From the IMG/VR virus record IMGVR_UViG_3300048995_000012, positions 1 to 52,526 of that record: a stretch of DNA of 52,526 bases. One strand, 5' to 3'. Shown piece after piece: positions 1 to 52,526 of this stretch; position 1 is the stretch's first letter; each line of letters begins with the position of its first letter. The notes under the pieces are model-generated. The model searched no databases and was not told where the DNA came from. It saw only the letters and a list, made by a program, of their open reading frames with translations. Both the position numbers and the translations under genes were made by a program. Source of the stretch: a virus (taxonomy: Duplodnaviria; Caudoviricetes).

Positions 1-2
1 GG

Positions 3-281
3 TGGGACCTAGACGCGGACCTCGCCGCCAAGCTCACCGAGCGCCCCGGCGGGATCACCAGCTACCCGCCCGTCCTCCGGATGCGGATCAAAGACCTTCC
101 GCGGCGGATCAAACCCGCGCCCCGCAAATCATCCGGCCCACTGCCGCCCTGGTGCGGCGAATGCGCCGACGGAGCCCGCGCCGCCGAACGCGAAGGCCAC
201 CTCCGGCTGATCTACGACGACGCCGGCAACGGCCGGCCCTGCCCCAAGTGCCACCCATCCCAGACCGCCCACGCGGCCTGA
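3..281 (+). CDS. C-terminal part of phage replication initiator (5'-truncated)
   Basis: Frame open from window start; ends PPWCGEC...RPCPKCHP (Zn-ribbon tail) immediately upstream of dnaB. Confidence 0.6.
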   Translation, partial: WDLDADLAAKLTERPGGITSYPPVLRMRIKDLPRRIKPAPRKSSGPLPPWCGECADGARAAEREGHLRLIYDDAGNGRPCPKCHPSQTAHAA

Positions 282-297
282 ACCGAACGGAGACCCC

Positions 298-1632
298 ATG
301 GAAGACGAGACCTTCGAGCGCGTCCCCCCGCAGGACATCGCAGCCGAGCAGTGCGTACTCGGCGGAATGCTCCTGTCGAAGCGGGCCATCGCCGAAGTCA
401 TCGAGATCCTCGACGCCGACGACTTCTACCGCCCCCAGCACGAGACCGTGTACCGCGCCGTCGTCGACATGTACGGCCGCAACGAGCCCGCCGACCAGAT
501 CACCGTCGGCAACTACCTCCGCGAACTCGGAGTCCTCGCCAAGATCGGCGGCGCCGCCTACCTCAGTCAACTCATCCAGTCGGTCCCCACGGCCGCGAAC
601 GCCGAGTACTACGCGGAGATCGTCCGCGACTGCGCCATCCGCCGTCGGATCGTCGAAGCCGGCCACCGCATCACCGAGATCGGCTACACCGGTGAGGGCC
701 AGGCGATGCAGGCGAACGATGCCGCCCAGGCCGAACTCGCCGGCGTCATGAAAGTCCACGAGGAGGCCGACTCGGCGCTCCTCGGCGAAGACCTCCCCGA
801 AGTCGTCGCCGAGCTCGAGAAGCTGCAGAGCGAAGGCCGCCAGTCCGGACTGCCCACCGGGTTCCTCGACCTCGACGCCCTCACCCACGGTCTCCACGGC
901 GGTCAGATGGTCATCGTCGCCGGACGGCCCGGGCTCGGAAAGTCCACGCTCGGCGTCGACTTCCTGCGCTCCTGCTCGCTGCGCAACAACCTGCCGTCGG
1001 CGTTCTTCAGCCTCGAGATGGCGCGCCGCGAAGTACAGCACCGCATCATCTCCGCCGAAGCGAAGATCGGCCTCCACAGGATCCGCGGCGGCCAGATGGC
1101 CCCCCAGGACTGGGCCTCGTTCGCCAACCACATGCAGCGGCTCACCATGGCCCCGCTCACCATCGACGCCACCCCCAACCGCACCGTCAACCAGATCAAG
1201 GCCCGCTGCCGCCAGATCAAAGTGAAGACCGGCCTCAGCCTCGTCGTCATCGACTACCTGCAGCTCCTCGACCCGCACGGCAAGAAGCGCCCTGAGAATC
1301 GGCAGGTCGAAGTCTCCGAGATGAGCCGGCAAATCAAGCTCATGGCCAAAGACCTCGACGTTCCCGTGGTCGTCCTCTGCCAGCTCAACCGCGGGCCCGA
1401 ACAGCGCACCGACAAGAAGCCCGTGCTGTCCGACCTCCGCGAGTCCGGATCCCTCGAGCAGGACGCGGACATCGTCATCCTCGTCCACCGCGAGGACGCC
1501 TACGACAGGGAATCTCCCCGGTCCGGTGAGGCCGACCTGATCGTGGCCAAGCACCGCGCCGGCCCCCTCTCCACGATCACTGTCGCCGCGCAGCTCCACT
1601 TCAGCCGCTTCTGCGACATGGCCCTGACGTGA
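298..1632 (+). CDS. dnaB: Replicative DNA helicase
   Basis: PPQDIAAEQCVLG N-terminus, Walker A GRPGLGKS, VIDYLQL, QLNR, LSDLRESGSLEQDAD. Confidence 0.97.
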   Translation: MEDETFERVPPQDIAAEQCVLGGMLLSKRAIAEVIEILDADDFYRPQHETVYRAVVDMYGRNEPADQITVGNYLRELGVLAKIGGAAYLSQLIQSVPTAANAEYYAEIVRDCAIRRRIVEAGHRITEIGYTGEGQAMQANDAAQAELAGVMKVHEEADSALLGEDLPEVVAELEKLQSEGRQSGLPTGFLDLDALTHGLHGGQMVIVAGRPGLGKSTLGVDFLRSCSLRNNLPSAFFSLEMARREVQHRIISAEAKIGLHRIRGGQMAPQDWASFANHMQRLTMAPLTIDATPNRTVNQIKARCRQIKVKTGLSLVVIDYLQLLDPHGKKRPENRQVEVSEMSRQIKLMAKDLDVPVVVLCQLNRGPEQRTDKKPVLSDLRESGSLEQDADIVILVHREDAYDRESPRSGEADLIVAKHRAGPLSTITVAAQLHFSRFCDMALT

Positions 1633-1877
1633 CCGGCCAGTTCCGGGCCGAAGACCTCGAGGCCGTCATGGCGGAGGGCTCGCTCGTAGATCTGTTCACG
1701 CAGCTCGCCGGCAAGCAGATAGCCCAGCCGGAGCGCCCCGCCGAAGACGACGAGCCGCTCTACCACATTCCGCGCACGGGGGCGTGGCCCTGCGGCACCG
1801 CCCCCTCCGGGCCCACACCGCCGCCGTGCGACGACTGCAAGGAAGGAACCCGTGAGCCGCACCCGAAGCATCCGTGA
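1629..1877 (+). CDS. Hypothetical protein
   Basis: GTGA overlap with dnaB stop; GC3-rich. Confidence 0.65.
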   Translation: MTGQFRAEDLEAVMAEGSLVDLFTQLAGKQIAQPERPAEDDEPLYHIPRTGAWPCGTAPSGPTPPPCDDCKEGTREPHPKHP

Positions 1878-2208
1878 CCGCGCCGCGATGTACCGCGGAC
1901 GCGAGACCCAAGACGCCAGCCCCACCTACTCGATCACCGTCACCTGGCCCGGCGGACGAATGAGCCAGATGCACCGCAAGACCAAGGACCAGGCCCGCGA
2001 GCTCGCCGAGGAAGTGGAACTGAAAGGCGCGCACGTCAAGGTCATCGAATGGAACGGCAGCCAGTTCCGGCAGCTCGCCGTCCTCGACGCCTTCGCCAAG
2101 CGCCCCAGCCTCTCCACCGGCGCCACCCACACGGACAAGGTCGCCGCCGTCAAAGCCGACCTCGCCCGACTCGCCGAACAGACCCCAGGAAGGTTGGCCC
2201 TCCAGTGA
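1852..2208 (+). CDS. Hypothetical protein
   Basis: AAGGAAGG RBS, typical codon bias. Confidence 0.7.
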   Translation: MSRTRSIRDRAAMYRGRETQDASPTYSITVTWPGGRMSQMHRKTKDQARELAEEVELKGAHVKVIEWNGSQFRQLAVLDAFAKRPSLSTGATHTDKVAAVKADLARLAEQTPGRLALQ

Positions 2209-2447
2209 CCGAGTCCCAGACCCGCCACAAGGCCATGGCCCTCATCCTCCACCGCCTCCGTGACCAAGGCCAGGCCGCCGCCTACGAGCTTCTCCCCGGC
2301 CTGTGCAAGCCCGACGCCGTCACCGCGCTCATGGACATGGTCATCCACTTCGCCGACGCCGCCGCCCTCGAGTTGGAGAACACATACGGGAGCAAGGAAG
2401 CCGCCGCCGAATCCCTCCAGCAGCAGCTCTACAAGGAGCACCACTGA
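2205..2447 (+). CDS. Hypothetical protein
   Basis: GTGA-coupled start (VTESQTRHK...). Confidence 0.7.
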   Translation: MTESQTRHKAMALILHRLRDQGQAAAYELLPGLCKPDAVTALMDMVIHFADAAALELENTYGSKEAAAESLQQQLYKEHH

Positions 2448-3394
2448 TGAGCATCCGGCCACAAGACCTCCCCGAACTCCGAGTCGAGATCGTCAACCGA
2501 CACCGCAGCCGCAAGAGCCTGGTCAAGTGGGAAGAGCTGATCATCCAGGGACACCGCGACTGGATGGACATCCTCATCGGCAGGAAGCCACAACGTAGCG
2601 ACGGCGCAACGATGCAGGCATACGAGCGGATGCGCGTCGCCGACGCCGAGCTGTACTTCGTCTCCCCAGAGATGACCGAACTCGCCGTAGCCGCCGGCCG
2701 CTCACTGCCCGACTTCAACATCGAGTCGGAAGACATGCCAGGACCGACGGGCCTCATCATCTTCGGTGCCCCCCTCGACGCAGGTCTGTTCGACGTGAGC
2801 CTGTCGTCACCAAACTTCGCAGCGGACGGGCACACGGTCGGCATCTCGGCGATCGCCTGGTCGGTCATGCCCCATGGAGCGGCGATCTGGCTCAGCTTCT
2901 ACGCGACGAGGCAAAGCATCATCGACTCCCTCCCGCCTGACATCGTCAACGACCTCCCTGCCGGGCAGCGCCTCATCTACCTCTTCGGGACCGAGGCCGC
3001 ATGGGAACTGCACTTGGGCGACCGCGAGGTTACCACCGCCCCGCACGTAGACCTCGCGGGCCGGGCGTTGCGGGCTTCCTGGCTCCTGATGCAACAGCCC
3101 CTAGCCAAGGTGTCCTCCACGGAGCCCGACCGGGCGGCACGCAAGCGACTCCGCCGGGCCGGCCACGAACCCGCACCCGTCCGCGTCATCGAACTCCGAC
3201 GCCCCAAGGCCCCTGCGGGACACGGCGACAGTGACCGCGAATACCACCACCAATGGATCGTCCGCGGCCACTGGCGGCAGCACTGGCACCCCAAGCGCCA
3301 AGTGCACCGGCCCGTCTGGATCGCACCCCACATCAAAGGCCCCGAAGGTGCACCACTCATCGGCGGCGAAAAGGTCTACGCCCTCAAGCACTGA
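2447..3394 (+). CDS. Conserved phage hypothetical protein
   Basis: TGATG-coupled start MSIRPQ; C-terminal HQWIVRGHWRQHW...WIAPHIKGP motif seen in phage proteins. Confidence 0.75.
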   Translation: MSIRPQDLPELRVEIVNRHRSRKSLVKWEELIIQGHRDWMDILIGRKPQRSDGATMQAYERMRVADAELYFVSPEMTELAVAAGRSLPDFNIESEDMPGPTGLIIFGAPLDAGLFDVSLSSPNFAADGHTVGISAIAWSVMPHGAAIWLSFYATRQSIIDSLPPDIVNDLPAGQRLIYLFGTEAAWELHLGDREVTTAPHVDLAGRALRASWLLMQQPLAKVSSTEPDRAARKRLRRAGHEPAPVRVIELRRPKAPAGHGDSDREYHHQWIVRGHWRQHWHPKRQVHRPVWIAPHIKGPEGAPLIGGEKVYALKH

Positions 3395-3486
3395 CCACAG
3401 CCGCCTAGATCGCCCGTTGTTCCCCGCCCGACCCCCATTCCGCCCCACACCAGCCGGGTGGGGCACGACAACCCAGGAGGAATCGC

Positions 3487-3942
3487 ATGACCGACGCCCT
3501 GCCCCACGACCCGTACATCACCGCCGTCGTCCGCGCCCTGCTCGCCGCTGGCCTGGAGCCCGACGGCTGGTGGACCTCCGACGCCGAGATCGACCCGTAC
3601 CGCACCGACGATGACGCGGGTGTCGTCACGATGCTCAACGCCGTCCTGCTCTGGAGCGGCGACCACGTTGCCGTCGCCGACGCTGTCGCCCCCGACGGGA
3701 TGGTCCTGCTCTGGGATCACCCGGCCGAGGAGTGGCAGTACGCCGAGCGTCGTCCCGGGGGCGGAAACGAGGAGCCGGACTTCCTCGCCTCACTGCCTCG
3801 CTGGGTCGACCCGGCCGTGGTCGTCCTCGTCGTCCGCGAGCTGCTCGCCGGACGCCCTACACCAACCGCCGTTGGCCCGCTGTGGCTGAGCCACGAGACG
3901 GCGCAGGCCGCTGTCGACGCGTGGGCAGCGGACGAGTCCTGA
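3487..3942 (+). CDS. Hypothetical protein (DUF6292-like)
   Basis: AGGAGG RBS; HDPYITAVVRAL and LLWDHPAEEW motifs. Confidence 0.7.
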   Translation: MTDALPHDPYITAVVRALLAAGLEPDGWWTSDAEIDPYRTDDDAGVVTMLNAVLLWSGDHVAVADAVAPDGMVLLWDHPAEEWQYAERRPGGGNEEPDFLASLPRWVDPAVVVLVVRELLAGRPTPTAVGPLWLSHETAQAAVDAWAADES

Positions 3943-4023
3943 CCCCCACAGCACCGGCCGCCCGCGTTGGAGCCGCGGGCGGCCGGCCCGCCCACCCAAT
4001 CACATCGATCAAGGAGCCACCCC

Positions 4024-4575
4024 ATGACCGACACCGACCGTCCCGAGGTTGACGACCCCCGCGTCCTCGCCCTCGCCCAGGCCCGCCAGCAGATGGCCCA
4101 CGAGAACCAGTTCAACGCCGGGTTCTGCCCGCCCTGGGATGGGCTGACTGGGCAGGAGCAGCGCCTGTCGCTGCTGGACGCCCGCAACTACCTTCGTGCC
4201 GCGCTGAAGGCCGGACTCCTGGCCGCGCCTGCCGTCGTGCTGCCCGCGCCCGCCGCCCGGGCCGCGGTCCTGCGGGAGCTGGCGTCGTCGATTCAGAGCG
4301 GCGACGTTCCGTTCAGCACCGAGGCAGCTGGGGCCGCGTTGAAGAACGGCGGGCCTTTCGCGCTGATCGCCTACGTGCAGCTGGCGATCGGGGAGCACCT
4401 GCGCCGCATGGCCGACGAGGCGCAGCAGCCCGAGACGCCAGTCCGGCTCGCCGCGTACCAGACCTGCGGCGTGTGCAAGTCCGGCTATCCGACCGGCGGC
4501 AGCTGCGGCGGGTGCGCTTTCAACGCCCGCATGGCCGCCGAGCCGCGGCAGGCCGACACCGCGGGGGAGGCGTGA
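4024..4575 (+). CDS. Hypothetical protein with C-terminal CxxC...CxxC
   Basis: AAGGAG RBS; CGVC...CGGC. Confidence 0.7.
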   Translation: MTDTDRPEVDDPRVLALAQARQQMAHENQFNAGFCPPWDGLTGQEQRLSLLDARNYLRAALKAGLLAAPAVVLPAPAARAAVLRELASSIQSGDVPFSTEAAGAALKNGGPFALIAYVQLAIGEHLRRMADEAQQPETPVRLAAYQTCGVCKSGYPTGGSCGGCAFNARMAAEPRQADTAGEA

Positions 4576-4892
4576 TGGCCGACCTGACGATCCGTGCCGT
4601 GCAGTCGGCTGTCTGGCAGAACAAGCTCGCCAAAGGATTCGGCACGACCGATGTGCCGCTGGAGTTCGGTCTGCTCACCGCGGAGATCGGCGAGGCGTTC
4701 ACGGCCTGGCGGAAGGGCCTGACCGACTTCGGCGAGGAGCTCGCGGACGTGTTCCTGTTCCTGACCGGGCTCGCGGAGATGACCGGTGTGGACCTGGCTG
4801 CCGAGGTCGAACGCAAGTTGGCGATCAACGCCGGGCGCAGCTACGAGCGCAACGGCAACGGTGCGCTGATCCGGACCAACCCCACCGCCTGA
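4575..4892 (+). CDS. MazG-like nucleotide pyrophosphohydrolase
   Basis: EIGEAF...EELADV acidic ExxE...EExxD motif, ~105 aa. Confidence 0.85.
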   Translation: MADLTIRAVQSAVWQNKLAKGFGTTDVPLEFGLLTAEIGEAFTAWRKGLTDFGEELADVFLFLTGLAEMTGVDLAAEVERKLAINAGRSYERNGNGALIRTNPTA

Positions 4893-4945
4893 CCCGCCCC
4901 GACCCCGGGCGGTGGTTCCGGCCGCCGCCCGCCTGGAGGAGAACC

Positions 4946-5140
4946 ATGACCGACCTGCTGCCCGCTCTCCGCCCGCACTGCGCCCAGCACGGGCCGATGG
5001 AACTCCGGCTCGGCTTCACGCCTGAGCAGCGCTGGTGCGGCACTTGGTACGGCTGCGCGGCCCACCGCTGCCAGACCGCCGTGCTCCTGCCGTCGGACGC
5101 CCTGCTGGTCCAGCTCTCCACGCAAGGGGCCCGCTCGTGA
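4946..5140 (+). CDS. Small Cys-rich hypothetical protein
   Basis: GGAGGAG RBS; CAQHG...WCGTWYGC...C. Confidence 0.65.
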   Translation: MTDLLPALRPHCAQHGPMELRLGFTPEQRWCGTWYGCAAHRCQTAVLLPSDALLVQLSTQGARS

Positions 5141-5316
5141 CCGCCCGCCCACCCCTGCGCATCGCGATGGACCCGGAGTTCGCCCGTCTCCTCGCCCTGT
5201 ACACGCGTGCCGGGGAAACAGCCCGCGGCGCCCTGCTGCGGGCGCTGCGGCTGCGCGCCACCGCGGACGGGCACCTCGACGCGGGCGGACAGATCAAACG
5301 CGGGAGGCAGACGTGA
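5137..5316 (+). CDS. Hypothetical protein (possible ribbon-helix-helix)
   Basis: GTGA-coupled; PLRIAMDPEFARLL. Confidence 0.55.
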   Translation: MTARPPLRIAMDPEFARLLALYTRAGETARGALLRALRLRATADGHLDAGGQIKRGRQT

Positions 5317-5546
5317 GGCGCCCGCTGAGCCCGCGGGAGCGGCGTGTGCTGCTGCTCGCCGGGAACGGCTGGACCAACGAGCAGATCGCGGCGGTGCTCG
5401 GCATCAGCCGCATGACGGTCCAGCGGCATCTGCAGAACATCCGGGCCGCGCTCGGCGCCCGGGACCGCACGCATGCCGTCGCTCTGGCCATCTGTCAGGG
5501 CGCCGTCAAAGTCGCCGACATCGAGGCGCAGCGGGAGGCGGCGTGA
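5313..5546 (+). CDS. LuxR-type HTH regulator (DNA-binding domain only)
   Basis: LSPRERRVL...G.TNEQIA..LGISRMTVQRHL.NI...LG. Confidence 0.9.
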   Translation: MRRPLSPRERRVLLLAGNGWTNEQIAAVLGISRMTVQRHLQNIRAALGARDRTHAVALAICQGAVKVADIEAQREAA

Positions 5547-5638
5547 GCCTCCCGCCAGCCACTCGACCCGAGCGAGGGACGCTCCCGGCCCCCCAATCGC
5601 TCCTGACCAAAAATGCGAACCCAGGAAGGACCCATTTC

Positions 5639-5929
5639 ATGGACAGCCAGAACCCCACCCCGGCTCCGATACCCGCAAACGCCATCCACCACGGTCAGTG
5701 CGGATCGTGGTGGACCGGCGCCGAGCGATCGCACTGCGGCGGATGCCACGCCACCTTCAGCTCGCTCACCTCGTTCGAGCGCCACCGCAAGGGCATGACC
5801 TGCAACCCGCCTGAGGAAGTCGGCCTAGTCGCCCGCGACAAGCCCTACGGCACCCTCTGGGGCCTCCCCGCACCCGTCGGCGGCTACGGCGCGCTCCACG
5901 GCCGCCGCGAGGCGGAGGCGGCGGCATGA
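5639..5929 (+). CDS. Phage zinc-binding protein (FDXHR-like)
   Basis: CGSWWTG...HCGGCHATFSS...FERHR. Confidence 0.7.
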   Translation: MDSQNPTPAPIPANAIHHGQCGSWWTGAERSHCGGCHATFSSLTSFERHRKGMTCNPPEEVGLVARDKPYGTLWGLPAPVGGYGALHGRREAEAAA

Positions 5930-6321
5930 CCCACCAGACACCCGCCGAAGCCCCCGAGGGCCCCCAGGAGCCGCGTACTGGCCCCGGACGGCAGCCGGAC
6001 CACCCGGACGCGGCGCAGGCGGCCACAGAGCAACTCCGCGCCGACGCCAACACGTGGCGTCTCAAAGCGATCCGCCGCGCCCTCACCGCCAGCCGACTCC
6101 GCGGCACCATCGACGCCTGCATCGACCTCGCCGACGAACCCGTCACCGACCGCACCGCCTGGGGCGACGGATACCGGGCCGGCATCGCCGACCTGCGGGA
6201 AGTGCTGCGGGAGTTCGGGCACCTTGAGCCGCGCGAGCCGCCCGCCCCCGACGGCGGACCGAGCGTCGCCGAGGCGACCGTCGACGACCGCGTCTGGCCG
6301 CTGCAGAAGGCGGGCGAGTGA
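5926..6321 (+). CDS. Hypothetical protein
   Basis: ATGA-coupled; PSVAEATVDDRVWPLQKAGE tail. Confidence 0.7.
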   Translation: MTHQTPAEAPEGPQEPRTGPGRQPDHPDAAQAATEQLRADANTWRLKAIRRALTASRLRGTIDACIDLADEPVTDRTAWGDGYRAGIADLREVLREFGHLEPREPPAPDGGPSVAEATVDDRVWPLQKAGE

Positions 6322-6521
6322 TGGCCTGCCCCGCCTACTGGTTCGCCGGAGACATCCACTGCGGGCTCGCCGCAGGACACGAGCAGATGGGCTGCCAGCA
6401 CCACGTCGGAACACCCGACGGACCCAACCCGCGACGGCTCATCTTCCGGTGGCGCGGCCATCACCCCCGCACCCACGACTTCGCCGGACTGCCGCAAAGC
6501 CACAACGAGCCCCGCCCCTGA
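6321..6521 (+). CDS. Small His/Cys hypothetical protein
   Basis: TGATG-coupled ORF. Confidence 0.55.
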   Translation: MACPAYWFAGDIHCGLAAGHEQMGCQHHVGTPDGPNPRRLIFRWRGHHPRTHDFAGLPQSHNEPRP

Positions 6522-6531
6522 CCCACCCGCA

Positions 6532-6746
6532 CGCAAGGAGCTACGCCGTGACCGACCGCAGTCCCGACCCCACCGAAGCCGGGCGGGCATGGATGCGCGG
6601 CGACCTGTCCAGCCGCGAGTATTTCGACCTGGTCCGCCGCGTGAGCCGCCGACCAACCGCCTGGCAGCGCATCAAGCAGGCCGTCAAGCCGCAGCGACCG
6701 CCGCGCGCCTGAACCACCCGCCCCGCCGCAAGGAGCTACGCCGTGA
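6532..6746 (+). repeat. 20-bp direct repeat CGCAAGGAGCTACGCCGTGA (6532-6551, 6727-6746) containing RBS and GTG start
   Basis: Exact repeat read from sequence; each copy preceded by CCTGANCCACCCGC. Confidence 0.9.
6548..6712 (+). CDS. Small hypothetical protein between direct repeats
   Basis: AAGGAG RBS plus GTG start (VTDRSPDPTEAG...). Confidence 0.6.
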   Translation: MTDRSPDPTEAGRAWMRGDLSSREYFDLVRRVSRRPTAWQRIKQAVKPQRPPRA

Positions 6747-7384
6747 ACCTCGACGACGCACCCGCCCCGCTCTGCACCGTCTGCCACCGCGCCCTGTACG
6801 CCGACGAGTTCGGCCACCAGGCCTGCGACCCCTGCACCGCCCGAGTCGACCAGGCCCTGCGCGCGCTCGCCGGCCCCGACGGCCTGTACGCCCGCCTCGC
6901 CGACAGCCTCCAACCCGGCAGCGGCTCCGGCGGGCCCGCCGTCTCCGGCAGCCGCACCGCGCCGCTCCCGCTGCGGCTCGAAGTGCTGAGCCTCGCCGCC
7001 CGCGGGGGAGTCGTCACCGTCCTCCAGACGTGGCTCATCGACTGGCATGACCTCCTCGGCTACCGGCACCCCCGCTGGGACGGCGACCTCCAGCAGCAAT
7101 GCGACCAGGTCGTGAAACGGCTCCGCGTCCTGCTGCCGTGGGCTGCCGAGAAGCACGGGGCGTTCGACGAATTCGCCCGCGAGATATGGCAGATGCAGCG
7201 GCAGTGCGAAGCGTCGGTCACCGGGGAGCGGCAGCCCCGCCGCGTCCCCGTCGCCTGCCCCTGCGGGCAGATCCTCCGCGTCACGTTGGACACCGCCGGC
7301 GTCCGCTGCCCGGCCTGCGAGACCAGCTACGGGCACAGCGAGGCACTGCAACTGCCGCTCGCCGAAAGGCGGGCCGCGGCATGA
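6743..7384 (+). CDS. Conserved actinophage Zn-finger protein, last early gene (possible late-gene regulator)
   Basis: CxxC pairs at both ends (CTVC, CDPC, CPCG, CPAC); position; function is inference. Confidence 0.7.
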   Translation: MNLDDAPAPLCTVCHRALYADEFGHQACDPCTARVDQALRALAGPDGLYARLADSLQPGSGSGGPAVSGSRTAPLPLRLEVLSLAARGGVVTVLQTWLIDWHDLLGYRHPRWDGDLQQQCDQVVKRLRVLLPWAAEKHGAFDEFAREIWQMQRQCEASVTGERQPRRVPVACPCGQILRVTLDTAGVRCPACETSYGHSEALQLPLAERRAAA

Positions 7385-7386
7385 CG

Positions 7387-7421
7387 AAGGCCCCGCTTCC
7401 GGATAGCCGGAGCGGGGCCTT
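7387..7421. terminator. Bidirectional intrinsic terminator
   Basis: AAGGCCCCGCT-TCCGG/CCGGA-GCGGGGCCTT hairpin between convergent genes. Confidence 0.8.
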
Positions 7422-7432
7422 TAGCTGTGCGG

Positions 7433-7732
7433 CTACAGCTCGGTGAGTTGATACGGATCGGGCAGCGGCGACAAGGGCACACCGATCGCCTGCCCGAGCA
7501 TCGCCCGCGCCACCGAGTCCCGCTCCAACCGCGGCCGGCCCGGCGGCATCGACAGGACCAGGGAGCCGTCGCGGCGCTGGACGACCGCGCCGATGAAGCC
7601 GGGGTCGGTGATCGACGACTCGACCAGCTCCACGTCCAGGTCGGCGAGGAGCTGCGGGAGTGGCGCGTCGAGGAGGCGGGCGGTGGTCATCGCGCGCTGC
7701 TGGGGGATGGTGCACGGCTGCGATACAGTCAT
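7433..7732 (-). CDS. Hypothetical protein
   Basis: GAAGGA RBS; LLDAPLPQLLADLDVELVESSITDPGFIGAVV. Confidence 0.7.
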   Translation of the reverse strand: MTVSQPCTIPQQRAMTTARLLDAPLPQLLADLDVELVESSITDPGFIGAVVQRRDGSLVLSMPPGRPRLERDSVARAMLGQAIGVPLSPLPDPYQLTEL

Positions 7733-7838
7733 GGGTGAAGTCCTTCTCTCGCTGGCGTGAGCGGATGGATTGAGCAGCGAGGTCGCACTCGCTGCGGATG
7801 AACTGGCCGGGCGTTGGTAGCGCCCGGCCGTTCGCGTC

Positions 7839-8357
7839 TCAGGAGCAGAAGTAGGGTCCGCCTCTCCGCTCTTGGCGGAGAAGCCCTTCGTCGGCTAGGG
7901 CGCGGAGCATCTTTCCGCAGGTCTGGTCCGAGATGCCGAAGCGGCGATGCAACTCCTTGGCGGTCGGCATTCGATCGCCGGGCTTGATCTTCCCTTCGGC
8001 GATCTCGGCTTTGATGATTCGCGCCGCCTGACTGGACCACGGATCCTGCGGAGCCTTGGTCCACCTAATCTCGGGCGAGCGGTACCTGAATCGGGCGAAG
8101 CAGATCCTGTCGACCTTCGCCCTGTTGTGTGCTGGCCGTTCTTTCTTGATCGCCTCCGTCTCAGCGACGTCCGCCGCCTCTCGGCTGGGCAGCCACTCGA
8201 CCTCCTTGCGTGAAACGAGAGGCCACCATCCGCTCGTGCGTGGATGGTTGGCGTGGCTCTTCCAGCGACTAGCTGGATCTTTGGCGATGCCGATGTACAG
8301 CAGGTCCCCAGCAGCGTCGTAAAGGCGGTAGAGCGCGGTGCGTTCGGGCTCGGGCAT
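7839..8357 (-). CDS. GIY-YIG endonuclease domain fused to GntR winged-HTH
   Basis: ALYRLYD...LLYIGI...RWKSH...ETEAIKKERPAHN followed by IKAEIAEGKIKPGDRMPTAKELHRRFGIS...LADEGLL. Confidence 0.85.
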   Translation of the reverse strand: MPEPERTALYRLYDAAGDLLYIGIAKDPASRWKSHANHPRTSGWWPLVSRKEVEWLPSREAADVAETEAIKKERPAHNRAKVDRICFARFRYRSPEIRWTKAPQDPWSSQAARIIKAEIAEGKIKPGDRMPTAKELHRRFGISDQTCGKMLRALADEGLLRQERRGGPYFCS

Positions 8358-8426
8358 GGGACCCCTTCGAGGCAGACGTGTCCGTTGCGTGTGCGCGCTG
8401 TCACACATCGACTACGAAGCACCGTA

Positions 8427-8520
8427 GCGCTCTAGAGCAATTCTAGCTACCCGGTCCGCAATGTCGGCTAGCGGAGTCCATTGACCAGCACAGATGTAGA
8501 GCAGGTAGCGTTGCTCTAGA
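8427..8520. promoter_or_regulatory. Divergent promoter region with GCTCTAGAGC palindromic operator-like sites
   Basis: GCGCTCTAGAGCAATT at 8427-8442; inverted copy TTGCTCTAGA at 8511-8520; TTGACC at 8481. Confidence 0.65.
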
Positions 8521-8543
8521 TGAATCCACCCCTAGGAGAGCCC

Positions 8544-9302
8544 GTGCCACGCAAGTCCGGCGAGACACACAAGTACCGGGAGATCGCCGACGACCTGCGT
8601 AGGCGCATTCAGGCTGAGGAGTTCGGGGATAAGCGCAGGCTGCCGGGTGAGCGGAAGCTCGCCGAGCATTACGATGCTTCGCAGATGACTATCCGCCAGG
8701 CCCTTGGAGTGCTGCGCGATGAGGGCCTGGTTGAGTCCCGGGTCGGCTCGGGATGGTTTGTTGCCGAGTGGCGGCCGGTCGTGCGTAACGCCCTCAAGCG
8801 GCTGTCGGCCACCCAGTGGGGCGAGGGTCGGTCCATGTGGGAGGTCGATATCGATGACCGGCGTATGGAGGTCGTTGGCCAGACGCAAGTCGAGCTGATC
8901 GACGCGCCCGAGGATGTAGCGCGCGCCCTCGATTTGGAGGTTGGTGCCCGCGTGTGGAAGCGGGACCGCAGGTATGCCGTCGATGGCGAGATCGTCATGC
9001 GGGCCACGTCTTACATCCCCGATGATCTTGCCCATCACACAAAGATCACCGAGAGCGATTCCGGGCCGGGTGGCACCTATGCCCGCCTTCGGGAAGCCGG
9101 GCACGGCCCGGTCAATTTCCGTGAGCAGCTTCGGTGTCGGCTGGCCAGTCCTGCGGAAGTGGACGACTTGCACCTTGCGGCTGGCGCCCCGGTCGTGGAG
9201 CAGCACCGCTCAGCGATGCGTGCCGACGGCCGCGTGGTCGAGGTCAACCGAATGGTTCTGGACGCGTCGAGATTCTTGCTCGTGTACGACTTCCCTGCCT
9301 GA
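8544..9302 (+). CDS. GntR/HutC-family repressor with UTRA domain (TraR/KorSA-like)
   Basis: YREIADDLRRRI...LPGERKLAEHY...TIRQALGVLRDEGLV; C-terminal UTRA (GPGGTYARL..GH, VEVNRMVL); heads a tra operon. Confidence 0.88.
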   Translation: MPRKSGETHKYREIADDLRRRIQAEEFGDKRRLPGERKLAEHYDASQMTIRQALGVLRDEGLVESRVGSGWFVAEWRPVVRNALKRLSATQWGEGRSMWEVDIDDRRMEVVGQTQVELIDAPEDVARALDLEVGARVWKRDRRYAVDGEIVMRATSYIPDDLAHHTKITESDSGPGGTYARLREAGHGPVNFREQLRCRLASPAEVDDLHLAAGAPVVEQHRSAMRADGRVVEVNRMVLDASRFLLVYDFPA

Positions 9303-9314
9303 CCTGCTGTTGCT

Positions 9315-9345
9315 GGCCCCCGCTCCTCAGAGTGGGGGCCTTTTT
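9315..9345 (+). terminator. Intrinsic terminator
   Basis: GGCCCCCGCTC/GAGTGGGGGCC stem plus TTTTT. Confidence 0.85.
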
Positions 9346-9366
9346 GCTGTCCTGGAATCGGCGTGC

Positions 9367-9397
9367 GCGCTCTAGAGCTATTGATTGCTCTGTAGCA
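9367..9397. promoter_or_regulatory. Operator-like site at tra operon promoter
   Basis: GCGCTCTAGAGCTATT and TTGCTCTGTAGCA, matching sites upstream of the GntR gene. Confidence 0.65.
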
Positions 9398-9447
9398 GTC
9401 TGCTTCTATGTAGTCGTCCACCCCAGTCGACCGCAGGGGAGCACCTA

Positions 9448-9687
9448 GTGACGCCTGTCTCCGTCGCCCCCACGGGCGGCTTCCTCACCACTGGAGAGGT
9501 CGCCATTCGCATAGGCGGCACTCCGCAACACGTTCGTGAACTGATCAAGTCCGGCCGCATCGAGGCGATCGATATCGCCAAGGGCCAGGGCCGTCCCCGC
9601 TTCCGCGTCTCCGAGGCCGCGCTCGCCGCCTTCCTCGACAGCGCCGCCGTCCGCACCGACTCCCAGCCCACCTCGGAGGTGGCGTGA
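9448..9687 (+). CDS. Excisionase-like HTH_17 DNA-binding protein
   Basis: FLTTGEVAIRIG.TPQHVRELIKSGRIEA...RFRVSEAALAAFL. Confidence 0.85.
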   Translation: MTPVSVAPTGGFLTTGEVAIRIGGTPQHVRELIKSGRIEAIDIAKGQGRPRFRVSEAALAAFLDSAAVRTDSQPTSEVA

Positions 9688-9689
9688 CC

Positions 9690-9953
9690 ATGAGCACCGC
9701 AACCCAGACCCCCGCCCCCGTCCGTCGGTCGGGCACCCCCGCCCTGTCGCCCGCCGTGCTCCGCTTGCGGATGCAGATGCGGGCCGCGCACTACAACCCG
9801 GACCTGTCGCACTCGGTCGAGGCGCTCGCCTGTGTCGCCGCCATCGACACCGCCCGCCTGGCCGCCGTCCTCACCGGGAACGCCCCGCTCGACTGGCGCA
9901 TCCCGCAGCGACGCCTCGCCGAGATCCTCGGCGTTGAGGCGGTGACGGCATGA
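9690..9953 (+). CDS. Hypothetical protein
   Basis: GGAGG RBS, coupled. Confidence 0.65.
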   Translation: MSTATQTPAPVRRSGTPALSPAVLRLRMQMRAAHYNPDLSHSVEALACVAAIDTARLAAVLTGNAPLDWRIPQRRLAEILGVEAVTA

Positions 9954-10318
9954 GCACCGCAACCCTGACCGTCGCTCTGGAGATTGTCCGCGCCCTGACC
10001 CGCTACGAGATCGCGTCGGCCCGCTACGACGAGCTGGATGCCCGCCCGGCGTCGACGCTGTCCCCGGCCGAGGTGGACGCGTTCCACGCCGCGCAGCAGA
10101 CGGTCACCGAGGCGTTCTGTGTGCTGGCGGAGGCGGGCCGCCTGGACCTGATTGAGCCGGCGGAGACGGCGGCCCGTTACCGGTGGGCGTCCGTGCACTG
10201 CCGTCGCCTGGCCGAGACCGCCGACTTCGACGGCTGTCTTGAGGCGCAGGACGAGATGGCGATGTGCCGCTGCCAGCTCGCCGCCGCGGGCCGACTCGAC
10301 CTGATCGAGGCGGCGTGA
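9950..10318 (+). CDS. Hypothetical protein with internal duplication
   Basis: LAEAGRLDLIE / LAAAGRLDLIE repeated. Confidence 0.7.
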   Translation: MSTATLTVALEIVRALTRYEIASARYDELDARPASTLSPAEVDAFHAAQQTVTEAFCVLAEAGRLDLIEPAETAARYRWASVHCRRLAETADFDGCLEAQDEMAMCRCQLAAAGRLDLIEAA

Positions 10319-10476
10319 TGGCCGAGATCCTCGACCGCTTCTCGGCCGGCGGCCCGCGCGGTTCGTGGCCGGCGGAGGAGGCCGCGGCGCGGCTGTCCGA
10401 GCAGGGCACCCCGGCGACCGTCGTCATGGACCTGGACTCCGACCAGTTCCTCGTGGTCGCCAAGGCCGCGTCGTGA
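10318..10476 (+). CDS. Small hypothetical protein
   Basis: TGATG-coupled; GSWPAEEAAARL..G.PATVVMDL. Confidence 0.65.
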   Translation: MAEILDRFSAGGPRGSWPAEEAAARLSEQGTPATVVMDLDSDQFLVVAKAAS

Positions 10477-10673
10477 CCGGCGCCGAGATGGACCGCCACA
10501 AGGCGGCGCAGGCGAAGGCCGACGAGGTGATCCGCGCGATCGCCGAGCTCCCGGGCGCGGGCCCGCTGCTGCGGGTGGCGGTCACCGACGCCATCACCGG
10601 GCAGAGGCTCGCGACCGGCTTCGTCGCCTACCAGGTTGATGGTGTTCCGCATCTGCGGCTGGTGGCGTCGTGA
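10473..10673 (+). CDS. Small hypothetical protein
   Basis: GTGA-coupled. Confidence 0.6.
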   Translation: MTGAEMDRHKAAQAKADEVIRAIAELPGAGPLLRVAVTDAITGQRLATGFVAYQVDGVPHLRLVAS

Positions 10674-10747
10674 CTGCCGCCGAGCGTGAGGCCCTGTCGA
10701 AGAAGCTCGCCGAGGCGAACAAGCGCAGCGAGAACCGGCCCCGCTAG
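10670..10747 (+). CDS. 25-aa peptide (VTAAEREALSKKLAEANKRSENRPR)
   Basis: GTGA-coupled, GC3-rich; not in ORF track. Confidence 0.4.
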   Translation: MTAAEREALSKKLAEANKRSENRPR

Positions 10748-10846
10748 ATCCCCTCAAGCCGCCGCGGGTGGCGGGTGTCCACGGCTCCCCTCCGCCCCGC
10801 CGCCTGCGGTGCTCCACCCCCCTCTCTTGATCCGGAAAGGATCGTC

Positions 10847-11044
10847 ATGTCTGTACGTCTGATCTCCTCCGCCCCGTCGTCTGATGCGGCGTACCGCGAG
10901 GGCTTGATCTCCCGCTACGTGACCGCCACCGACTTCGCCGCCGAGCTGGCCCTGCTTGCTGAGGCCGCCCGCTACGACAAGGCCAACCCGGGCGCCGCGC
11001 TGTCGGACGAGCTGTACGGCGCCAGCCTCGGCGACGTCGCCTGA
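10847..11044 (+). CDS. Small hypothetical protein
   Basis: GAAAGGA RBS. Confidence 0.6.
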   Translation: MSVRLISSAPSSDAAYREGLISRYVTATDFAAELALLAEAARYDKANPGAALSDELYGASLGDVA

Positions 11045-11081
11045 CCCTCAGCCCCGGCACACTTCCCGAAGGGAGCGCACG

Positions 11082-11297
11082 ATGCGCCCGTCCCGCCCGT
11101 CGACCGTCATCGCGACGATCCTCGGCATCCTGTTCGTGATCGCCTGCCCGCAGTCGATCCCCGCCGCGTTCGCCACCCTCGGCTGGCTGCTCACCAACCC
11201 GGTCGGCACTGTCGCGCTCGGCGCCATGTTCGTCCTGTCGCTGGCCTACTGCGTGTCTGCGGGCCGCCGCGGCTACGGCTGGGGGCGGTCCTGGTGA
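11082..11297 (+). CDS. Small two-TM membrane protein (Spd-like)
   Basis: GGGAG RBS; two hydrophobic segments; lies in tra operon. Confidence 0.65.
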   Translation: MRPSRPSTVIATILGILFVIACPQSIPAAFATLGWLLTNPVGTVALGAMFVLSLAYCVSAGRRGYGWGRSW

Positions 11298-12472
11298 GTC
11301 TCGACATGCTGACGGGTCTGGCTGACGCGCAGTGGCTGCCTGTAGCGGCCGGCGCGCTCGCCTTGTCCGTTGCGGTCTGGCTGCTGGCCCGATCCCGGCG
11401 GCGCGGCACGGACCGCCGTCGCCCCCCGGCCGCAGTCGTGGTCGCCGCGCTGGCCGCCGCAGGCTGCACCGCCTACTCGGCCGACACCAGTTGGCGCTTC
11501 GCCGCTCACCGGCTCGGCATGACGTCCGACACCGAGCGGGCCGCAATGTTCGCCGCTGCGGAACTCGCTCTGTTCGCGGTCGCCTTGATGGCCCGGCAGA
11601 ACCTGAACGGCGTGCAGAAGGCGCCCGGCACCCCCGGAATCCTCGTCTGGGTCATCACCGGCGTTCAGGTCATCCCCGCCTATTCCGAGTCCGGCGTCAT
11701 CGGCGGCACCGTCCGCGCCTTCGTCGGACCGGTGCTCGCTGCGCTGCTGTGGCACCTCGCCATGGGTATCGAGCTGCGGCACGCCAAGCCCGGCGCCAAC
11801 TCGCAGTCCCTGCCTGCCGTCATCGCCCGCGAACTGCGCGAGCGGATGCTGTCGCGGCTCGGGCTGGCCACGCGCAACCGCACTGCTGAACAGATCTCCC
11901 GGGACCGGGCCACGGCCATCGCCGTGAAGCTCGCATCCCGCCCGACGCTTCGCCGCTGGGGCCGTAGCCGCCTTGCCGCTGCGGTTGCCCGTTCCGGCGT
12001 AGGTACGGACGCGGCGCAGCGGGATGTCCTGCTGCAGCTGCTGGCCGCCCGCCGTGGTGCCATCTCGCTCGCCACGATCGATCTCCGTTCGCCGTTCGAG
12101 GCGGAACCGGATGGCGGAACCAATCCAGGAACCACGGCGGAACCAGTTCCGGCCCGCGTCGTCCTGGTTCCGGTTCCGGCCCGCGACCGCCAGCCGGTTC
12201 CGGCCCCCGCGGAACCGCGCCCGGAACTACAGGCCGTGCCGGAACCAGTCACCGAGGCGGAACCGAAGAGCGCCCCGGAACCGGCACGGCGGACCCGACG
12301 CGCGACACCCGGAAGCGACAAGGGCTCCGCGTTCAACAAGCACGTCCGTGCCGCCCAGCGCTGGCTCTCCAGCGACCCCGCAATGTCGGGCGCCGACATC
12401 GGCAAGAAGCTCGGCACCTCCGACCGGTACGGCCGCAAGGTCCGCACTGCAGCCCTCGCACAAGCCAGCTGA
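11294..12472 (+). CDS. SpdB/DUF2637-like membrane protein with Pro-rich linker and C-terminal HTH
   Basis: About 5 N-terminal TM segments; C-terminal MSGADIGKKLGTSDRYGRKVR HTH; upstream of traA-traB. Confidence 0.75.
   Translation: MSLDMLTGLADAQWLPVAAGALALSVAVWLLARSRRRGTDRRRPPAAVVVAALAAAGCTAYSADTSWRFAAHRLGMTSDTERAAMFAAAELALFAVALMARQNLNGVQKAPGTPGILVWVITGVQVIPAYSESGVIGGTVRAFVGPVLAALLWHLAMGIELRHAKPGANSQSLPAVIARELRERMLSRLGLATRNRTAEQISRDRATAIAVKLASRPTLRRWGRSRLAAAVARSGVGTDAAQRDVLLQLLAARRGAISLATIDLRSPFEAEPDGGTNPGTTAEPVPARVVLVPVPARDRQPVPAPAEPRPELQAVPEPVTEAEPKSAPEPARRTRRATPGSDKGSAFNKHVRAAQRWLSSDPAMSGADIGKKLGTSDRYGRKVRTAALAQAS
12102..12316. repeat. Intragenic CGGAACC array (7 direct, 3 inverted, 5 one-mismatch copies)
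   Basis: Direct at 12102, 12115, 12138, 12210, 12240, 12258, 12276; inverted at 12166, 12172, 12196. Confidence 0.9.
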
Positions 12473-12513
12473 CCGGGGCGTGGCCCCGCGCACCGCCCCA
12501 TGGAAGGAACTCA

Positions 12514-13182
12514 ATGGCAGGCAATGGATCCGTGAACCGGACCAACAACCAACGCATCCGCGAAGCCCGGCACGCCGGCCGTCCGCTCATCGACGCCGAC
12601 AGCGGGGCAACAGTCCCGCCGCCCCCCAACTACCCGCCGAGCAACGGGCGGGCCTCGACTGCTGCGCCTCAGCAGCGGAACCGAACCCCGAAGATCCAGA
12701 TCAACAAGGTCGGCCTGTTCCCCGAGATGGGCAACCTGCTTCCGCCCATGCAGTTCAGCTTCAGCAAGACCGTCGTCAACGGCGGCGGGGGCGGAACTGG
12801 ATACGGCGGCGGCAAGGCGATGCCCGGCTCCGGGTTCACCAACGACGAGGACATCCGCGCGTTCTGTGAGGCCATCCGCAAGGAGGCCCGGCCCAAGGCG
12901 GTCGAGCGGGCACTGGACGCGGAGACGCTGGAGTCAGTGCTGCGCAGCATCCCTGACGTCCACGGTTCCATGTCCGGCTCCCGGGCGCGGGCCCGCCGCG
13001 TCTCCCGGCACCTGAAGCGGATCGCCGCCGCGGAGAAGCTGATCGCGAAGCAGGCCGCCGCGCTGTACGCGTCGTTCACCCGCGAGTACGAGGCCGAACT
13101 CGCCCAGATCAGCAGCGGGCGCCGACGCAACGAGCCGCGCCGTCACCAGCCCCGACGCAACTCGGCCTGGAAGCCGCGGTGA
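12514..13182 (+). CDS. traA: Plasmid transfer protein TraA-like
   Basis: Position before traB; helical C-terminus SRARARRVSRHLKRIAAAEKLIAKQAAALYASF resembles pSN22/pJV1-type TraA. Confidence 0.55.
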   Translation: MAGNGSVNRTNNQRIREARHAGRPLIDADSGATVPPPPNYPPSNGRASTAAPQQRNRTPKIQINKVGLFPEMGNLLPPMQFSFSKTVVNGGGGGTGYGGGKAMPGSGFTNDEDIRAFCEAIRKEARPKAVERALDAETLESVLRSIPDVHGSMSGSRARARRVSRHLKRIAAAEKLIAKQAAALYASFTREYEAELAQISSGRRRNEPRRHQPRRNSAWKPR

Positions 13183-13322
13183 TCCTCTCCGTTGCCGCAG
13201 CCGCAGCGCTGCTCCATGCGCTGTGGCTGCACCACGAATACGCCGTTCCCGTCCGAGACGCGCTCGCCTCCGATGCCGTCCTGTTCGGGCTCTACCTCCT
13301 CGTCGCCGCCATCCACGGCTGA
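13179..13322 (+). CDS. 47-aa two-TM membrane peptide
   Basis: GTGA-coupled to traA; ILSVAAAAALLHALWL...VLFGLYLLVAAIHG; not in ORF track. Confidence 0.55.
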   Translation: MILSVAAAAALLHALWLHHEYAVPVRDALASDAVLFGLYLLVAAIHG

Positions 13323-13381
13323 CACCCAACTGACCTGCACTGACATCTGCTGACACCTGGAGCTGACACCGTGGCTGACAG
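13318..13381. repeat. Upstream CTGACACC cluster (3 perfect, 3 degenerate) over the traB start
   Basis: Perfect at 13319, 13350, 13363; CTGAC cores at 13330, 13340, 13375. Confidence 0.85.
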
Positions 13382-15371
13382 CCCGAAAGGCGACCTCTAC
13401 AAGGCCGCCAAGCACCCCCGTATGAGGCCCTGGCTGGCCGCCGCCGCCTCCATGCCCGTCAGCCTGGGCATGCACGCCCTGTGGGGCGAATCGGCAGTCG
13501 CCGGCGCGGGCCTCGCCCTTGCGTCTGTCGCCCTGACCGCAACCACCTGGTGGGCGGGCGAAGGAACCAGCCGTCCCCGCCGCCTACACGCAACCTTGTC
13601 CACCGCCGCTGGCACCTCCTACCTGGTGCTGGCCACGGTGACCGACCCGTTCAACCCGTACCTGGCGTCCACCTGGGCGATCGGCGGGGCGGTCGCTGCA
13701 GGCGGATGGAACATGCGGCAGATCCTGCGCGTCAACCCCGACGCCAAGACCGGCGACCAGGCGGCCACCGACACGGGCCTGCTGGTCAAGTCGCTCGGCA
13801 AGGCCAAGGCCGCCCTCAAGGGCGAGCCGAAGGTCGAGCCGAACAAGGTCACCGCCCCGTACAAGTTGGCCGGCGGCGAAATGACCAACGCCGATCTCGC
13901 CAAGCGCATCGACAACATCGCTGGCGAGCTGGGAATCTCCCCCAACAGCATCCGCATCGTCGCCGACCCCGACAACGCAGCCGAGGGCGAGATCATCCTT
14001 GTCCCCAAGGACATGCTCACCGACGGCGCTGCCTGGCCCGGACCGTCGTCGGCGGGCGGATCGATCACCGACCCGATCGTCGTCGGCATCTACGAAGACG
14101 GCGCCCCCGAGCAGTTCTGGTTCCCGGCCGACGAGAAGGCCCGCCGCAACGCCACCCACTTCCTCGTCGCCGGCATGAACGGCTCCGCCAAGTCCACCGG
14201 CATGACCTTCGCCATCGTTGATGCACTGACCAGGCGTGACGTCATTGTGTGGGGCTGCGACCCGTCCAAGGGCATGCAGACGTTCGGGCCGCTGCTGCCC
14301 TACCTCGACTGGGTCGAGATGACGGAGGCGGGCGGCAACAACATGATCGACGCCCTCTCGCAGGTCATCACCGCCCGCGCCGACGAGCTCGGCCGCCACG
14401 GCTTCAAGAACTGGACGCCCGAAGCGTTCGCCAAACTCGCCATGCCGTACATGGTCGTGTGGATCGAGGAGGCCGCAAAGTTCTTCCGCAACGGCACCGA
14501 GATGGAAGGCCTGGTCATGGAGGCCCGCTCCGCGGGCATCAGCGTCATCGTCTCCCTGCAACGCCCGTCCTCCACCTCCATGCCCACTGACGTGCGGGAA
14601 CAGTTGGGTGGCGTGTTCTGCTTCGGCGTCAAGGGCTCCACCACCGCCGACATGGCCCTGCCCGACGACGTCCGCGACGCCGGCGCCAGGCCCGAAGCCT
14701 GGGAAAACCGCCGACCCGGCTACAACTACCTCGTCGCGCCCGGCGTCGACGAGGAGCGCTACCCGATGAAGGCCCGCACCTGGAACCCGGTGAGTGACGA
14801 CATCATCGGCCAGGTGCTTGCGGGCAGCCCGCAGACCCCAGCTGGTCCGACCACGACGCGCGCCGCAGGCGAGTCCTACGCCAACCGCACCATCTACACC
14901 CCCGGACAGTCCCTGACCAGCATCGACGCCAAGGAGACCGTCATGTCCCGCGAAGACGAAAGGGTCGCGGAAGAGGCGCTGTTGGAGCGCCAGGTCGACC
15001 GCGAGATCAACGCCATGGTCGGCGGCGACGATGGTGGGCCCGAGCCGGACGTCGACCCCGACGCCGAGATCCAGCCCGTGCCTGTGAACAGCGTGTGGCA
15101 CTTCGGTGGCGAGCCCGTCCAGCACATCGAGCGCACCCCCGAGGAGGCGGTAGCCGAACTGCTCGCCATCCTCGCCGAACTCCGCGGCGAGGGGCGGGAG
15201 ACGGTCGGGCCGAAGGACTTCGCGCCCTACGGAAAGGGCACCCGCATCGGCCGCTCACGCGCCTGGATCTCCACCAAGCTCACCGATCTCGCCGACGAGG
15301 CCCTCCACTTGGAGGAGACCGACGAGCCCGGCGTGTACAGGCTGCTGTATCCGCAGCTGACACCCGCCTGA
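13371..15371 (+). CDS. traB: Conjugative dsDNA translocase TraB (FtsK/SpoIIIE family)
   Basis: N-terminal TM helices, P-loop HFLVAGMNGSAKST, Walker B VVWIEEAA, EARSAGIS...SLQRP, C-terminal wHTH (GRSRAWISTKL...PGVYRL). Confidence 0.9.
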   Translation: MADSPKGDLYKAAKHPRMRPWLAAAASMPVSLGMHALWGESAVAGAGLALASVALTATTWWAGEGTSRPRRLHATLSTAAGTSYLVLATVTDPFNPYLASTWAIGGAVAAGGWNMRQILRVNPDAKTGDQAATDTGLLVKSLGKAKAALKGEPKVEPNKVTAPYKLAGGEMTNADLAKRIDNIAGELGISPNSIRIVADPDNAAEGEIILVPKDMLTDGAAWPGPSSAGGSITDPIVVGIYEDGAPEQFWFPADEKARRNATHFLVAGMNGSAKSTGMTFAIVDALTRRDVIVWGCDPSKGMQTFGPLLPYLDWVEMTEAGGNNMIDALSQVITARADELGRHGFKNWTPEAFAKLAMPYMVVWIEEAAKFFRNGTEMEGLVMEARSAGISVIVSLQRPSSTSMPTDVREQLGGVFCFGVKGSTTADMALPDDVRDAGARPEAWENRRPGYNYLVAPGVDEERYPMKARTWNPVSDDIIGQVLAGSPQTPAGPTTTRAAGESYANRTIYTPGQSLTSIDAKETVMSREDERVAEEALLERQVDREINAMVGGDDGGPEPDVDPDAEIQPVPVNSVWHFGGEPVQHIERTPEEAVAELLAILAELRGEGRETVGPKDFAPYGKGTRIGRSRAWISTKLTDLADEALHLEETDEPGVYRLLYPQLTPA

Positions 15372-15516
15372 GCTGCGCTGACACCAGCTGACACCCCCAA
15401 GTGGTGTCAGCTGGTGGTGTCAGAGCCGCTGACACCCTCCCCGCCTTAGGTGAGGCGCGTGCGCGCGCGAGCTGACACCCCCCTGACACCTGCCTCCGAC
15501 ACCTCCCTGCTGTCAG
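15356..15516. repeat. clt-like locus: CTGACACC array (6 direct, 2 inverted, 2 degenerate)
   Basis: Direct at 15357, 15378, 15388, 15429, 15472, 15483; inverted at 15403, 15416; right after traB as for known clt loci. Confidence 0.85.
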
Positions 15517-15552
15517 TCCACACAAACCACAACAATCCGAACGGAGCCCGTC

Positions 15553-16167
15553 ATGCGCGTCACCGTCCAGCGCACGACCCGCCGGGGCGGCCACCAGAAG
15601 ACCCACATCGGCCCTTGGGCGATCGCCGGAGTCGTCGTCGTGGTGATCGTCACCGCCAAGTGGATCGCCGCCCATGCGGTGCTCTCGATGATGCTGGCCG
15701 CGGTCGTGATCGCTGCGGCGATCGTCTTCTGGGTGAAGCTGCGCCCCGCCCTCCGCGTCCGCAAGTCCGGCGCCCTGGTCGCAACAGACCCTCACCGCCT
15801 CGACCCCGACGAGTTCGAGCACTTCCTCGCCGACCTGTGCCGCCGCGACGGCTGCCGCAACGTCCGCGTCGTCGGCGGCGCCAACGACCACGCTGCGGAC
15901 GTGCTCTACACCGACCCTCACGGACGGCGTGCCCTCATCCAGGCGAAGCGCTACCAGCGCGGCAACAGCGTGGGAAACGAGCACGTGCAGATGGTCAACG
16001 GCACCTACCGCGACGCCCACGGCTGCACCCACGCATCAATCGTCACCACCCCGCGCTTCACCGCTTCGGCCCGCCAGTACGCCCAGCACGTCGGCATTGA
16101 GCTCGTCGACGACGCCCGCCTCAACGCCTGGATTGGCGGCCAGCGCGCCGCCGCCCCCTGGAACTGA
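15553..16167 (+). CDS. Membrane-anchored Mrr-like PD-(D/E)xK restriction endonuclease
   Basis: Two N-terminal TM segments; FEHFLADL...GGANDHAADV...IQAKRY...VTTPRFTASA. Confidence 0.88.
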   Translation: MRVTVQRTTRRGGHQKTHIGPWAIAGVVVVVIVTAKWIAAHAVLSMMLAAVVIAAAIVFWVKLRPALRVRKSGALVATDPHRLDPDEFEHFLADLCRRDGCRNVRVVGGANDHAADVLYTDPHGRRALIQAKRYQRGNSVGNEHVQMVNGTYRDAHGCTHASIVTTPRFTASARQYAQHVGIELVDDARLNAWIGGQRAAAPWN

Positions 16168-16183
16168 AAGGACACCTACCGCC

Positions 16184-16645
16184 ATGTCCAGTCCGCTGCC
16201 TGAGCGGTACCAGCGCTACGCCGCCCCTGACGGGCAGCGGCCCACCTACCCTGCCGCCGTCGAGCTGTACGGCGAGTCCGACCCGATCGTCTACGTGCCG
16301 AACGCTTACGGCGAGATGGTGCCGATGCGCAAGTCGCAGGCCCCGGCGTTGATGCAGCCCATGCAGCCCCGCGACCTCACCCCGCAGCCGCTCATCGACC
16401 CGGTCGCAGCCCGCATGTTCGGCGGCGGCCTCGGGGCCGGAGCGGCAGGAGCCGGAGTCGGCTGGGGCTTCGGCCAGGCTGCCGCAGGGATTGCCGCGTT
16501 CGGCGGCTCCAGCGCCGTCCTTGTCATCGCCCTGCTGCTGCTCGCCTCCAAGGTCGGCCGCGGGGGCTCGTACCGAGAGGGCGACACCTACATCGACGTC
16601 ACCAACGTCAACCGCTGGTGGGGCAAGAGCTCCACCCGACTCTGA
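16184..16645 (+). CDS. Membrane protein (Spd-associated)
   Basis: AAAGGA RBS; Gly/Ala-rich hydrophobic hairpin. Confidence 0.7.
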   Translation: MSSPLPERYQRYAAPDGQRPTYPAAVELYGESDPIVYVPNAYGEMVPMRKSQAPALMQPMQPRDLTPQPLIDPVAARMFGGGLGAGAAGAGVGWGFGQAAAGIAAFGGSSAVLVIALLLLASKVGRGGSYREGDTYIDVTNVNRWWGKSSTRL

Positions 16646-16656
16646 AGGAGACCAGC

Positions 16657-16875
16657 GTGACCACCGCAACCACCACCGTCCTCGAGGCGGCCATCGCCCT
16701 CGTCGTCGAAACGTACAAGGCCGACCGGGCAGGCCAGTTCGAGAACCCCGTCCACAGCGAGATGGAGGCCGCCGTCGCCGACGCCCACAAGGCTGGCTAC
16801 AGCAGCCGCGACATCTTCGGCGAGGCCGACCGCCGCCACGGACAGTGGCTCATCGACAACGCCAACCAGCGCTGA
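16657..16875 (+). CDS. Small hypothetical protein
   Basis: AAGGAG RBS plus GTG. Confidence 0.65.
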   Translation: MTTATTTVLEAAIALVVETYKADRAGQFENPVHSEMEAAVADAHKAGYSSRDIFGEADRRHGQWLIDNANQR

Positions 16876-16959
16876 GAACGCCAGCGCGGCCCTGGCAGGT
16901 GAAGTGCCAGGGCCGCTGCCCGTCACGATAGCCACAACCGCACGACGAGAGGACACCCC

Positions 16960-17109
16960 ATGCCCGCCACCCCGCCCCCGAAGCGCAAGCACACGCCGCT
17001 GTCCGCCATCGACCCGCTCGGCGCCACCGCAGTCCGCAAGGCCGGACGGGTCACCGACATCCCCGGCCGTCGGCCTGTCAAGCCGATCACCTTCGACTCG
17101 GCGCTCTGA
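16960..17109 (+). CDS. 49-aa basic peptide
   Basis: GAGAGGA RBS; MPATPPPKRKHTPLSAIDPLG...; not in ORF track. Confidence 0.5.
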   Translation: MPATPPPKRKHTPLSAIDPLGATAVRKAGRVTDIPGRRPVKPITFDSAL

Positions 17110-17243
17110 CCGCCGTCCCACCGCGCCCCCGGCCGCATCCGGTCGGGGGCGCACAGCTCGAACCGGTGGAACATCCGGCATCCCGGGCTCCGCCAGCGTC
17201 AACCGCAGATAGCATCCCGACTCCACATAGTCCTGGGGGGACC

Positions 17244-17600
17244 ATGACGAACGACCTGCCGCCGATGCCCAACACCCCGCCGCCTGCGCCGAAGCCGGCC
17301 GGGAAGAGACGCCGCAACCTGATCGTGGCCGCCGCTGCTGTCGTCGCCGCACTCGCCATCGCCGGGACCGTCGTGTGGCTGAACGCCACCTCATATGACG
17401 ACACCGTCGCAGCCTGCAAGAAGGCCTTGACCGCACAGATGAAGGCGGGCGGGGAGGGCAAGCCGTCCGCGTGCAAGGACGTCAAGCAGGACGACTACGA
17501 CGCCCTGGTGGTGGCCAACGTGATCGACGGCATGTCGAAGAAGGACCGGGACATGCTCGACTACTACGACAACGGCACGATCGACGGCAGTATCGGCTAG
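17244..17600 (+). CDS. Membrane-anchored exported protein
   Basis: Pro-rich N-terminus, KRRR, one TM, Cys pair. Confidence 0.75.
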   Translation: MTNDLPPMPNTPPPAPKPAGKRRRNLIVAAAAVVAALAIAGTVVWLNATSYDDTVAACKKALTAQMKAGGEGKPSACKDVKQDDYDALVVANVIDGMSKKDRDMLDYYDNGTIDGSIG

Positions 17601-17612
17601 CCAAGACGCAGC

Positions 17613-17647
17613 GAGGCCCCGCTCCCGAGTGTCGGGACGGGGCCTTC
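17613..17647. terminator. Bidirectional terminator hairpin
   Basis: GAGGCCCCG-CTCCCGA/TCGGGA-CGGGGCCTT between convergent genes. Confidence 0.7.
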
Positions 17648-17660
17648 GTCATGCAGTGGG

Positions 17661-18134
17661 CTACGTGGGAATCGCGATGAACTCGCAGTTCGTCCAACGG
17701 CACACGTCCTCGGCGGCCGGGCCGTACTGCACGTACCACGCATGATCGTGAAGGCGGTCCTCGTCCGCAGTGAAGTCGGGCTCTTCGGCGAGCGCGGCGG
17801 CCCACTCCTCGTCCGTCGAAGCCCATTCGTCGCGGTGAGCGATCAGGATGCCGAAGCCCTTGATCTGGCCGTCAGGATTGCTTCTGCGGAACGGGACGCC
17901 TAGCTCCATCACGAGGTCGCCAGGCTGCGGGTCGCGCATCCGCGCGTACATGTCGGCGACGATGGGCGCGGGGTTGCCGACGAGGCACGCTGAGTGGAGC
18001 GCGCGCGCGGTGCCGATCATCATGAGGCGTCGGGTGATGGCCTTGTCGTCGAGGCCAAGCAGGTCATCCTCGGTGCGTGCCGTGCCGGTGATGCCTTCAC
18101 GGGGTTGCGGGTAGTGGGTGGTCGTGTCGCTCAT
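17661..18134 (-). CDS. Hypothetical moron protein
   Basis: GAGGAG RBS before MSDTTTHYP; opposite strand to neighbours. Confidence 0.7.
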   Translation of the reverse strand: MSDTTTHYPQPREGITGTARTEDDLLGLDDKAITRRLMMIGTARALHSACLVGNPAPIVADMYARMRDPQPGDLVMELGVPFRRSNPDGQIKGFGILIAHRDEWASTDEEWAAALAEEPDFTADEDRLHDHAWYVQYGPAAEDVCRWTNCEFIAIPT

Positions 18135-18204
18135 GTGGTCGGCTCCTCGCTGCTTGCCGGATGCTCCGATTCTCCACCACCGAGGGCGGGGCCTTCGTCG
18201 TAGC

Positions 18205-18300
18205 TTGACCGGGCCGATCACCGTATGTCACAGTGCCCCCAGGGCAGCACACGTGTGCCCGCAAGCCTCTAGGCCCCCAGCCACTGCCGGGGGCCTTTTG
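18205..18300 (+). promoter_or_regulatory. Putative late promoter followed by terminator hairpin
   Basis: TTGACC-N18-CACAGT (18205-18234); AGGCCCCC/GGGGGCCTTTT (18271-18299). Confidence 0.45.
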
Positions 18301-18318
18301 CATGCCGCGGGAGGTTCG

Positions 18319-18564
18319 ATGCACCCGGCCGAGCTGTACCCGCGAGACCTCGTCTTCGAGCACGAAGCGACCGAAGCGACCGGCGTTCCCGGCCCCGTCA
18401 TCCGACAGTGGGCCCGGCGCGGAAAGATCCGCCGCTTCCAAGGCAGGCCCGACGAATACTCGGGCAAGGGGCACGAGTACAAGACCATGTACGCCCTGCC
18501 CGAGATACAGGCCTGCGCCACCACCTACCGGCCCATGCCGCAACGGGCGCCCAAGGCCGCCTGA
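18319..18564 (+). CDS. MerR-like HTH DNA-binding protein
   Basis: EATEATGVPGPVIRQWARRGKI...YALPEI. Confidence 0.75.
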   Translation: MHPAELYPRDLVFEHEATEATGVPGPVIRQWARRGKIRRFQGRPDEYSGKGHEYKTMYALPEIQACATTYRPMPQRAPKAA

Positions 18565-18651
18565 ACTCGGGGCGGTCCGCTCATGCCGCCCCGACCCGCC
18601 GTCCGCAACGCCCCCGTCGCGGACGGCGGGGCTTGAACCCCGGAGGTAGCC

Positions 18652-18801
18652 ATGCTGGAAGTGTTCGCCTACACGGTCGGCTTCGTGCTCCTCGCACTGG
18701 CAGCCCTGCTCCCGTCATCCGTGCCGTACCGCGACCGCATGGCCTACGCGGGGCTTGCCCTCTGGCTGCTGCCCACCACAGTGCACGCACTGCAGAGGTA
18801 G
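18652..18801 (+). CDS. 49-aa two-TM membrane peptide
   Basis: GGAGG RBS; MLEVFAYTVGFVLLALAALL...; not in ORF track. Confidence 0.6.
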   Translation: MLEVFAYTVGFVLLALAALLPSSVPYRDRMAYAGLALWLLPTTVHALQR

Positions 18802-18803
18802 CT

Positions 18804-19001
18804 GTGGCCTCCCGCTACGAGGCTCCAGACGACGACCTGGACGACCCGCCAGTGCAGTGCTGGCACACGGAGCCCAACACGACCTGCGACTGGGACATCT
18901 GCCGCCAGCCTGAACGCCTTGCCGTTGGCGACTACGGCACCGACCCCGCAGAAGGTGACGGAGGTACGGCATGCGACGCGCTCTCATCACTGCAGGCCTG
19001 A
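18804..19001 (+). CDS. Small acidic Cys-containing protein
   Basis: GAGG RBS plus GTG; QCWHTEP..TCDWDICRQPE. Confidence 0.55.
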   Translation: MASRYEAPDDDLDDPPVQCWHTEPNTTCDWDICRQPERLAVGDYGTDPAEGDGGTACDALSSLQA

Positions 19002-19201
19002 CTGTGGGCCTGCTGCTGGGTAGTGCAGGGTGCACCAAGGACTGCCCTGCACCGGCACCCAGCACCCCCACTAGGACCCCCAGCACAGCACCACCCTCTA
19101 CCAGCAGGCCTCCCACAGTGGCCCCCACTAGCCCTGCCCCTACCCCTACGGCACAGCCCACAGTGGAGCCCAGCAGTACACCCACCACACCTGACACGTA
19201 G
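18971..19201 (+). CDS. Pro/Thr-rich putative lipoprotein
   Basis: GGAGG RBS; signal peptide with lipobox-like LGSAGC. Confidence 0.6.
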   Translation: MRRALITAGLTVGLLLGSAGCTKDCPAPAPSTPTRTPSTAPPSTSRPPTVAPTSPAPTPTAQPTVEPSSTPTTPDT

Positions 19202-19239
19202 CCCTGTGGGTACGCACCACGTAGCCCATGGAGGTAGCC

Positions 19240-19530
19240 ATGGCCTACAGCAAGGGACGTGCAGGCACAGCATGGAACAAGCTCAGAGCCTTGGTCTTCG
19301 CCGAAGAGACGCACTGTTGGATCTGCGGCAAGTGGGTTGATCAGGAGTTGCCGCGCACGCACCCCATGAGCCGCACCGTCGACCACATCGTGCAGCTGTC
19401 GCATGGCGGTCCACCGCTGGACCGGGCGAACTGCCGGCTGGCGCACCGCAGGTGCAACGGCAGGAGGGCCATCAGGCCGGGCGTGAGGCGACCGCGGAGG
19501 TGGGTGAGGGTGGATGCGAGGGCTCTGTGA
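19240..19530 (+). CDS. HNH endonuclease (terminase-associated)
   Basis: CWICG...VDHI..LSHGG...N..LAHRRCN; just upstream of terS. Confidence 0.92.
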   Translation: MAYSKGRAGTAWNKLRALVFAEETHCWICGKWVDQELPRTHPMSRTVDHIVQLSHGGPPLDRANCRLAHRRCNGRRAIRPGVRRPRRWVRVDARAL

Positions 19531-19677
19531 GCGTGATCATGCCTCTGACCTGCGGAAACGTGCTGGTGTGGATCAAGATCGTTTTTTTATGTTGATCTTG
19601 CTTTGACCCCGCACACCCCTGAAAAAAATATCCCCCCGTAAAAACGTCAGGGCTCGATGATCATGGGGTGGTGGGGA
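19531..19677. other. Putative cos/packaging region
   Basis: Non-coding gap between HNH and terS with T7 and A7 tracts and CAAGATC/GATCTTG inverted repeat; plus strand turns from C-rich to G-rich nearby. Confidence 0.55.
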
Positions 19678-20067
19678 ATGGGTTCAGATTTCCCGCCTGG
19701 TCTCGGTTCCCGCGGCTCTCGCCTCTGGCGGGACGTGACGGCTTCGTGGTCTCTGACTCCAGCGCACTCGGTGCTATTGGAGGAGGCTTGCCGTATCACT
19801 GACCGGCTCGATGTGCTCAACTCCATACTCCTGCGGGCTTCTTCGCAGGTCAAGGGGGATGACGAAGAGTCTTCGGGTGAATCCGCCGATTTCTCGGGGG
19901 TATTGGCGGAGTCGCGGCAGCAGGCGACTGCTCTTCGCGGCCTTATCGCCGAAATTCGGCAGGGTCAGAGGAATGCGGCGCCGGCCGTGGTGCCGAAGGT
20001 GGGGGGTAAGGGTGTCTCGGACCTCTCGGCGCGTATCGCTGAAAGGCGCAAGCAGGCCGAGGGTTGA
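19678..20067 (+). CDS. terS: Terminase small subunit
   Basis: PPGLG.RG.RLWR...LLEEACRITDRLD.L...E.RQQ..ALR.L. Confidence 0.88.
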   Translation: MGSDFPPGLGSRGSRLWRDVTASWSLTPAHSVLLEEACRITDRLDVLNSILLRASSQVKGDDEESSGESADFSGVLAESRQQATALRGLIAEIRQGQRNAAPAVVPKVGGKGVSDLSARIAERRKQAEG

Positions 20068-21544
20068 GCTGGCGCCGCCCTACGAGTACACGCTTGGCCC
20101 TGAGGCGTGCGAGCTGGCGAAGCGGGCGGGCCTGGTGGCGGATCCGTGGCAGGCGGATGCGGTCAATCTGATGCTGGCGTGCCGTGATGACGGCAAGTGG
20201 GCGTGCTACGAGTACGGCGAGATCGTGGCCCGGCAGAACGGCAAGGGTTCGATCCTGGAGATCCGAGCGCTGGCTGGGTTTCTGCTGCTGGGCGAGCAGC
20301 TGATCATGTGGTCGGCGCACGAGTACAAGACCAGCATGGAGGCGTATCGGCGGTGCCGGACGCTTCTGCGGCGGCTCGGCAAGCAGGTCAATCCGAACAA
20401 TGAGAACTTGTGGGACGTTGACGGCGTTCTCGTCAAGTTCGTCAATACGAACGGTGAAGAGGGCTTCGAGCGGCTCGACACTGAGGCCCGCATCAAGTTC
20501 GTGGCCCGGTCGAAGGGTTCGGGCCGTGGCTTCTCTGGCGACCTCGTCATCATCGACGAGTCGTTCGCGTTCACGGCGGAGCAGCAGGACGCTTTGATGC
20601 CTGCGATGGCGGCCCGCCCGAATGCGCAGATCATCTATACGTCGTCGCCGCCGTTGAATGGCGAGTCCGGCGAGGTCATGTTCAATCTGAAGCGCCGGGC
20701 GGATGCTGGCGGCGACGACAGTCTGGGCTGGCGGGACTGGGGTATCGCAGGCGACCTGGACCATCTCGACGACGTCGACTTGGATGACCGCCGTTTGTGG
20801 GCGGCGTCGAATCCGGCGCTGGGGATGCGGCTGACGGAGGAGACGATCCTGCGGGAGCGCCGTTCCATGGGGAATGCGGGCTTTGCGCGTGAGCGGCTGT
20901 GTATCTGGCCGAAGATCTCGCAGGGCAACACGGTTGTGGACCCGGCGGTGTGGGCGCGGCTGATGGATGGCGGGTCGCAGCGTGACCGCGATGGCGGTGT
21001 GGCGCTCGGCATCGACATTGCGCCGCTGCGGGACTACGCGGCGGTGTGCGTGTACGGGCTGCGCGAGGACGGGCTCGGCCATGTGCAGTTGGCGGACTAC
21101 CGGCCGGGCACGAAGTGGCTGATCCCCAGGCTGGTGGAGTTGCGGGACGCGCTCGATCCGGTGTCCGTGGCGATGGGCCGCGGCACGTTCGCGTTCCTGG
21201 AGACCGCCCTGGACAAGGCCGGGTTCCAGCGGCCGGAGGATCTGGAAGCCCCGGCGTCGGGTGATCTGGCGGTGACGAACGCGGTCGATATGGCTGCGGC
21301 GGCGGGCCAGTTGCTGGAGGCGGTGCGCGAGGAGTCGTTCCGAGTCGTCCCGAACCGGCACCTCGATGTGTCGGTCGCCTCGGCGAAGACGCGGCAGACG
21401 GGCGAGACGATCGCGTGGACGACGAAGGGCGTGGAGGGCGACATCAGCCCCCTGGTGGCGATGACGCTGGCCCGCTGGAGCTTCGTGACCCGCTCGCATC
21501 TGCTGGCGGGGTCCGAGTACGACGTTCTGCAATCGATCTTCTAG
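20012..21544 (+). CDS. terL: Terminase large subunit
   Basis: VARQNGKG Walker A, RGFSGDLVIIDE Walker B, SNPALG, LGIDI, DISPLVA. Confidence 0.95.
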   Translation: MSRTSRRVSLKGASRPRVELAPPYEYTLGPEACELAKRAGLVADPWQADAVNLMLACRDDGKWACYEYGEIVARQNGKGSILEIRALAGFLLLGEQLIMWSAHEYKTSMEAYRRCRTLLRRLGKQVNPNNENLWDVDGVLVKFVNTNGEEGFERLDTEARIKFVARSKGSGRGFSGDLVIIDESFAFTAEQQDALMPAMAARPNAQIIYTSSPPLNGESGEVMFNLKRRADAGGDDSLGWRDWGIAGDLDHLDDVDLDDRRLWAASNPALGMRLTEETILRERRSMGNAGFARERLCIWPKISQGNTVVDPAVWARLMDGGSQRDRDGGVALGIDIAPLRDYAAVCVYGLREDGLGHVQLADYRPGTKWLIPRLVELRDALDPVSVAMGRGTFAFLETALDKAGFQRPEDLEAPASGDLAVTNAVDMAAAAGQLLEAVREESFRVVPNRHLDVSVASAKTRQTGETIAWTTKGVEGDISPLVAMTLARWSFVTRSHLLAGSEYDVLQSIF

Positions 21545-21552
21545 GGAGCGGC

Positions 21553-22977
21553 ATGGCATTCAGGCGGTGGTTCCGCCGCGCTCCTGCGCGGACGGTGGAG
21601 GGCGAGGCCGGCCCGGTCCTGGTGGGCGATACATGGATGGATGCGCGTGGTCGGTCGAGTGTGGGCTGGCTGTCGGTGGCTGGTGCGACGTGGCGTCGGC
21701 GGCTGGGCGGGTTCGCGGGCGGTGTGCGGCGCGCGGGCGGCTGGCTGGTCGGCGTGGAGGTGCGGTCGACTGAGCAGCGTTCGATCACGTCGGTGCCTTG
21801 GGGGCAGGGCGGGGCGTCTGGCACGTCATCGCTGAGTGTCGACCGGGCGCTGCGTCTGGCTCCCGTGTACGCGGCGGGCCGGCTGCTCGCCTCGAACCTG
21901 GCGGCTGCTCCACTACGGCAGTACCGGGAGGTCGGCGACGCGAAGCAGAAGCTTCCGCTGGCTTCACTGTTCGTGAATCCGTCGACGCAGGGCACGCTCA
22001 ACGACTGGGTGTGGCGGGCCGTTTCGTCGATGGTGTACCGCGGCAATGCGGTCGGCTACATCACCGCGCGGGACTACTACGAGTTCCCGACGCAGATCGA
22101 GTGGATCAACCCCGACTGGGTGTCGGTTCAGGACCGGCTGCCGTCGGGCCCGGGTTCGTTCACGAATCCGATCTGGCGGGTGCTCGGCAATCCGGTGCCC
22201 GCTCAAGACCTGGTGCACATTCCGTGGTTCACGCTCCCTGGGCGGGTGTGGGGCTTGTCGCCGCTGGGCGCGTTCGCCTCAACGGTGCGCACAGGGCTGG
22301 CCGCGCAGGAGTACACGCAGGCCTGGTTCGAGAACGGCGGAGTGCCGCCGGGCACCTTCAAGAACACGGCGATGACCGTGGACCAGGGCGACGCCGCGGT
22401 TATCAAGCAGCGCCTGGTGGAGGCCATCCGGACGCGGCAGCCGATCGTGTACGGCAAGGACTGGGACTTCAACGCGATCACGGTCCCCGCGCACGAGGCG
22501 AAGTTCGTTGAGACGATGCGGCTTACGGCCAGCCAGATCGCCGCGATCTACGGCGTTCCGGCGGAGATGATCGGCGGCGAGACCGGCGGCAGCATGTCGT
22601 ACAGCTCCCCGGAGCAGCGCGAGATCGAGCTGGTGCAGTTCTCGCTGCTGCCGTGGATGAGCAAGCTCGAATCGCATCTGTCGGCGCTGCTGCCGCGCGG
22701 CCAGTGCGTCAAGTTCGATGCTGACAGCCTGATTCGGGTGGATGCCCTGACCAGGTGGGGAATGTGGGAGCGAGCCCGCCTGATCGGCGCGATGAACGTC
22801 GACGAGATCCGCAGCCGCGAAGACATGCCGCCGCTGTCGGACGGACTTGGGCAGGACTACACACCGCTTCCGATCCTGGCTGGCACGTCGATCACCCCGC
22901 CTGCGATCCGCGGCCACCACGATCAGGACCAGGACCGGCTGAGGCTGGTCCGCAGGGAAGGCAGCGGAAATGGCTGA
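21553..22977 (+). CDS. HK97-type portal protein
   Basis: YRGNAVG, WFENGGVPPG, IAAIYGVP, MNVDEIRSREDMPP. Confidence 0.95.
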   Translation: MAFRRWFRRAPARTVEGEAGPVLVGDTWMDARGRSSVGWLSVAGATWRRRLGGFAGGVRRAGGWLVGVEVRSTEQRSITSVPWGQGGASGTSSLSVDRALRLAPVYAAGRLLASNLAAAPLRQYREVGDAKQKLPLASLFVNPSTQGTLNDWVWRAVSSMVYRGNAVGYITARDYYEFPTQIEWINPDWVSVQDRLPSGPGSFTNPIWRVLGNPVPAQDLVHIPWFTLPGRVWGLSPLGAFASTVRTGLAAQEYTQAWFENGGVPPGTFKNTAMTVDQGDAAVIKQRLVEAIRTRQPIVYGKDWDFNAITVPAHEAKFVETMRLTASQIAAIYGVPAEMIGGETGGSMSYSSPEQREIELVQFSLLPWMSKLESHLSALLPRGQCVKFDADSLIRVDALTRWGMWERARLIGAMNVDEIRSREDMPPLSDGLGQDYTPLPILAGTSITPPAIRGHHDQDQDRLRLVRREGSGNG

Positions 22978-23692
22978 CCAGCGCACCATCACCTCACCGA
23001 GCGCCGTTGGAGGCACCGTGGAGATCGAACGCCGGTACACCTCCGGCGACACAGGCAAGGCCGAATTGCGCGCCGACGGCGAGAAGCGCCGCATCGGCGG
23101 GTACGCGGCGGTGTTCAACCGGCAGTCCCGCAACCTGGGCGGCTTCGTCGAGGTCGTCGACACGGTGGCCTTCAACCAGGCCCGCGGTGACGGCTGGCCG
23201 GACGTGCTCGCCCGCTACAACCACGACGACAACCAGCTCCTCGGCACGACAGCCGCCGGGACGCTCAGGATGGGCCTGGACAGCTACGGGCTGTCCTACG
23301 AGGTTGATCCGCCGTCGTCGATGGCCCATGTGACGGAGCTGGTGCAGCGCGGCGACGTCCGTAAGAGCTCGTTCGCGTTCCGCACGGTGAGCGACGACTG
23401 GGCGACGACGGAGCAGGGCTATCCGTTGCGCCGCCTGACGGGCGTACAGCTCGTCGACGTCGCCCCGGTGAACGTGCCCGCTTACCCGGACAGCACGGCG
23501 GGCCTTCGTTCGCTGGCGAGCAAGTTCGAGGCGGACTTCGAGGAGGTCCGGTCGATGGCGCGGGAGGACGAGCTGCGGAAGTTCTTCGTCCGTACCGATG
23601 GGCCGCAGCCCAAGAAGCCTGCCCGTAAGGGCATGTTCGGACCGGCCGCCGCCGCGGCGCTGCTGGCCCGCAGGGAAGACCCCTACATCTGA
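22970..23692 (+). CDS. HK97-type prohead protease
   Basis: GYAAVFN..S..LGGFVE, YNHD, SSFAF, LVDVAPV..PAYPD. Confidence 0.95.
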   Translation: MADQRTITSPSAVGGTVEIERRYTSGDTGKAELRADGEKRRIGGYAAVFNRQSRNLGGFVEVVDTVAFNQARGDGWPDVLARYNHDDNQLLGTTAAGTLRMGLDSYGLSYEVDPPSSMAHVTELVQRGDVRKSSFAFRTVSDDWATTEQGYPLRRLTGVQLVDVAPVNVPAYPDSTAGLRSLASKFEADFEEVRSMAREDELRKFFVRTDGPQPKKPARKGMFGPAAAAALLARREDPYI

Positions 23693-23967
23693 GGCCTCGG
23701 CCTCCAGCAATGCAAGACCCCCGCCATGCGGGGGCGGTACGCCGTCCTTGGACCGCGTAGCCGTACTGCCACGGCGTCGACTTGGGCTCTCCCGGTCGGT
23801 GTCCGCTCTGGGTGCGGTGAAGCACACAACGGGCCAGCGTGCGACACGAGGAAGTGATCAGCGGACCGCCGGTTGCGCAAAGGCGCCGGCCACCGGCACC
23901 CCTTGGGGTGTGGGACCGCGAGGGCTCCGCGTTCGAGATCGATTTCGAGCGGACGAGGAGTCCATCC

Positions 23968-25233
23968 ATGTCGGACATGGTTCAGAGGCTGCGCGAGCGG
24001 CGCGCCAACGTGTGGGAGCAGATGAAGGGGCTCGCCGACAAGGCGGCCGATGAGAACAGGGCTTTCGAGCCCAGCGAGCAGGGCTCGTGGGATGCGATGA
24101 ACGACGAGCTGGACAAGCTCGACGAGCGCATCAAGTCGGCTCTGGACACCGAGCAGCGGGCGAAGGAGGCCGACGACGCTTTCGACCGTCTGCACGGTCA
24201 GGGCGGCGGCCAGCGTGGCGGCGCGGCTGGTGGCGGCCAGCTGGAGCGTCGGGGCGAGCAGGCGGGCGGGGAGGACCGTGGCGACGAGCTGCGTTCGTTC
24301 CTCCGCGGTGAGCGCGGCCGGTTCTACGACGTGCAGCCCGAGGGACGGACCGACTACCGGTCTCTCGTCAAGGGCACGGCGACGGCGGGCGGCAACACGG
24401 TCCCGACGTCGTTCTACGACCGGCTGATCGCGCACCTCATCGAGGTGTCCGCGATCATGCAGGCCGGGGCGACCGTCCTGAACACCAACTCGGGTGAGGT
24501 CATCCAGGTCCCGAAGACGACCGCGCACTCCAGCGCGTCCATCGTCACCGAGGGCAACGCGATCGGCGCGTCGGATCCGGCGTTCGGTCAGGTTCCGCTC
24601 GGTGCCTACAAGTACGGCACGATGATTCAGGTCTCGCGCGAGCTCCTGGATGACACGGGCGTCGACCTGGAGGGCTACCTCGCCATGCAGGCGGGGCGGG
24701 CGCTGGGCAACGCGTTCGGCGCGCATGCCATGACCGGCTCGGGTACCTCGCAGCCGCGCGGTGTCATCACCGACGCCACGCTCGGCGTGACGGGCGGCAC
24801 CGGCGTGACGGGCGCGTTCTCCGGCGACAACCTGATCGACCTGTTCTTCTCTGTGATCGCCCCGTACCGGGCGTCGGCCTCCTGTCGCTGGATCATGAAG
24901 GACTCGACGGTCGCGAACGCCCGCAAGCTGAAGGACACGACTGGCCAGTACATCTGGCAGCCGGGTCTGCAGGCGGGTTCGCCGGACATGATCCTCGGCA
25001 AGCCGGTTCTGACCGACCCGAACGTGCCCGCGACTGCCCTGTCGGCGAAGTCGCTGGTGTTCGGTGACTTCAGTCAGTTCTTCGTTCGCTTCGCGGGCGG
25101 CGTGCGCTTCGAGCGGTCTGACGACTACGCGTTCAACACGGACCTGGTCACCTTCCGGGCCCTGCTGCGCGCCGACTGCTCCCTCGTGGATTTGACCGGC
25201 GCGATCAAATATTTCGCTGGGAATGCGGCCTAG
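23968..25233 (+). CDS. HK97-fold major capsid protein with delta domain
   Basis: Coiled-coil N-terminus; GGNTVPT, VSRELLDD, YIWQP, VFGDFSQF. Confidence 0.95.
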   Translation: MSDMVQRLRERRANVWEQMKGLADKAADENRAFEPSEQGSWDAMNDELDKLDERIKSALDTEQRAKEADDAFDRLHGQGGGQRGGAAGGGQLERRGEQAGGEDRGDELRSFLRGERGRFYDVQPEGRTDYRSLVKGTATAGGNTVPTSFYDRLIAHLIEVSAIMQAGATVLNTNSGEVIQVPKTTAHSSASIVTEGNAIGASDPAFGQVPLGAYKYGTMIQVSRELLDDTGVDLEGYLAMQAGRALGNAFGAHAMTGSGTSQPRGVITDATLGVTGGTGVTGAFSGDNLIDLFFSVIAPYRASASCRWIMKDSTVANARKLKDTTGQYIWQPGLQAGSPDMILGKPVLTDPNVPATALSAKSLVFGDFSQFFVRFAGGVRFERSDDYAFNTDLVTFRALLRADCSLVDLTGAIKYFAGNAA

Positions 25234-25308
25234 GCCAGCATCCTTCTCCGGCCGGAGGGCGGCACGTGCCGCCCTCCGGCCACCCTGCGACACCACCAGG
25301 AGATCCTC

Positions 25309-25527
25309 ATGGCCAAGGGCCAGCAGACCCTCAGCAGCGACCTGTCGTGGGCCACCCGGTCCGCGCTCACCGACCTCACCAGCGCTGTCGGAACGCCCGC
25401 TGCCGGGACTGTCGACGTGACCGGCACTCCGACGCAGGCCACCGTCAACAACAACTTCGCGACGCTCGTGCAGCGCGTCAACGCCCTTGCGGCGGCCATG
25501 CGCGACGCCGGAATCATCGCCAGCTGA
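25309..25527 (+). CDS. Small head-fibre/decoration-like protein
   Basis: LVQRVNALAAAMRDAGIIA C-terminal motif. Confidence 0.65.
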   Translation: MAKGQQTLSSDLSWATRSALTDLTSAVGTPAAGTVDVTGTPTQATVNNNFATLVQRVNALAAAMRDAGIIAS

Positions 25528-25546
25528 GGAAGCGGGAGACAGATCG

Positions 25547-25852
25547 ATGCGTGTACGCATGACGGTCGACGTATCGGGTTCGCGGGACGGTCAGCCGTGG
25601 CCGAAGCGCGGCGAGACCCTCGACACCTCCGACATCGAGGGCGCGGCCCTGTGCGCCTCCGGGCTCGCCGATCCCGTCGCCAAGTCCGACGACGTCGAGA
25701 AGGCCGTTCCTGCCGACGACTCGGAGAACCGGGCGCTGACGACGGAGAACTCCGCCGCCGTGACGCCCGCCGCGGACGCGGAGAAGGCTCCGGTGCCAGC
25801 GAAGAAGACCGCGGCGAAGCGCACCGCGGCCAAGCCCGCCGAGGATAAGTAG
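25547..25852 (+). CDS. Head-associated hypothetical protein
   Basis: MRVRMTVDVSGSRDG.PWP; Ala/Lys-rich tail; follows capsid. Confidence 0.75.
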   Translation: MRVRMTVDVSGSRDGQPWPKRGETLDTSDIEGAALCASGLADPVAKSDDVEKAVPADDSENRALTTENSAAVTPAADAEKAPVPAKKTAAKRTAAKPAEDK

Positions 25853-25854
25853 CC

Positions 25855-25956
25855 ATGGAAGAGCACGTGTTCGTCGTCGCACTGGAGGCCTCCGGAGAGG
25901 TCACTCCCGCCCAGCCCGAGGGCGACGCAGCTGAGCCCGAGGAGGCCGAGCAATGA
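25855..25956 (+). CDS. 33-aa acidic peptide
   Basis: MEEHVFVVALEASGEVTPA..., ATGA-coupled to next gene. Confidence 0.45.
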   Translation: MEEHVFVVALEASGEVTPAQPEGDAAEPEEAEQ

Positions 25957-26360
25957 CCGCAGGACTCGCCTCCAGCCTCGTCTCCGGCTGGCTGAACACG
26001 CTCAGGCCCACCGGCAATGGTGGAGCCGCATACAGCGCGGTAGTCGGCACGTTCGTGCAACTGCACACCGGAGATCCTGGTGCGGCCGGCACGACCGCCG
26101 TGTCCGTCGGCTCCGCGACCCGCAACTCGTGTGTTCTCTCGTCCTCGTCGTCAGGGTCGGCGCTGTCGCTGGGTACGCCTCCGTCGGCGTGGACGAACGG
26201 CGGCACGTCGGAAACGCTCACCCACATCTCGGTTTGGACAGCCTCATCCGCCGGAACGCTCCTGTTCACCGTGGTGCTGACGCCTTCGAAAGCCTGGGCG
26301 TCGGCGGACACGTACACGCTCTCCACGCTTACGGCCGCCCTGACCCCGCAAGCCGCGTAG
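25953..26360 (+). CDS. Virion structural protein (neck/fibre-associated)
   Basis: VQLHTGDPG...ETLTHISVW motif. Confidence 0.75.
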   Translation: MTAGLASSLVSGWLNTLRPTGNGGAAYSAVVGTFVQLHTGDPGAAGTTAVSVGSATRNSCVLSSSSSGSALSLGTPPSAWTNGGTSETLTHISVWTASSAGTLLFTVVLTPSKAWASADTYTLSTLTAALTPQAA

Positions 26361-26372
26361 CAGGGAGGGTTC

Positions 26373-27446
26373 ATGGCGACCTTCACCGATGACTTCAACC
26401 GCGCCGACTCCACCAACCTCGGCGCCGGATGGGTGGAGGTCTCCGGAGACTGGTCGATCGTTTCCAATCAGCTCTCGTCAGGGTCAGCGGGCGGCGTGAT
26501 CATCCTGCGCGCCGCCGGGGCGATGGCCACCTCCGACAACAGCGCGCAGATCACGATCGCCGCCACCGGAGCCGTCAGCCACGGCGTCTGGTGCCGCGGC
26601 AACACCAACATCACGCAGGGCTACCTGTGGCGCAACGACGGAACGAGCTGGAACCTTTTCTCTGCCGTCGGCGGCAGCTTCACCTCCATCGGCAGCTTCG
26701 CCGCAGCAGCCGTCGCAGGTGACGTCGCGAAAATCCAGGCCGTCGGCACGACGATCAAAGGATTCGTCAACGGCATTCAGCGCGTCAGCGTCACCGACAC
26801 CGCCGTTACCACCGGCACCAGCGTCGGCATCCGCGCCGAATCCACCAACGTGCTGCGCTTCGACGACTTCACCGGCGCGGACGTCGCCACCGGCGCCACG
26901 GGCGACGCGGCACTCTCCGGCACCGCCACAATGTCCGCGACCGGCCTACGGGCCACGGCGGGCGACTCGGTCATAGCGTCGACAGCGGCCCTGTCCGCGT
27001 CTGGTCTGCGCGCCACTGCAGGCAGTGCAGTGCTGACGTCCGCGGCCAACCTGGCGGCGGACGGCGTGCGCGGCGCGTCCGGGGCGGCGAGCCTCAACAT
27101 GTCGGCGACCCTGGCCGCTGTCGGCGCGGTGGCCGCCAGCGGCAGCGGGGCGCTCACCGCAACCGCGGCCCTGACCGCGGCGGGGACGGCTGGCCGCCGC
27201 CTCGACGCGACACTCGCCGCGTCGGCCGCCCTTACAGCGGCCGGAGCGATCGGGACCACATCCGGGGGCGGCATGGCCGTCTCCGTAGGACTTCAAGCGT
27301 CCGGGCAGGTAGCTGGTGTGGTGGTGCGTGGCACTGCTCGAGGGGCAGCGGGAGCCGGACCTGTGGCGCGGCGCGGAGAGCCGGCAGTACCCCGATCGCG
27401 GCGCAGAGAGCCGGCCGTGCCGACAGCGAAGGGAGGGGCCCTGTGA
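26373..27446 (+). CDS. Virion fibre-like protein: N-terminal beta-sandwich plus ~20-aa Ala/Gly/Thr repeats
   Basis: FTDDFNRADS...FDDFTG domain then A.LSA.G.RATAG repeats. Confidence 0.7.
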   Translation: MATFTDDFNRADSTNLGAGWVEVSGDWSIVSNQLSSGSAGGVIILRAAGAMATSDNSAQITIAATGAVSHGVWCRGNTNITQGYLWRNDGTSWNLFSAVGGSFTSIGSFAAAAVAGDVAKIQAVGTTIKGFVNGIQRVSVTDTAVTTGTSVGIRAESTNVLRFDDFTGADVATGATGDAALSGTATMSATGLRATAGDSVIASTAALSASGLRATAGSAVLTSAANLAADGVRGASGAASLNMSATLAAVGAVAASGSGALTATAALTAAGTAGRRLDATLAASAALTAAGAIGTTSGGGMAVSVGLQASGQVAGVVVRGTARGAAGAGPVARRGEPAVPRSRRREPAVPTAKGGAL

Positions 27447-28249
27447 TCGACCTCGGAGCTGTGTACCAGGTGGCTGTCGATGTCGCCGATGCGTCGGGCG
27501 CCCCTGCTGATCCGGCTTCCGCCACGCTCACGATCACGTTGCCGGACGGTACGACGGTTAGTCCTGCCGTCCCGGCGCCTACGGCCACCGGCCGGGTGCG
27601 CGTCGACTACGTGACCGCCCAGGCGGGCCGTCACGTGTGGCGGCTCGTCACCTCCGGTCCGACGACGGCGTATGCGGACGTTTTCGATGTTCAGCCCGCC
27701 ATCCCCGTGGGCATCGTGTCGCTGGCGGATGCGCGCGCCCAGCTGAACATGGGAGCGACGGAGACGGGCGACGATGACGAGCTGCGTGGCTTTATCGGCG
27801 CGGCGACGGGAGCGGTGGAGCGGGCGCTGGGGCGGAGGGTGGTCCGGCGCTCGTTCACCGACCGGTTCGAAGTCGGCGGGGCGACTGCGGAGTTGCTGCT
27901 GCGGAACGTTCCGGTGCTGTCGCTGACGTCAGCCGTCTCGGCGGACGGCGCCACGACCTGGAGTACGGCGAACCTGAGGGTGGATGGCGAGACGGGCCTG
28001 GTGACGGTCGTTTCCGGTGCTGCACTCACCGGCACGGTGGACGTGACGTATCAGGCGGGCGACACGGTGATCCGGGAGGATTACCGGCTTGCCGCGCTGA
28101 TCATCGTGCAGCATTTGTGGGAGACGCAGCGCGGCACGATGGGCGTGCAGCTCGGCGGGGACAGCGAGCCCTACGTGGCGGGCCGCGGCTTCGCGATCCC
28201 GCGGCGGGCACTGGAGTTGCTGGATACGCAGCTGCCAGGGGTGGCCTGA
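27443..28249 (+). CDS. Head-tail connector with N-terminal extra domain
   Basis: IVSLADARAQLN...DDDELRGFIGAAT.AVE...AALIIVQHLWETQRG. Confidence 0.85.
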   Translation: MIDLGAVYQVAVDVADASGAPADPASATLTITLPDGTTVSPAVPAPTATGRVRVDYVTAQAGRHVWRLVTSGPTTAYADVFDVQPAIPVGIVSLADARAQLNMGATETGDDDELRGFIGAATGAVERALGRRVVRRSFTDRFEVGGATAELLLRNVPVLSLTSAVSADGATTWSTANLRVDGETGLVTVVSGAALTGTVDVTYQAGDTVIREDYRLAALIIVQHLWETQRGTMGVQLGGDSEPYVAGRGFAIPRRALELLDTQLPGVA

Positions 28250-28710
28250 TGCAGTGGGCGTCGAAGCTGCCCGACGCAATGGACGGTCTGGTTGCTGTGT
28301 TCACGGCGGCCCCCGAGATGGCTGGTGTCCCAGTCCGGGACGGCCCATCCACGTCGCAGGCAACCGTGCAGGAGATCCTCTCCGTCGGCTACACCGGCTC
28401 GGAAGACGAGACGGACGCCGAAGCCCAGTCGTCCGCTGAAGGCCTCAACCCTGTGCGGGACCGGGAGCAGTTCACCATCCGGTGCGCGGCAGCCGTCCTC
28501 CAGGGGACAGGAAGTATCTCCGCGGCCCGCAGGCGCGCTTACGAGATCGTGGGCGGGGCCGGGGCTGCTCTCGCCCGCGACCATACGCTCGGCGGCATCG
28601 TGCTGCGGGCGATGATCGGCACCCACTCGCTCAGCCAGGACCTGACCGATCGCGGCGTTCAGGTGGTGGTCGTCTTCGGCGTCGACTGCGACGCCTACAG
28701 CGGGCTCTAG
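28249..28710 (+). CDS. Tail terminator-like protein
   Basis: TGATG-coupled; ARRRAYEIV...L..D.TLGG.V. Confidence 0.7.
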   Translation: MQWASKLPDAMDGLVAVFTAAPEMAGVPVRDGPSTSQATVQEILSVGYTGSEDETDAEAQSSAEGLNPVRDREQFTIRCAAAVLQGTGSISAARRRAYEIVGGAGAALARDHTLGGIVLRAMIGTHSLSQDLTDRGVQVVVVFGVDCDAYSGL

Positions 28711-28946
28711 AGGCCTTCCCTCTCGGCGCGCGCCTTGCGGGCGCCTTGGATGATTCCGCGGCCCACGTGCTTGCCCAGCCACGCCATCAGCCGGTATGCG
28801 CAGCCGACGGTCAGCAGCGTGGCCGTGGCGTAGGCGAGAGCCATCAAGGCCAGCAGGACCAGGCCGCCGAGGCTTTTCCAGTGCGGCCCTATGAGATGCC
28901 AGCCCCATTCGGGCACGGTCGCGAACCACCACTTCAGGACAGTCAT
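28707..28946 (-). CDS. Small membrane protein on opposite strand (moron)
   Basis: GAGGA RBS before MTVLKWWF; long hydrophobic segment. Confidence 0.55.
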   Translation of the reverse strand: MTVLKWWFATVPEWGWHLIGPHWKSLGGLVLLALMALAYATATLLTVGCAYRLMAWLGKHVGRGIIQGARKARAEREGL

Positions 28947-28999
28947 GCGCGGATCGTCCTCGCGTGCTGATGACACGTCAATCAGAACAGGAGTACGGC

Positions 29000-29338
29000 A
29001 TGACTGCGCTTGTCACAAACGTCGTCCCGAATGTCGGGGTCGACATCTCGACCCTCCTCGTGGCCCCAACGAACGGGGACACCGCGGCCACCGGCACTGG
29101 CACCTATCTCTTCGTCAAGAACACCAACGCTGCAGCCTGCGTGGTCACGCTCGCCTGCCCGATCACAGTCGACGGCCGGCTCACCACCTCCAGCAGTTCG
29201 TTCAGCGTGCCCGCCACGACGGGACTCGGCATCATTCCGCTGCTGCCGATCTACGCCAGCTCGTCGACGGGCCTGGCCACCATCACCACCTACTCCGTGA
29301 CCTCTGGCGTCACCGTCGGGGTGGTGAGGGTTCCGTGA
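29000..29338 (+). CDS. Small virion structural protein
   Basis: AGGAG RBS; NGDT...YLFVKN. Confidence 0.75.
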   Translation: MTALVTNVVPNVGVDISTLLVAPTNGDTAATGTGTYLFVKNTNAAACVVTLACPITVDGRLTTSSSSFSVPATTGLGIIPLLPIYASSSTGLATITTYSVTSGVTVGVVRVP

Positions 29339-29652
29339 CGGTCGTCGTACACCAGCGGAGCGGCGGAGGCGTCGCAAATGCCAGCGGCGTTGCATACGTC
29401 GGTAGCGACGGCTACGCGGACGCAGTCAGCGCCTACGCCTGGGCGACGGTCGCGCCGACCGGACCGTGCGACGCCTGCACCCCCGTGAGCGACGGAGACA
29501 CAACATCGCCCGACGTCGCCATAACGACGCTCCCCTTGATCGGGAGCAGGGCAGAAATGGCGGACGGCCTCGTCTACTTCGGCTTCTTCTTCGCCGCACC
29601 GCCCGGCGTGCACATCTGCACGCACATTTCCATCGTCCGAACAGGGAGCTGA
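29335..29652 (+). CDS. Hypothetical protein
   Basis: GTGA-coupled ORF filling the gap. Confidence 0.5.
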   Translation: MTVVVHQRSGGGVANASGVAYVGSDGYADAVSAYAWATVAPTGPCDACTPVSDGDTTSPDVAITTLPLIGSRAEMADGLVYFGFFFAAPPGVHICTHISIVRTGS

Positions 29653-29654
29653 CC

Positions 29655-29963
29655 GTGGACACGGTGATCATGCGGCACCCCACGCTGCCGGAGCGCCAGG
29701 AGATCGAGGTCGACGCGCAGGCCGTCCCGCACCACGCGGCAGCCGGGTGGCAGCCGGTTCCGGTTAAGGAGCTGGAGGCCCGGGCGGCAGCCAAGGCGAA
29801 GGCCGTCGCAGACACCCTTGCAGCCGAGGCCGAGATGGTCGCCGAGGCGCAGGTCGAAGAACCGGCGGACGAAGCACCCGCCGAGGCGGAGGCGGATGAA
29901 CCGTCCGCCGACAAGCCCCGCGCGTCCCGCGCAAAGTCCGCCCAGAAGAAGGCCGAGGAGTAA
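29655..29963 (+). CDS. Hypothetical virion-region protein
   Basis: MRHPTLP..QEIEV...AV.HH...GW. Confidence 0.7.
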   Translation: MDTVIMRHPTLPERQEIEVDAQAVPHHAAAGWQPVPVKELEARAAAKAKAVADTLAAEAEMVAEAQVEEPADEAPAEAEADEPSADKPRASRAKSAQKKAEE

Positions 29964-29966
29964 CCC

Positions 29967-30446
29967 ATGGTCGCCACCCCGATCACCGCCACGTCCCGCT
30001 ACATTCCGCCGGGTACAACCCGGTACTACTTCGTGTCGTCGATCGCGAACAAGAACTCCCCGACCCGGTCCGAGCTGAACGCGGGCAGTGACCTGACGGC
30101 GGAGATCGCCGCCGTGTCTGGCTTCGCCACGTCGTCGGACCAGCAAGACACCCCGGACCTCGGCACGCGCTTCGTGTCGAAGATCCCGGGCCGTATCACC
30201 GCCGACGACTCCTCGATCACGATGTACATGTCGTCGACGTCGTCCGATGTGCGCACGCTGCTGCCGCGCGACACGGCCGGCTTCATCTGCATCTTCCCCG
30301 AGGGCGACACCGCGGGTCTGAAGTACGACGTCTTCCCCGTCAAGGTCACCGGGCAGCCGAAGGCGCGTGACGTGGAGAACCCGGCGCAGATCACCATCCA
30401 GTTCTCGATCACGAGCATCCCGGTCGAGAACATAACGGTGCCGTAA
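29967..30446 (+). CDS. Major tail protein
   Basis: PTRSELNAG.DLT.EIA...GF...TPDLGTRF.SKIPGR. Confidence 0.9.
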   Translation: MVATPITATSRYIPPGTTRYYFVSSIANKNSPTRSELNAGSDLTAEIAAVSGFATSSDQQDTPDLGTRFVSKIPGRITADDSSITMYMSSTSSDVRTLLPRDTAGFICIFPEGDTAGLKYDVFPVKVTGQPKARDVENPAQITIQFSITSIPVENITVP

Positions 30447-30925
30447 TGGCCGGTGAGTGGGGGCTGCGCCACGGGAACGACCTGCGGCGCATCTCCCGCG
30501 AACTGCGCGGGATGGACAACAAGGAGATCAAGAAGCGGTTCACGAAGGAACTCCGGGCTGCGGCCCGGCCGCTGGTTCCCGTGGTGCGCTCCTCGATCCG
30601 CTCCATCCCCTCGAAGCGCGCCTACAGCCCGTCAGGGCTGCGCGGGAACCTGTCGCGCGCCACGAAGCTGGAAGTCCGCACCGTCGGACGGCAGGCGGGC
30701 ATCGCGATCCGTGTCGACGGCCGCAAAATGCCCAGCCACATGAAGGGCCTCCCCAAGGCCGTGGAGGGCACGAAGCGCTGGCGGCACCCCGTCTTCGGCC
30801 ACCGCGAGACCTGGGTCAACCAGCCGAAAAAGCCCTACTTCTTCCACGTCGTGCGACCGCTGGGGCCTGCCTCGCGCAAGGCCGTCAACCGCGTCCTCGA
30901 CGGCATCTCACGAGACATCCGCTAG
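30446..30925 (+). CDS. HK97 gp10-like tail completion protein
   Basis: Basic protein; RWRHPVFG.RETWVNQ..KPYF. Confidence 0.7.
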   Translation: MAGEWGLRHGNDLRRISRELRGMDNKEIKKRFTKELRAAARPLVPVVRSSIRSIPSKRAYSPSGLRGNLSRATKLEVRTVGRQAGIAIRVDGRKMPSHMKGLPKAVEGTKRWRHPVFGHRETWVNQPKKPYFFHVVRPLGPASRKAVNRVLDGISRDIR

Positions 30926-30932
30926 GAGAACC

Positions 30933-31373
30933 ATGGCCCTGTCCCGAGACGGCATCCTCGGAGCCGTAGACATCAAGTCCGAGAAGGTCCCCGTCCCCGA
31001 GTGGGGCGACGAGGTCATCATCCGAGGCCTGACCGGCGAAGAACTCGACGCCTTCCAGGGGAGCATCCGCCAGTTCCGGCCCACGTTCGACGGCAAGGGC
31101 ATGGAGCCCGTCCTCATCCAGGACAACATGAGGGCGAAATTGCTCGTGAAGTGCCTCGTCGACGAGGCAGGTGACCGTCTCTTCCAGGACTCCGACGCTT
31201 CCGCGCTTGGCGCGAAGAACGGTGCGGTCATCGACCGGCTCTACGACGTCGCCTCCGCCCTGTCCGGCCTCTCGGAGGACGAGAAGGCGGAACTGGAGGG
31301 AAACTCCGAGCCGGCGACGGAGAGCGCCGGTTCTATTTCCGAGTCGCCCGAGACGTCTTCCACTGCTCTGTAG
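30933..31373 (+). CDS. Tail assembly chaperone (G)
   Basis: LSRDGIL...V.VPEWG.EV.IRGLTG...LEGN. Confidence 0.88.
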   Translation: MALSRDGILGAVDIKSEKVPVPEWGDEVIIRGLTGEELDAFQGSIRQFRPTFDGKGMEPVLIQDNMRAKLLVKCLVDEAGDRLFQDSDASALGAKNGAVIDRLYDVASALSGLSEDEKAELEGNSEPATESAGSISESPETSSTAL

Positions 31374-31501
31374 CGGACATGCTGCGCCGGGTGTCCGCCC
31401 GGGAGCTCGCCGAGTGGGAGATCTTCTTCCGCCTCGAGGACGAGGACCGCGAAGCCGCCGAGCAAGCGGCTGATGAGCGCCGCAACCGCAACTGGCCGTG
31501 A
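31298..31501 (+). CDS. -1 frameshift extension of tail chaperone (GT)
   Basis: Slippery G GGA AAC at 31298-31304; -1 frame reads ...RRFYFRVAR...MLRRVSARELAEWEIFF to TGA at 31501. Confidence 0.85.
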   Translation, partial: GKLRAGDGERRFYFRVARDVFHCSVADMLRRVSARELAEWEIFFRLEDEDREAAEQAADERRNRNWP

Positions 31502-31531
31502 CCTGACCACCCGTGAGTGAGGGGAGGCGTC

Positions 31532-34500
31532 ATGGCCAGCTCCAGCATCGTCTACCGGCTCATCGCCCACGACTCGGCGTCGAAGACCTTCCACAATGTG
31601 GGTCGTTCGGCGAGCAAGACGGACTCGACGCTGGCGAAGCTGGGCCAGACCGCCACCAAGGCGGGGGCGGCCCTGGCGGCGGGTCTCGCCGTAGGCCTGG
31701 CCAAGGGCGCCAAGGATGCGAGCAGGTTCCAGGCGGAGATGACCCGCATCTCGACCCAGGCCGGCGGCACGGCGAAGGATGTCAAAGTCCTGAGCGACCA
31801 GGTTCTGAAGCTCGGCACGTCCACCCAGCAGGGTCCCCAGCACCTCGCCGAGTCGCTGTACCACCTCAAGAGCGTCGGCATGGACAACGTCCAGGCGATG
31901 AAGGCGCTCAAGGAGAGCTCCGACCTGGCGGCCGTCGGTCACGCCAACCTCGAAGAGACCACCAACGCGCTGGCGGGCGCCTGGCGGACCGGCATCAAGG
32001 GCGCCACCAGCTTCCATGAGGCCGTCTCGACGGTGAACGCGATCATCGGCGCGGGCAACATGTCGATGGATCAGTTCAACGCCGCCATCGGTACCGGCAT
32101 CCTGCCCAGCGCGAAGACCTTCGGTCTGAGCATGAAGCAGGTCGGCGCCGCCCTCGCCCTGATGACAGACGAGGGCATCGACAGTGCGTCCGCGGCCACC
32201 CGGCTGCGGATGTCCTTCAGCCTGCTCGGCGCACCGTCGAAGGCTGCCGAGAAGCAGCTGGGCAAGATCGGGCTGACAGGCCTCAACCTCGCCGATGCGA
32301 TGCGAGGCCCGAAGGGTCTGATCGGCGCGATCGGTCTCCTGAAGGAGCACCTCGACAAGAGCGGCCTGTCCGCGTCGAGGCAGTCGCAGCTGCTCTCCCG
32401 GGCGTTCGGTGGCGGCCGGTCCTCGAGCGGCATCTTGCTCATGCTCAACAACCTCGACGTGCTCGAGAAAAAGCAGGAGCAGATCAACCGCAGCACCGGC
32501 AAGTTCGATGACGCCGTCAAGATGCAGCGCAAGACGGCCGAAGCCCAATGGCACCTGCTCACCTCGAACTTGGAGGTGATGGGCATCCGGGTCGGCACGA
32601 AGGTGCTGCCGCCGGTTACCAGCTTCATCCACTTCCTGGCCACCGATGCGATGCCCGCAGCGGCACGGTTCGGGAAGGCCATGGGCAACCTGATACCGGT
32701 GGGCCCGATCAAGCAGGGCATCTCCACGGCCAAGGGGCTGGTGTCCGACTTCCTCAAGGGCTTCTCCGGAACGAAGAAGGCCGCATCGGATCTGCTGGGC
32801 GGCCTGTTCGACACGTCACCGCACCTGGGCAGCAGCAAGGCGTCCGCGGCCTCCAAGGGGCCCGCGCTGCCGCCTATGCCGCACTTCGGCGTGGGTCAGG
32901 TCGCGCCGACCACTGGTGTGCAGGGGCCTGCGCTGCCGCCTATGCCGCACGGCGGGTCGGGCCTGGTGGCCTCGCTCGTCTCGCCGAAGGCGAAGCCGCC
33001 CAAGAGCGCCGCCGAGAAGATCGGCGCAACGATCCGTAAGGCGATCAGCGGCAGCTTCAAAGACATCGACTGGGGCAAGCTCGGATCGATCCTCGGCAAG
33101 GGCCTCGGGGATGCGATCGGCTGGGTAGGCAAGCACACCGCCGACTTCACGAAGAAGATCGCGAAGATCTTCGCCGGCCTGGACTTCGTCGAGATCGGCA
33201 AGGGCTTCGGTGGCGCCGCGCTGCCCCTGGCGATCGGCTTCATCACCAACCTGTTCGCCCCGCTGTTCAGCCTGGACTTCTGGAAGAAGCACTGGCTCGA
33301 CACGATCATCGCGGTGCTGTCGGTCATTCCGATCGGCCGCATCGCCGGCGTGCTCGGCAAGGTGTTCGAGCACATCCCGTTCCTGAAGGTCTTCGAGCCG
33401 CTCCTGAAGGGCGTCGGCAAGCTCGGCGGCTGGATCGAGAAGGGGCTCGGGAAGGTGTTCGGGCCGCTCGGCCGCGGAATCGCTTCGGGATTCAAGAAGG
33501 TCTTCCCCGCCGCCGGAAGCATCGCCAAGGACCTTCTGGAGCGGCTCATCCTCGGCCCGGCGCGACGCCTCAAGACAGCTGCTGGGCTGATCCCGAAGGC
33601 TGTCGGTTCCGGCATCGAGAAGGGCGCAAGCTTCGTCACGGAGAAGGTCCTCGGCCTCGCCAAGACGATCCTGCGGCCCTTCGCGCGTGCGGGCGGCTTC
33701 CTGCTCCGCAAGGGCGCCGACATCGTCAAGGGCCTCGGCCGCGGCATAAGCAGTGCGGCGAAGGGCATCGGCAGCTTCGCCTGGCGGTGGGTCGGAAAGC
33801 CAGTCGTCGACGCATTCAAGGGCGCCGGGTCCTGGCTCATCCGTGGGGGCAAGAGCCTGGTCTCGGGCTTCAAGCGGGGAAGCATCTCTGCCGCCAAATC
33901 GATCGGCGGCTGGGCGAAGAAGAACGTCATCGACCCCGTCACAGGTGTGTTCAAGTCGTCCGGGTCATGGCTGTACAGCAGAGGCAAATCGATAGTGGGC
34001 GGCCTGAAGAGCGGCACGGCGGCAGGCGCGAAGGGCATCGTCAGTTTTACGAGCCGCACGGTCATCAGCCCGGTCATCGGCGCCTTCAAGGGCGCCGGCA
34101 TGTGGCTGTGGAGGGGGGGAAGGAGCCTGGTCTCGGGCTTCAAGAGCGGCTCCATCTCCGCTGCGAGGGGCATCGGCGGCTGGATCAACAAGAATGCGAT
34201 CAAGCCCGTTACGGGAGCCTTCAAGGGTGCTGGATCCTGGCTGAAGTCGGCGGGCGGCCACCTCCTGTCCGGCTTGAAGGACGGCATCTGGGGCGCCATC
34301 AAGGGCATCGGTCACTGGATCAAGAAGAATGTCGTCGATCCGGTCGTCAACTCGGTGAAGAAGTTCTTCGGCATCAAGTCGCCGTCCAAGGTCTTCATGG
34401 GCATCGGCGGCCACCTCGTGTCCGGCCTCATCAAGGGCATGGCGACGACCAGCGGCTCGGCGATCGCGAAGAAGGTGTTCGGTGACATGCCGTCCGCCCT

Positions 34501-36331
34501 CGGCCACCTGGTCAAGAAGGGCCTGGTCAGCATCAGCAAACTGCCGGGCAAGGCGATGAAGGCCCTGAGCGGGCTGGGCAGCTGGTTCGGCGACCTGTTC
34601 AGCGGCGGGGGAGGCGGTAGCGGGAAGGGCGTGGACCGCTGGACCAGCACCGTCAACACGGTGCTGGGCATGCTTGGCGCGCCCGGGTCCGCCCTGGGCG
34701 CCGTCCTGACCCGCATCAACATGGAGTCCGGCGGCAACCCGAAGGCCATCAACCTGTGGGACTCCAACGCGAAGGCGGGCCACCCGTCGCAGGGACTCAT
34801 GCAGACGATCCCGTCGACGTTCAGCGCCTACGCGGGCCCGTTCCGGGCGCGGGGCATCACCGACCCGCTCGCCAACGTGTACGCGGGCGTCAACTACGCG
34901 ATGCACGCGTATGGCAAGAACTGGATCAACGTGATGACCCGGCCTGGCGGGTACGCCAAGGGCACCGGTGGCGCCGCCAAGGGCCTCGCGTGGGTGGGCG
35001 AGAAGGGCGCCGAGCTGGTCAACTTCAAGGGCGGCGAGGACGTCCTCAGCCACCCAGACAGCATGGCGTTCGCCAAGACGCACGGCATCAAACTGCCCGG
35101 CTACGCCTCCGGCACCATCACCAACGCAGCCGACCGGGTCCACCGCGACAAGCAGAAGGTCGAGGACGCCAAGGACGCTCTCGCGGCGGCCAAACGCCGC
35201 CACAAGGGAGTCGCCGCCGCCGAGAAGCGGCTGAAGGCTGCGGAGAAGGAACTCCAGGCCGCGAACATTGCGCTCCGCAACGCAAAGCGCTCCGCGAAGA
35301 CGTCGATCGCCAACACCATCGCCACCGGTCTCGTGAAGACGCTGAGCACAGGCACGTCGTCAGCAATCGCCTCGGCGATCAAGAGCCTGGCGACGAAGCT
35401 GCTCAACGCGGGCTACAACAAAACCGCCAAGTCCGTGCAGAAAAAGGGCAGCCAGCTGGAGAAGCTCGCCGACAAGCGGGCCAGCGTCCAGAAGACGATT
35501 GCCGCGGCGAACCAGTACGCCAGCGACCAGGCCTCCAACATCAAGGACTTCCTCAGCATCAGCGGGACGTCGGCCACCGACATCGGCGGCCTCCTCTCGC
35601 AGATGGGCGGCCAGCAGAAAACCGCGAGCAACTTCGTGGCCCTGTCAAAGTCCCTGAAGGCGCGCGGCGCGTCGAAGGAACTGCTGCAGCAGCTCTCCGA
35701 TGCAGGGCCGGGCAGCCAGCTCGCGTCCATCCTCGGACAGAAGAACGTCACCACCGGGGACATCGGCAAGCTGAACAGCCTGGTCGCCTCTGGCGGCAAG
35801 CTGGCGACGTCGTTCGGCAAGGACATGGCCGACATGATGTACGACTCCGGCAAGAACGCCGGGAAGGGTTTCCTCGCGGGGTTGAAAGCCCAGGAGAAGG
35901 ACCTCGCGAAGCAGATGGACAAGCTGGCCAAGGACTTGGTCAAGGCCATCAAGAAGGCGTTGAAGATCAAGAGCCCGTCCCGGGTGTTCCGCGACGAGAT
36001 CGGCAAGAACGTCGTCCTCGGCATGGCCCACGGCATCGACATGCACGGCCACCTCGTCGGCAGCGCAGCCCAGCGCCTCGCCGACACCGCCACCGGCGTG
36101 TCCATGCGCCGCCGCTACGTGCCCGTCATCCACGGGGCCCGGCCCTCGACGGGGCAGGAGCAGGCATGGGAGCGGCTCGCCGCAGCCATCGAGGCCTCAG
36201 GCAATGAGGTGCACGTGCACTTCAACGACGACCGGCTGCGGGACCTCATCGACGTCCAGGTCAAACCGAAGATCAAGGCGTCGGCGACCCAGCAGGCCTA
36301 CCGGGCCAACGTGGGGAGGCGAACCGGGTGA
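31532..36331 (+). CDS. Tape measure protein with lytic transglycosylase domain
   Basis: ~1600 aa; TP901-type core, Trp-periodic repeats, MESGGNP.AINLWDSNA.AG.PS.GLMQ. Confidence 0.95.
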   Translation: MASSSIVYRLIAHDSASKTFHNVGRSASKTDSTLAKLGQTATKAGAALAAGLAVGLAKGAKDASRFQAEMTRISTQAGGTAKDVKVLSDQVLKLGTSTQQGPQHLAESLYHLKSVGMDNVQAMKALKESSDLAAVGHANLEETTNALAGAWRTGIKGATSFHEAVSTVNAIIGAGNMSMDQFNAAIGTGILPSAKTFGLSMKQVGAALALMTDEGIDSASAATRLRMSFSLLGAPSKAAEKQLGKIGLTGLNLADAMRGPKGLIGAIGLLKEHLDKSGLSASRQSQLLSRAFGGGRSSSGILLMLNNLDVLEKKQEQINRSTGKFDDAVKMQRKTAEAQWHLLTSNLEVMGIRVGTKVLPPVTSFIHFLATDAMPAAARFGKAMGNLIPVGPIKQGISTAKGLVSDFLKGFSGTKKAASDLLGGLFDTSPHLGSSKASAASKGPALPPMPHFGVGQVAPTTGVQGPALPPMPHGGSGLVASLVSPKAKPPKSAAEKIGATIRKAISGSFKDIDWGKLGSILGKGLGDAIGWVGKHTADFTKKIAKIFAGLDFVEIGKGFGGAALPLAIGFITNLFAPLFSLDFWKKHWLDTIIAVLSVIPIGRIAGVLGKVFEHIPFLKVFEPLLKGVGKLGGWIEKGLGKVFGPLGRGIASGFKKVFPAAGSIAKDLLERLILGPARRLKTAAGLIPKAVGSGIEKGASFVTEKVLGLAKTILRPFARAGGFLLRKGADIVKGLGRGISSAAKGIGSFAWRWVGKPVVDAFKGAGSWLIRGGKSLVSGFKRGSISAAKSIGGWAKKNVIDPVTGVFKSSGSWLYSRGKSIVGGLKSGTAAGAKGIVSFTSRTVISPVIGAFKGAGMWLWRGGRSLVSGFKSGSISAARGIGGWINKNAIKPVTGAFKGAGSWLKSAGGHLLSGLKDGIWGAIKGIGHWIKKNVVDPVVNSVKKFFGIKSPSKVFMGIGGHLVSGLIKGMATTSGSAIAKKVFGDMPSALGHLVKKGLVSISKLPGKAMKALSGLGSWFGDLFSGGGGGSGKGVDRWTSTVNTVLGMLGAPGSALGAVLTRINMESGGNPKAINLWDSNAKAGHPSQGLMQTIPSTFSAYAGPFRARGITDPLANVYAGVNYAMHAYGKNWINVMTRPGGYAKGTGGAAKGLAWVGEKGAELVNFKGGEDVLSHPDSMAFAKTHGIKLPGYASGTITNAADRVHRDKQKVEDAKDALAAAKRRHKGVAAAEKRLKAAEKELQAANIALRNAKRSAKTSIANTIATGLVKTLSTGTSSAIASAIKSLATKLLNAGYNKTAKSVQKKGSQLEKLADKRASVQKTIAAANQYASDQASNIKDFLSISGTSATDIGGLLSQMGGQQKTASNFVALSKSLKARGASKELLQQLSDAGPGSQLASILGQKNVTTGDIGKLNSLVASGGKLATSFGKDMADMMYDSGKNAGKGFLAGLKAQEKDLAKQMDKLAKDLVKAIKKALKIKSPSRVFRDEIGKNVVLGMAHGIDMHGHLVGSAAQRLADTATGVSMRRRYVPVIHGARPSTGQEQAWERLAAAIEASGNEVHVHFNDDRLRDLIDVQVKPKIKASATQQAYRANVGRRTG

Positions 36332-37797
36332 CGATCTCCTATGTGTCCGCCGGCGCGCTCGCGCAGCACACAGACACCGTCACCCCTGCCCTCCCCGTCG
36401 GCGCGACGGCCGGCCAGCTCGCCATACTGCAGGTCGTCTCAGGCCATCCCAGCGACTCGGTGCCGTCCGTGCCGTCGGGGTGGTCGCTCGGCGGCACATT
36501 CTCCGGCGGGGGCGGCAGCTTCGCCCTGAACGCCGGACCTCGCAGGCTGACATTCTTCCTGCGGGTCCTCACAGGCGGGGACGCCGCGCCCACCACGGCG
36601 ATCCCGGCAGGTGGGTCCGGTTCCCTCATCGGCGCCCGCGTCTTCACCTTGGCGCGCACGGCGGGCACCGGCTGGCGGTGGGCGGTCTCCTTCGGGGAGG
36701 ACGCCACCAGCGGAACCGCCTTCTCCGCCACCGGTTCCACAGCACTGACGTGGACTGTGGGCGACTTCTGTGCGCTCGGCTACGCGTGGAACACGCAGAC
36801 CGCGTCCACGTCGGCCCGCGCCATGACGGCGACCGGAATCACCTTCAACGCGGCGACCTCCCACCTGGGCGACGCCATCACCAGCGGCAACGGCGGACGG
36901 CTGACCATGGCCGACGAATCCGTCACCGCCGGATCCGGCACCCAGGCACCCACCCTCACAGCAACCCTGTCGGCGGCGGCCACCGGAGTCGCCGGGGCCG
37001 TGCGGGTACGCGAGGCGTCCAGCGACGTCAACGCCGTCGCCCAGTCCGTGTTCCCGCCGCGCAACCTCGTGTCGGCGACGGGCCTGACGGGCGATGACAT
37101 CACCACCGTCACCCTTTACCGGCAGGCCGGCACCGACCTCACCGCGGTCCGCGCGGCCAGCGGAATCAACGTCACCGGGCAGAGCAGTTTCCTGCGGGTG
37201 GACGCCGAGCAGCCGTTCGGCATCAGCCTCAACTACGCGGCCGTCCTCACCGACGTCAACGGCAACCAGTGGACCGTCTTCTCAGGCCCGATCACCTCAA
37301 CGGTCAGCAGCGACGTCATCTCGGATGCGATCCGCGGCGTCGGAGCCGCCGTGAGAACCGAATCCCCGCTCGGATGGAAACGGGACCGGGACGCCACCCA
37401 GTTCAACGTCAGCGGCCGCATCGTCGTCGTAGGCAAGCCGCGCTCCGCCCGCTCCGGCACCATCACCGTCCGGACCGAGACCGACGAGGACGGTGATGCG
37501 CTGAACAGCGTCCTCGACAACGCGACCGAGGGCACGATCCTCATTCGCAAGCAGACCAGCATCAGCCGCCTCGACGGCACGTATGCACTGCTCGACGACA
37601 GCGAGGACCCGAACTGGTACGACGAGTTCAGGTGGTTCGCATTGTCCGTCGTCAAGGGTGACGACTGGCCCGACGCCATGGAAGCGGCAGGCTTCACGCT
37701 GCAGGACATCGCGAACAACTTCTCGATCCTCAGCGACATTGCTGCGTTCTTCCCCGGCACGCTTTTGGACATTGCCCTATTTGATTTCGGGCCCTGA
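36328..37797 (+). CDS. Minor tail protein (distal-tail-like, extra N-terminal domain)
   Basis: Follows tape measure; VDAEQPFG, GRIVVVG.PRS..SG. Confidence 0.75.
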   Translation: MTISYVSAGALAQHTDTVTPALPVGATAGQLAILQVVSGHPSDSVPSVPSGWSLGGTFSGGGGSFALNAGPRRLTFFLRVLTGGDAAPTTAIPAGGSGSLIGARVFTLARTAGTGWRWAVSFGEDATSGTAFSATGSTALTWTVGDFCALGYAWNTQTASTSARAMTATGITFNAATSHLGDAITSGNGGRLTMADESVTAGSGTQAPTLTATLSAAATGVAGAVRVREASSDVNAVAQSVFPPRNLVSATGLTGDDITTVTLYRQAGTDLTAVRAASGINVTGQSSFLRVDAEQPFGISLNYAAVLTDVNGNQWTVFSGPITSTVSSDVISDAIRGVGAAVRTESPLGWKRDRDATQFNVSGRIVVVGKPRSARSGTITVRTETDEDGDALNSVLDNATEGTILIRKQTSISRLDGTYALLDDSEDPNWYDEFRWFALSVVKGDDWPDAMEAAGFTLQDIANNFSILSDIAAFFPGTLLDIALFDFGP

Positions 37798-37798
37798 C

Positions 37799-38884
37799 GT
37801 GCTGGACATGTCAGCCACCGCGAGCGCGGTCGTACAGGGCAGCTACACCATGGATGTGCGGGCCGAGTCCTGGCTCGACGGGCAGCTCATCGCCGACAAC
37901 ATCCCCATCGCGGATGGCAGCGAGAACCGCGACCGCTCCCTCGCCGTCCCCGAACAGATCTCCCTGACCGTGCCCCGGCGTGACCGCGGCTTCGACTGGG
38001 ACCCCGGCACCGACCCCGAACACCCCCTCGCCGCCTACGGACAGACGCTCCGCATCGACTACGGCGTCGACGTCGGCGGACAGTTCGAATGGATCAACCG
38101 CGGCTGGTTCCTCATCACCGAAAGCTCCACCGATGGCGACACCGTCTCCGTCAACTGCCAGGGACTCCTCACCCTCATCGACGAAGCCAAGCTCGTCAGC
38201 CCGTTCCAGCCGTCCAGCACCGACACCCTCGGCACAGTCATCCGCGGCCTCATCGAACCCGCCCTCACCGTCAGCTTCGACGGCGCCCTCACCGACCGGG
38301 CCGTGCCCCTCGGCCTGCAATGGGACAGCGACCGCCTCGCCGCCGTCACCGAAGTCCTCGACGCGTGGGCCGCGGAAGCGAGCGTCACCGAGGACGGCTA
38401 CCTGTTCGTCGAGCCCGTCTCCGACGCCGGAACCCCCGTCCTGTCCATCACGGACGATGCGACCACGGGCACTGTCGTCCGCTGGCAGGGCGCCACATCA
38501 CGAGACGGCGCCTTCAACGTCGTCGTCGCCCAAGGCGAAGACGCATCCGGCAACCAGATCCAGGGTGTCGCCTACGACGCCATCGGCAACAGCCCCTACC
38601 GGTACAGCGGCCCCTTCAACCCGCTGCCCGTCCCCTACCCGTACCAGTCGAGCCTGCTGACCACGGTCGCGCAGTGCCGCAAGGCCGCCGCCGCCCAGAT
38701 GAAACTGCTGCGCCGCCAAGCCTTCCGCAAGCTCGTCGTCACGATGGTGCCGCACCCAGGCCTCGTGACCGGCGACATCGTGTCCGTGACCGGCGCAGGC
38801 CTCACGAACGCGCCGTGCGTCATCGAATCCCTGTCGCTGCCCTACTCGCCCGGCGAGCAGAGCCTGACCGTGAGGGTGCTCTAG
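37799..38884 (+). CDS. Minor tail/baseplate hub protein (DUF5047-like)
   Basis: PLAAYGQ.LRI, G.F.IT, FNVVVAQGE, PHPGL..GD.V. Confidence 0.8.
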   Translation: MLDMSATASAVVQGSYTMDVRAESWLDGQLIADNIPIADGSENRDRSLAVPEQISLTVPRRDRGFDWDPGTDPEHPLAAYGQTLRIDYGVDVGGQFEWINRGWFLITESSTDGDTVSVNCQGLLTLIDEAKLVSPFQPSSTDTLGTVIRGLIEPALTVSFDGALTDRAVPLGLQWDSDRLAAVTEVLDAWAAEASVTEDGYLFVEPVSDAGTPVLSITDDATTGTVVRWQGATSRDGAFNVVVAQGEDASGNQIQGVAYDAIGNSPYRYSGPFNPLPVPYPYQSSLLTTVAQCRKAAAAQMKLLRRQAFRKLVVTMVPHPGLVTGDIVSVTGAGLTNAPCVIESLSLPYSPGEQSLTVRVL

Positions 38885-39700
38885 ATGGCGGACTTCGCTG
38901 ACACCCGCGTCTCCTTCGCAGGCAAAGGCGTGCTGCGCGGGCTGGCGCAAACCGTGCCCTCCGGCGGCGCCTGCCTGGTGAATGTCGGCGGCATCAACGT
39001 GACCGCACGTGTTGCCACCGGCCTCACGATCGCAGTGGGGAACATCCTGCTCGTGGCCCGGCTGGGCAGCCTCTACTACGTCATCAACGTCATCCCGGCG
39101 GCCCCAGTCGTAGCGCCGCCACCCCCGCCACCCCCCGACAGCACGCAGCCGGACCCCGGCGATCCGCCGCCACCGCCGAAACCGGTGACCACCACGGGAA
39201 CGCTGACGTGCGTACCCGTGTCGACGGCCGACTACCGCGACGGCTCCTGGCGCTCCGACGGCGACCCGACGAACAGCTTCGACCTCTTCCAGGGCCGCTA
39301 CGGCGGATCGTCCTACGGCCGCAACACCGGGTGCGCCTTCTACGGCGGTAAGCCGCACACCCTGAACGGCGCCACCTGCACGAAGGCGACGGTGAAGATC
39401 AAGCGACTGTCGGCGGGCGACTTCTCGTCCCGGTCGGCGACCCTGCGGCTCGTCTCCCAGACCAGCCGCCCGGGCGGGGCACCCACCCTCAACGAATCCA
39501 CCAGCGGTCCGAGCCTCACGATCGGCTCCAGCAGCACCTTCATCCTGCCCACCTCCTGGGGCCAGGCACTGATCGACGGCACCCGCGGAGGCATCGCCAT
39601 CAGCATCGGCAGCGACGACCCGTACATCCAGCTCGCAGGCCGCGGCTCCTGGTCCGCCGCCATGACCCTCACCATCTCCTGGAGGCGAACCTCGTCATGA
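38885..39700 (+). CDS. Minor tail protein
   Basis: OB-like N-terminus, Pro linker, QG.YGG...NTGCAFYG. Confidence 0.75.
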   Translation: MADFADTRVSFAGKGVLRGLAQTVPSGGACLVNVGGINVTARVATGLTIAVGNILLVARLGSLYYVINVIPAAPVVAPPPPPPPDSTQPDPGDPPPPPKPVTTTGTLTCVPVSTADYRDGSWRSDGDPTNSFDLFQGRYGGSSYGRNTGCAFYGGKPHTLNGATCTKATVKIKRLSAGDFSSRSATLRLVSQTSRPGGAPTLNESTSGPSLTIGSSSTFILPTSWGQALIDGTRGGIAISIGSDDPYIQLAGRGSWSAAMTLTISWRRTSS

Positions 39701-40455
39701 CAGCGAACACCTCCAAGGGCATCACCTATCCCCAGTCCACGGACCACACCCGGCTGTGGGAGCACTTCCAGACCCTCGCCACGACCGCCGACGGCGTCAT
39801 CTTCGGCAATATCGACCGACAGGTCTTCACCAGCTCCGGTACCTGGACGCGCCCGGCGGGGGCGATCCGCGTCTTCGTGCAGGTCCAGGCTGCTGGCGGA
39901 GGTTCCGGGGGTGTCGCCTCGACCGGCGCCGGCCAAGCATCCTGCGCTCCAGGTGCCTCCGGCGGCGAGTACGCCGAAGGCTGGCTCACGCCCGCGACTG
40001 CGGGCGCCAGCGTCGCCGTCACCGTAGGCGCCGGAGGAACACCCGGATCGGCTGGCGCCAACGCCGGTGGCGATGGCGGGGGATCCTCTTTCGGCGCGCT
40101 CATCACCTGCACCGGCGGCACCGGCTCTGCTGGCGGCATCGCCTCGGCCGCCACCTCGATCGGTGCACCCAACGGCGGTACCGGCGGCACCGGCGGAGAC
40201 TTCCGGATCGCCGGCGGCGACGGGGGAAACGGGCAGGTCATCGGTCAGGTTCCCGTGAAGTACAACAACGGCGGCTACGCATACATGGGCGGCGCTCGCC
40301 GCGCCAGCGGTGTCGCAGCCACCACAACAACGGGCTTCAACGGCTACCCCTACGGCGGTGGAGCATCCGGCCCCGCCAACGGCGCCACCCAGCCCGCCGT
40401 CGCAGGCAGCACAGGTGCGGCCGGGATCGTCATCGTCACCACCTACACCGCTTAG
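39697..40455 (+). CDS. Glycine-rich tail fibre protein
   Basis: FTSSGTWTRPAGA..VFV.V.AAGGGSGG...G..GIVIV. Confidence 0.82.
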   Translation: MTANTSKGITYPQSTDHTRLWEHFQTLATTADGVIFGNIDRQVFTSSGTWTRPAGAIRVFVQVQAAGGGSGGVASTGAGQASCAPGASGGEYAEGWLTPATAGASVAVTVGAGGTPGSAGANAGGDGGGSSFGALITCTGGTGSAGGIASAATSIGAPNGGTGGTGGDFRIAGGDGGNGQVIGQVPVKYNNGGYAYMGGARRASGVAATTTTGFNGYPYGGGASGPANGATQPAVAGSTGAAGIVIVTTYTA

Positions 40456-40462
40456 GAGCAGC

Positions 40463-40702
40463 ATGCCCCTCGACCCGCCCGAGACGTCGACGAGTGACAC
40501 CACGTGGTTCGTCAACGGCCGCTACAGCGCCAACTCGGTCACGAGCTTCCAGGTGAAGGTCACCGTCGAAGGTCCGTCCCAGGAAGCCGAGGGCGACGCC
40601 TGCCTTCAGGCCCTCGTCGACCTGCTCGGCACCCGGTTCGCCGGAGTCACCGGCACCAAGGGCTTCACGGCGTACACCACCCGGAACATGACCACATCCT
40701 GA
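40463..40702 (+). CDS. Small hypothetical protein
   Basis: AGGAG RBS. Confidence 0.65.
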   Translation: MPLDPPETSTSDTTWFVNGRYSANSVTSFQVKVTVEGPSQEAEGDACLQALVDLLGTRFAGVTGTKGFTAYTTRNMTTS

Positions 40703-40721
40703 CGTCCCACGCATCCCCAAC

Positions 40722-40745
40722 GCCTCGCCCGCCGGGGCCTTTTTT
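40722..40745 (+). terminator. Terminator-like hairpin before lysis genes
   Basis: GCCTCG/CGGGGC stem plus T6. Confidence 0.6.
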
Positions 40746-40764
40746 ATGCCCGAGGAGCCCGACG

Positions 40765-41673
40765 ATGATCCACGGAATCGATGTTTCGGCCTACCAGCCG
40801 GAGACGTACAGCACGGCGGGCCTGGACTTCGTGATCGTGAAGGCCACCGAGGGCCTCTCGTACACCAACCCGCGGATGGCCGCGCAGGCCAAACGGGCAC
40901 GTGACGCCGGGCTCGTCATCGGCTACTACCACTACCCCCACATGGCCAACGACCCCGTCGCCGAGGCGAACTACTTCCTGTCCAAGGTTGCCTGGCGGCC
41001 GGGGGACATCATCGTCTTCGACTGGGAGGGCTACGACGCCGCCAACAAAGGCGTCAGCAAGTCCAGGCAGCTCACCTACCGCGACGCCTGGCTGAAGTAC
41101 GTCAAAGGCAAGATGGCCGGCCACCGGGTCGGCATGTACTCCAACACCGACTACTGGCTGAACGTCGACAAGACGTCCAACTGCGGCGACTTCCTCTGGA
41201 TCGCCACCGGCGGCAAGCCGGCCGGGCAGCCCGGCATCAACTACGCCTGGAGGTTCCACCAGTACTCCACTGCTGGCGGCATCGACCACGACGTCGCCGC
41301 ATTCGATTCCCGCGCCGCACTGGCCGCGTGGGCAGGCAGCATCCAGGAGACAGACGTGGCCCTGACCACCGCAGAAATCGGCAAGATCGCCGACGCCGTG
41401 TACGCGAAGCTCCTCAAGACCGACGACGTGCTGACCGCACCTGCGGACGCAGCCGACTACGCGACGAACAAGTTCTGGACGTGGCAGACCCACATCCAGG
41501 ACGTCACCACCCGCGTGCGTGCCCTCGGCAAGAAGGTCGACGCACTGCCCGCCGTCGAGCTGACCGACCAGCAGATCGCCACGCTCGCCTCCACCGTCGC
41601 CGCCAACCCGGCGCTCGCCGAGCAGATCGCAGAGAAGGTCGCCGTCAAGCTCGCCGCGAGGCTCGCTCAGTGA
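40765..41673 (+). CDS. Endolysin, GH25 muramidase
   Basis: GIDVSAYQ, VKATEG, G.YHY, FDWE, LWIA, FHQY, IDHD. Confidence 0.93.
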   Translation: MIHGIDVSAYQPETYSTAGLDFVIVKATEGLSYTNPRMAAQAKRARDAGLVIGYYHYPHMANDPVAEANYFLSKVAWRPGDIIVFDWEGYDAANKGVSKSRQLTYRDAWLKYVKGKMAGHRVGMYSNTDYWLNVDKTSNCGDFLWIATGGKPAGQPGINYAWRFHQYSTAGGIDHDVAAFDSRAALAAWAGSIQETDVALTTAEIGKIADAVYAKLLKTDDVLTAPADAADYATNKFWTWQTHIQDVTTRVRALGKKVDALPAVELTDQQIATLASTVAANPALAEQIAEKVAVKLAARLAQ

Positions 41674-41743
41674 CCGCGATCGCCCACGCCCGCCACAACC
41701 AGACCGTCCGGCGCTGGCTCGCCGAACAGGAAGCGAGAACCTC

Positions 41744-42127
41744 ATGAAGTACTTCGGACGCGAGCCCGTCTACATCCTCGGCTTCATCGCCGCCCTCCTG
41801 CAGGCTCTGTCTGCGTTCGGCGTCGACCTGTCCGCCGACACGCAAACCCTCATCAACGCCGTGTCGGCCGCCGCAGTCGGGCTCATCACGGCGATCGTTC
41901 TGAAGAACGGCGCGCTCGCCGCCGCCATCGTCCAGTTCGCGCAGGCTGTCATGGCGCTCTGCGTCGGCTTCGGGCTCGACTGGTCCGCCGACGACCAGTC
42001 CAAGGTCATGGCCGCCATCGGCGCGCTCGTCACCCTGTGGCTGCGGGAGAAGGTCACCGCGCCCGTGCCTTCCGTGCCGCTGGAGCAGTCGAGCCCGGTT
42101 AAGCCGTCCGCGCCGCGGAGCGTGTAG
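41744..42127 (+). CDS. Holin
   Basis: FGREPV start, four hydrophobic segments, follows endolysin. Confidence 0.8.
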   Translation: MKYFGREPVYILGFIAALLQALSAFGVDLSADTQTLINAVSAAAVGLITAIVLKNGALAAAIVQFAQAVMALCVGFGLDWSADDQSKVMAAIGALVTLWLREKVTAPVPSVPLEQSSPVKPSAPRSV

Positions 42128-42553
42128 GTGCCGCGCCGTATCATCCGGCGGCTCAGCAAACGGCTCGGCCGCCGGGGCGCGATCCTCCTCTGCTACGGCG
42201 TGGTGTGGGCGATCATCGGCTACGGGCAGATCACCGCCCCGGCACCGGATCTGCGCGGGCTGCGGCTGCTACTGCAGATGATGCCGCTCTACGCGTGGGG
42301 CTGGATCTGGGTGGTGTCCGGGCTCATCGCGATCGTCTCGGCATGGCTGCCGCCGGAGAAGGACTGGCCGGGGTTTCTGGCGCTGCCGCTGATGGTGCTG
42401 CCGTGGACTGTGTCGTATCTCCTCGCCTGGATTCTCGGGGACTATCCGCGGGGATGGCTGGCGGCGGTGGTGTGGGGGGCCATCGCCGCACCGGTACTGG
42501 TTGTCGCCGGATGGCGGGAACCGCCCCGGCCCAAGAGAGTTGAGAGCTACTGA
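42128..42553 (+). CDS. Membrane protein of lysis cassette
   Basis: LGRRGA plus four TM segments. Confidence 0.75.
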   Translation: MPRRIIRRLSKRLGRRGAILLCYGVVWAIIGYGQITAPAPDLRGLRLLLQMMPLYAWGWIWVVSGLIAIVSAWLPPEKDWPGFLALPLMVLPWTVSYLLAWILGDYPRGWLAAVVWGAIAAPVLVVAGWREPPRPKRVESY

Positions 42554-42906
42554 TGGGCGTGGACACCTGGATTCAGGCCGGGCTGGCACTGATAGGCACG
42601 GGGGGCGGCGTGGTGGCCGCCCGCTCGGCGCGGCGCACCAAGCGCCAGGAGAACCGCGACGATTTCCTCGCAGTCACGACCCAGCAGGGCAAGGCGATCG
42701 AGCGCCTCGAGAAGCGGGTCGAACGCCAGGAGAGCGAAGCCGAGAAGCAGCGGGAGCGGATCGGCGAGCAGGACGAGGCGATCGGCTGGCTCCTGCATCG
42801 GGTCCGGTCGCTGGTCTCGCATATCAAGAAGGCCGGCATGGAGCCGCCCGCGGCCGAGCCGATGACGGAGGCCGCAGCACGATACCTCCGCAACGTCGAC
42901 GCGTGA
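42553..42906 (+). CDS. Membrane-anchored coiled-coil protein of lysis cassette
   Basis: N-terminal TM then heptad region. Confidence 0.75.
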   Translation: MGVDTWIQAGLALIGTGGGVVAARSARRTKRQENRDDFLAVTTQQGKAIERLEKRVERQESEAEKQRERIGEQDEAIGWLLHRVRSLVSHIKKAGMEPPAAEPMTEAAARYLRNVDA

Positions 42907-43212
42907 GAACTGGAGTGCGACCGGTGGACGATGAAGCCCCGCCCCCGTTCTGGCTGTCGCCGCGCCCGTTCCTCGAACCCGACTGGCCACCCGACGACGA
43001 GACCGAGTGAACAACGCCCCCGTACCGCTCGCCCAAGTGGTGAGTGATACGGGGGCGGTTCTGTCATGCTGGGGGTACGGCAAGACACGCACGCCGGAGC
43101 CGGACGCGGCCAAGGTCTCTCGGGGCCCGTGTAGGAAGTCGCAGGCAACTGGGACAACCGAGGCGGTACGCGCCGCCCGAGCCGTAAGGCCAAGGGTCAC
43201 AGACTCCGCGAA

Positions 43213-43246
43213 GAAGCCCCGCTCTCCTCCGGGAGGGCGGGGCTTC
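43213..43246. terminator. Terminator hairpin
   Basis: GAAGCCCCGCTCTCC/GGAGGGCGGGGCTTC. Confidence 0.7.
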
Positions 43247-43281
43247 GCCTTGCCTGGAGGCCGCCACCTGTGGCGATGCGC

Positions 43282-43415
43282 TGTTCATCAATCGGTCGGA
43301 ACGTGAACCTGAACATCGATCATGGTCAACTCGCTGTTCAGCAAGTCCAGTTGTTCAGAAACTCGTTCATCAACCTGGTAGTGTTCAGAATGCCAACCGA
43401 TACGTTTGATGAACG
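43282..43415. other. res-like site upstream of resolvase
   Basis: YGTTCA half-sites at 43282, 43335, 43352, 43364, 43382 and inverted TGAACR at 43310, 43410. Confidence 0.7.
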
Positions 43416-43429
43416 AAAGGGGGATGTGG

Positions 43430-44047
43430 ATGGCCCTAGTTGGCCTCGTCCGCGTCAGCACCGACAAGCAGAACGTCCAGCGACAACACGACGCACTCGA
43501 CCCGATCTGCCTGAAGGTCTTCGAGGAGAAGATCAGCGGCAAGCTCGCCACCGAAGAACGCCCCGCCCTCACCGCCGCCATCGAGTACCTCCGCGAAGGC
43601 GACATGCTCTGCGTTCAGGAAGTCGACCGCCTCGGTCGCAACCTCCTCGAAGGCCTGATCGTCCTCAACGACCTCTTCGAGCGCGGCATCTCCGTCAAGG
43701 TGCTGGAAGGCATCGCAGCCGGCGAGCACAAGGAGCGCTCCCTGATCCTCGACCTCGCCCTGGCCCTCGCCGAAGACCGGCGCCGGGACATCGTCAAGAA
43801 GACGAAGGACGGGCTCGAAGCCGCCCGCAAGCGGGGACGCGTCGGCGGACGCAAGCCCGTGATGACGGAGGCCCTCACCATTCAGGCCGCTGCCCTGCGG
43901 GAGCGAGGCTTCACCATCCGGCAGATCCAGCCGCACCTCCGGATCGCCGAAGGTGCGAACAAGGGGAAGAACCCCAGCGTTGGCGCCATCTCCCAAGCGC
44001 TCCAGCTCCACGATGCAAGCCTCGCGACCGCGGGGGAGGCCTCGTGA
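43430..44047 (+). CDS. Serine resolvase/invertase
   Basis: RVSTDKQ, F.EKISG, RPAL, DRLGRN, GLEAAR.RGR.GGRKP, C-terminal HTH. Confidence 0.93.
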   Translation: MALVGLVRVSTDKQNVQRQHDALDPICLKVFEEKISGKLATEERPALTAAIEYLREGDMLCVQEVDRLGRNLLEGLIVLNDLFERGISVKVLEGIAAGEHKERSLILDLALALAEDRRRDIVKKTKDGLEAARKRGRVGGRKPVMTEALTIQAAALRERGFTIRQIQPHLRIAEGANKGKNPSVGAISQALQLHDASLATAGEAS

Positions 44048-44373
44048 CGCTCGACATCCGCATCACCGACGACCCGCACCACTTCGACCTCTACGACGCC
44101 GACGACAAGATCGGTGAGATCCTTTGCGACCCGCCAGACGCAGACGACCCCACGGACATCTACCCGCCGTACTGGTCGGCCGAGCTCTGGAGTCAGATGG
44201 GCACCGGCAAGGAGTGGAGTGCGACCGGCGAGTCCTTTGACGAGGTGAAGCGGTACGCGCACGAGTTGTACGAGCAGTTCGCCGCCGAGCGGCGCGATCT
44301 AAGTAAGGGCTCCCGCATCTGGACGACGGGCAGCGTTCCGATGGGCGGCAAGCCGGGATGGAGGCGGCGCTAG
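44044..44373 (+). CDS. Hypothetical acidic protein
   Basis: GTGA-coupled to resolvase. Confidence 0.7.
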   Translation: MTLDIRITDDPHHFDLYDADDKIGEILCDPPDADDPTDIYPPYWSAELWSQMGTGKEWSATGESFDEVKRYAHELYEQFAAERRDLSKGSRIWTTGSVPMGGKPGWRRR

Positions 44374-44399
44374 CTGCGGGCCCCCGCTTGCACCAAAAA

Positions 44400-44415
44400 T
44401 CGAACACGCGCTCTA
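44400..44415. promoter_or_regulatory. SOS-box-like site
   Basis: TCGAAC-ACGC-GCTCTA versus actinobacterial TCGAAC-N4-GTTCGA (2 mismatches). Confidence 0.5.
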
Positions 44416-44423
44416 ATCAGGTT

Positions 44424-44648
44424 ATGGCCAGACACAAGCTCGACTACCTCACCGACACCCAGGAACGCATCCTCCGCTGCATCCGCGAGTCCATCGTGGA
44501 CCGCGGCGAAGCCCCAACGGTGGTGGAAATCGGCAAGGCGGTCGGACTGTCCAGCCGCTCATCGGTCCACTATCAGCTGCGGGAGATCGAGGCGAAGGGC
44601 GCCATCGTCGTGGAGCCCGGCCGGCCCCGCGGGATCCGGATCGCGTGA
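44424..44648 (+). CDS. LexA DNA-binding-domain-only protein
   Basis: LTDTQERIL..IRESI.DRG..PTVVEIGKAVGLSS.SSVHYQL..IE.KG...PGRPRGI; no peptidase domain. Confidence 0.88.
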   Translation: MARHKLDYLTDTQERILRCIRESIVDRGEAPTVVEIGKAVGLSSRSSVHYQLREIEAKGAIVVEPGRPRGIRIA

Positions 44649-44851
44649 TGCAGGCAGACCCGCAGCGCTACCACCTCACCCTGTACACGGGCGCCCGGCC
44701 CGTCATGCACGGCTGGTGGGCCGACCTGCCGACCGCCGAGGACAAGTTCCGCCGCTGGATCGGCGAGCACGGCAGCGTGGCCGGCGCCCGCGTCACCCTG
44801 ATCGACGAGGAGACGGGCACGGTGTTGACGACGTGGCCGACCGAGCCGTAG
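44648..44851 (+). CDS. Small conserved hypothetical protein
   Basis: RYHLTL...RPVMHGWW...TA..KF..WIGE. Confidence 0.7.
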   Translation: MQADPQRYHLTLYTGARPVMHGWWADLPTAEDKFRRWIGEHGSVAGARVTLIDEETGTVLTTWPTEP

Positions 44852-44871
44852 CCGTCTGCAATCCTGGCGGC

Positions 44872-45141
44872 ATGAGCCTGGACCCGCGATCCCCGTCGAT
44901 GAACCTGTGGCACCGCCTGCTCGCTGCTGGCGTGAGCGAGGACGAGGCGACGACGCTGATGCACGGATACGCGCACGAGCTGGCCGAGCGGATCCGCACC
45001 CAGTACGGCGAGCCCCGCTGGGACGCCGACGAGCCCGAGTACGCCTACGGCTATAACGCGGCGACGCACGACGCGGCCGACCTCATCGACCCGCAGGCGC
45101 AGCAGCCTCCCGTCGGCGAGTACCGCTTGTCGACCCGCTGA
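44872..45141 (+). CDS. Hypothetical protein
   Basis: YAHELAERIR...DAADLIDP motif. Confidence 0.6.
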   Translation: MSLDPRSPSMNLWHRLLAAGVSEDEATTLMHGYAHELAERIRTQYGEPRWDADEPEYAYGYNAATHDAADLIDPQAQQPPVGEYRLSTR

Positions 45142-45388
45142 CTCGACCCGGGCTCGACGTCCGCCTGCCAGACTGATCCTGCCTCCCGTCGCCAACCCCC
45201 GTCGGCGGGGGGTACCGACCGGCATCGGTGACTGGCGGCGGGCGAGGTTCCCAACTCGCCCGCCGTAACCGCGTTGCCAGTGCGTCTCGCTACGCTGGCT
45301 GGGACACATCCGCGTTGCATGGCTGCACGCGCCCGCCCCGCCCTGATGGACAGCGCCGTCCGGGCGGGGCGCTCGACTTGGAGGACCC

Positions 45389-45772
45389 GTGAGCGACGAC
45401 CTGATGCAGTTCCTGCGGGCGCGGCTGGATGAGGACGCTGCGGTGGCACGCAAGGCTGCGAGCAGGCAGCAGGGCGGCGGCGACTGGACATTCGCCGACA
45501 TGGCTGTCCGGGCAGGCGATGATGCGCCAGTCGTGAGGCATACGTGGGTTGATGAGGGCGCCCACATCGCCCGCCATGACCCGACCCGAGTCCTCGCCGA
45601 GGTCGACGCCAAGCGGGAGCTGATCGACGAGGTGCTCGGCTACGAAGCGCGGATCGACGGCGAGTGGGGCGTCGGCGGGGGCGTCTCACCCAATACGGTC
45701 CCGGCGCTTCGCCTGCTCGCCCGCCCGTTCCGCGACCACCCCGACTTCGACCCGTCCTGGCTGGAGGGCTGA
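45389..45772 (+). CDS. DUF6221-like protein
   Basis: FLRARLDED...HIARHDP.RVLAEV.AKR...LRLLA.PF.DHPDF. Confidence 0.8.
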   Translation: MSDDLMQFLRARLDEDAAVARKAASRQQGGGDWTFADMAVRAGDDAPVVRHTWVDEGAHIARHDPTRVLAEVDAKRELIDEVLGYEARIDGEWGVGGGVSPNTVPALRLLARPFRDHPDFDPSWLEG

Positions 45773-45867
45773 TGGCGCCCGTCCGTTTCCTACGCGATGC
45801 CTTCGCCCGCTGGGTCCGTGACGTCCACGACGGCTTCTGGAACGGCATGGACTGGCTCGGCTTCTAA
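45772..45867 (+). CDS. 31-aa peptide
   Basis: TGATG-coupled MAPVRFLRDAFARW... Confidence 0.4.
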   Translation: MAPVRFLRDAFARWVRDVHDGFWNGMDWLGF

Positions 45868-46043
45868 GCCGCGGTCGTCACGTCCCCGCGCTCGACCTGG
45901 CGCAGCTCGGCCAGCAGCAGCTGGTACTCGGCCCGCTGCTCATCGGTGAGCCGCGCATCCCGGTGCGTGAACAGCGCGCGGATCCGCGCGTTCAGCTCCG
46001 CAGCCGAGCGCGGAGTGCCGTCAGGCGGGGGAGTCGGGGGCAT
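45864..46043 (-). CDS. Small hypothetical protein
   Basis: RSAAELNARIRAL...L.DEQRAEY..LL.E motif. Confidence 0.65.
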   Translation of the reverse strand: MPPTPPPDGTPRSAAELNARIRALFTHRDARLTDEQRAEYQLLLAELRQVERGDVTTAA

Positions 46044-46110
46044 GACGATCAGTCTAGAGCGGGGGTACGACAGCGGGCCATGGGCTACCGGGTGGATGCA
46101 CTCGGTATTC

Positions 46111-46155
46111 TCATGCACCCCCTGCATTGACAGTCTTATGCAGGGGGTGCATGAT
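46111..46155 (+). promoter_or_regulatory. Promoter overlapped by perfect 17-bp inverted repeat
   Basis: TCATGCACCCCCTGCAT (46111-46127) / ATGCAGGGGGTGCATGA (46138-46154); TTGACA-N17-CATGAT. Confidence 0.8.
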
Positions 46156-46190
46156 GGTTTCAGGTCGAGAGCCCAGCCACCGGAGGAACC

Positions 46191-46700
46191 ATGCAGCAGT
46201 GCCCCGCCGAAGCCGTCATCGGTGACCGCTACCAGGACAGCGAAGGCGACACCTGGGTGGTCGCGGAACTCGACGACCGCGGACGCCCGTCGCTGGTCGA
46301 GGACCAGGACCTGATCGAAGACCCCAGCGACATCGACGCGGAAGTGCAGACCTGGACATCCGTCGCGGGCGACTACGGCCCCCTCGTGAAGGTCGACTCC
46401 AACCCGGAGCTGACCGCCCTCCTGGAGGCGCGGGCCGAGCGCTCGAAGGAAATCGCCGAAGTCGTGAACACCGTCGCTCCCGAGCAGGTGCGCGACCTCT
46501 ACAACACCATCGCCGGATTCCGCCACTGGGGCGCCAAGCTGACCGAAGCCCAGGGCAAGGTCAACAGCTACTCCGGCCACCGGGCGAAGGAGCTCCGGAA
46601 GATCGTCGAGATCGTCGGCACCCAGGACAAGGCGGCCAAGCTCCTCGGTATGAACCAGTCCACCCTCAGCCGCGCCCTCCGCCCTCGCAGCGAGGCGTGA
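46191..46700 (+). CDS. Moron protein with C-terminal HTH
   Basis: GGAGG RBS; TQDKAAKLLGMNQSTLSRAL. Confidence 0.8.
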   Translation: MQQCPAEAVIGDRYQDSEGDTWVVAELDDRGRPSLVEDQDLIEDPSDIDAEVQTWTSVAGDYGPLVKVDSNPELTALLEARAERSKEIAEVVNTVAPEQVRDLYNTIAGFRHWGAKLTEAQGKVNSYSGHRAKELRKIVEIVGTQDKAAKLLGMNQSTLSRALRPRSEA

Positions 46701-46706
46701 GCAGCC

Positions 46707-46726
46707 AGCCCCGCCACGGCGGGGCT
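46707..46726. terminator. Bidirectional terminator hairpin
   Basis: AGCCCCGCC/GGCGGGGCT between convergent genes. Confidence 0.65.
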
Positions 46727-46734
46727 TCGGCATG

Positions 46735-46995
46735 TCAGCCCTCGGCGGGCGGCTCGACGATGAACGTCCCCTTGCTGGCCACGGTCTGCGCCAGCCCGCG
46801 ATCCCGCAGCTCCTGGATGACCCGCCGCGCCGTCCCGTAGGCGATCCGGTACTGGTCGGCTAGCTCTCGTTCCCCGGGGAGTCGCGCGCCGGGCTGTAGC
46901 TGCCCGGCCTTGATGCGGCCCTGGATGTCGTCGGCGACTTGCACGTACACGTACACGGGCGAGCTCGGATCCACCACCGACGCTTGATCATCCAT
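46735..46995 (-). CDS. GntR winged-HTH-only regulator
   Basis: YVQVADDI..RI..G.LQPGARLPGERELA.QY.IA.GTARR....LRDRGL. Confidence 0.88.
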   Translation of the reverse strand: MDDQASVVDPSSPVYVYVQVADDIQGRIKAGQLQPGARLPGERELADQYRIAYGTARRVIQELRDRGLAQTVASKGTFIVEPPAEG

Positions 46996-47040
46996 GCCGT
47001 CAACGTAGGGCGGTCTGGCCCTCCACGCGTCGACAGGAAG

Positions 47041-47090
47041 CCGCATGGTGCTGCATGTGGCGGTATGGAGCGGTGTGTAGCGGTAGCCTG
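47041..47090. repeat. Five degenerate 10-bp tandem units in divergent promoter region
   Basis: ccgcatggtg/ctgcatgtgg/cggtatggag/cggtgtgtag/cggtagcctg. Confidence 0.55.
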
Positions 47091-47158
47091 CAATTGCAAG
47101 AGCCCCCGAGGCCACGGCCCACGCAGCCCCGGAGGCAGCCGACGAACGGAGCGTCGAC

Positions 47159-47368
47159 ATGGAACACCCTACGGAGCCGCAGCCCGCGGTCCAGACCGCC
47201 GACACGATCGACGCCATAGAACCGGCCGGGCCCAGCCCCTGCACCTGCGGCAGCCGCGACCACCAGGCCGTCCGCATCGGCGACCAGCTGTCACCCAGCG
47301 GCTCCGCCATCCGCGCCGTCTACGTGTGCCCCGCCACCTCCGCCACCGGCCTCAGCGGTGCACTGTGA
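47159..47368 (+). CDS. Small hypothetical protein
   Basis: GGAG RBS; CTCG...VYVCP. Confidence 0.6.
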   Translation: MEHPTEPQPAVQTADTIDAIEPAGPSPCTCGSRDHQAVRIGDQLSPSGSAIRAVYVCPATSATGLSGAL

Positions 47369-47508
47369 AGCCGCCCGCCGTCGCCCCGCCCACCCCCGAG
47401 TGGACCGCCCTCGTCGTCCACTTGCAGGCCTGCGAGATATGCAGGACCAGCGGGCCCTGCGAGACGGGGCAGCAGCTCGTCGACGCGCACAAGGCCGCAC
47501 GGCGCTGA
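47365..47508 (+). CDS. Small Zn-binding hypothetical protein
   Basis: GTGA-coupled; H...C..C....C..G..L. Confidence 0.55.
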   Translation: MKPPAVAPPTPEWTALVVHLQACEICRTSGPCETGQQLVDAHKAARR

Positions 47509-47711
47509 CGGGCCGTTGCCTGACAGGCGCTGAACGGGCGTTCAGTCGTGCCGGTGAGGTAAGCCCTGGCCAGAGGATGTGCGGGCGGTAACGGAAACGT
47601 GCGGGGTGTGGACAGAAAGCCAATGAATATGCAGGGGGCACTCTTCCCAAGGTGCTCAACCTGTTGTTGACTTTGGTTCAAGTTCGCAGCCCAGGCTCGG
47701 CTGCACACCCC

Positions 47712-47954
47712 CTAGCCATGCAGGAGGTCAGTGACGTGCACCCGCAAGGCGTGAGCGATCAGCAGCAGGTCCGAGAACTGCGGATCGCGAACCGCGTTCT
47801 CGTAGCGCTGGATGCTGCGCCGCTCCATGCCGGCGAGGTGCGCCAGCTCCTCCTGTGATAGCTCAGCCTGTCGCCGTAAGTCGGCGATGCGGTGGCCGAG
47901 GGCGATACGGCGTTGCATGACCCAATCGGGTCGAGGATTGCGGCGGGCTGGCAC
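47712..47954 (-). CDS. XRE-family HTH regulator
   Basis: LGHRIADLRRQAELSQEELA..AGM.R.SIQRYE...RDP...LLLIA.AL. Confidence 0.9.
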   Translation of the reverse strand: MPARRNPRPDWVMQRRIALGHRIADLRRQAELSQEELAHLAGMERRSIQRYENAVRDPQFSDLLLIAHALRVHVTDLLHG

Positions 47955-48127
47955 CCGGGACACGCTTCGGCGTCAGTGATCTTGAGTCAGTACCCAAGTG
48001 GTCGCCACTTGAGAAAGTTTGGATGCTGTGCGACGGACGGCCCGCCCCTCCCCGTAGAGCAGATGGAAGACCCTCAGCCTTGCGGTGCGCTGGCATATGC
48101 CGCAGGGCTTCCGGTAGTTTCAAGTAA

Positions 48128-48143
48128 TCGAATGCGTGTTCGC
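48128..48143. promoter_or_regulatory. SOS-box-like site
   Basis: TCGAAT-GCGT-GTTCGC (2 mismatches to TCGAAC-N4-GTTCGA). Confidence 0.5.
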
Positions 48144-48250
48144 TCGAAAGGGTGAACATCGCCCCACCTGCGGTTCTCGTTGGACAGGCAGGGAACTCAG
48201 CGCGCCACCCCCCGCACCACACCCTCCGCCCACCCCACAGGAGTCGACAC

Positions 48251-48490
48251 ATGGACCGCCCGGACATCCTCGACCTCTACAACTGGCAGCCCGGAGTGTG
48301 CTTCCGACACCCCGACAAAGGCACCGTCGACACCACCGTCGTCAAGACCCTCCACCCCCGCCACGACGGCGACCACGACGTCCGCGCCTGCCGCGAGTGC
48401 ATCCTCGCCATGGAAGCCATAAGGCGCGAGGCAGCCGAACGCTCGGGGAGCGAGTATGTACCGGGACACGCGGGCGAAGCGCAGAGCTAG
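48251..48490 (+). CDS. Small Cys/His hypothetical protein
   Basis: AGGAG RBS; LY.W.PG.CFRHP.KG...RAC.EC. Confidence 0.7.
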   Translation: MDRPDILDLYNWQPGVCFRHPDKGTVDTTVVKTLHPRHDGDHDVRACRECILAMEAIRREAAERSGSEYVPGHAGEAQS

Positions 48491-48517
48491 GGCATTCCTG
48501 CAGCTCGCATCCGCTCC

Positions 48518-48820
48518 TGGGGCCGGAATCGTGGGGAGAATCTGGGGAGCGGATGCCGCCGGGGAGGCGCTGGGGGGACTCGCTCGTCAGTAATGCATCT
48601 CAATGAAGCTCAAAGCATCTTCAAGTATCGCAGCAGTTCATTGGGTCACCGGCGGGACGAGCCGCAACCCGCCGCAGGTCACGGAACACCGGGCGACAGA
48701 ACCCGGCGTACAGCCCGACTCGTCTGCCCTGTAGGTCATTGACCTGCAGGAACGCCCCGGCTTCCTTGATCCATACCGGCGCTGGGGAGAATCTGGGGAG
48801 AATCAGAACCGGGGGAGATC
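48518..48820. other. attP: integrase arm-type repeats TGGGGAGAATC flanking the core, plus Xis-site-like 10-bp repeats
   Basis: Perfect arm units at 48532, 48783, 48794 with degenerate copies; taatgcatct/caatgaagct/caaagcatct/tcaagtatcg at 48591-48630. Confidence 0.82.
48683..48727 (+). other. attP core matching the 3' end of RNase P RNA (rnpB fragment, not a full gene)
   Basis: GACAGAACCCGGCGTACAGCCCGACTCGTCTG matches, from recall, conserved region V/P4 and the P1 3' strand of Streptomyces RNase P RNA. Confidence 0.8.
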
Positions 48821-50145
48821 TCGGGAGCCTCATCCGCCTCACCGGCGGGGGCATCACCAGCGCCGGGGGACAGGAACCGCCCGAGCGCCACAATCCCCAT
48901 GCTGCCAGACTTCGGCATGAAATGCGTGTACGTCCGCAGCGTGAAAGCCGGATCTGAATGCCCCAGCCACGCAGCCAGCCTTGTGATGGTCTCACCGGCC
49001 TGCAGCACGACCGACGCGAACGTGTGCCGGGTGACGTGGAAGCCGTCCTCGCGTGGCATGTTCCACGCGATCCGCGCCCACGGCTTCTTCCCCTCGCCCT
49101 GCACCCACTCGGTCTCCGGCTTCGGAATCACTCCGGCCCGAACCAGCGACGGCTTCCACGTCTTGTCATCGAACGTGACCCGGTTAACCGCCCCGCCGGC
49201 GACGCCCCCCGTGCGCGGAGTCGTCACAAGCAGCCGCACCGTCCGCTTCGGCCGGTCCTCCCACGCCAGGTTCGGCCGGTCCGGATCCACCCACGGCAGC
49301 GTCACCTCCACCGTCGGAAAAGAGTTGGCGTACTCCTTGACCGCGGCAGCCAGCTCGGGCGGGCACGGCGCTGTGCGCTCCTTGTTGCCCTTCGGCGGCG
49401 CGAAGCCGAGACGGGAGTTGACCCGGACGATCTGACGCACCACCCCGATCTCCTCGCCGTCAATGTCGTCCGGAGAGAAGGCGAGCGCCTCACCCTGACG
49501 CAGCCCCGCCCCGACTCCTAGAGCCAGCAGGATCCGGTACCGGGGAGGAAGCGCCTCCCGCATCGCGGCCACGGTCTCCTCCGGCCACGCCTTCGCCTTC
49601 GACGGCGGCACGGCCGGCGCCTTCAAGTCCTCGTCGCGGAACGGGTTCGCCGGAATCCGCTTCGCCTTGTACGCGGCCTGCATGATGGACGAGAAGTGCC
49701 GCCAGGTCACGGAGAGGGTGCTGACGTCGATGTTCTGCTCGGCGCGCGTCACCCAGGCTTTGATCTCGTCATGGCCGATGCGGTTCAGCGGCAGGTGCCC
49801 GATGTGCGGCAGGATGTGGTTGAACACGCGGGGCTTCATGGACTGCTTCGTCGTCGGCGACTGACGGAGCGTCGGCCACCACTTCTCCTCGACGTACCAC
49901 TGCAAGGTGACGTTGCCGTCCCGCGGATCGTAGAACTCCCCGCGGACCGTGTCCGTCTGCGCCTTGGCCATCCACTCCTCGGCGCCGCCTGGGCCCTTGA
50001 GGTTGGTGAAACTGCGATCCCGGACGCCCGGGATGCCGGCCACGCGCCAGCGCTTGCCCTGCTTGTAACGATCCGTCTTGCGCTTCTTGCCCGTTTCCGG
50101 GTCGGGTCGCTTGGTCCACCACCGATCCTCGATGTAGCCCGGCAT
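48736..50145 (-). CDS. int: Tyrosine integrase
   Basis: GLRQGE (R), PPKG (K), FHVTRH (HxxR), LGH, TYTH (Y); C-terminus runs into attP arm. Confidence 0.95.
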   Translation of the reverse strand: MPGYIEDRWWTKRPDPETGKKRKTDRYKQGKRWRVAGIPGVRDRSFTNLKGPGGAEEWMAKAQTDTVRGEFYDPRDGNVTLQWYVEEKWWPTLRQSPTTKQSMKPRVFNHILPHIGHLPLNRIGHDEIKAWVTRAEQNIDVSTLSVTWRHFSSIMQAAYKAKRIPANPFRDEDLKAPAVPPSKAKAWPEETVAAMREALPPRYRILLALGVGAGLRQGEALAFSPDDIDGEEIGVVRQIVRVNSRLGFAPPKGNKERTAPCPPELAAAVKEYANSFPTVEVTLPWVDPDRPNLAWEDRPKRTVRLLVTTPRTGGVAGGAVNRVTFDDKTWKPSLVRAGVIPKPETEWVQGEGKKPWARIAWNMPREDGFHVTRHTFASVVLQAGETITRLAAWLGHSDPAFTLRTYTHFMPKSGSMGIVALGRFLSPGAGDAPAGEADEAPEISPGSDSPQILPSAGMDQGSRGVPAGQ

Positions 50146-50161
50146 CGGCGCCCCCGTTCGT

Positions 50162-50605
50162 TCAGACCTGACTCATGGGCTCCGGAGAGATGTCGATGAT
50201 CTCCCCGGCGTACATCTGGAACCACTGTCCACCAGCAAGGTGCTGCTTCGTGACCGGATTCATGGCGGCGGCGAACGCTTCAGTGTCCAGGACCGGATCG
50301 ATGTGGACTCGGATGCAGCCCTTGTCCTCAAGCACTATGGCGGTGTCGGGCACCAGCCGGTGGAGGAGGTACTCGATCCGCAGCGGAGCGTCAGGCGTGG
50401 TGCGGCCGACGATTTCGTCCTCCCACAGCTGGAACCAGTTGGCCGAGGACATGAGGTTGTCGATCTCGATGTTCAGCTGCCGCACCACGTCCTCGAGCGC
50501 AGCGCTCTTGTCGAGCAGCACTTGGATTCTGCCGCGGTCTTCGAGTATCCGGGCGAGCCTGCCGGGAGCGAGGTCCTCGACCGCTTCGTAAGTGACGTGC
50601 AGCAT
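50162..50605 (-). CDS. Hypothetical protein with tandem duplicated domain
   Basis: AAGGAGGAG RBS; LEDRGRIQVLLD...WFQLWEDEI / LEDKGCIRVHID...WFQMYAGEI. Confidence 0.75.
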   Translation of the reverse strand: MLHVTYEAVEDLAPGRLARILEDRGRIQVLLDKSAALEDVVRQLNIEIDNLMSSANWFQLWEDEIVGRTTPDAPLRIEYLLHRLVPDTAIVLEDKGCIRVHIDPVLDTEAFAAAMNPVTKQHLAGGQWFQMYAGEIIDISPEPMSQV

Positions 50606-50761
50606 GCACTCCTCCTTGCCCAACGGTGCACTTGAGCCAGATCGGCCGGAAGTGCACGGTTGGTGAAGGGTACGTCTACACGGAGTCGCCGACAATCGGT
50701 TGTAGAAATATCTACTTACGGACATTCGCGATCAGTTGACAGAAGTTCAGCAGCTGCTGCG

Positions 50762-51199
50762 CTACTCGCCGGCCTCGCGCCTCGCCCGCTCATCCGCTTC
50801 GATCATGTAGCGCCAGCGCCGCAGCTCTTCGGGCGTCTTGCCCGCCAGGTGGCCAACGATGATGCGCACGTCGGATCCGTAGCCGGCCAGTTCAGTCGCC
50901 TCGTACTGCAGCCACTGCTTGGCGACGGCCTCCTTGATGAGGCGGACCGGCTTGCCGAGAGTCGCAGCGATGGCGCCGATTTCGGGCGGGAGGGGTGGGT
51001 TGACGGGCGGATTCTTCACGACCCGCTGGAGGTACGCCTTGGAGACGGTCTGGCCGGTCTCGGGGTCGATGGCCCGGTCTGCAAGGCGCTGATACGAGTC
51101 GCCCTTGTCGAGTGCTTCCTGGATGAGCTGGGAGAGTGCACCGATAGGCGATGCCTGTTCGGCCGCGCCGGGGTCCGGGGCTGTGGCCGGGGCCGTCAT
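50762..51199 (-). CDS. Immunity repressor (XRE-like)
   Basis: LSQLI...SYQRLADRAIDP..G.TVSK.YL...IAA.LG; divergent from cro-like gene, upstream of int. Confidence 0.78.
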   Translation of the reverse strand: MTAPATAPDPGAAEQASPIGALSQLIQEALDKGDSYQRLADRAIDPETGQTVSKAYLQRVVKNPPVNPPLPPEIGAIAATLGKPVRLIKEAVAKQWLQYEATELAGYGSDVRIIVGHLAGKTPEELRRWRYMIEADERARREAGE

Positions 51200-51296
51200 G
51201 TCCTCTTCCTCTCGTGACACTTCAACACCGACTGTCTCTATGTGGGGGAGTCTGCGTCGGAAAACTAGCAGGTCAGTCTGTACAACCATCCCCGTT

Positions 51297-51391
51297 TGTA
51301 GACGGATCGTCTACAGATCAATGCTATCCAGCCAAGAATTTTGCCGGTACTCGCCGGTTCGTCGTCCAGTTCTGTAGACGATTCGTCTCTG
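51297..51391. promoter_or_regulatory. Repressor/Cro operators
   Basis: Palindrome TGTAGACG-GAT-CGTCTACA (51297-51315); TGTAGACG-ATT-CGTCTCTG (51373-51391). Confidence 0.75.
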
Positions 51392-51440
51392 TCGTGCTTA
51401 ACTCGTCTCATCAAGGCCGCTCCGCAACACGGGGGAACCA

Positions 51441-51725
51441 TTGAGCCGCAGATACACCCTGAAAAGCGCCTACGTCTTCCGGTATGCCATGAAGAACCCT
51501 GGTCGAGGCACCCCCTACGGGTACGACACCCTCGCCAAGGCGAGCGGCTGCGGACGTGGCCTCATCGAGAAGCTCGCCACCGGCAGGCAGAAGACCGCCG
51601 ACGTCAATGACGCCCACGCTCTCGTGGAGGCGTTCGGGATCCCGATCCTGTTCCTCTTCGCGCCCAAAGCGTCTTCAGAACTGGACGATTCGTCTCCAGC
51701 TGATCCCCCCACCAAGAAGGAGTAA
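51441..51725 (+). CDS. Cro-like HTH protein
   Basis: LAKASGCGRGLIEKLATGRQKT...AHAL.EA.G...LFLF. Confidence 0.8.
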   Translation: MSRRYTLKSAYVFRYAMKNPGRGTPYGYDTLAKASGCGRGLIEKLATGRQKTADVNDAHALVEAFGIPILFLFAPKASSELDDSSPADPPTKKE

Positions 51726-51729
51726 CCAC

Positions 51730-52026
51730 GTGTACAGGAAGGGATCCAAGCCCAAGCCCCCGAAGGGCTGCCTCTGGATCGAGGGCGCTGCCGAGCACCT
51801 CGGCCTGGAGCCCAACACGCTCCGCAAGTGGCGCCTCCTCGGCAAGGACAAAGAGGCAGGCATGCCCAGCTTCAAGGTCGGCGGATACGTCGCCTACAAG
51901 ATCGGCGACCTCGACGCCTACCTCGACAGCCAGTACCAGGCCGCCACCGAGGCCGACCCGGCCCGCGAGCACGACAGCCGGCCCGCCGAGCCCCGCCTCG
52001 CCAGCCGTACCCGCACCGCCGCCTAA
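51730..52026 (+). CDS. Excisionase/AlpA-like HTH protein
   Basis: AAEHLGL.PNTLRKWR....P.FKVG..VAY...DLDAYL. Confidence 0.85.
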   Translation: MYRKGSKPKPPKGCLWIEGAAEHLGLEPNTLRKWRLLGKDKEAGMPSFKVGGYVAYKIGDLDAYLDSQYQAATEADPAREHDSRPAEPRLASRTRTAA

Positions 52027-52133
52027 AACGGCCGCGGCCCCAACCGTCGGGCGCCTACCCGACAGCCGGGGCCACCGCGGCTCACGCCGCGCGATCCACC
52101 CCGAACGAACTCACGAAACGAAAGGGGCTTCAC

Positions 52134-52352
52134 GTGCCTCAAGTGAATCAGATGCCGAAGCCGAAGCCTCCGGTGCTGACGCCGGAGCAGAAGGCTCGCG
52201 CGATCGACCAGCGCAACGAACAGGCCCGTAAGAACCTGCGCGGAGTGGCTCGGCTCAACGCCAAGACCGTCGCTGACGCGGAAGCCCGGCACGCTCGCCG
52301 CTTCGGTCTGACCGGCCTGACGGCGCCCAAGCCCCAGGGCGGTGCCCGATGA
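52134..52352 (+). CDS. Small basic hypothetical protein
   Basis: AAAGGGG RBS plus GTG. Confidence 0.55.
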   Translation: MPQVNQMPKPKPPVLTPEQKARAIDQRNEQARKNLRGVARLNAKTVADAEARHARRFGLTGLTAPKPQGGAR

Positions 52353-52526
52353 TCCCCGAGCCGCTGACCACGTTCGACGAGATCACCTCCAGTGTCCCCC
52401 GCGTCTCCCCGTTCCGGACGATGTGGAACGAGGCGGAGGAGTTGCTGCACGCAACCCGGCCTGACGGGTTCGAGGTTGAGGAGATCGGCCGGATCGCGTT
52501 CGACGACCTGCCGGACGCGGAGAAGA
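52349..52526 (+). CDS. Hypothetical protein (3'-truncated)
   Basis: ATGA-coupled MIPEPLTTFDEI..., open to window end. Confidence 0.6.
   Translation, partial: MIPEPLTTFDEITSSVPRVSPFRTMWNEAEELLHATRPDGFEVEEIGRIAFDDLPDAEK

What the first reader, a model, noticed from the sequence alone, without database searches (positions are those of the whole stretch)
12102..12316. Hidden two-strand CGGAACC array inside the Spd-like membrane-HTH gene
Seen: 10 perfect and 5 one-mismatch copies in ~215 bp, in both orientations and in different codon phases (giving AEP, GGT, VP), so protein-level repetition does not explain it. The array encodes the linker directly before the protein's own C-terminal HTH, and the motif differs from the traB-flanking CTGACACC. 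Inference: this is a second DNA-binding array embedded in coding sequence. It may be bound in cis by the membrane-anchored HTH protein, tethering the phage DNA to the membrane, which would give two protein-and-array pairs in one island.
Basis: partly seen in the sequence, partly recalled or inferred. Interest (0 to 1): 0.78.

Follow-up and report, generated by a model that had tools for sequence, protein, structure and literature searches.

The report
A membrane protein gene of a Streptomyces mobile element carries, in the DNA coding for its floppy linker, a dense cluster of a 7-base word that most likely is the docking site for the protein's own DNA-binding tail, a design that recurs with different words in many related elements.

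Summary
The window holds 10 perfect and 5 one-mismatch CGGAACC copies at 12102-12316, on both strands and in several codon phases. About 0.03 perfect copies are expected there by chance.

The array fills the predicted disordered linker (residues 261-341) of a 392-aa protein. That protein has five N-terminal membrane-type helices and a confident C-terminal three-helix HTH.

The repeat is held at the DNA level. It is built from rare codons (GAA, GTT, GGA).

Six Streptomyces loci have an HTH only 40-53% identical to the window's, unrelated linker residues and a different N-terminus. All six still carry 11-14 CGGAACC copies just before that HTH.

Among about 100 homologues, each C-terminal HTH class has its own linker word. 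TraB types do not follow these words and have their own clt arrays. The window's traB is flanked by CTGACACC, the word of the pWTY27 clt.

Best reading: a self-contained cassette of a site array plus its cognate membrane-anchored HTH, distinct from TraB-clt. Binding and the tethering role are inferred, not shown.

I found no description of this in print. It is a new variant of a known kind.

The parts
11294..12472 (+). Gene for a 392-aa SpdB/DUF2637-like protein: membrane domain, disordered linker, C-terminal HTH
   Evidence: Single ORF with GC3 0.82. No Pfam, PHROG or NCBIfam match. At least 1,789 homologues at E<=1e-5, mostly named 'hypothetical', a few named DUF2637 or HTH. The nearest Atlas clusters are DUF2637 (0.95, 0.92), with weaker leads to SpdB_N and HTH_SpdB_C. 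AF2 model.
11294..12097 (+). N-terminal part (residues 1-268): five long hydrophobic or amphipathic helices, then a conserved helical cytoplasmic domain
   Evidence: Model helices at 14-37, 46-73, 79-105, 113-130 and 134-162; helical domain with pLDDT >90 at residues 201-250. Hydropathy stretches at 12-34, 45-63, 82-101 and 134-161. K/R-rich loops at 33-44 and 159-200. Conserved in all homologues.
12102..12316 (.). Array of CGGAACC: 10 perfect and 5 one-mismatch copies, order 4 forward, 4 reverse, 7 forward; proposed site cluster for the HTH
   Evidence: P = 6.5e-22; 0 of 200 codon shuffles; rare codons. Coincides with the disordered linker, residues 261-341, pLDDT 40-54.
12317..12469 (+). C-terminal three-helix HTH domain (residues 342-391), the proposed reader of the array
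   Evidence: AF2: helices 342-360, 366-373 and 377-391, pLDDT about 97. Domain-only model has pLDDT 83.7. Foldseek finds no significant E-value, but the best matches are HTH domains of Lrp/AsnC, FapR and DeoR regulators, rmsd 1.3-1.8 A over 40-42 residues. Invariant W, L, P, G, I, G, L, S, D, Y, G, R, A in 8 relatives.
12514..13182 (+). traA (plasmid transfer protein TraA)
   Evidence: NCBIfam NF041213, 101.6 bits, cut-off 80.
13320..13385 (.). Upstream CTGACA(C) repeats overlapping the traB start
   Evidence: Read; GCTGACA x4 in the 5' flank.
13371..15371 (+). traB, FtsK-like conjugative DNA translocase
   Evidence: NCBIfam NF041214, 832.5 bits, cut-off 800. 65% identical over full length to traB of plasmids NC_019307.1 and NC_013449.1; 42% over residues 16-470 to that of pWTY27, NC_013667.2.
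15355..15500 (.). clt-type array of CTGACAC(C), both orientations, starting inside the traB 3' end
   Evidence: 8 copies. In pWTY27, TGACACC repeats at the same place are bound by the translocase and needed for transfer (PMC3583192, abstract and passages).
8520..9302 (+). GntR/UTRA regulator (TraR/KorA-type position)
   Evidence: Pfam GntR 2.8e-19 and UTRA 2.8e-21.

Best explanation
The CGGAACC cluster is a DNA-level array of recognition sites. It is written into the coding DNA of the disordered linker of an SpdB/DUF2637-like membrane protein. Its most likely reader is that protein's own C-terminal HTH.

Array and HTH form one cassette. The cassette is independent of the neighbouring TraB translocase, which has its own CTGACACC clt array.

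Proposed working (inferred). The protein is inserted into the membrane with its tail in the cytoplasm. Many tails of the oligomeric protein bind the 10-15 sites in the gene they were just made from. This fastens the element's DNA to the membrane, at the Spd/TraB DNA-moving machinery. The fastening marks this DNA, and no other, for spreading through the mycelium or for stable inheritance.

Shown here: the array; its DNA-level constraint; the protein architecture; the co-variation of word and HTH. Inferred: binding, action in cis, and the biological role.
For: 1. Real and non-random. Ten perfect copies lie in 181 bp where 0.035 are expected. No codon shuffle out of 200 reaches the observed count.

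2. DNA-level constraint in the window.
- Linker Glu codons are GAA in 7 of 9, against 73 of 352 in 16 other window genes (P = 4e-4).
- Linker Val codons are GTT in 4 of 8, against 42 of 542 (P = 2e-3).
- Linker Gly codons are GGA in 3 of 4, against 70 of 768.

3. DNA-level constraint over the 8 linkers of this class.
- EP is GAA-CCN in 46 of 52 cases.
- GT is GGA-ACC in 20 of 22 cases.
- VP is GTT-CCN in 22 of 33 cases.
- The codon before EP ends in G in 46 of 49 cases.

4. Architecture. The array coincides with the disordered linker, and the HTH that follows is confident.

5. Same HTH class, same word, nothing else shared.
- A search of 401 Streptomyces genomes with the 53-aa HTH found 7 genomes, one of which holds L025.
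- In the 6 new loci the HTH is 40-53% identical to the window's and the linker residues differ. All 6 have 11-14 perfect CGGAACC copies just upstream of the HTH.
- Of 28 window genes, only the HTH part recurs in all six loci.
- Neither the window's N-domain nor a TraB-like gene was found there within +-8 kb.

6. Each HTH class has its own word among 103 homologue loci. Examples are CGGGTAC, CGGATGC, GGGGACCG, CGGGCAG, AGGACGC and GCGCCAC.
- 42 of 96 evaluable linkers exceed all 200 shuffles.
- 32 of the 37 linkers with >=6 copies have >=2 copies on each strand.

7. Enrichment. Arrays of >=8 copies per 300 bp number 44 in 55.9 kb of tails, against 15 in 1,164 kb of the rest.

8. Fine co-variation in the GGGGAC class.
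- With 'GRND' in the HTH, base 7 is C in most or all copies: 80% or more in 11 of the 12 such loci, 3 of 4 in the twelfth.
- With 'GRNE' in the HTH, base 7 is a C/G mix.

- The CGGGTAC class goes with three different TraB C-terminal types.
- One TraB type (SDVLVWRLRR) goes with three different words.
- TraB 3' flanks carry other arrays that follow TraB type.

- PDB chains 2ve8, 2j5o and 2j5p match at E about 1.5e-3, and the top six hits are all FtsK.
- Pfam FtsK_gamma matches below its cut-off in 8 of 14 members.

11. Precedent. SpdA2 of pIJ101 binds a palindrome inside its own gene (PMC4170104, abstract and passages).
Against: - No binding data exist.
- The array and the HTH are adjacent, so co-inheritance alone gives much of the class-level co-variation. 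On the N-domain tree the tail behaves as one swapped block (14 changes, minimum 7), which does not separate array from HTH.
- Between the window and L025, motif positions are only marginally better kept than the rest of the linker: 86 of 104 against 84 of 118, P = 0.056.
- Arrays are not universal. 54 of 96 linkers do not exceed all shuffles. Two HTH classes (GGTCACC, GGTGAAC) have only 2-5 copies.
- In the AGGACGC class the copies are one-stranded and in one frame (QDA/EDA), as a protein repeat would be.
- The same kind of word also fills the TraB N-terminal coding DNA of L003/L004, which lack that HTH class.
- The window's own HTH has no significant match in Pfam, in PDB sequences or by Foldseek.
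- pSVH1 SpdB2 was reported to bind DNA without specificity (PMC4447253, discussion passage).
Confidence: 0.6

Rival explanations
1. The array is a clt/TRS cluster read by a TraB-type translocase. The reader would be either the resident TraB or the TraB of an ancestor whose gene was later replaced. Under this reading the HTH next to the array is irrelevant.
For: Known clt loci are arrays of 7-9-base words in direct and inverted order: pWTY27 TGACACC, and pJV1 CCGCACA[C/G][C/G] (the pJV1 positions were checked). In some relatives the linker word recurs at the 5' end of the TraB-like gene: CGGGTAC x8 in L007, x7 in L019, x5 in L026; CGGGCAG x3-4 in L075, L084 and L104. L025 has the same array but a different TraB-like gene.
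Against: The window's TraB has its own CTGACAC(C) arrays on both flanks, the word bound by the pWTY27 translocase. TraB C-terminal types do not follow the linker word, whereas the 3'-flank arrays do follow TraB type. CGGAACC arrays occur in six loci where no TraB-like gene was found within +-8 kb. No CGGAACC copy lies in either traB flank of the window.
Confidence: 0.07
2. There is no DNA function. The linker is a Pro/Glu/Ala/Val-rich low-complexity spacer that grows by slippage and small duplications. The 7-mer is a by-product, homogenised by concerted evolution.
For: The linker is 17 Pro, 11 Ala and 9 Glu out of 74 residues. Longer 16-nt units repeat at 24-27-bp spacing (family D4). The AGGACGC class looks like an in-frame QDA/EDA repeat. 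QDAQDA repeats also occur in TraB N-termini. Motif positions are only marginally better conserved than the rest of the linker (P = 0.056).
Against: Rare codons are used almost without exception. The same 7-mer is read in three or more strand/phase combinations that give different residues: AEP, GGT, VP, RN, GS. The word is identical in loci whose HTH is only 40-53% identical and whose linker residues differ. 32 of the 37 strong arrays are two-stranded.
Confidence: 0.1
3. The array is a functional site cluster, but for another factor. Candidates are a different element-encoded or host DNA-binding protein, or an origin of replication or partition site placed in a tolerant coding stretch. Phage lambda is the model here: its ori iterons lie in the linker-coding part of gene O (recalled, not checked here).
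For: Several other HTH proteins are encoded nearby: GntR at 8520-9302 and HTH_17 at 9385-9687. No replication initiator was identified in the island. Relatives carry further unexplained arrays 5-7 kb upstream. SpdA2/sps of pIJ101 affects stability and not transfer.
Against: Of 28 window genes, only the HTH tail recurs in all six other CGGAACC loci; a weak GntR-HTH match appears in 2 of 6. The word changes whenever the adjacent HTH class changes.
Confidence: 0.13
4. The inverted copies act at the RNA level or as a DNA hairpin, for example in attenuation, mRNA stability or a cruciform.
For: Forward and reverse copies pair in the predicted fold: -110.2 kcal/mol, z = -2.37, with 4 of 200 shuffles folding at least as well.
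Against: The z-score is modest. No Rfam family matches at E<=1. In L113-L115 and L117 nearly all copies point one way, so no hairpin is conserved.
Confidence: 0.02

Closest known systems
TraB (FtsK-like translocase) with its clt/TRS repeats on Streptomyces plasmids (pWTY27, pSVH1, pJV1)
   Same: A cluster of 7-9-base words in both orientations, partly inside coding DNA. It is read by a C-terminal (winged) HTH of a membrane protein of the same element, and the word differs from element to element. The window has such a pair at traB.
   Different: The CGGAACC array lies in another gene and uses another word. It does not follow TraB type and occurs where no TraB was found. The presumed reader has no ATPase motor.
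SpdA2 and its sps palindrome on pIJ101 (PMC4170104)
   Same: A Spd protein of a Streptomyces conjugative plasmid binds a short sequence that lies inside its own coding region. The site imposes an amino-acid motif on the protein. Loss of either protein or site lowers plasmid stability (abstract and passages).
   Different: SpdA2 is small and not described as membrane-bound there. Its site is one conserved 12-bp palindrome repeated 2-3 times and is the same in many plasmids. Here there are 10-34 copies of a 7-8-base word that differs by HTH class. I did not test sequence similarity to SpdA.
SpdB2 of pSVH1 and SpdB/DUF2637 membrane proteins
   Same: A multi-pass membrane protein encoded in the spd/tra region. 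SpdB2 oligomerises, forms pores, binds dsDNA and interacts with TraB; homologues are noted on actinophages. The window's N-domain has DUF2637 clusters as nearest Atlas neighbours, with leads to SpdB_N and HTH_SpdB_C. The SpdB-like ORF of pJV1 (666-1781) also has a two-strand array, GTGAGCG/CGCTCAC, in its tail.
   Different: SpdB2 was reported to bind DNA without sequence specificity. There is no detectable sequence similarity between the window protein and the pJV1 ORF (E = 20). No Pfam match in the library at hand.
FtsK gamma domain reading KOPS
   Same: A small C-terminal winged HTH of a membrane protein reads a short oriented word that is over-represented in the DNA to be handled. The tails of the CGGATGC and CGGGTAC sister classes resemble it in sequence.
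   Different: The window's own HTH class gives no FtsK match. KOPS are spread over a chromosome, not packed into one gene.
Phage lambda O protein and ori iterons; phi29 p16.7; Noc-NBS (all recalled, not checked here)
   Same: Lambda: the binding sites of a protein lie in the linker-coding part of its own gene. p16.7 and Noc: DNA is drawn to the membrane by a membrane-bound DNA-binding protein.
   Different: There is no evidence here for replication initiation. p16.7 is not sequence-specific, and Noc sites are spread over the chromosome.

Membership tests
clt / TRS array of a TraB translocase | Repeat cluster at or overlapping the end of the translocase gene | tested here: not met
   The array lies 0.9 kb upstream of traB, inside another gene. 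The window's traB flanks hold 0 CGGAACC copies and their own CTGACAC(C) arrays.
clt / TRS array of a TraB translocase | The word co-varies with the TraB C-terminal recognition domain | tested here: not met
   One linker word goes with three TraB C-terminal types, and one TraB type goes with three words. The window and L025 share the word but not the TraB.
clt / TRS array of a TraB translocase | Bound by TraB and required in cis for transfer | not testable with these tools
   Needs EMSA and mating assays.
SpdB / DUF2637-type membrane protein with C-terminal HTH | N-terminal multi-pass membrane domain of the DUF2637/SpdB_N type | tested here: inconclusive
   No Pfam match at E<=0.01. Five long helices in the model. 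Nearest Atlas clusters carry DUF2637 in 15-58% of members (scores 0.95, 0.92, 0.89), and SpdB_N clusters score 0.84. Two of the 120 listed homologues are named DUF2637 by a source.
SpdB / DUF2637-type membrane protein with C-terminal HTH | C-terminal helix-turn-helix domain | tested here: met
   Three-helix domain with pLDDT about 97. The best fold matches are HTH domains, though none has a significant E-value.
SpdB / DUF2637-type membrane protein with C-terminal HTH | Encoded in the spd/tra region of an actinomycete conjugative element | tested here: met
   The gene lies between a GntR regulator and traA-traB. Homologue loci have the order GntR ... gene ... TraB-like gene.
SpdB / DUF2637-type membrane protein with C-terminal HTH | Needed for pock formation and intramycelial spreading | not testable with these tools
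   A genetic test is needed.
SpdA2/sps-type self-embedded binding site | The protein binds a site inside its own coding region | not testable with these tools
   Only co-variation supports it.
SpdA2/sps-type self-embedded binding site | Conserved 12-bp sps palindrome and SpdA N-terminal domain | not tested
   The word here is a 7-mer of a different sequence. I did not search the window for sps or compare the protein with SpdA.
FtsK gamma-type winged HTH | Sequence similarity to the FtsK gamma domain | tested here: not met
   The window-class profile A1 gives no FtsK hit in the PDB, and the window tail gives none in Pfam. Sister classes do match.

The most novel reading that the evidence does not exclude
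A large family of SpdB/DUF2637-like membrane proteins of actinomycete plasmids, integrative elements and prophages (at least 1,789 members) carries a swappable 'address cassette'. The cassette is a short-word site array hidden in the disordered-linker coding DNA, followed by the (w)HTH that reads it; in some classes that HTH is FtsK-gamma-like. The cassette would be a second cis-acting locus of Streptomyces-type conjugation. It would fasten the element's own DNA to the septal Spd/TraB channel and so decide which DNA spreads through the mycelium, as clt decides which DNA is transferred. It would also give integrative elements such as pSAM2, for which no clt motif is described (PMC9513070, discussion passage), a candidate recognition site.
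Probability: 0.3. Interest if true: 0.85.

Novelty: new variant of a known kind. Interest (0 to 1): 0.68.

Why it matters
Streptomyces conjugation moves double-stranded DNA with one FtsK-like motor and then spreads it through the recipient mycelium with poorly understood Spd proteins. TraB-clt explains which DNA is transferred. Nothing so far explains how the spreading machinery knows its DNA, and SpdB2 was reported to bind DNA without specificity.

A sequence-specific, membrane-anchored reader with its site array inside its own gene would supply that missing specificity. It is directly testable by EMSA, by recoding the linker and by swapping cassettes.

It would also explain why these linkers have such odd codon usage and composition. 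It shows that disordered-linker coding DNA can be used as space for cis-acting sites. It gives annotators a simple signature for such sites.

Tried and rejected
Closed or failed tools and look-ups:
- Relatives of a virus record cannot be drawn, and 'of' needs a genome handle. I went through L025's genome handle instead.
- Papers not held: Vogelmann 2011, PMC3117642, and Servin-Gonzalez 1996, PMC178196. The Sepulveda 2011 paper was not found. Tables of TRS words in those papers might already list some of these arrays; I could not check. I did not ask for supplementary files.
- A literature search for an 8-base TRS word recalled from memory gave only unrelated papers.

Searches that gave nothing useful:
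- tblastn of the protein against phage records: no match.
- tblastn of the window's TraB against the homologue loci: only weak hits, because they carry other TraB types.
- A search for the HTH_17-type tail elsewhere in L003/L004, to explain their GGACGCC array: none found.
- A profile search of the window's HTH class in 401 genomes of the whole class: only weak generic HTH hits outside Streptomyces. I analysed 5 of the 22 loci returned there (L121, L123, L124, L138, L139), and none showed a comparable array. I did not analyse L122, which comes from an unpublished genome, and nothing in this report rests on it.
- Long direct repeats in the whole window, to find att sites: none.
- Foldseek of the HTH model: no match at E<=0.001.
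- pCQ3 literature: nothing relevant.
- DUF2637 literature: 2 papers, neither relevant.

Explanations rejected:
- RNA structure and Rfam.

Not run:
- Complex prediction was not used, because it cannot take DNA.
Full report
**1. Observation**

One search finds 20 perfect CGGAACC in the 52,526-base window, and ten of them lie in 12102-12282 (7 forward, 3 reverse). One search adds five one-mismatch copies up to 12316 and gives the codon phases. On the forward strand, phase 1 reads AEP/PEP and phase 2 reads GGT. On the reverse strand, phase 2 reads PVP/LVP.

The other ten perfect copies are scattered at the chance level (mean 12.0 in 100 shuffles). From that density, 0.035 copies are expected in 181 bp, P = 6.5e-22. 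No 7-mer exceeds 5 copies in 200 codon shuffles of the linker, against 10 observed.

**2. The gene and its surroundings**

The array lies in one ORF, 11294-12472, of 392 aa. The ORF has no Pfam, PHROG or NCBIfam match.

An AlphaFold2 model built on 34 homologues shows:
- five long N-terminal helices (14-37, 46-73, 79-105, 113-130, 134-162);
- a helical domain, confident at residues 201-250;
- no structure at 261-341, with pLDDT 40-54;
- a three-helix bundle at 342-391, with pLDDT about 97.

The disordered stretch is the array. Hydropathy and the K/R-rich loops fit a multi-pass membrane protein with a cytoplasmic tail, but I did not test the topology further.

The tail modelled alone gives the same helix-turn-helix. 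Foldseek finds no significant match. Its best rows are HTH domains of Lrp/AsnC, FapR and DeoR regulators.

The N-domain's nearest Atlas clusters are DUF2637, with weaker leads to SpdB_N and HTH_SpdB_C. These are leads, not a membership test.

Downstream lie traA (NF041213) and traB (NF041214, 832 bits). A GntR/UTRA regulator and an HTH_17 protein lie upstream. A phage terminase, portal, capsid, tape measure and lysin, and a tyrosine integrase, lie further on.

The window is a whole IMG/VR record. Its TraB is 65% identical to that of plasmids NC_019307.1 and NC_013449.1 (pCQ3).

**3. The traB pair**

traB is flanked by GCTGACAC(C) repeats. They overlap its start (13320-13385), and they start inside its 3' end and run to 15500, in both orientations.

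In pWTY27, four TGACACC repeats at the same place are footprinted by the translocase and are needed for transfer (PMC3583192, abstract and passages). In pJV1, the published clt word lies directly after traB. So the window's TraB has its own clt. CGGAACC does not occur in either traB flank.

**4. Is the repeat held at the DNA level?**

In the window's linker:
- Glu is GAA in 7 of 9 codons, against 73 of 352 in 16 other window genes (P = 4e-4).
- Val is GTT in 4 of 8 codons, against 42 of 542 (P = 2e-3).
- Gly is GGA in 3 of 4 codons, against 70 of 768.

Over the eight linkers of this class:
- EP is GAA-CCN in 46 of 52 cases.
- GT is GGA-ACC in 20 of 22 cases.
- VP is GTT-CCN in 22 of 33 cases.
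- The codon before EP ends in G in 46 of 49 cases.

The 7-mer is read as AEP, PEP, GGT, TGT, xVP, RNH and GSG, depending on strand and phase. A protein repeat does not explain this.

Copies that arose by duplication are not independent, so the binomial P values overstate the case for the window alone. The argument rests on the comparison across loci.

**5. Relatives**

The search for related loci gave 23 viral loci and the best 80 of 302 genomic loci, nearly all Streptomyces. The family has at least 1,789 members.

The part after residue 268 very often holds an array of a short word, but the word differs between lineages. Of 96 evaluable linkers:
- 42 exceed all 200 codon shuffles;
- 37 have 6 or more copies;
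- of those 37, 32 have at least 2 copies on each strand, and 34 use at least 3 strand/phase combinations.

Arrays of 8 or more copies per 300 bp number 44 in 55.9 kb of tails and 15 in 1,164 kb of everything else, a 61-fold difference in density.

Listing the last 62 residues by word shows about ten unrelated C-terminal domains, each with its own word:

| Word | C-terminal domain |
|---|---|
| AGGACGC | HTH_17-like 'LMTSADVAxHYGI..STVRSWV' |
| CGGAAC(C) | 'SGxxIGKKLGxSDRYGR' |
| CGGATGC | 'LRxLQxxLRIGQxRAQR' |
| CGGGTAC | 'IRAIKxRLxVGQxRAKEI' or 'YGIGQPRAxRI' |
| CGGGCAG | 'GRDRVEDALRDAGY' |
| GGGGACCG or GGGGACGG | 'LERDGNE..TRVQLREI..GGRN' |
| GGTCACC (weak) | 'LSRREATELRRQVV' |
| GGTGAAC (weak) | 'GLSVRETARRATRAPSYVH' |

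tblastn with 12 class representatives confirms the classes.

**6. Who reads the array?**

TraB does not seem to.
- The CGGGTAC class goes with three TraB C-terminal types.
- The 'SDVLVWRLRR' TraB type goes with GGGGACC, CCGTCCC and CGGGCAG.
- TraB 3' flanks hold other arrays that follow TraB type: GCCTCCC/CAGGGAG in L025, L026, L010 and L060; CGAAACC in L002-L004 and L036; CACTGCC in L012 and L032; CCGCTAG in L055, L083 and L102; CTAGGCC in L031 and L066.
- Not every locus of a given TraB type shows its array.

The strongest test is the window's own class. A search of 401 Streptomyces genomes with the 53-aa HTH found 7 genomes, one of which holds L025. In the six new loci:
- The HTH is 40-53% identical to the window's.
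- The linker residues differ.
- The N-terminus is not detectably related to the window's.
- No TraB-like gene was found within +-8 kb.
- One locus lies beside an SPP1-type portal gene.

All six have 11-14 perfect CGGAACC copies immediately before the HTH. Of 28 window genes, only the HTH part recurs in all six. In the eight HTHs, S, D, Y, G and R of the third helix are invariant.

Within the GGGGAC class, the base after GGGGAC tracks the HTH. It is C in most or all copies where the HTH reads 'GRND': 80% or more in 11 of the 12 such loci, and 3 of 4 in the twelfth. It is a C/G mix, tending to G, where the HTH reads 'GRNE'. These are three clades, so the events are few.

The tails of the CGGATGC and CGGGTAC classes resemble the FtsK gamma domain. 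PDB chains 2ve8, 2j5o and 2j5p match at E about 1.5e-3, and the top six hits are all FtsK. Pfam FtsK_gamma matches in 8 of 14 members, all below its cut-off. That domain reads 8-base KOPS words, which fits the kind of recognition proposed here. The window's own HTH is not of this type.

**7. Caveats**

- The array and the HTH are adjacent, so they are inherited together. On a tree of the N-domain, the tail class needs 14 changes where 7 is the minimum. This shows that tails are swapped as blocks, but it cannot separate array from HTH.
- Window and L025 keep motif positions only marginally better than the rest of the linker: 86 of 104 against 84 of 118, P = 0.056.
- More than half of the linkers show no significant array.
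- The AGGACGC class is one-stranded and in frame (QDA/EDA). The same word fills the TraB N-terminal coding DNA of L003/L004, where no HTH_17-type tail is encoded.
- In L007, L019, L026, L075, L084 and L104, the linker word recurs at the 5' end of the TraB-like gene. This could mean a second site cluster for the same reader, or a regulatory link. I cannot tell which.
- An RNA-level role is weak: z = -2.37, no Rfam match, and one-stranded arrays in relatives.

**8. Known systems**

- The closest published case is SpdA2 of pIJ101. It binds a palindrome inside its own gene and affects stability (PMC4170104).
- TraB-clt is the closest in the form of the sites.
- SpdB2 of pSVH1 is the closest in the protein's place and architecture, but it was reported to bind DNA non-specifically. 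Homologues on actinophages were noted there (PMC4447253).
- The same design is present in classical plasmids. The SpdB-like ORF of pJV1 has a GTGAGCG/CGCTCAC array in its tail. The ORF before traA in pCQ3 has a GATGCGC array.
- I found no paper that describes these linker arrays. Key older papers are not held, so prior mention cannot be excluded.

**9. Verdict**

The array is a DNA-level feature, separate from TraB-clt, and tied to the adjacent HTH across deep divergence.

The most likely mechanism is that the membrane protein's own tail binds the array and fastens the element's DNA to the membrane machinery. Binding and role are inferred.

It is a new variant of a known kind: a protein whose sites lie inside its own gene, and short-word arrays read by (w)HTH tails of membrane proteins. 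Interest 0.68.

Noticed in passing
window 13320-13385 and 15355-15500: traB is flanked on both sides by GCTGACAC(C) repeats in both orientations. The 3' set starts inside the gene. The word matches the TGACACC repeats of the pWTY27 clt, which the translocase footprints (PMC3583192).
   Followed up: partly
window 1-52526: The record joins a Streptomyces-plasmid-type conjugation module (GntR, spd-like gene, traA, traB) with phage terminase, portal, capsid, tape measure and lysin, a resolvase and a tyrosine integrase. TraB is 65% identical to that of the 85-kb plasmids NC_013449.1 and NC_019307.1. The capsid is 55% identical to one on a 34-kb Streptomyces plasmid. Two of 5 related IMG/VR records also hold a PF05065 capsid. 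I could not tell whether this is a hybrid element or two neighbouring elements; no att repeats were found.
   Followed up: partly
window 15553-16167: A 204-aa protein with an N-terminal hydrophobic stretch and an Mrr_cat restriction-endonuclease domain (E = 7.9e-26) is encoded directly after the clt array.
   Followed up: no
window 9684-9953 and 9950-10318: Two adjacent small ORFs begin with near-identical DNA (repeat D3/D5, 78% over 40 nt) and share further internal repeats. They look like a tandem duplication. Neither has a family match.
   Followed up: no
window 48680-48774 (-): ARAGORN calls a 95-base tRNA-Ile with anticodon aat that overlaps the 3' end of the integrase ORF (48736-50145, -). 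It may be an attachment-site remnant or a false call.
   Followed up: no
L023:267-541, L066:895-1169, L068:5-265, L026:540-732, L086:1788-2088, L014:1607-1738, L024:2377-2620: Relatives carry further dense arrays of other 7-mers (GCGTACC x8-9, CCGCTAC x11, GCAGGGA x12, CTCGTCC x10, CGAGACC x15). Most lie 5-7 kb upstream of the spd-like gene. They may be iterons of a replication origin.
   Followed up: no
L004:8400-8510, L012:8260-8300, L007:8575-8867: The N-terminal coding DNA of the TraB-like gene also holds short-word arrays. In L007, L019, L026 and L012 the word is the same as in the spd-like linker. In L003/L004 it is an in-frame QDAQDA repeat (GGACGCC) without a matching HTH class in the locus.
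   Followed up: partly
L141 (pJV1, NC_001759.1) 1444-1747; L118 (pCQ3, NC_013449.1) 5735-6021: Classical plasmids show the same design. The pJV1 371-aa membrane/coiled-coil/HTH ORF has about 9 GTGAGCG/CGCTCAC copies in its tail. The pCQ3 304-aa ORF before traA has 7 GATGCGC-type copies.
   Followed up: partly
L054, L057, L089, L094 (array regions): Runs of about 90 N lie inside the GGGGACC arrays of four genome loci. They are either masked stretches or assembly gaps caused by the repeats.
   Followed up: no
homologue list (P0052, P0081): Some family members carry a GIY-YIG-type nuclease domain (PF13455, PF10544) between the membrane domain and the tail. L035 is one such locus, and it has no strong array.
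   Followed up: no

Follow-up and report, generated by a model that had tools for sequence, protein, structure and literature searches.

Tyrosine integrases usually target tRNA or tmRNA genes, and P4, L5, pSAM2 and SLP1 are all integrators that use the 3' part of such a gene. Integration into tRNA and tmRNA genes is said to have been surveyed by Williams (NAR, 2002). In attP sites of the lambda/L5 type, the core is flanked on both sides by arm-type repeats. In 2025, the Enterococcus phage phiEf11 was reported to integrate into ffs, encoding the 4.5S/SRP RNA, which was presented as a novel kind of site (PMC12540744). In the part of that article available to us, the known ncRNA targets are given as tRNA/tmRNA and csRNA, and rnpB is not among them (PMC12540744). 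As judged from the same part, the locus analyzed here is like that of phiEf11 in that a temperate phage carries, near its integrase gene, a segment of identity with a non-tRNA housekeeping RNA gene, and differs from it in the RNA gene, the host phylum and the integrase (PMC12540744).

The DNA analyzed, which we refer to as the window, is the whole of the IMG/VR virus contig IMGVR_UViG_3300048995_000012 (52,526 bp, linear, completeness rating 75%). Based on PHROG matches, it is a siphovirus-type temperate phage, and its predicted host is Streptomyces (soil). Structural, lysis and repressor genes were identified in the window with PHROG; besides the following genes, a head-tail adaptor, a major tail protein and a tail chaperone were found in this way.

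298-1632: DnaB-like helicase (PHROG)
19811-21544: large terminase (PHROG)
22970-25233: head protease and major head protein (PHROG)
31517-36331: tape measure protein (PHROG)
40504-42127: endolysin and holin (PHROG)
43406-44047, plus strand: serine recombinase of the resolvase/invertase type, 213 aa (PF00239, 98.8 bits), located behind the lysis genes in the late region
47712..47963, minus strand: Xre/Cro-type HTH regulator, likely the repressor (PHROG/Pfam)

The position of the Xre/Cro-type regulator indicates that the attP-int module, whose features are given below, lies within an immunity region. Because the attP is internal to the contig and has phage DNA on either side, the record represents the unintegrated form.

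48532..48577, plus strand: P arm, intergenic, with four direct GGGGAG-type half-sites at 48533, 48544, 48561 and 48572 (spacing 11, 17 and 11)
48583..48645, plus strand: A+T-rich spacer, 63 nt, 44% GC versus 68% for the genome
48688..48728, plus strand: attP common core, 41 bp, corresponding to the last 39 nt of the host rnpB (from the P4 3' strand to the P1 3' strand) and 2 nt downstream
48696..48717, plus strand: inferred crossover region ACAGAACCCGGCGTACAGCCCG, transferred to the window by homology with the lysogen G278 (see below)
48728..48750, plus strand: 10-bp hairpin predicted by folding, directly after the rnpB end and overlapping the integrase stop codon
48736..50145, minus strand: tyrosine integrase of 469 aa, with its stop codon at 48736-48738
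48783..48828, plus strand: P' arm, with four direct GGGGAG-type half-sites at 48784, 48795, 48812 and 48822, laid out as in the P arm

The best explanation for this arrangement, to which we assign a probability of roughly 90%, is that the phage would integrate into rnpB, which encodes the RNA of RNase P, through this attP and the adjacent tyrosine integrase.

The initial annotation had recognized the 3' terminus of Streptomyces RNase P RNA in a segment of about 45 bp (48683-48727). The segment is present, but its limits had to be revised: the stretch identical to the host is the 41-bp core at 48688-48728, separated from the integrase stop codon by 7 nt. Exact identity between window and host extends over 48688-48728 in comparison with locus L037, and over 48689-48728 with locus L017. 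The proposed screening with the Rfam model RNaseP_bact_a (RF00010) resulted in a match at 48653-48726 on the plus strand when 501 nt (48400-48900) were scanned (E=5.5e-4), and a search of the phage's own genome placed an RF00010 match at the same position (E=1.4e-5). The 3' 33 nt of the match align, with high posterior, to the model-terminal ACAGAACCCGGCUUAcaggccggCucgucuu. Exact copies of the 32-mer at 48695-48726 were found in genomes of Streptomyces and Actinacidiphila and in MAGs, at least 121 stretches in all. In each of the five loci tested, a full RF00010 match of 280-299 bits terminates on the last base of this 32-mer, which demonstrates that the identity proposed in the annotation was correct. 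Among the matches listed, 123 occurrences of the 32-mer were scored, two of them counted double (L027 and L028 overlap). A full rnpB ends with the 32-mer in 114 of these, 6 are isolated 3'-only fragments and 3 are cut by contig ends; exactly the 41 bp are common to window and host in 47 of the 123, the maximum being 45 bp. The RF00010 E-values, together with the full host matches that end on the 32-mer, show that the similarity between core and rnpB is not due to chance. As had been stated before, the remainder of the gene is absent from the phage DNA: no full rnpB was found in the 52,526-bp window. In the Rfam alignment, CGGGACGAGCC (48653-48663), located upstream of the core, is paired with the P1 3' strand (48718-48726); this mock P1 helix contains three non-standard pairs and may be a matter of chance.

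The translated integrase gene shows the catalytic domain PF00589 (41.1 bits versus a curated cut-off of 27.1), the central domain Phage_int_M (27.4 bits, cut-off 27) and a match to the integrase family phrog_1 (1.1e-38). Reading the translation by eye, we found HVTRHTF (H-x-x-R) and LGHSDPAFTLRTYTH (the C-terminal H/W...Y nucleophile motif); HVTRH and LGHSDPAFTLRTYTH are what we take to be the catalytic motifs of a tyrosine recombinase. A protein search of 50,697 deposited phage records revealed no similar integrase at E<=1e-20, and comparison of the int-attP region with the deposited-phage collection, in near and distant modes, did not give a match. A search with the integrase of one genome-contig collection was likewise negative, whereas the search of 401 Streptomyces genomes did give relatives. 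Only distant integrases were found in the plasmid collection, with at most 34% identity over 83-88% of the query, or at most 43% over shorter stretches.

The region around the core resembles attP sites of the lambda/L5 type in having arms on both sides of the core over about 300 bp, the P arm being the longer one, and in the A+T-rich sequence that separates arm from core. It differs from them in that the putative GGGGAG half-sites, all in direct orientation, are organized as two 11-bp-phased pairs per arm, and in that the P' arm overlaps the coding end of the integrase gene. It had been proposed that the core lies between arm repeats beyond the integrase stop codon. For the core this is right, but the right-hand repeat is part of the integrase ORF and falls within the last ~30 codons at its 3' end. 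A 17-mer of the arms, GGGGAGAATCTGGGGAG, is present twice in the window (48533 and 48784) and nowhere else in it; 0.01 occurrences are expected, and none of 100 shuffled sequences contained two matches. The GGGGAG arm motif is kept on both sides of the core in the aligned attP regions of related phages, and is also retained beside int in lysogens and in relatives having other cores. These repeats are presumably the arm-type binding sites of the integrase. The A+T-rich spacer contains three 10-bp-phased repeats, CTCAA(T/A)G / CTTCAAG, at 48599, 48609 and 48619, and repeats of the ACTCAAAGG type are found at the spacer position in the alignment of related phages; they are candidates for a putative bending, host-factor or excision-factor site.

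The hairpin that follows the rnpB end has a predicted dG of -21.1 kcal/mol and a z-score of -3.4 (54 nt) or -2.5 (56 nt). A hairpin with the conserved CUGACCUG at its centre, but with differing stem sequences, was found in 8 of the 13 family members (z <= -2 in 4 of them) and is absent in the other 5, which makes it a common but not universal element. Presumably it is a terminator or 3'-end structure that the phage would give to the rebuilt rnpB, and it possibly serves int as well.

Integrase and core searches of IMG/VR yielded 11 loci on 10 contigs (L123-L133), two of the loci being cut by contig ends. The integrases of all ten contigs are 64-79% identical to that of the window (tblastn), and in all ten an rnpB 3' fragment is located just beyond the integrase stop codon, in the same convergent layout. 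The fragment of L123 has a length of 32 nt and contains one mismatch; it measures 44 nt in L127-L129 and 50 nt in L124-L126 and L130-L132. In locus L133, rnpB extends for 88 nt until the contig ends, so this locus is an attL junction. Alignment of these attP regions revealed conservation of the core, of the arm motifs on both sides, of TTGATCCA and of a CTGACC(T/A)G element, but divergent spacers. Among the 50,697 deposited phage records, a core adjoining an integrase was not found. The only match of a 66-nt core query there, MT836823.1 (L172), an unverified record labelled 'Bacteriophage sp.' from a human faecal sample, was discarded as another attP. It contains a complete rnpB (294 bits) followed by a gene for an Ig-like/PD40-repeat protein; because this full rnpB has no integrase beside it, the record is probably a fragment of a bacterial chromosome.

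The search of the 401 Streptomyces species genomes gave an integrase match at E<=1e-40 in 224, and the 30 best loci, at which the identity to the window's integrase decreases from 74% to about 43%, were examined. At 11 of these 30, all among the top 15, rnpB sequence is present within 1.5 kb of the integrase gene (2 full, 9 partial); it is absent at 15 more distant homologue loci (42-46% identity). An Rfam scan of nine homologue loci gave no match at E<=0.01, even at loci with known short rnpB fragments, and is therefore uninformative about short cores. Two genomes, G127 and G278, each contain a complete prophage for which both attL and attR could be located; the integrases of these lysogens show 67-69% identity to that of the window.

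G127, L135 1080-1482: full rnpB, 295.3 bits; integrase gene convergent, 13 nt downstream of it; second, 3'-only rnpB copy 57,296 bp downstream; attL/attR identity a 59-bp direct repeat
G278, L139 1093-1491: full rnpB, 296.8 bits; integrase gene convergent, directly downstream of it; second, 3'-only rnpB copy 61,673 bp downstream; attL/attR identity 22 nt only, with mismatches on both sides

It had been suggested to look for close integrase homologues beside rnpB with a duplicated core, and both lysogens have this arrangement, the duplicated part being the 3' core. Loci L133 and L142 (G365), where rnpB runs into the contig end beside the integrase gene, display part of it. A full rnpB is absent from attR in G127 as well as in G278, and in both the full gene at the other junction scores like uninterrupted genes, in agreement with the earlier proposal that the 3' end of rnpB is rebuilt upon integration. 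For these relatives of the phage, it is thus documented that one junction has the intact gene and the opposite junction a duplicate of its 3' end only.

The differences between attL and attR of G278 allowed the position of strand exchange to be narrowed down. The sole stretch in which the two are identical is ACAGAACCCGGCGTACAGCCCG. To the left of it, the base of the host is found in attL and that of the phage in attR; to the right, attL has GCCCGGCUCG and attR GCCCGACUCG. The mismatches flanking ACAGAACCCGGCGTACAGCCCG imply that crossover occurred within these 22 nt, which include the P4 3' strand. Lysogeny has changed one base of P1 in G278. According to the Rfam alignment the position forms a standard pair in attL, and both alleles are also seen in single-copy genomes. 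Outside the integrase module, the prophages of G127 and G278 share few tblastx matches above 120 bits with the window, indicating that the int-attP module is mosaic.

We infer from these observations that the window contains a lambda-style attP at approximately 48532-48828, in which the 41-bp core lies between two arms of four phased GGGGAG half-sites. The integrase would recombine this core with the identical sequence that ends the chromosomal RNase P RNA gene, most likely by strand exchange within ACAGAACCCGGCGTACAGCCCG, that is, the P4 3' strand and the bases following it. At attL, the host would keep the 5' ~360 nt of rnpB, and the phage would supply the identical 3' end, its own hairpin and the convergent integrase gene; the hairpin would then end the transcript of the rebuilt gene. 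At attR, on the other side of the prophage, the displaced host 3' end with the native terminator would remain as an orphan. For the phage of the window itself, integration, the exact cut sites, recognition of the arms by protein and the role of the hairpin are predictions. Counting against this reading are that the phage itself was not seen integrated, that the integrases of the lysogens are only 67-69% identical to its own and that tblastx matches outside the integrase module are few. The non-rnpB neighbours of three related integrases (L136-L138, see below), the lack of a recognized excisionase near int, the completeness rating of 75%, the missing hairpin in 5 of 13 relatives and a tRNA call by ARAGORN on the opposite strand weigh in the same direction.

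An alternative is that the rnpB fragment was once used as attP and is now inactive, being a relic of imprecise excision or part of a decayed module, in which case the phage would not integrate or would use another site. The phage of the window was not seen integrated, the record is 75% complete, and no Pfam or PHROG family indicating an excisionase was recognized in the ORFs around int, all of which would fit such a decay. However, the core matches current host genes perfectly over 41 bp, the integrase ORF is intact and supported by Pfam, arms and core are conserved in all ten related viral contigs though the spacers diverge, and relatives are found integrated. We consider an inactive attP unlikely.

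The relationship between integrases and their targets was analyzed with a quick maximum-likelihood tree of 43 rows, with SH-aLRT values as support and a midpoint root used for drawing only. The window is placed in a subclade of 13 rows (SH-aLRT 91), including G127 and G278, in all of which the integrase gene is beside rnpB in convergent orientation. In the next larger clade (26 rows, support 90), 22 rows adjoin rnpB, and 8 of these 22 have the opposite geometry, in which int is followed by a co-directional 3' fragment. An example of the latter is the MAG element L017/L081, with the full rnpB and the fragment about 55.4 kb apart. The exceptions in the 26-row clade are L136-L138 (G316, G115 and G389) and L143. 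The integrases of L136-L138 are 67-70% identical to that of the window and have the CTGGGGAGAATCTGGGGAGA arm motif beside int, but abut protein-coding or other host sequence in place of rnpB. The arm sites are thus retained whereas the core has been exchanged, and the choice of target can change within the clade; the pattern resembles a recent change of attachment site among integrases of a single clade. Tyrosine integrases of a second lineage, only 27-28% identical, were found 0.7-2.4 kb from orphan rnpB 3' fragments at G003:C8:2367844 (L053), G004:C3:102571 (L078) and G005:C80:21591 (L077).

Loci L136-L138 raise the question of whether the integrase of the window also uses another chromosomal site, the rnpB-like stretch being incidental. 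Besides the arm motif that they keep next to non-rnpB sequence, the small serine recombinase encoded at 43406-44047 could be taken to favour this. However, L136-L138 have no rnpB core, whereas the window has one in the canonical place between the arms, its subclade is associated with rnpB in 13 of 13 rows, and the serine enzyme, with its 213 aa, is of the resolvase/invertase type and not a large serine integrase. Use of another site is very improbable.

On the minus strand, ARAGORN called a tRNA-Ile(aat) covering 48680-48774, which would make a tRNA gene the attP element. This call was rejected because Rfam did not detect a tRNA in 48400-48900 at E<=10, because the 95-nt candidate overlaps the stop codon and coding end of the integrase gene, and because the same bases form the exact rnpB match on the other strand. 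ARAGORN also detected no tRNA in any of the 30 best homologue loci, and we regard a tRNA target as almost certainly wrong. That the fragment is expressed as an RNA, acting as decoy or antisense regulator of RNase P instead of as a recombination site, has next to no probability, since its one point in favour, a conserved piece of ribozyme followed by a hairpin, is outweighed by the fragment comprising only the last 39 nt of rnpB and by its position between arms next to int, together with the attL/attR duplications of the lysogens, both of which are as recombination predicts.

Integration into rnpB, the reading that we prefer, shares several properties with integration into tRNA and tmRNA genes: int is located beside attP, a stable-RNA gene has its 3' part duplicated in the core, and that gene is rebuilt at one junction with an orphan 3' fragment at the other. 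In the window, the core adjacent to int is identical to the 3' part of a host RNA gene, and this gene is rnpB (RF00010) rather than a tRNA or tmRNA gene. For both kinds of integrators, the high conservation of the target implies a broad potential host range. Unlike in the tRNA/tmRNA integrators, the P1 3' strand and, from the ribozyme core, the P4 3' strand are part of what is exchanged. With it, rnpB would join the short list of stable-RNA docking genes (tRNA, tmRNA and, recently, ffs), as a case in which a phage swaps a strand of the catalytic core of an essential ribozyme without visible damage. A full-text literature search with limited coverage of subscription journals, and not extending to island databases, retrieved no publication in which rnpB is named as an attachment site; the novelty of this site is provisional. 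We are evenly divided on whether rnpB represents a general and so far undescribed class of target. According to this idea, the class would comprise the 26-row clade (22 rows adjoining rnpB) with its two opposite attP-int geometries as well as the lineage of 27-28% identity; exchange would take place in the universally conserved P4 3' strand, so that DNA of the phage contributes to the catalytic RNA, and prophages, as with the one P1 base in G278, could rewrite an essential ribozyme.

Of the 401 sampled Streptomyces species genomes, 309 contain the 29-nt core pattern, and the exact 32-mer occurs in at least 121 genome stretches, so that an int-attP cassette of this family could give an integrative vector with a broad host range. 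Integrative vectors for Streptomyces exist that are based on phiC31, phiBT1 and VWB; the rnpB site would be a new, single-copy one usable beside these. The site is occupied in nature, as two or three core copies are present in 13 of the 401 genomes, including the centre genome (G001), which was chosen for its second copy, and a mirror-image duplication (G314).

For five of the six orphan 3' fragments among the 123 listed occurrences, the distance to the full gene is 5.9 kb, 75.6 kb or, in G003, 4.3 Mb on the opposite strand, and in two genomes the gene and the fragment are on different contigs; the sixth fragment is that of the MAG element L017/L081. The opposite-strand placement in G003 suggests a later chromosomal rearrangement. 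In G001:C2:177780-184108 (5.9 kb) and G002:C11:109194-185281 (75.6 kb), a full rnpB lies at one end of a segment and an orphan 3' fragment at the other. A PF00589 integrase was not detected at E<=1e-5 in or beside either segment; these may be decayed elements or users of another recombinase.

Region 9623-13746 of L027 (Streptomyces sp. ERV7; G314:C29:642655-646020) contains two facing full rnpB copies, 290.4 bits each and 3.3 kb apart, and the ORFs between them are mirror images (pairs of 504, 331, 294 and 129 aa), so that either the rnpB locus has undergone an inverted duplication or the contig is a palindromic misassembly. Genome G064 contains three core copies, two about 56 kb apart on C19 (L134) and the third on C30. 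On C19, an integrase of 71-74% identity is encoded beside one of the copies, and the DNA upstream of one copy is masked.
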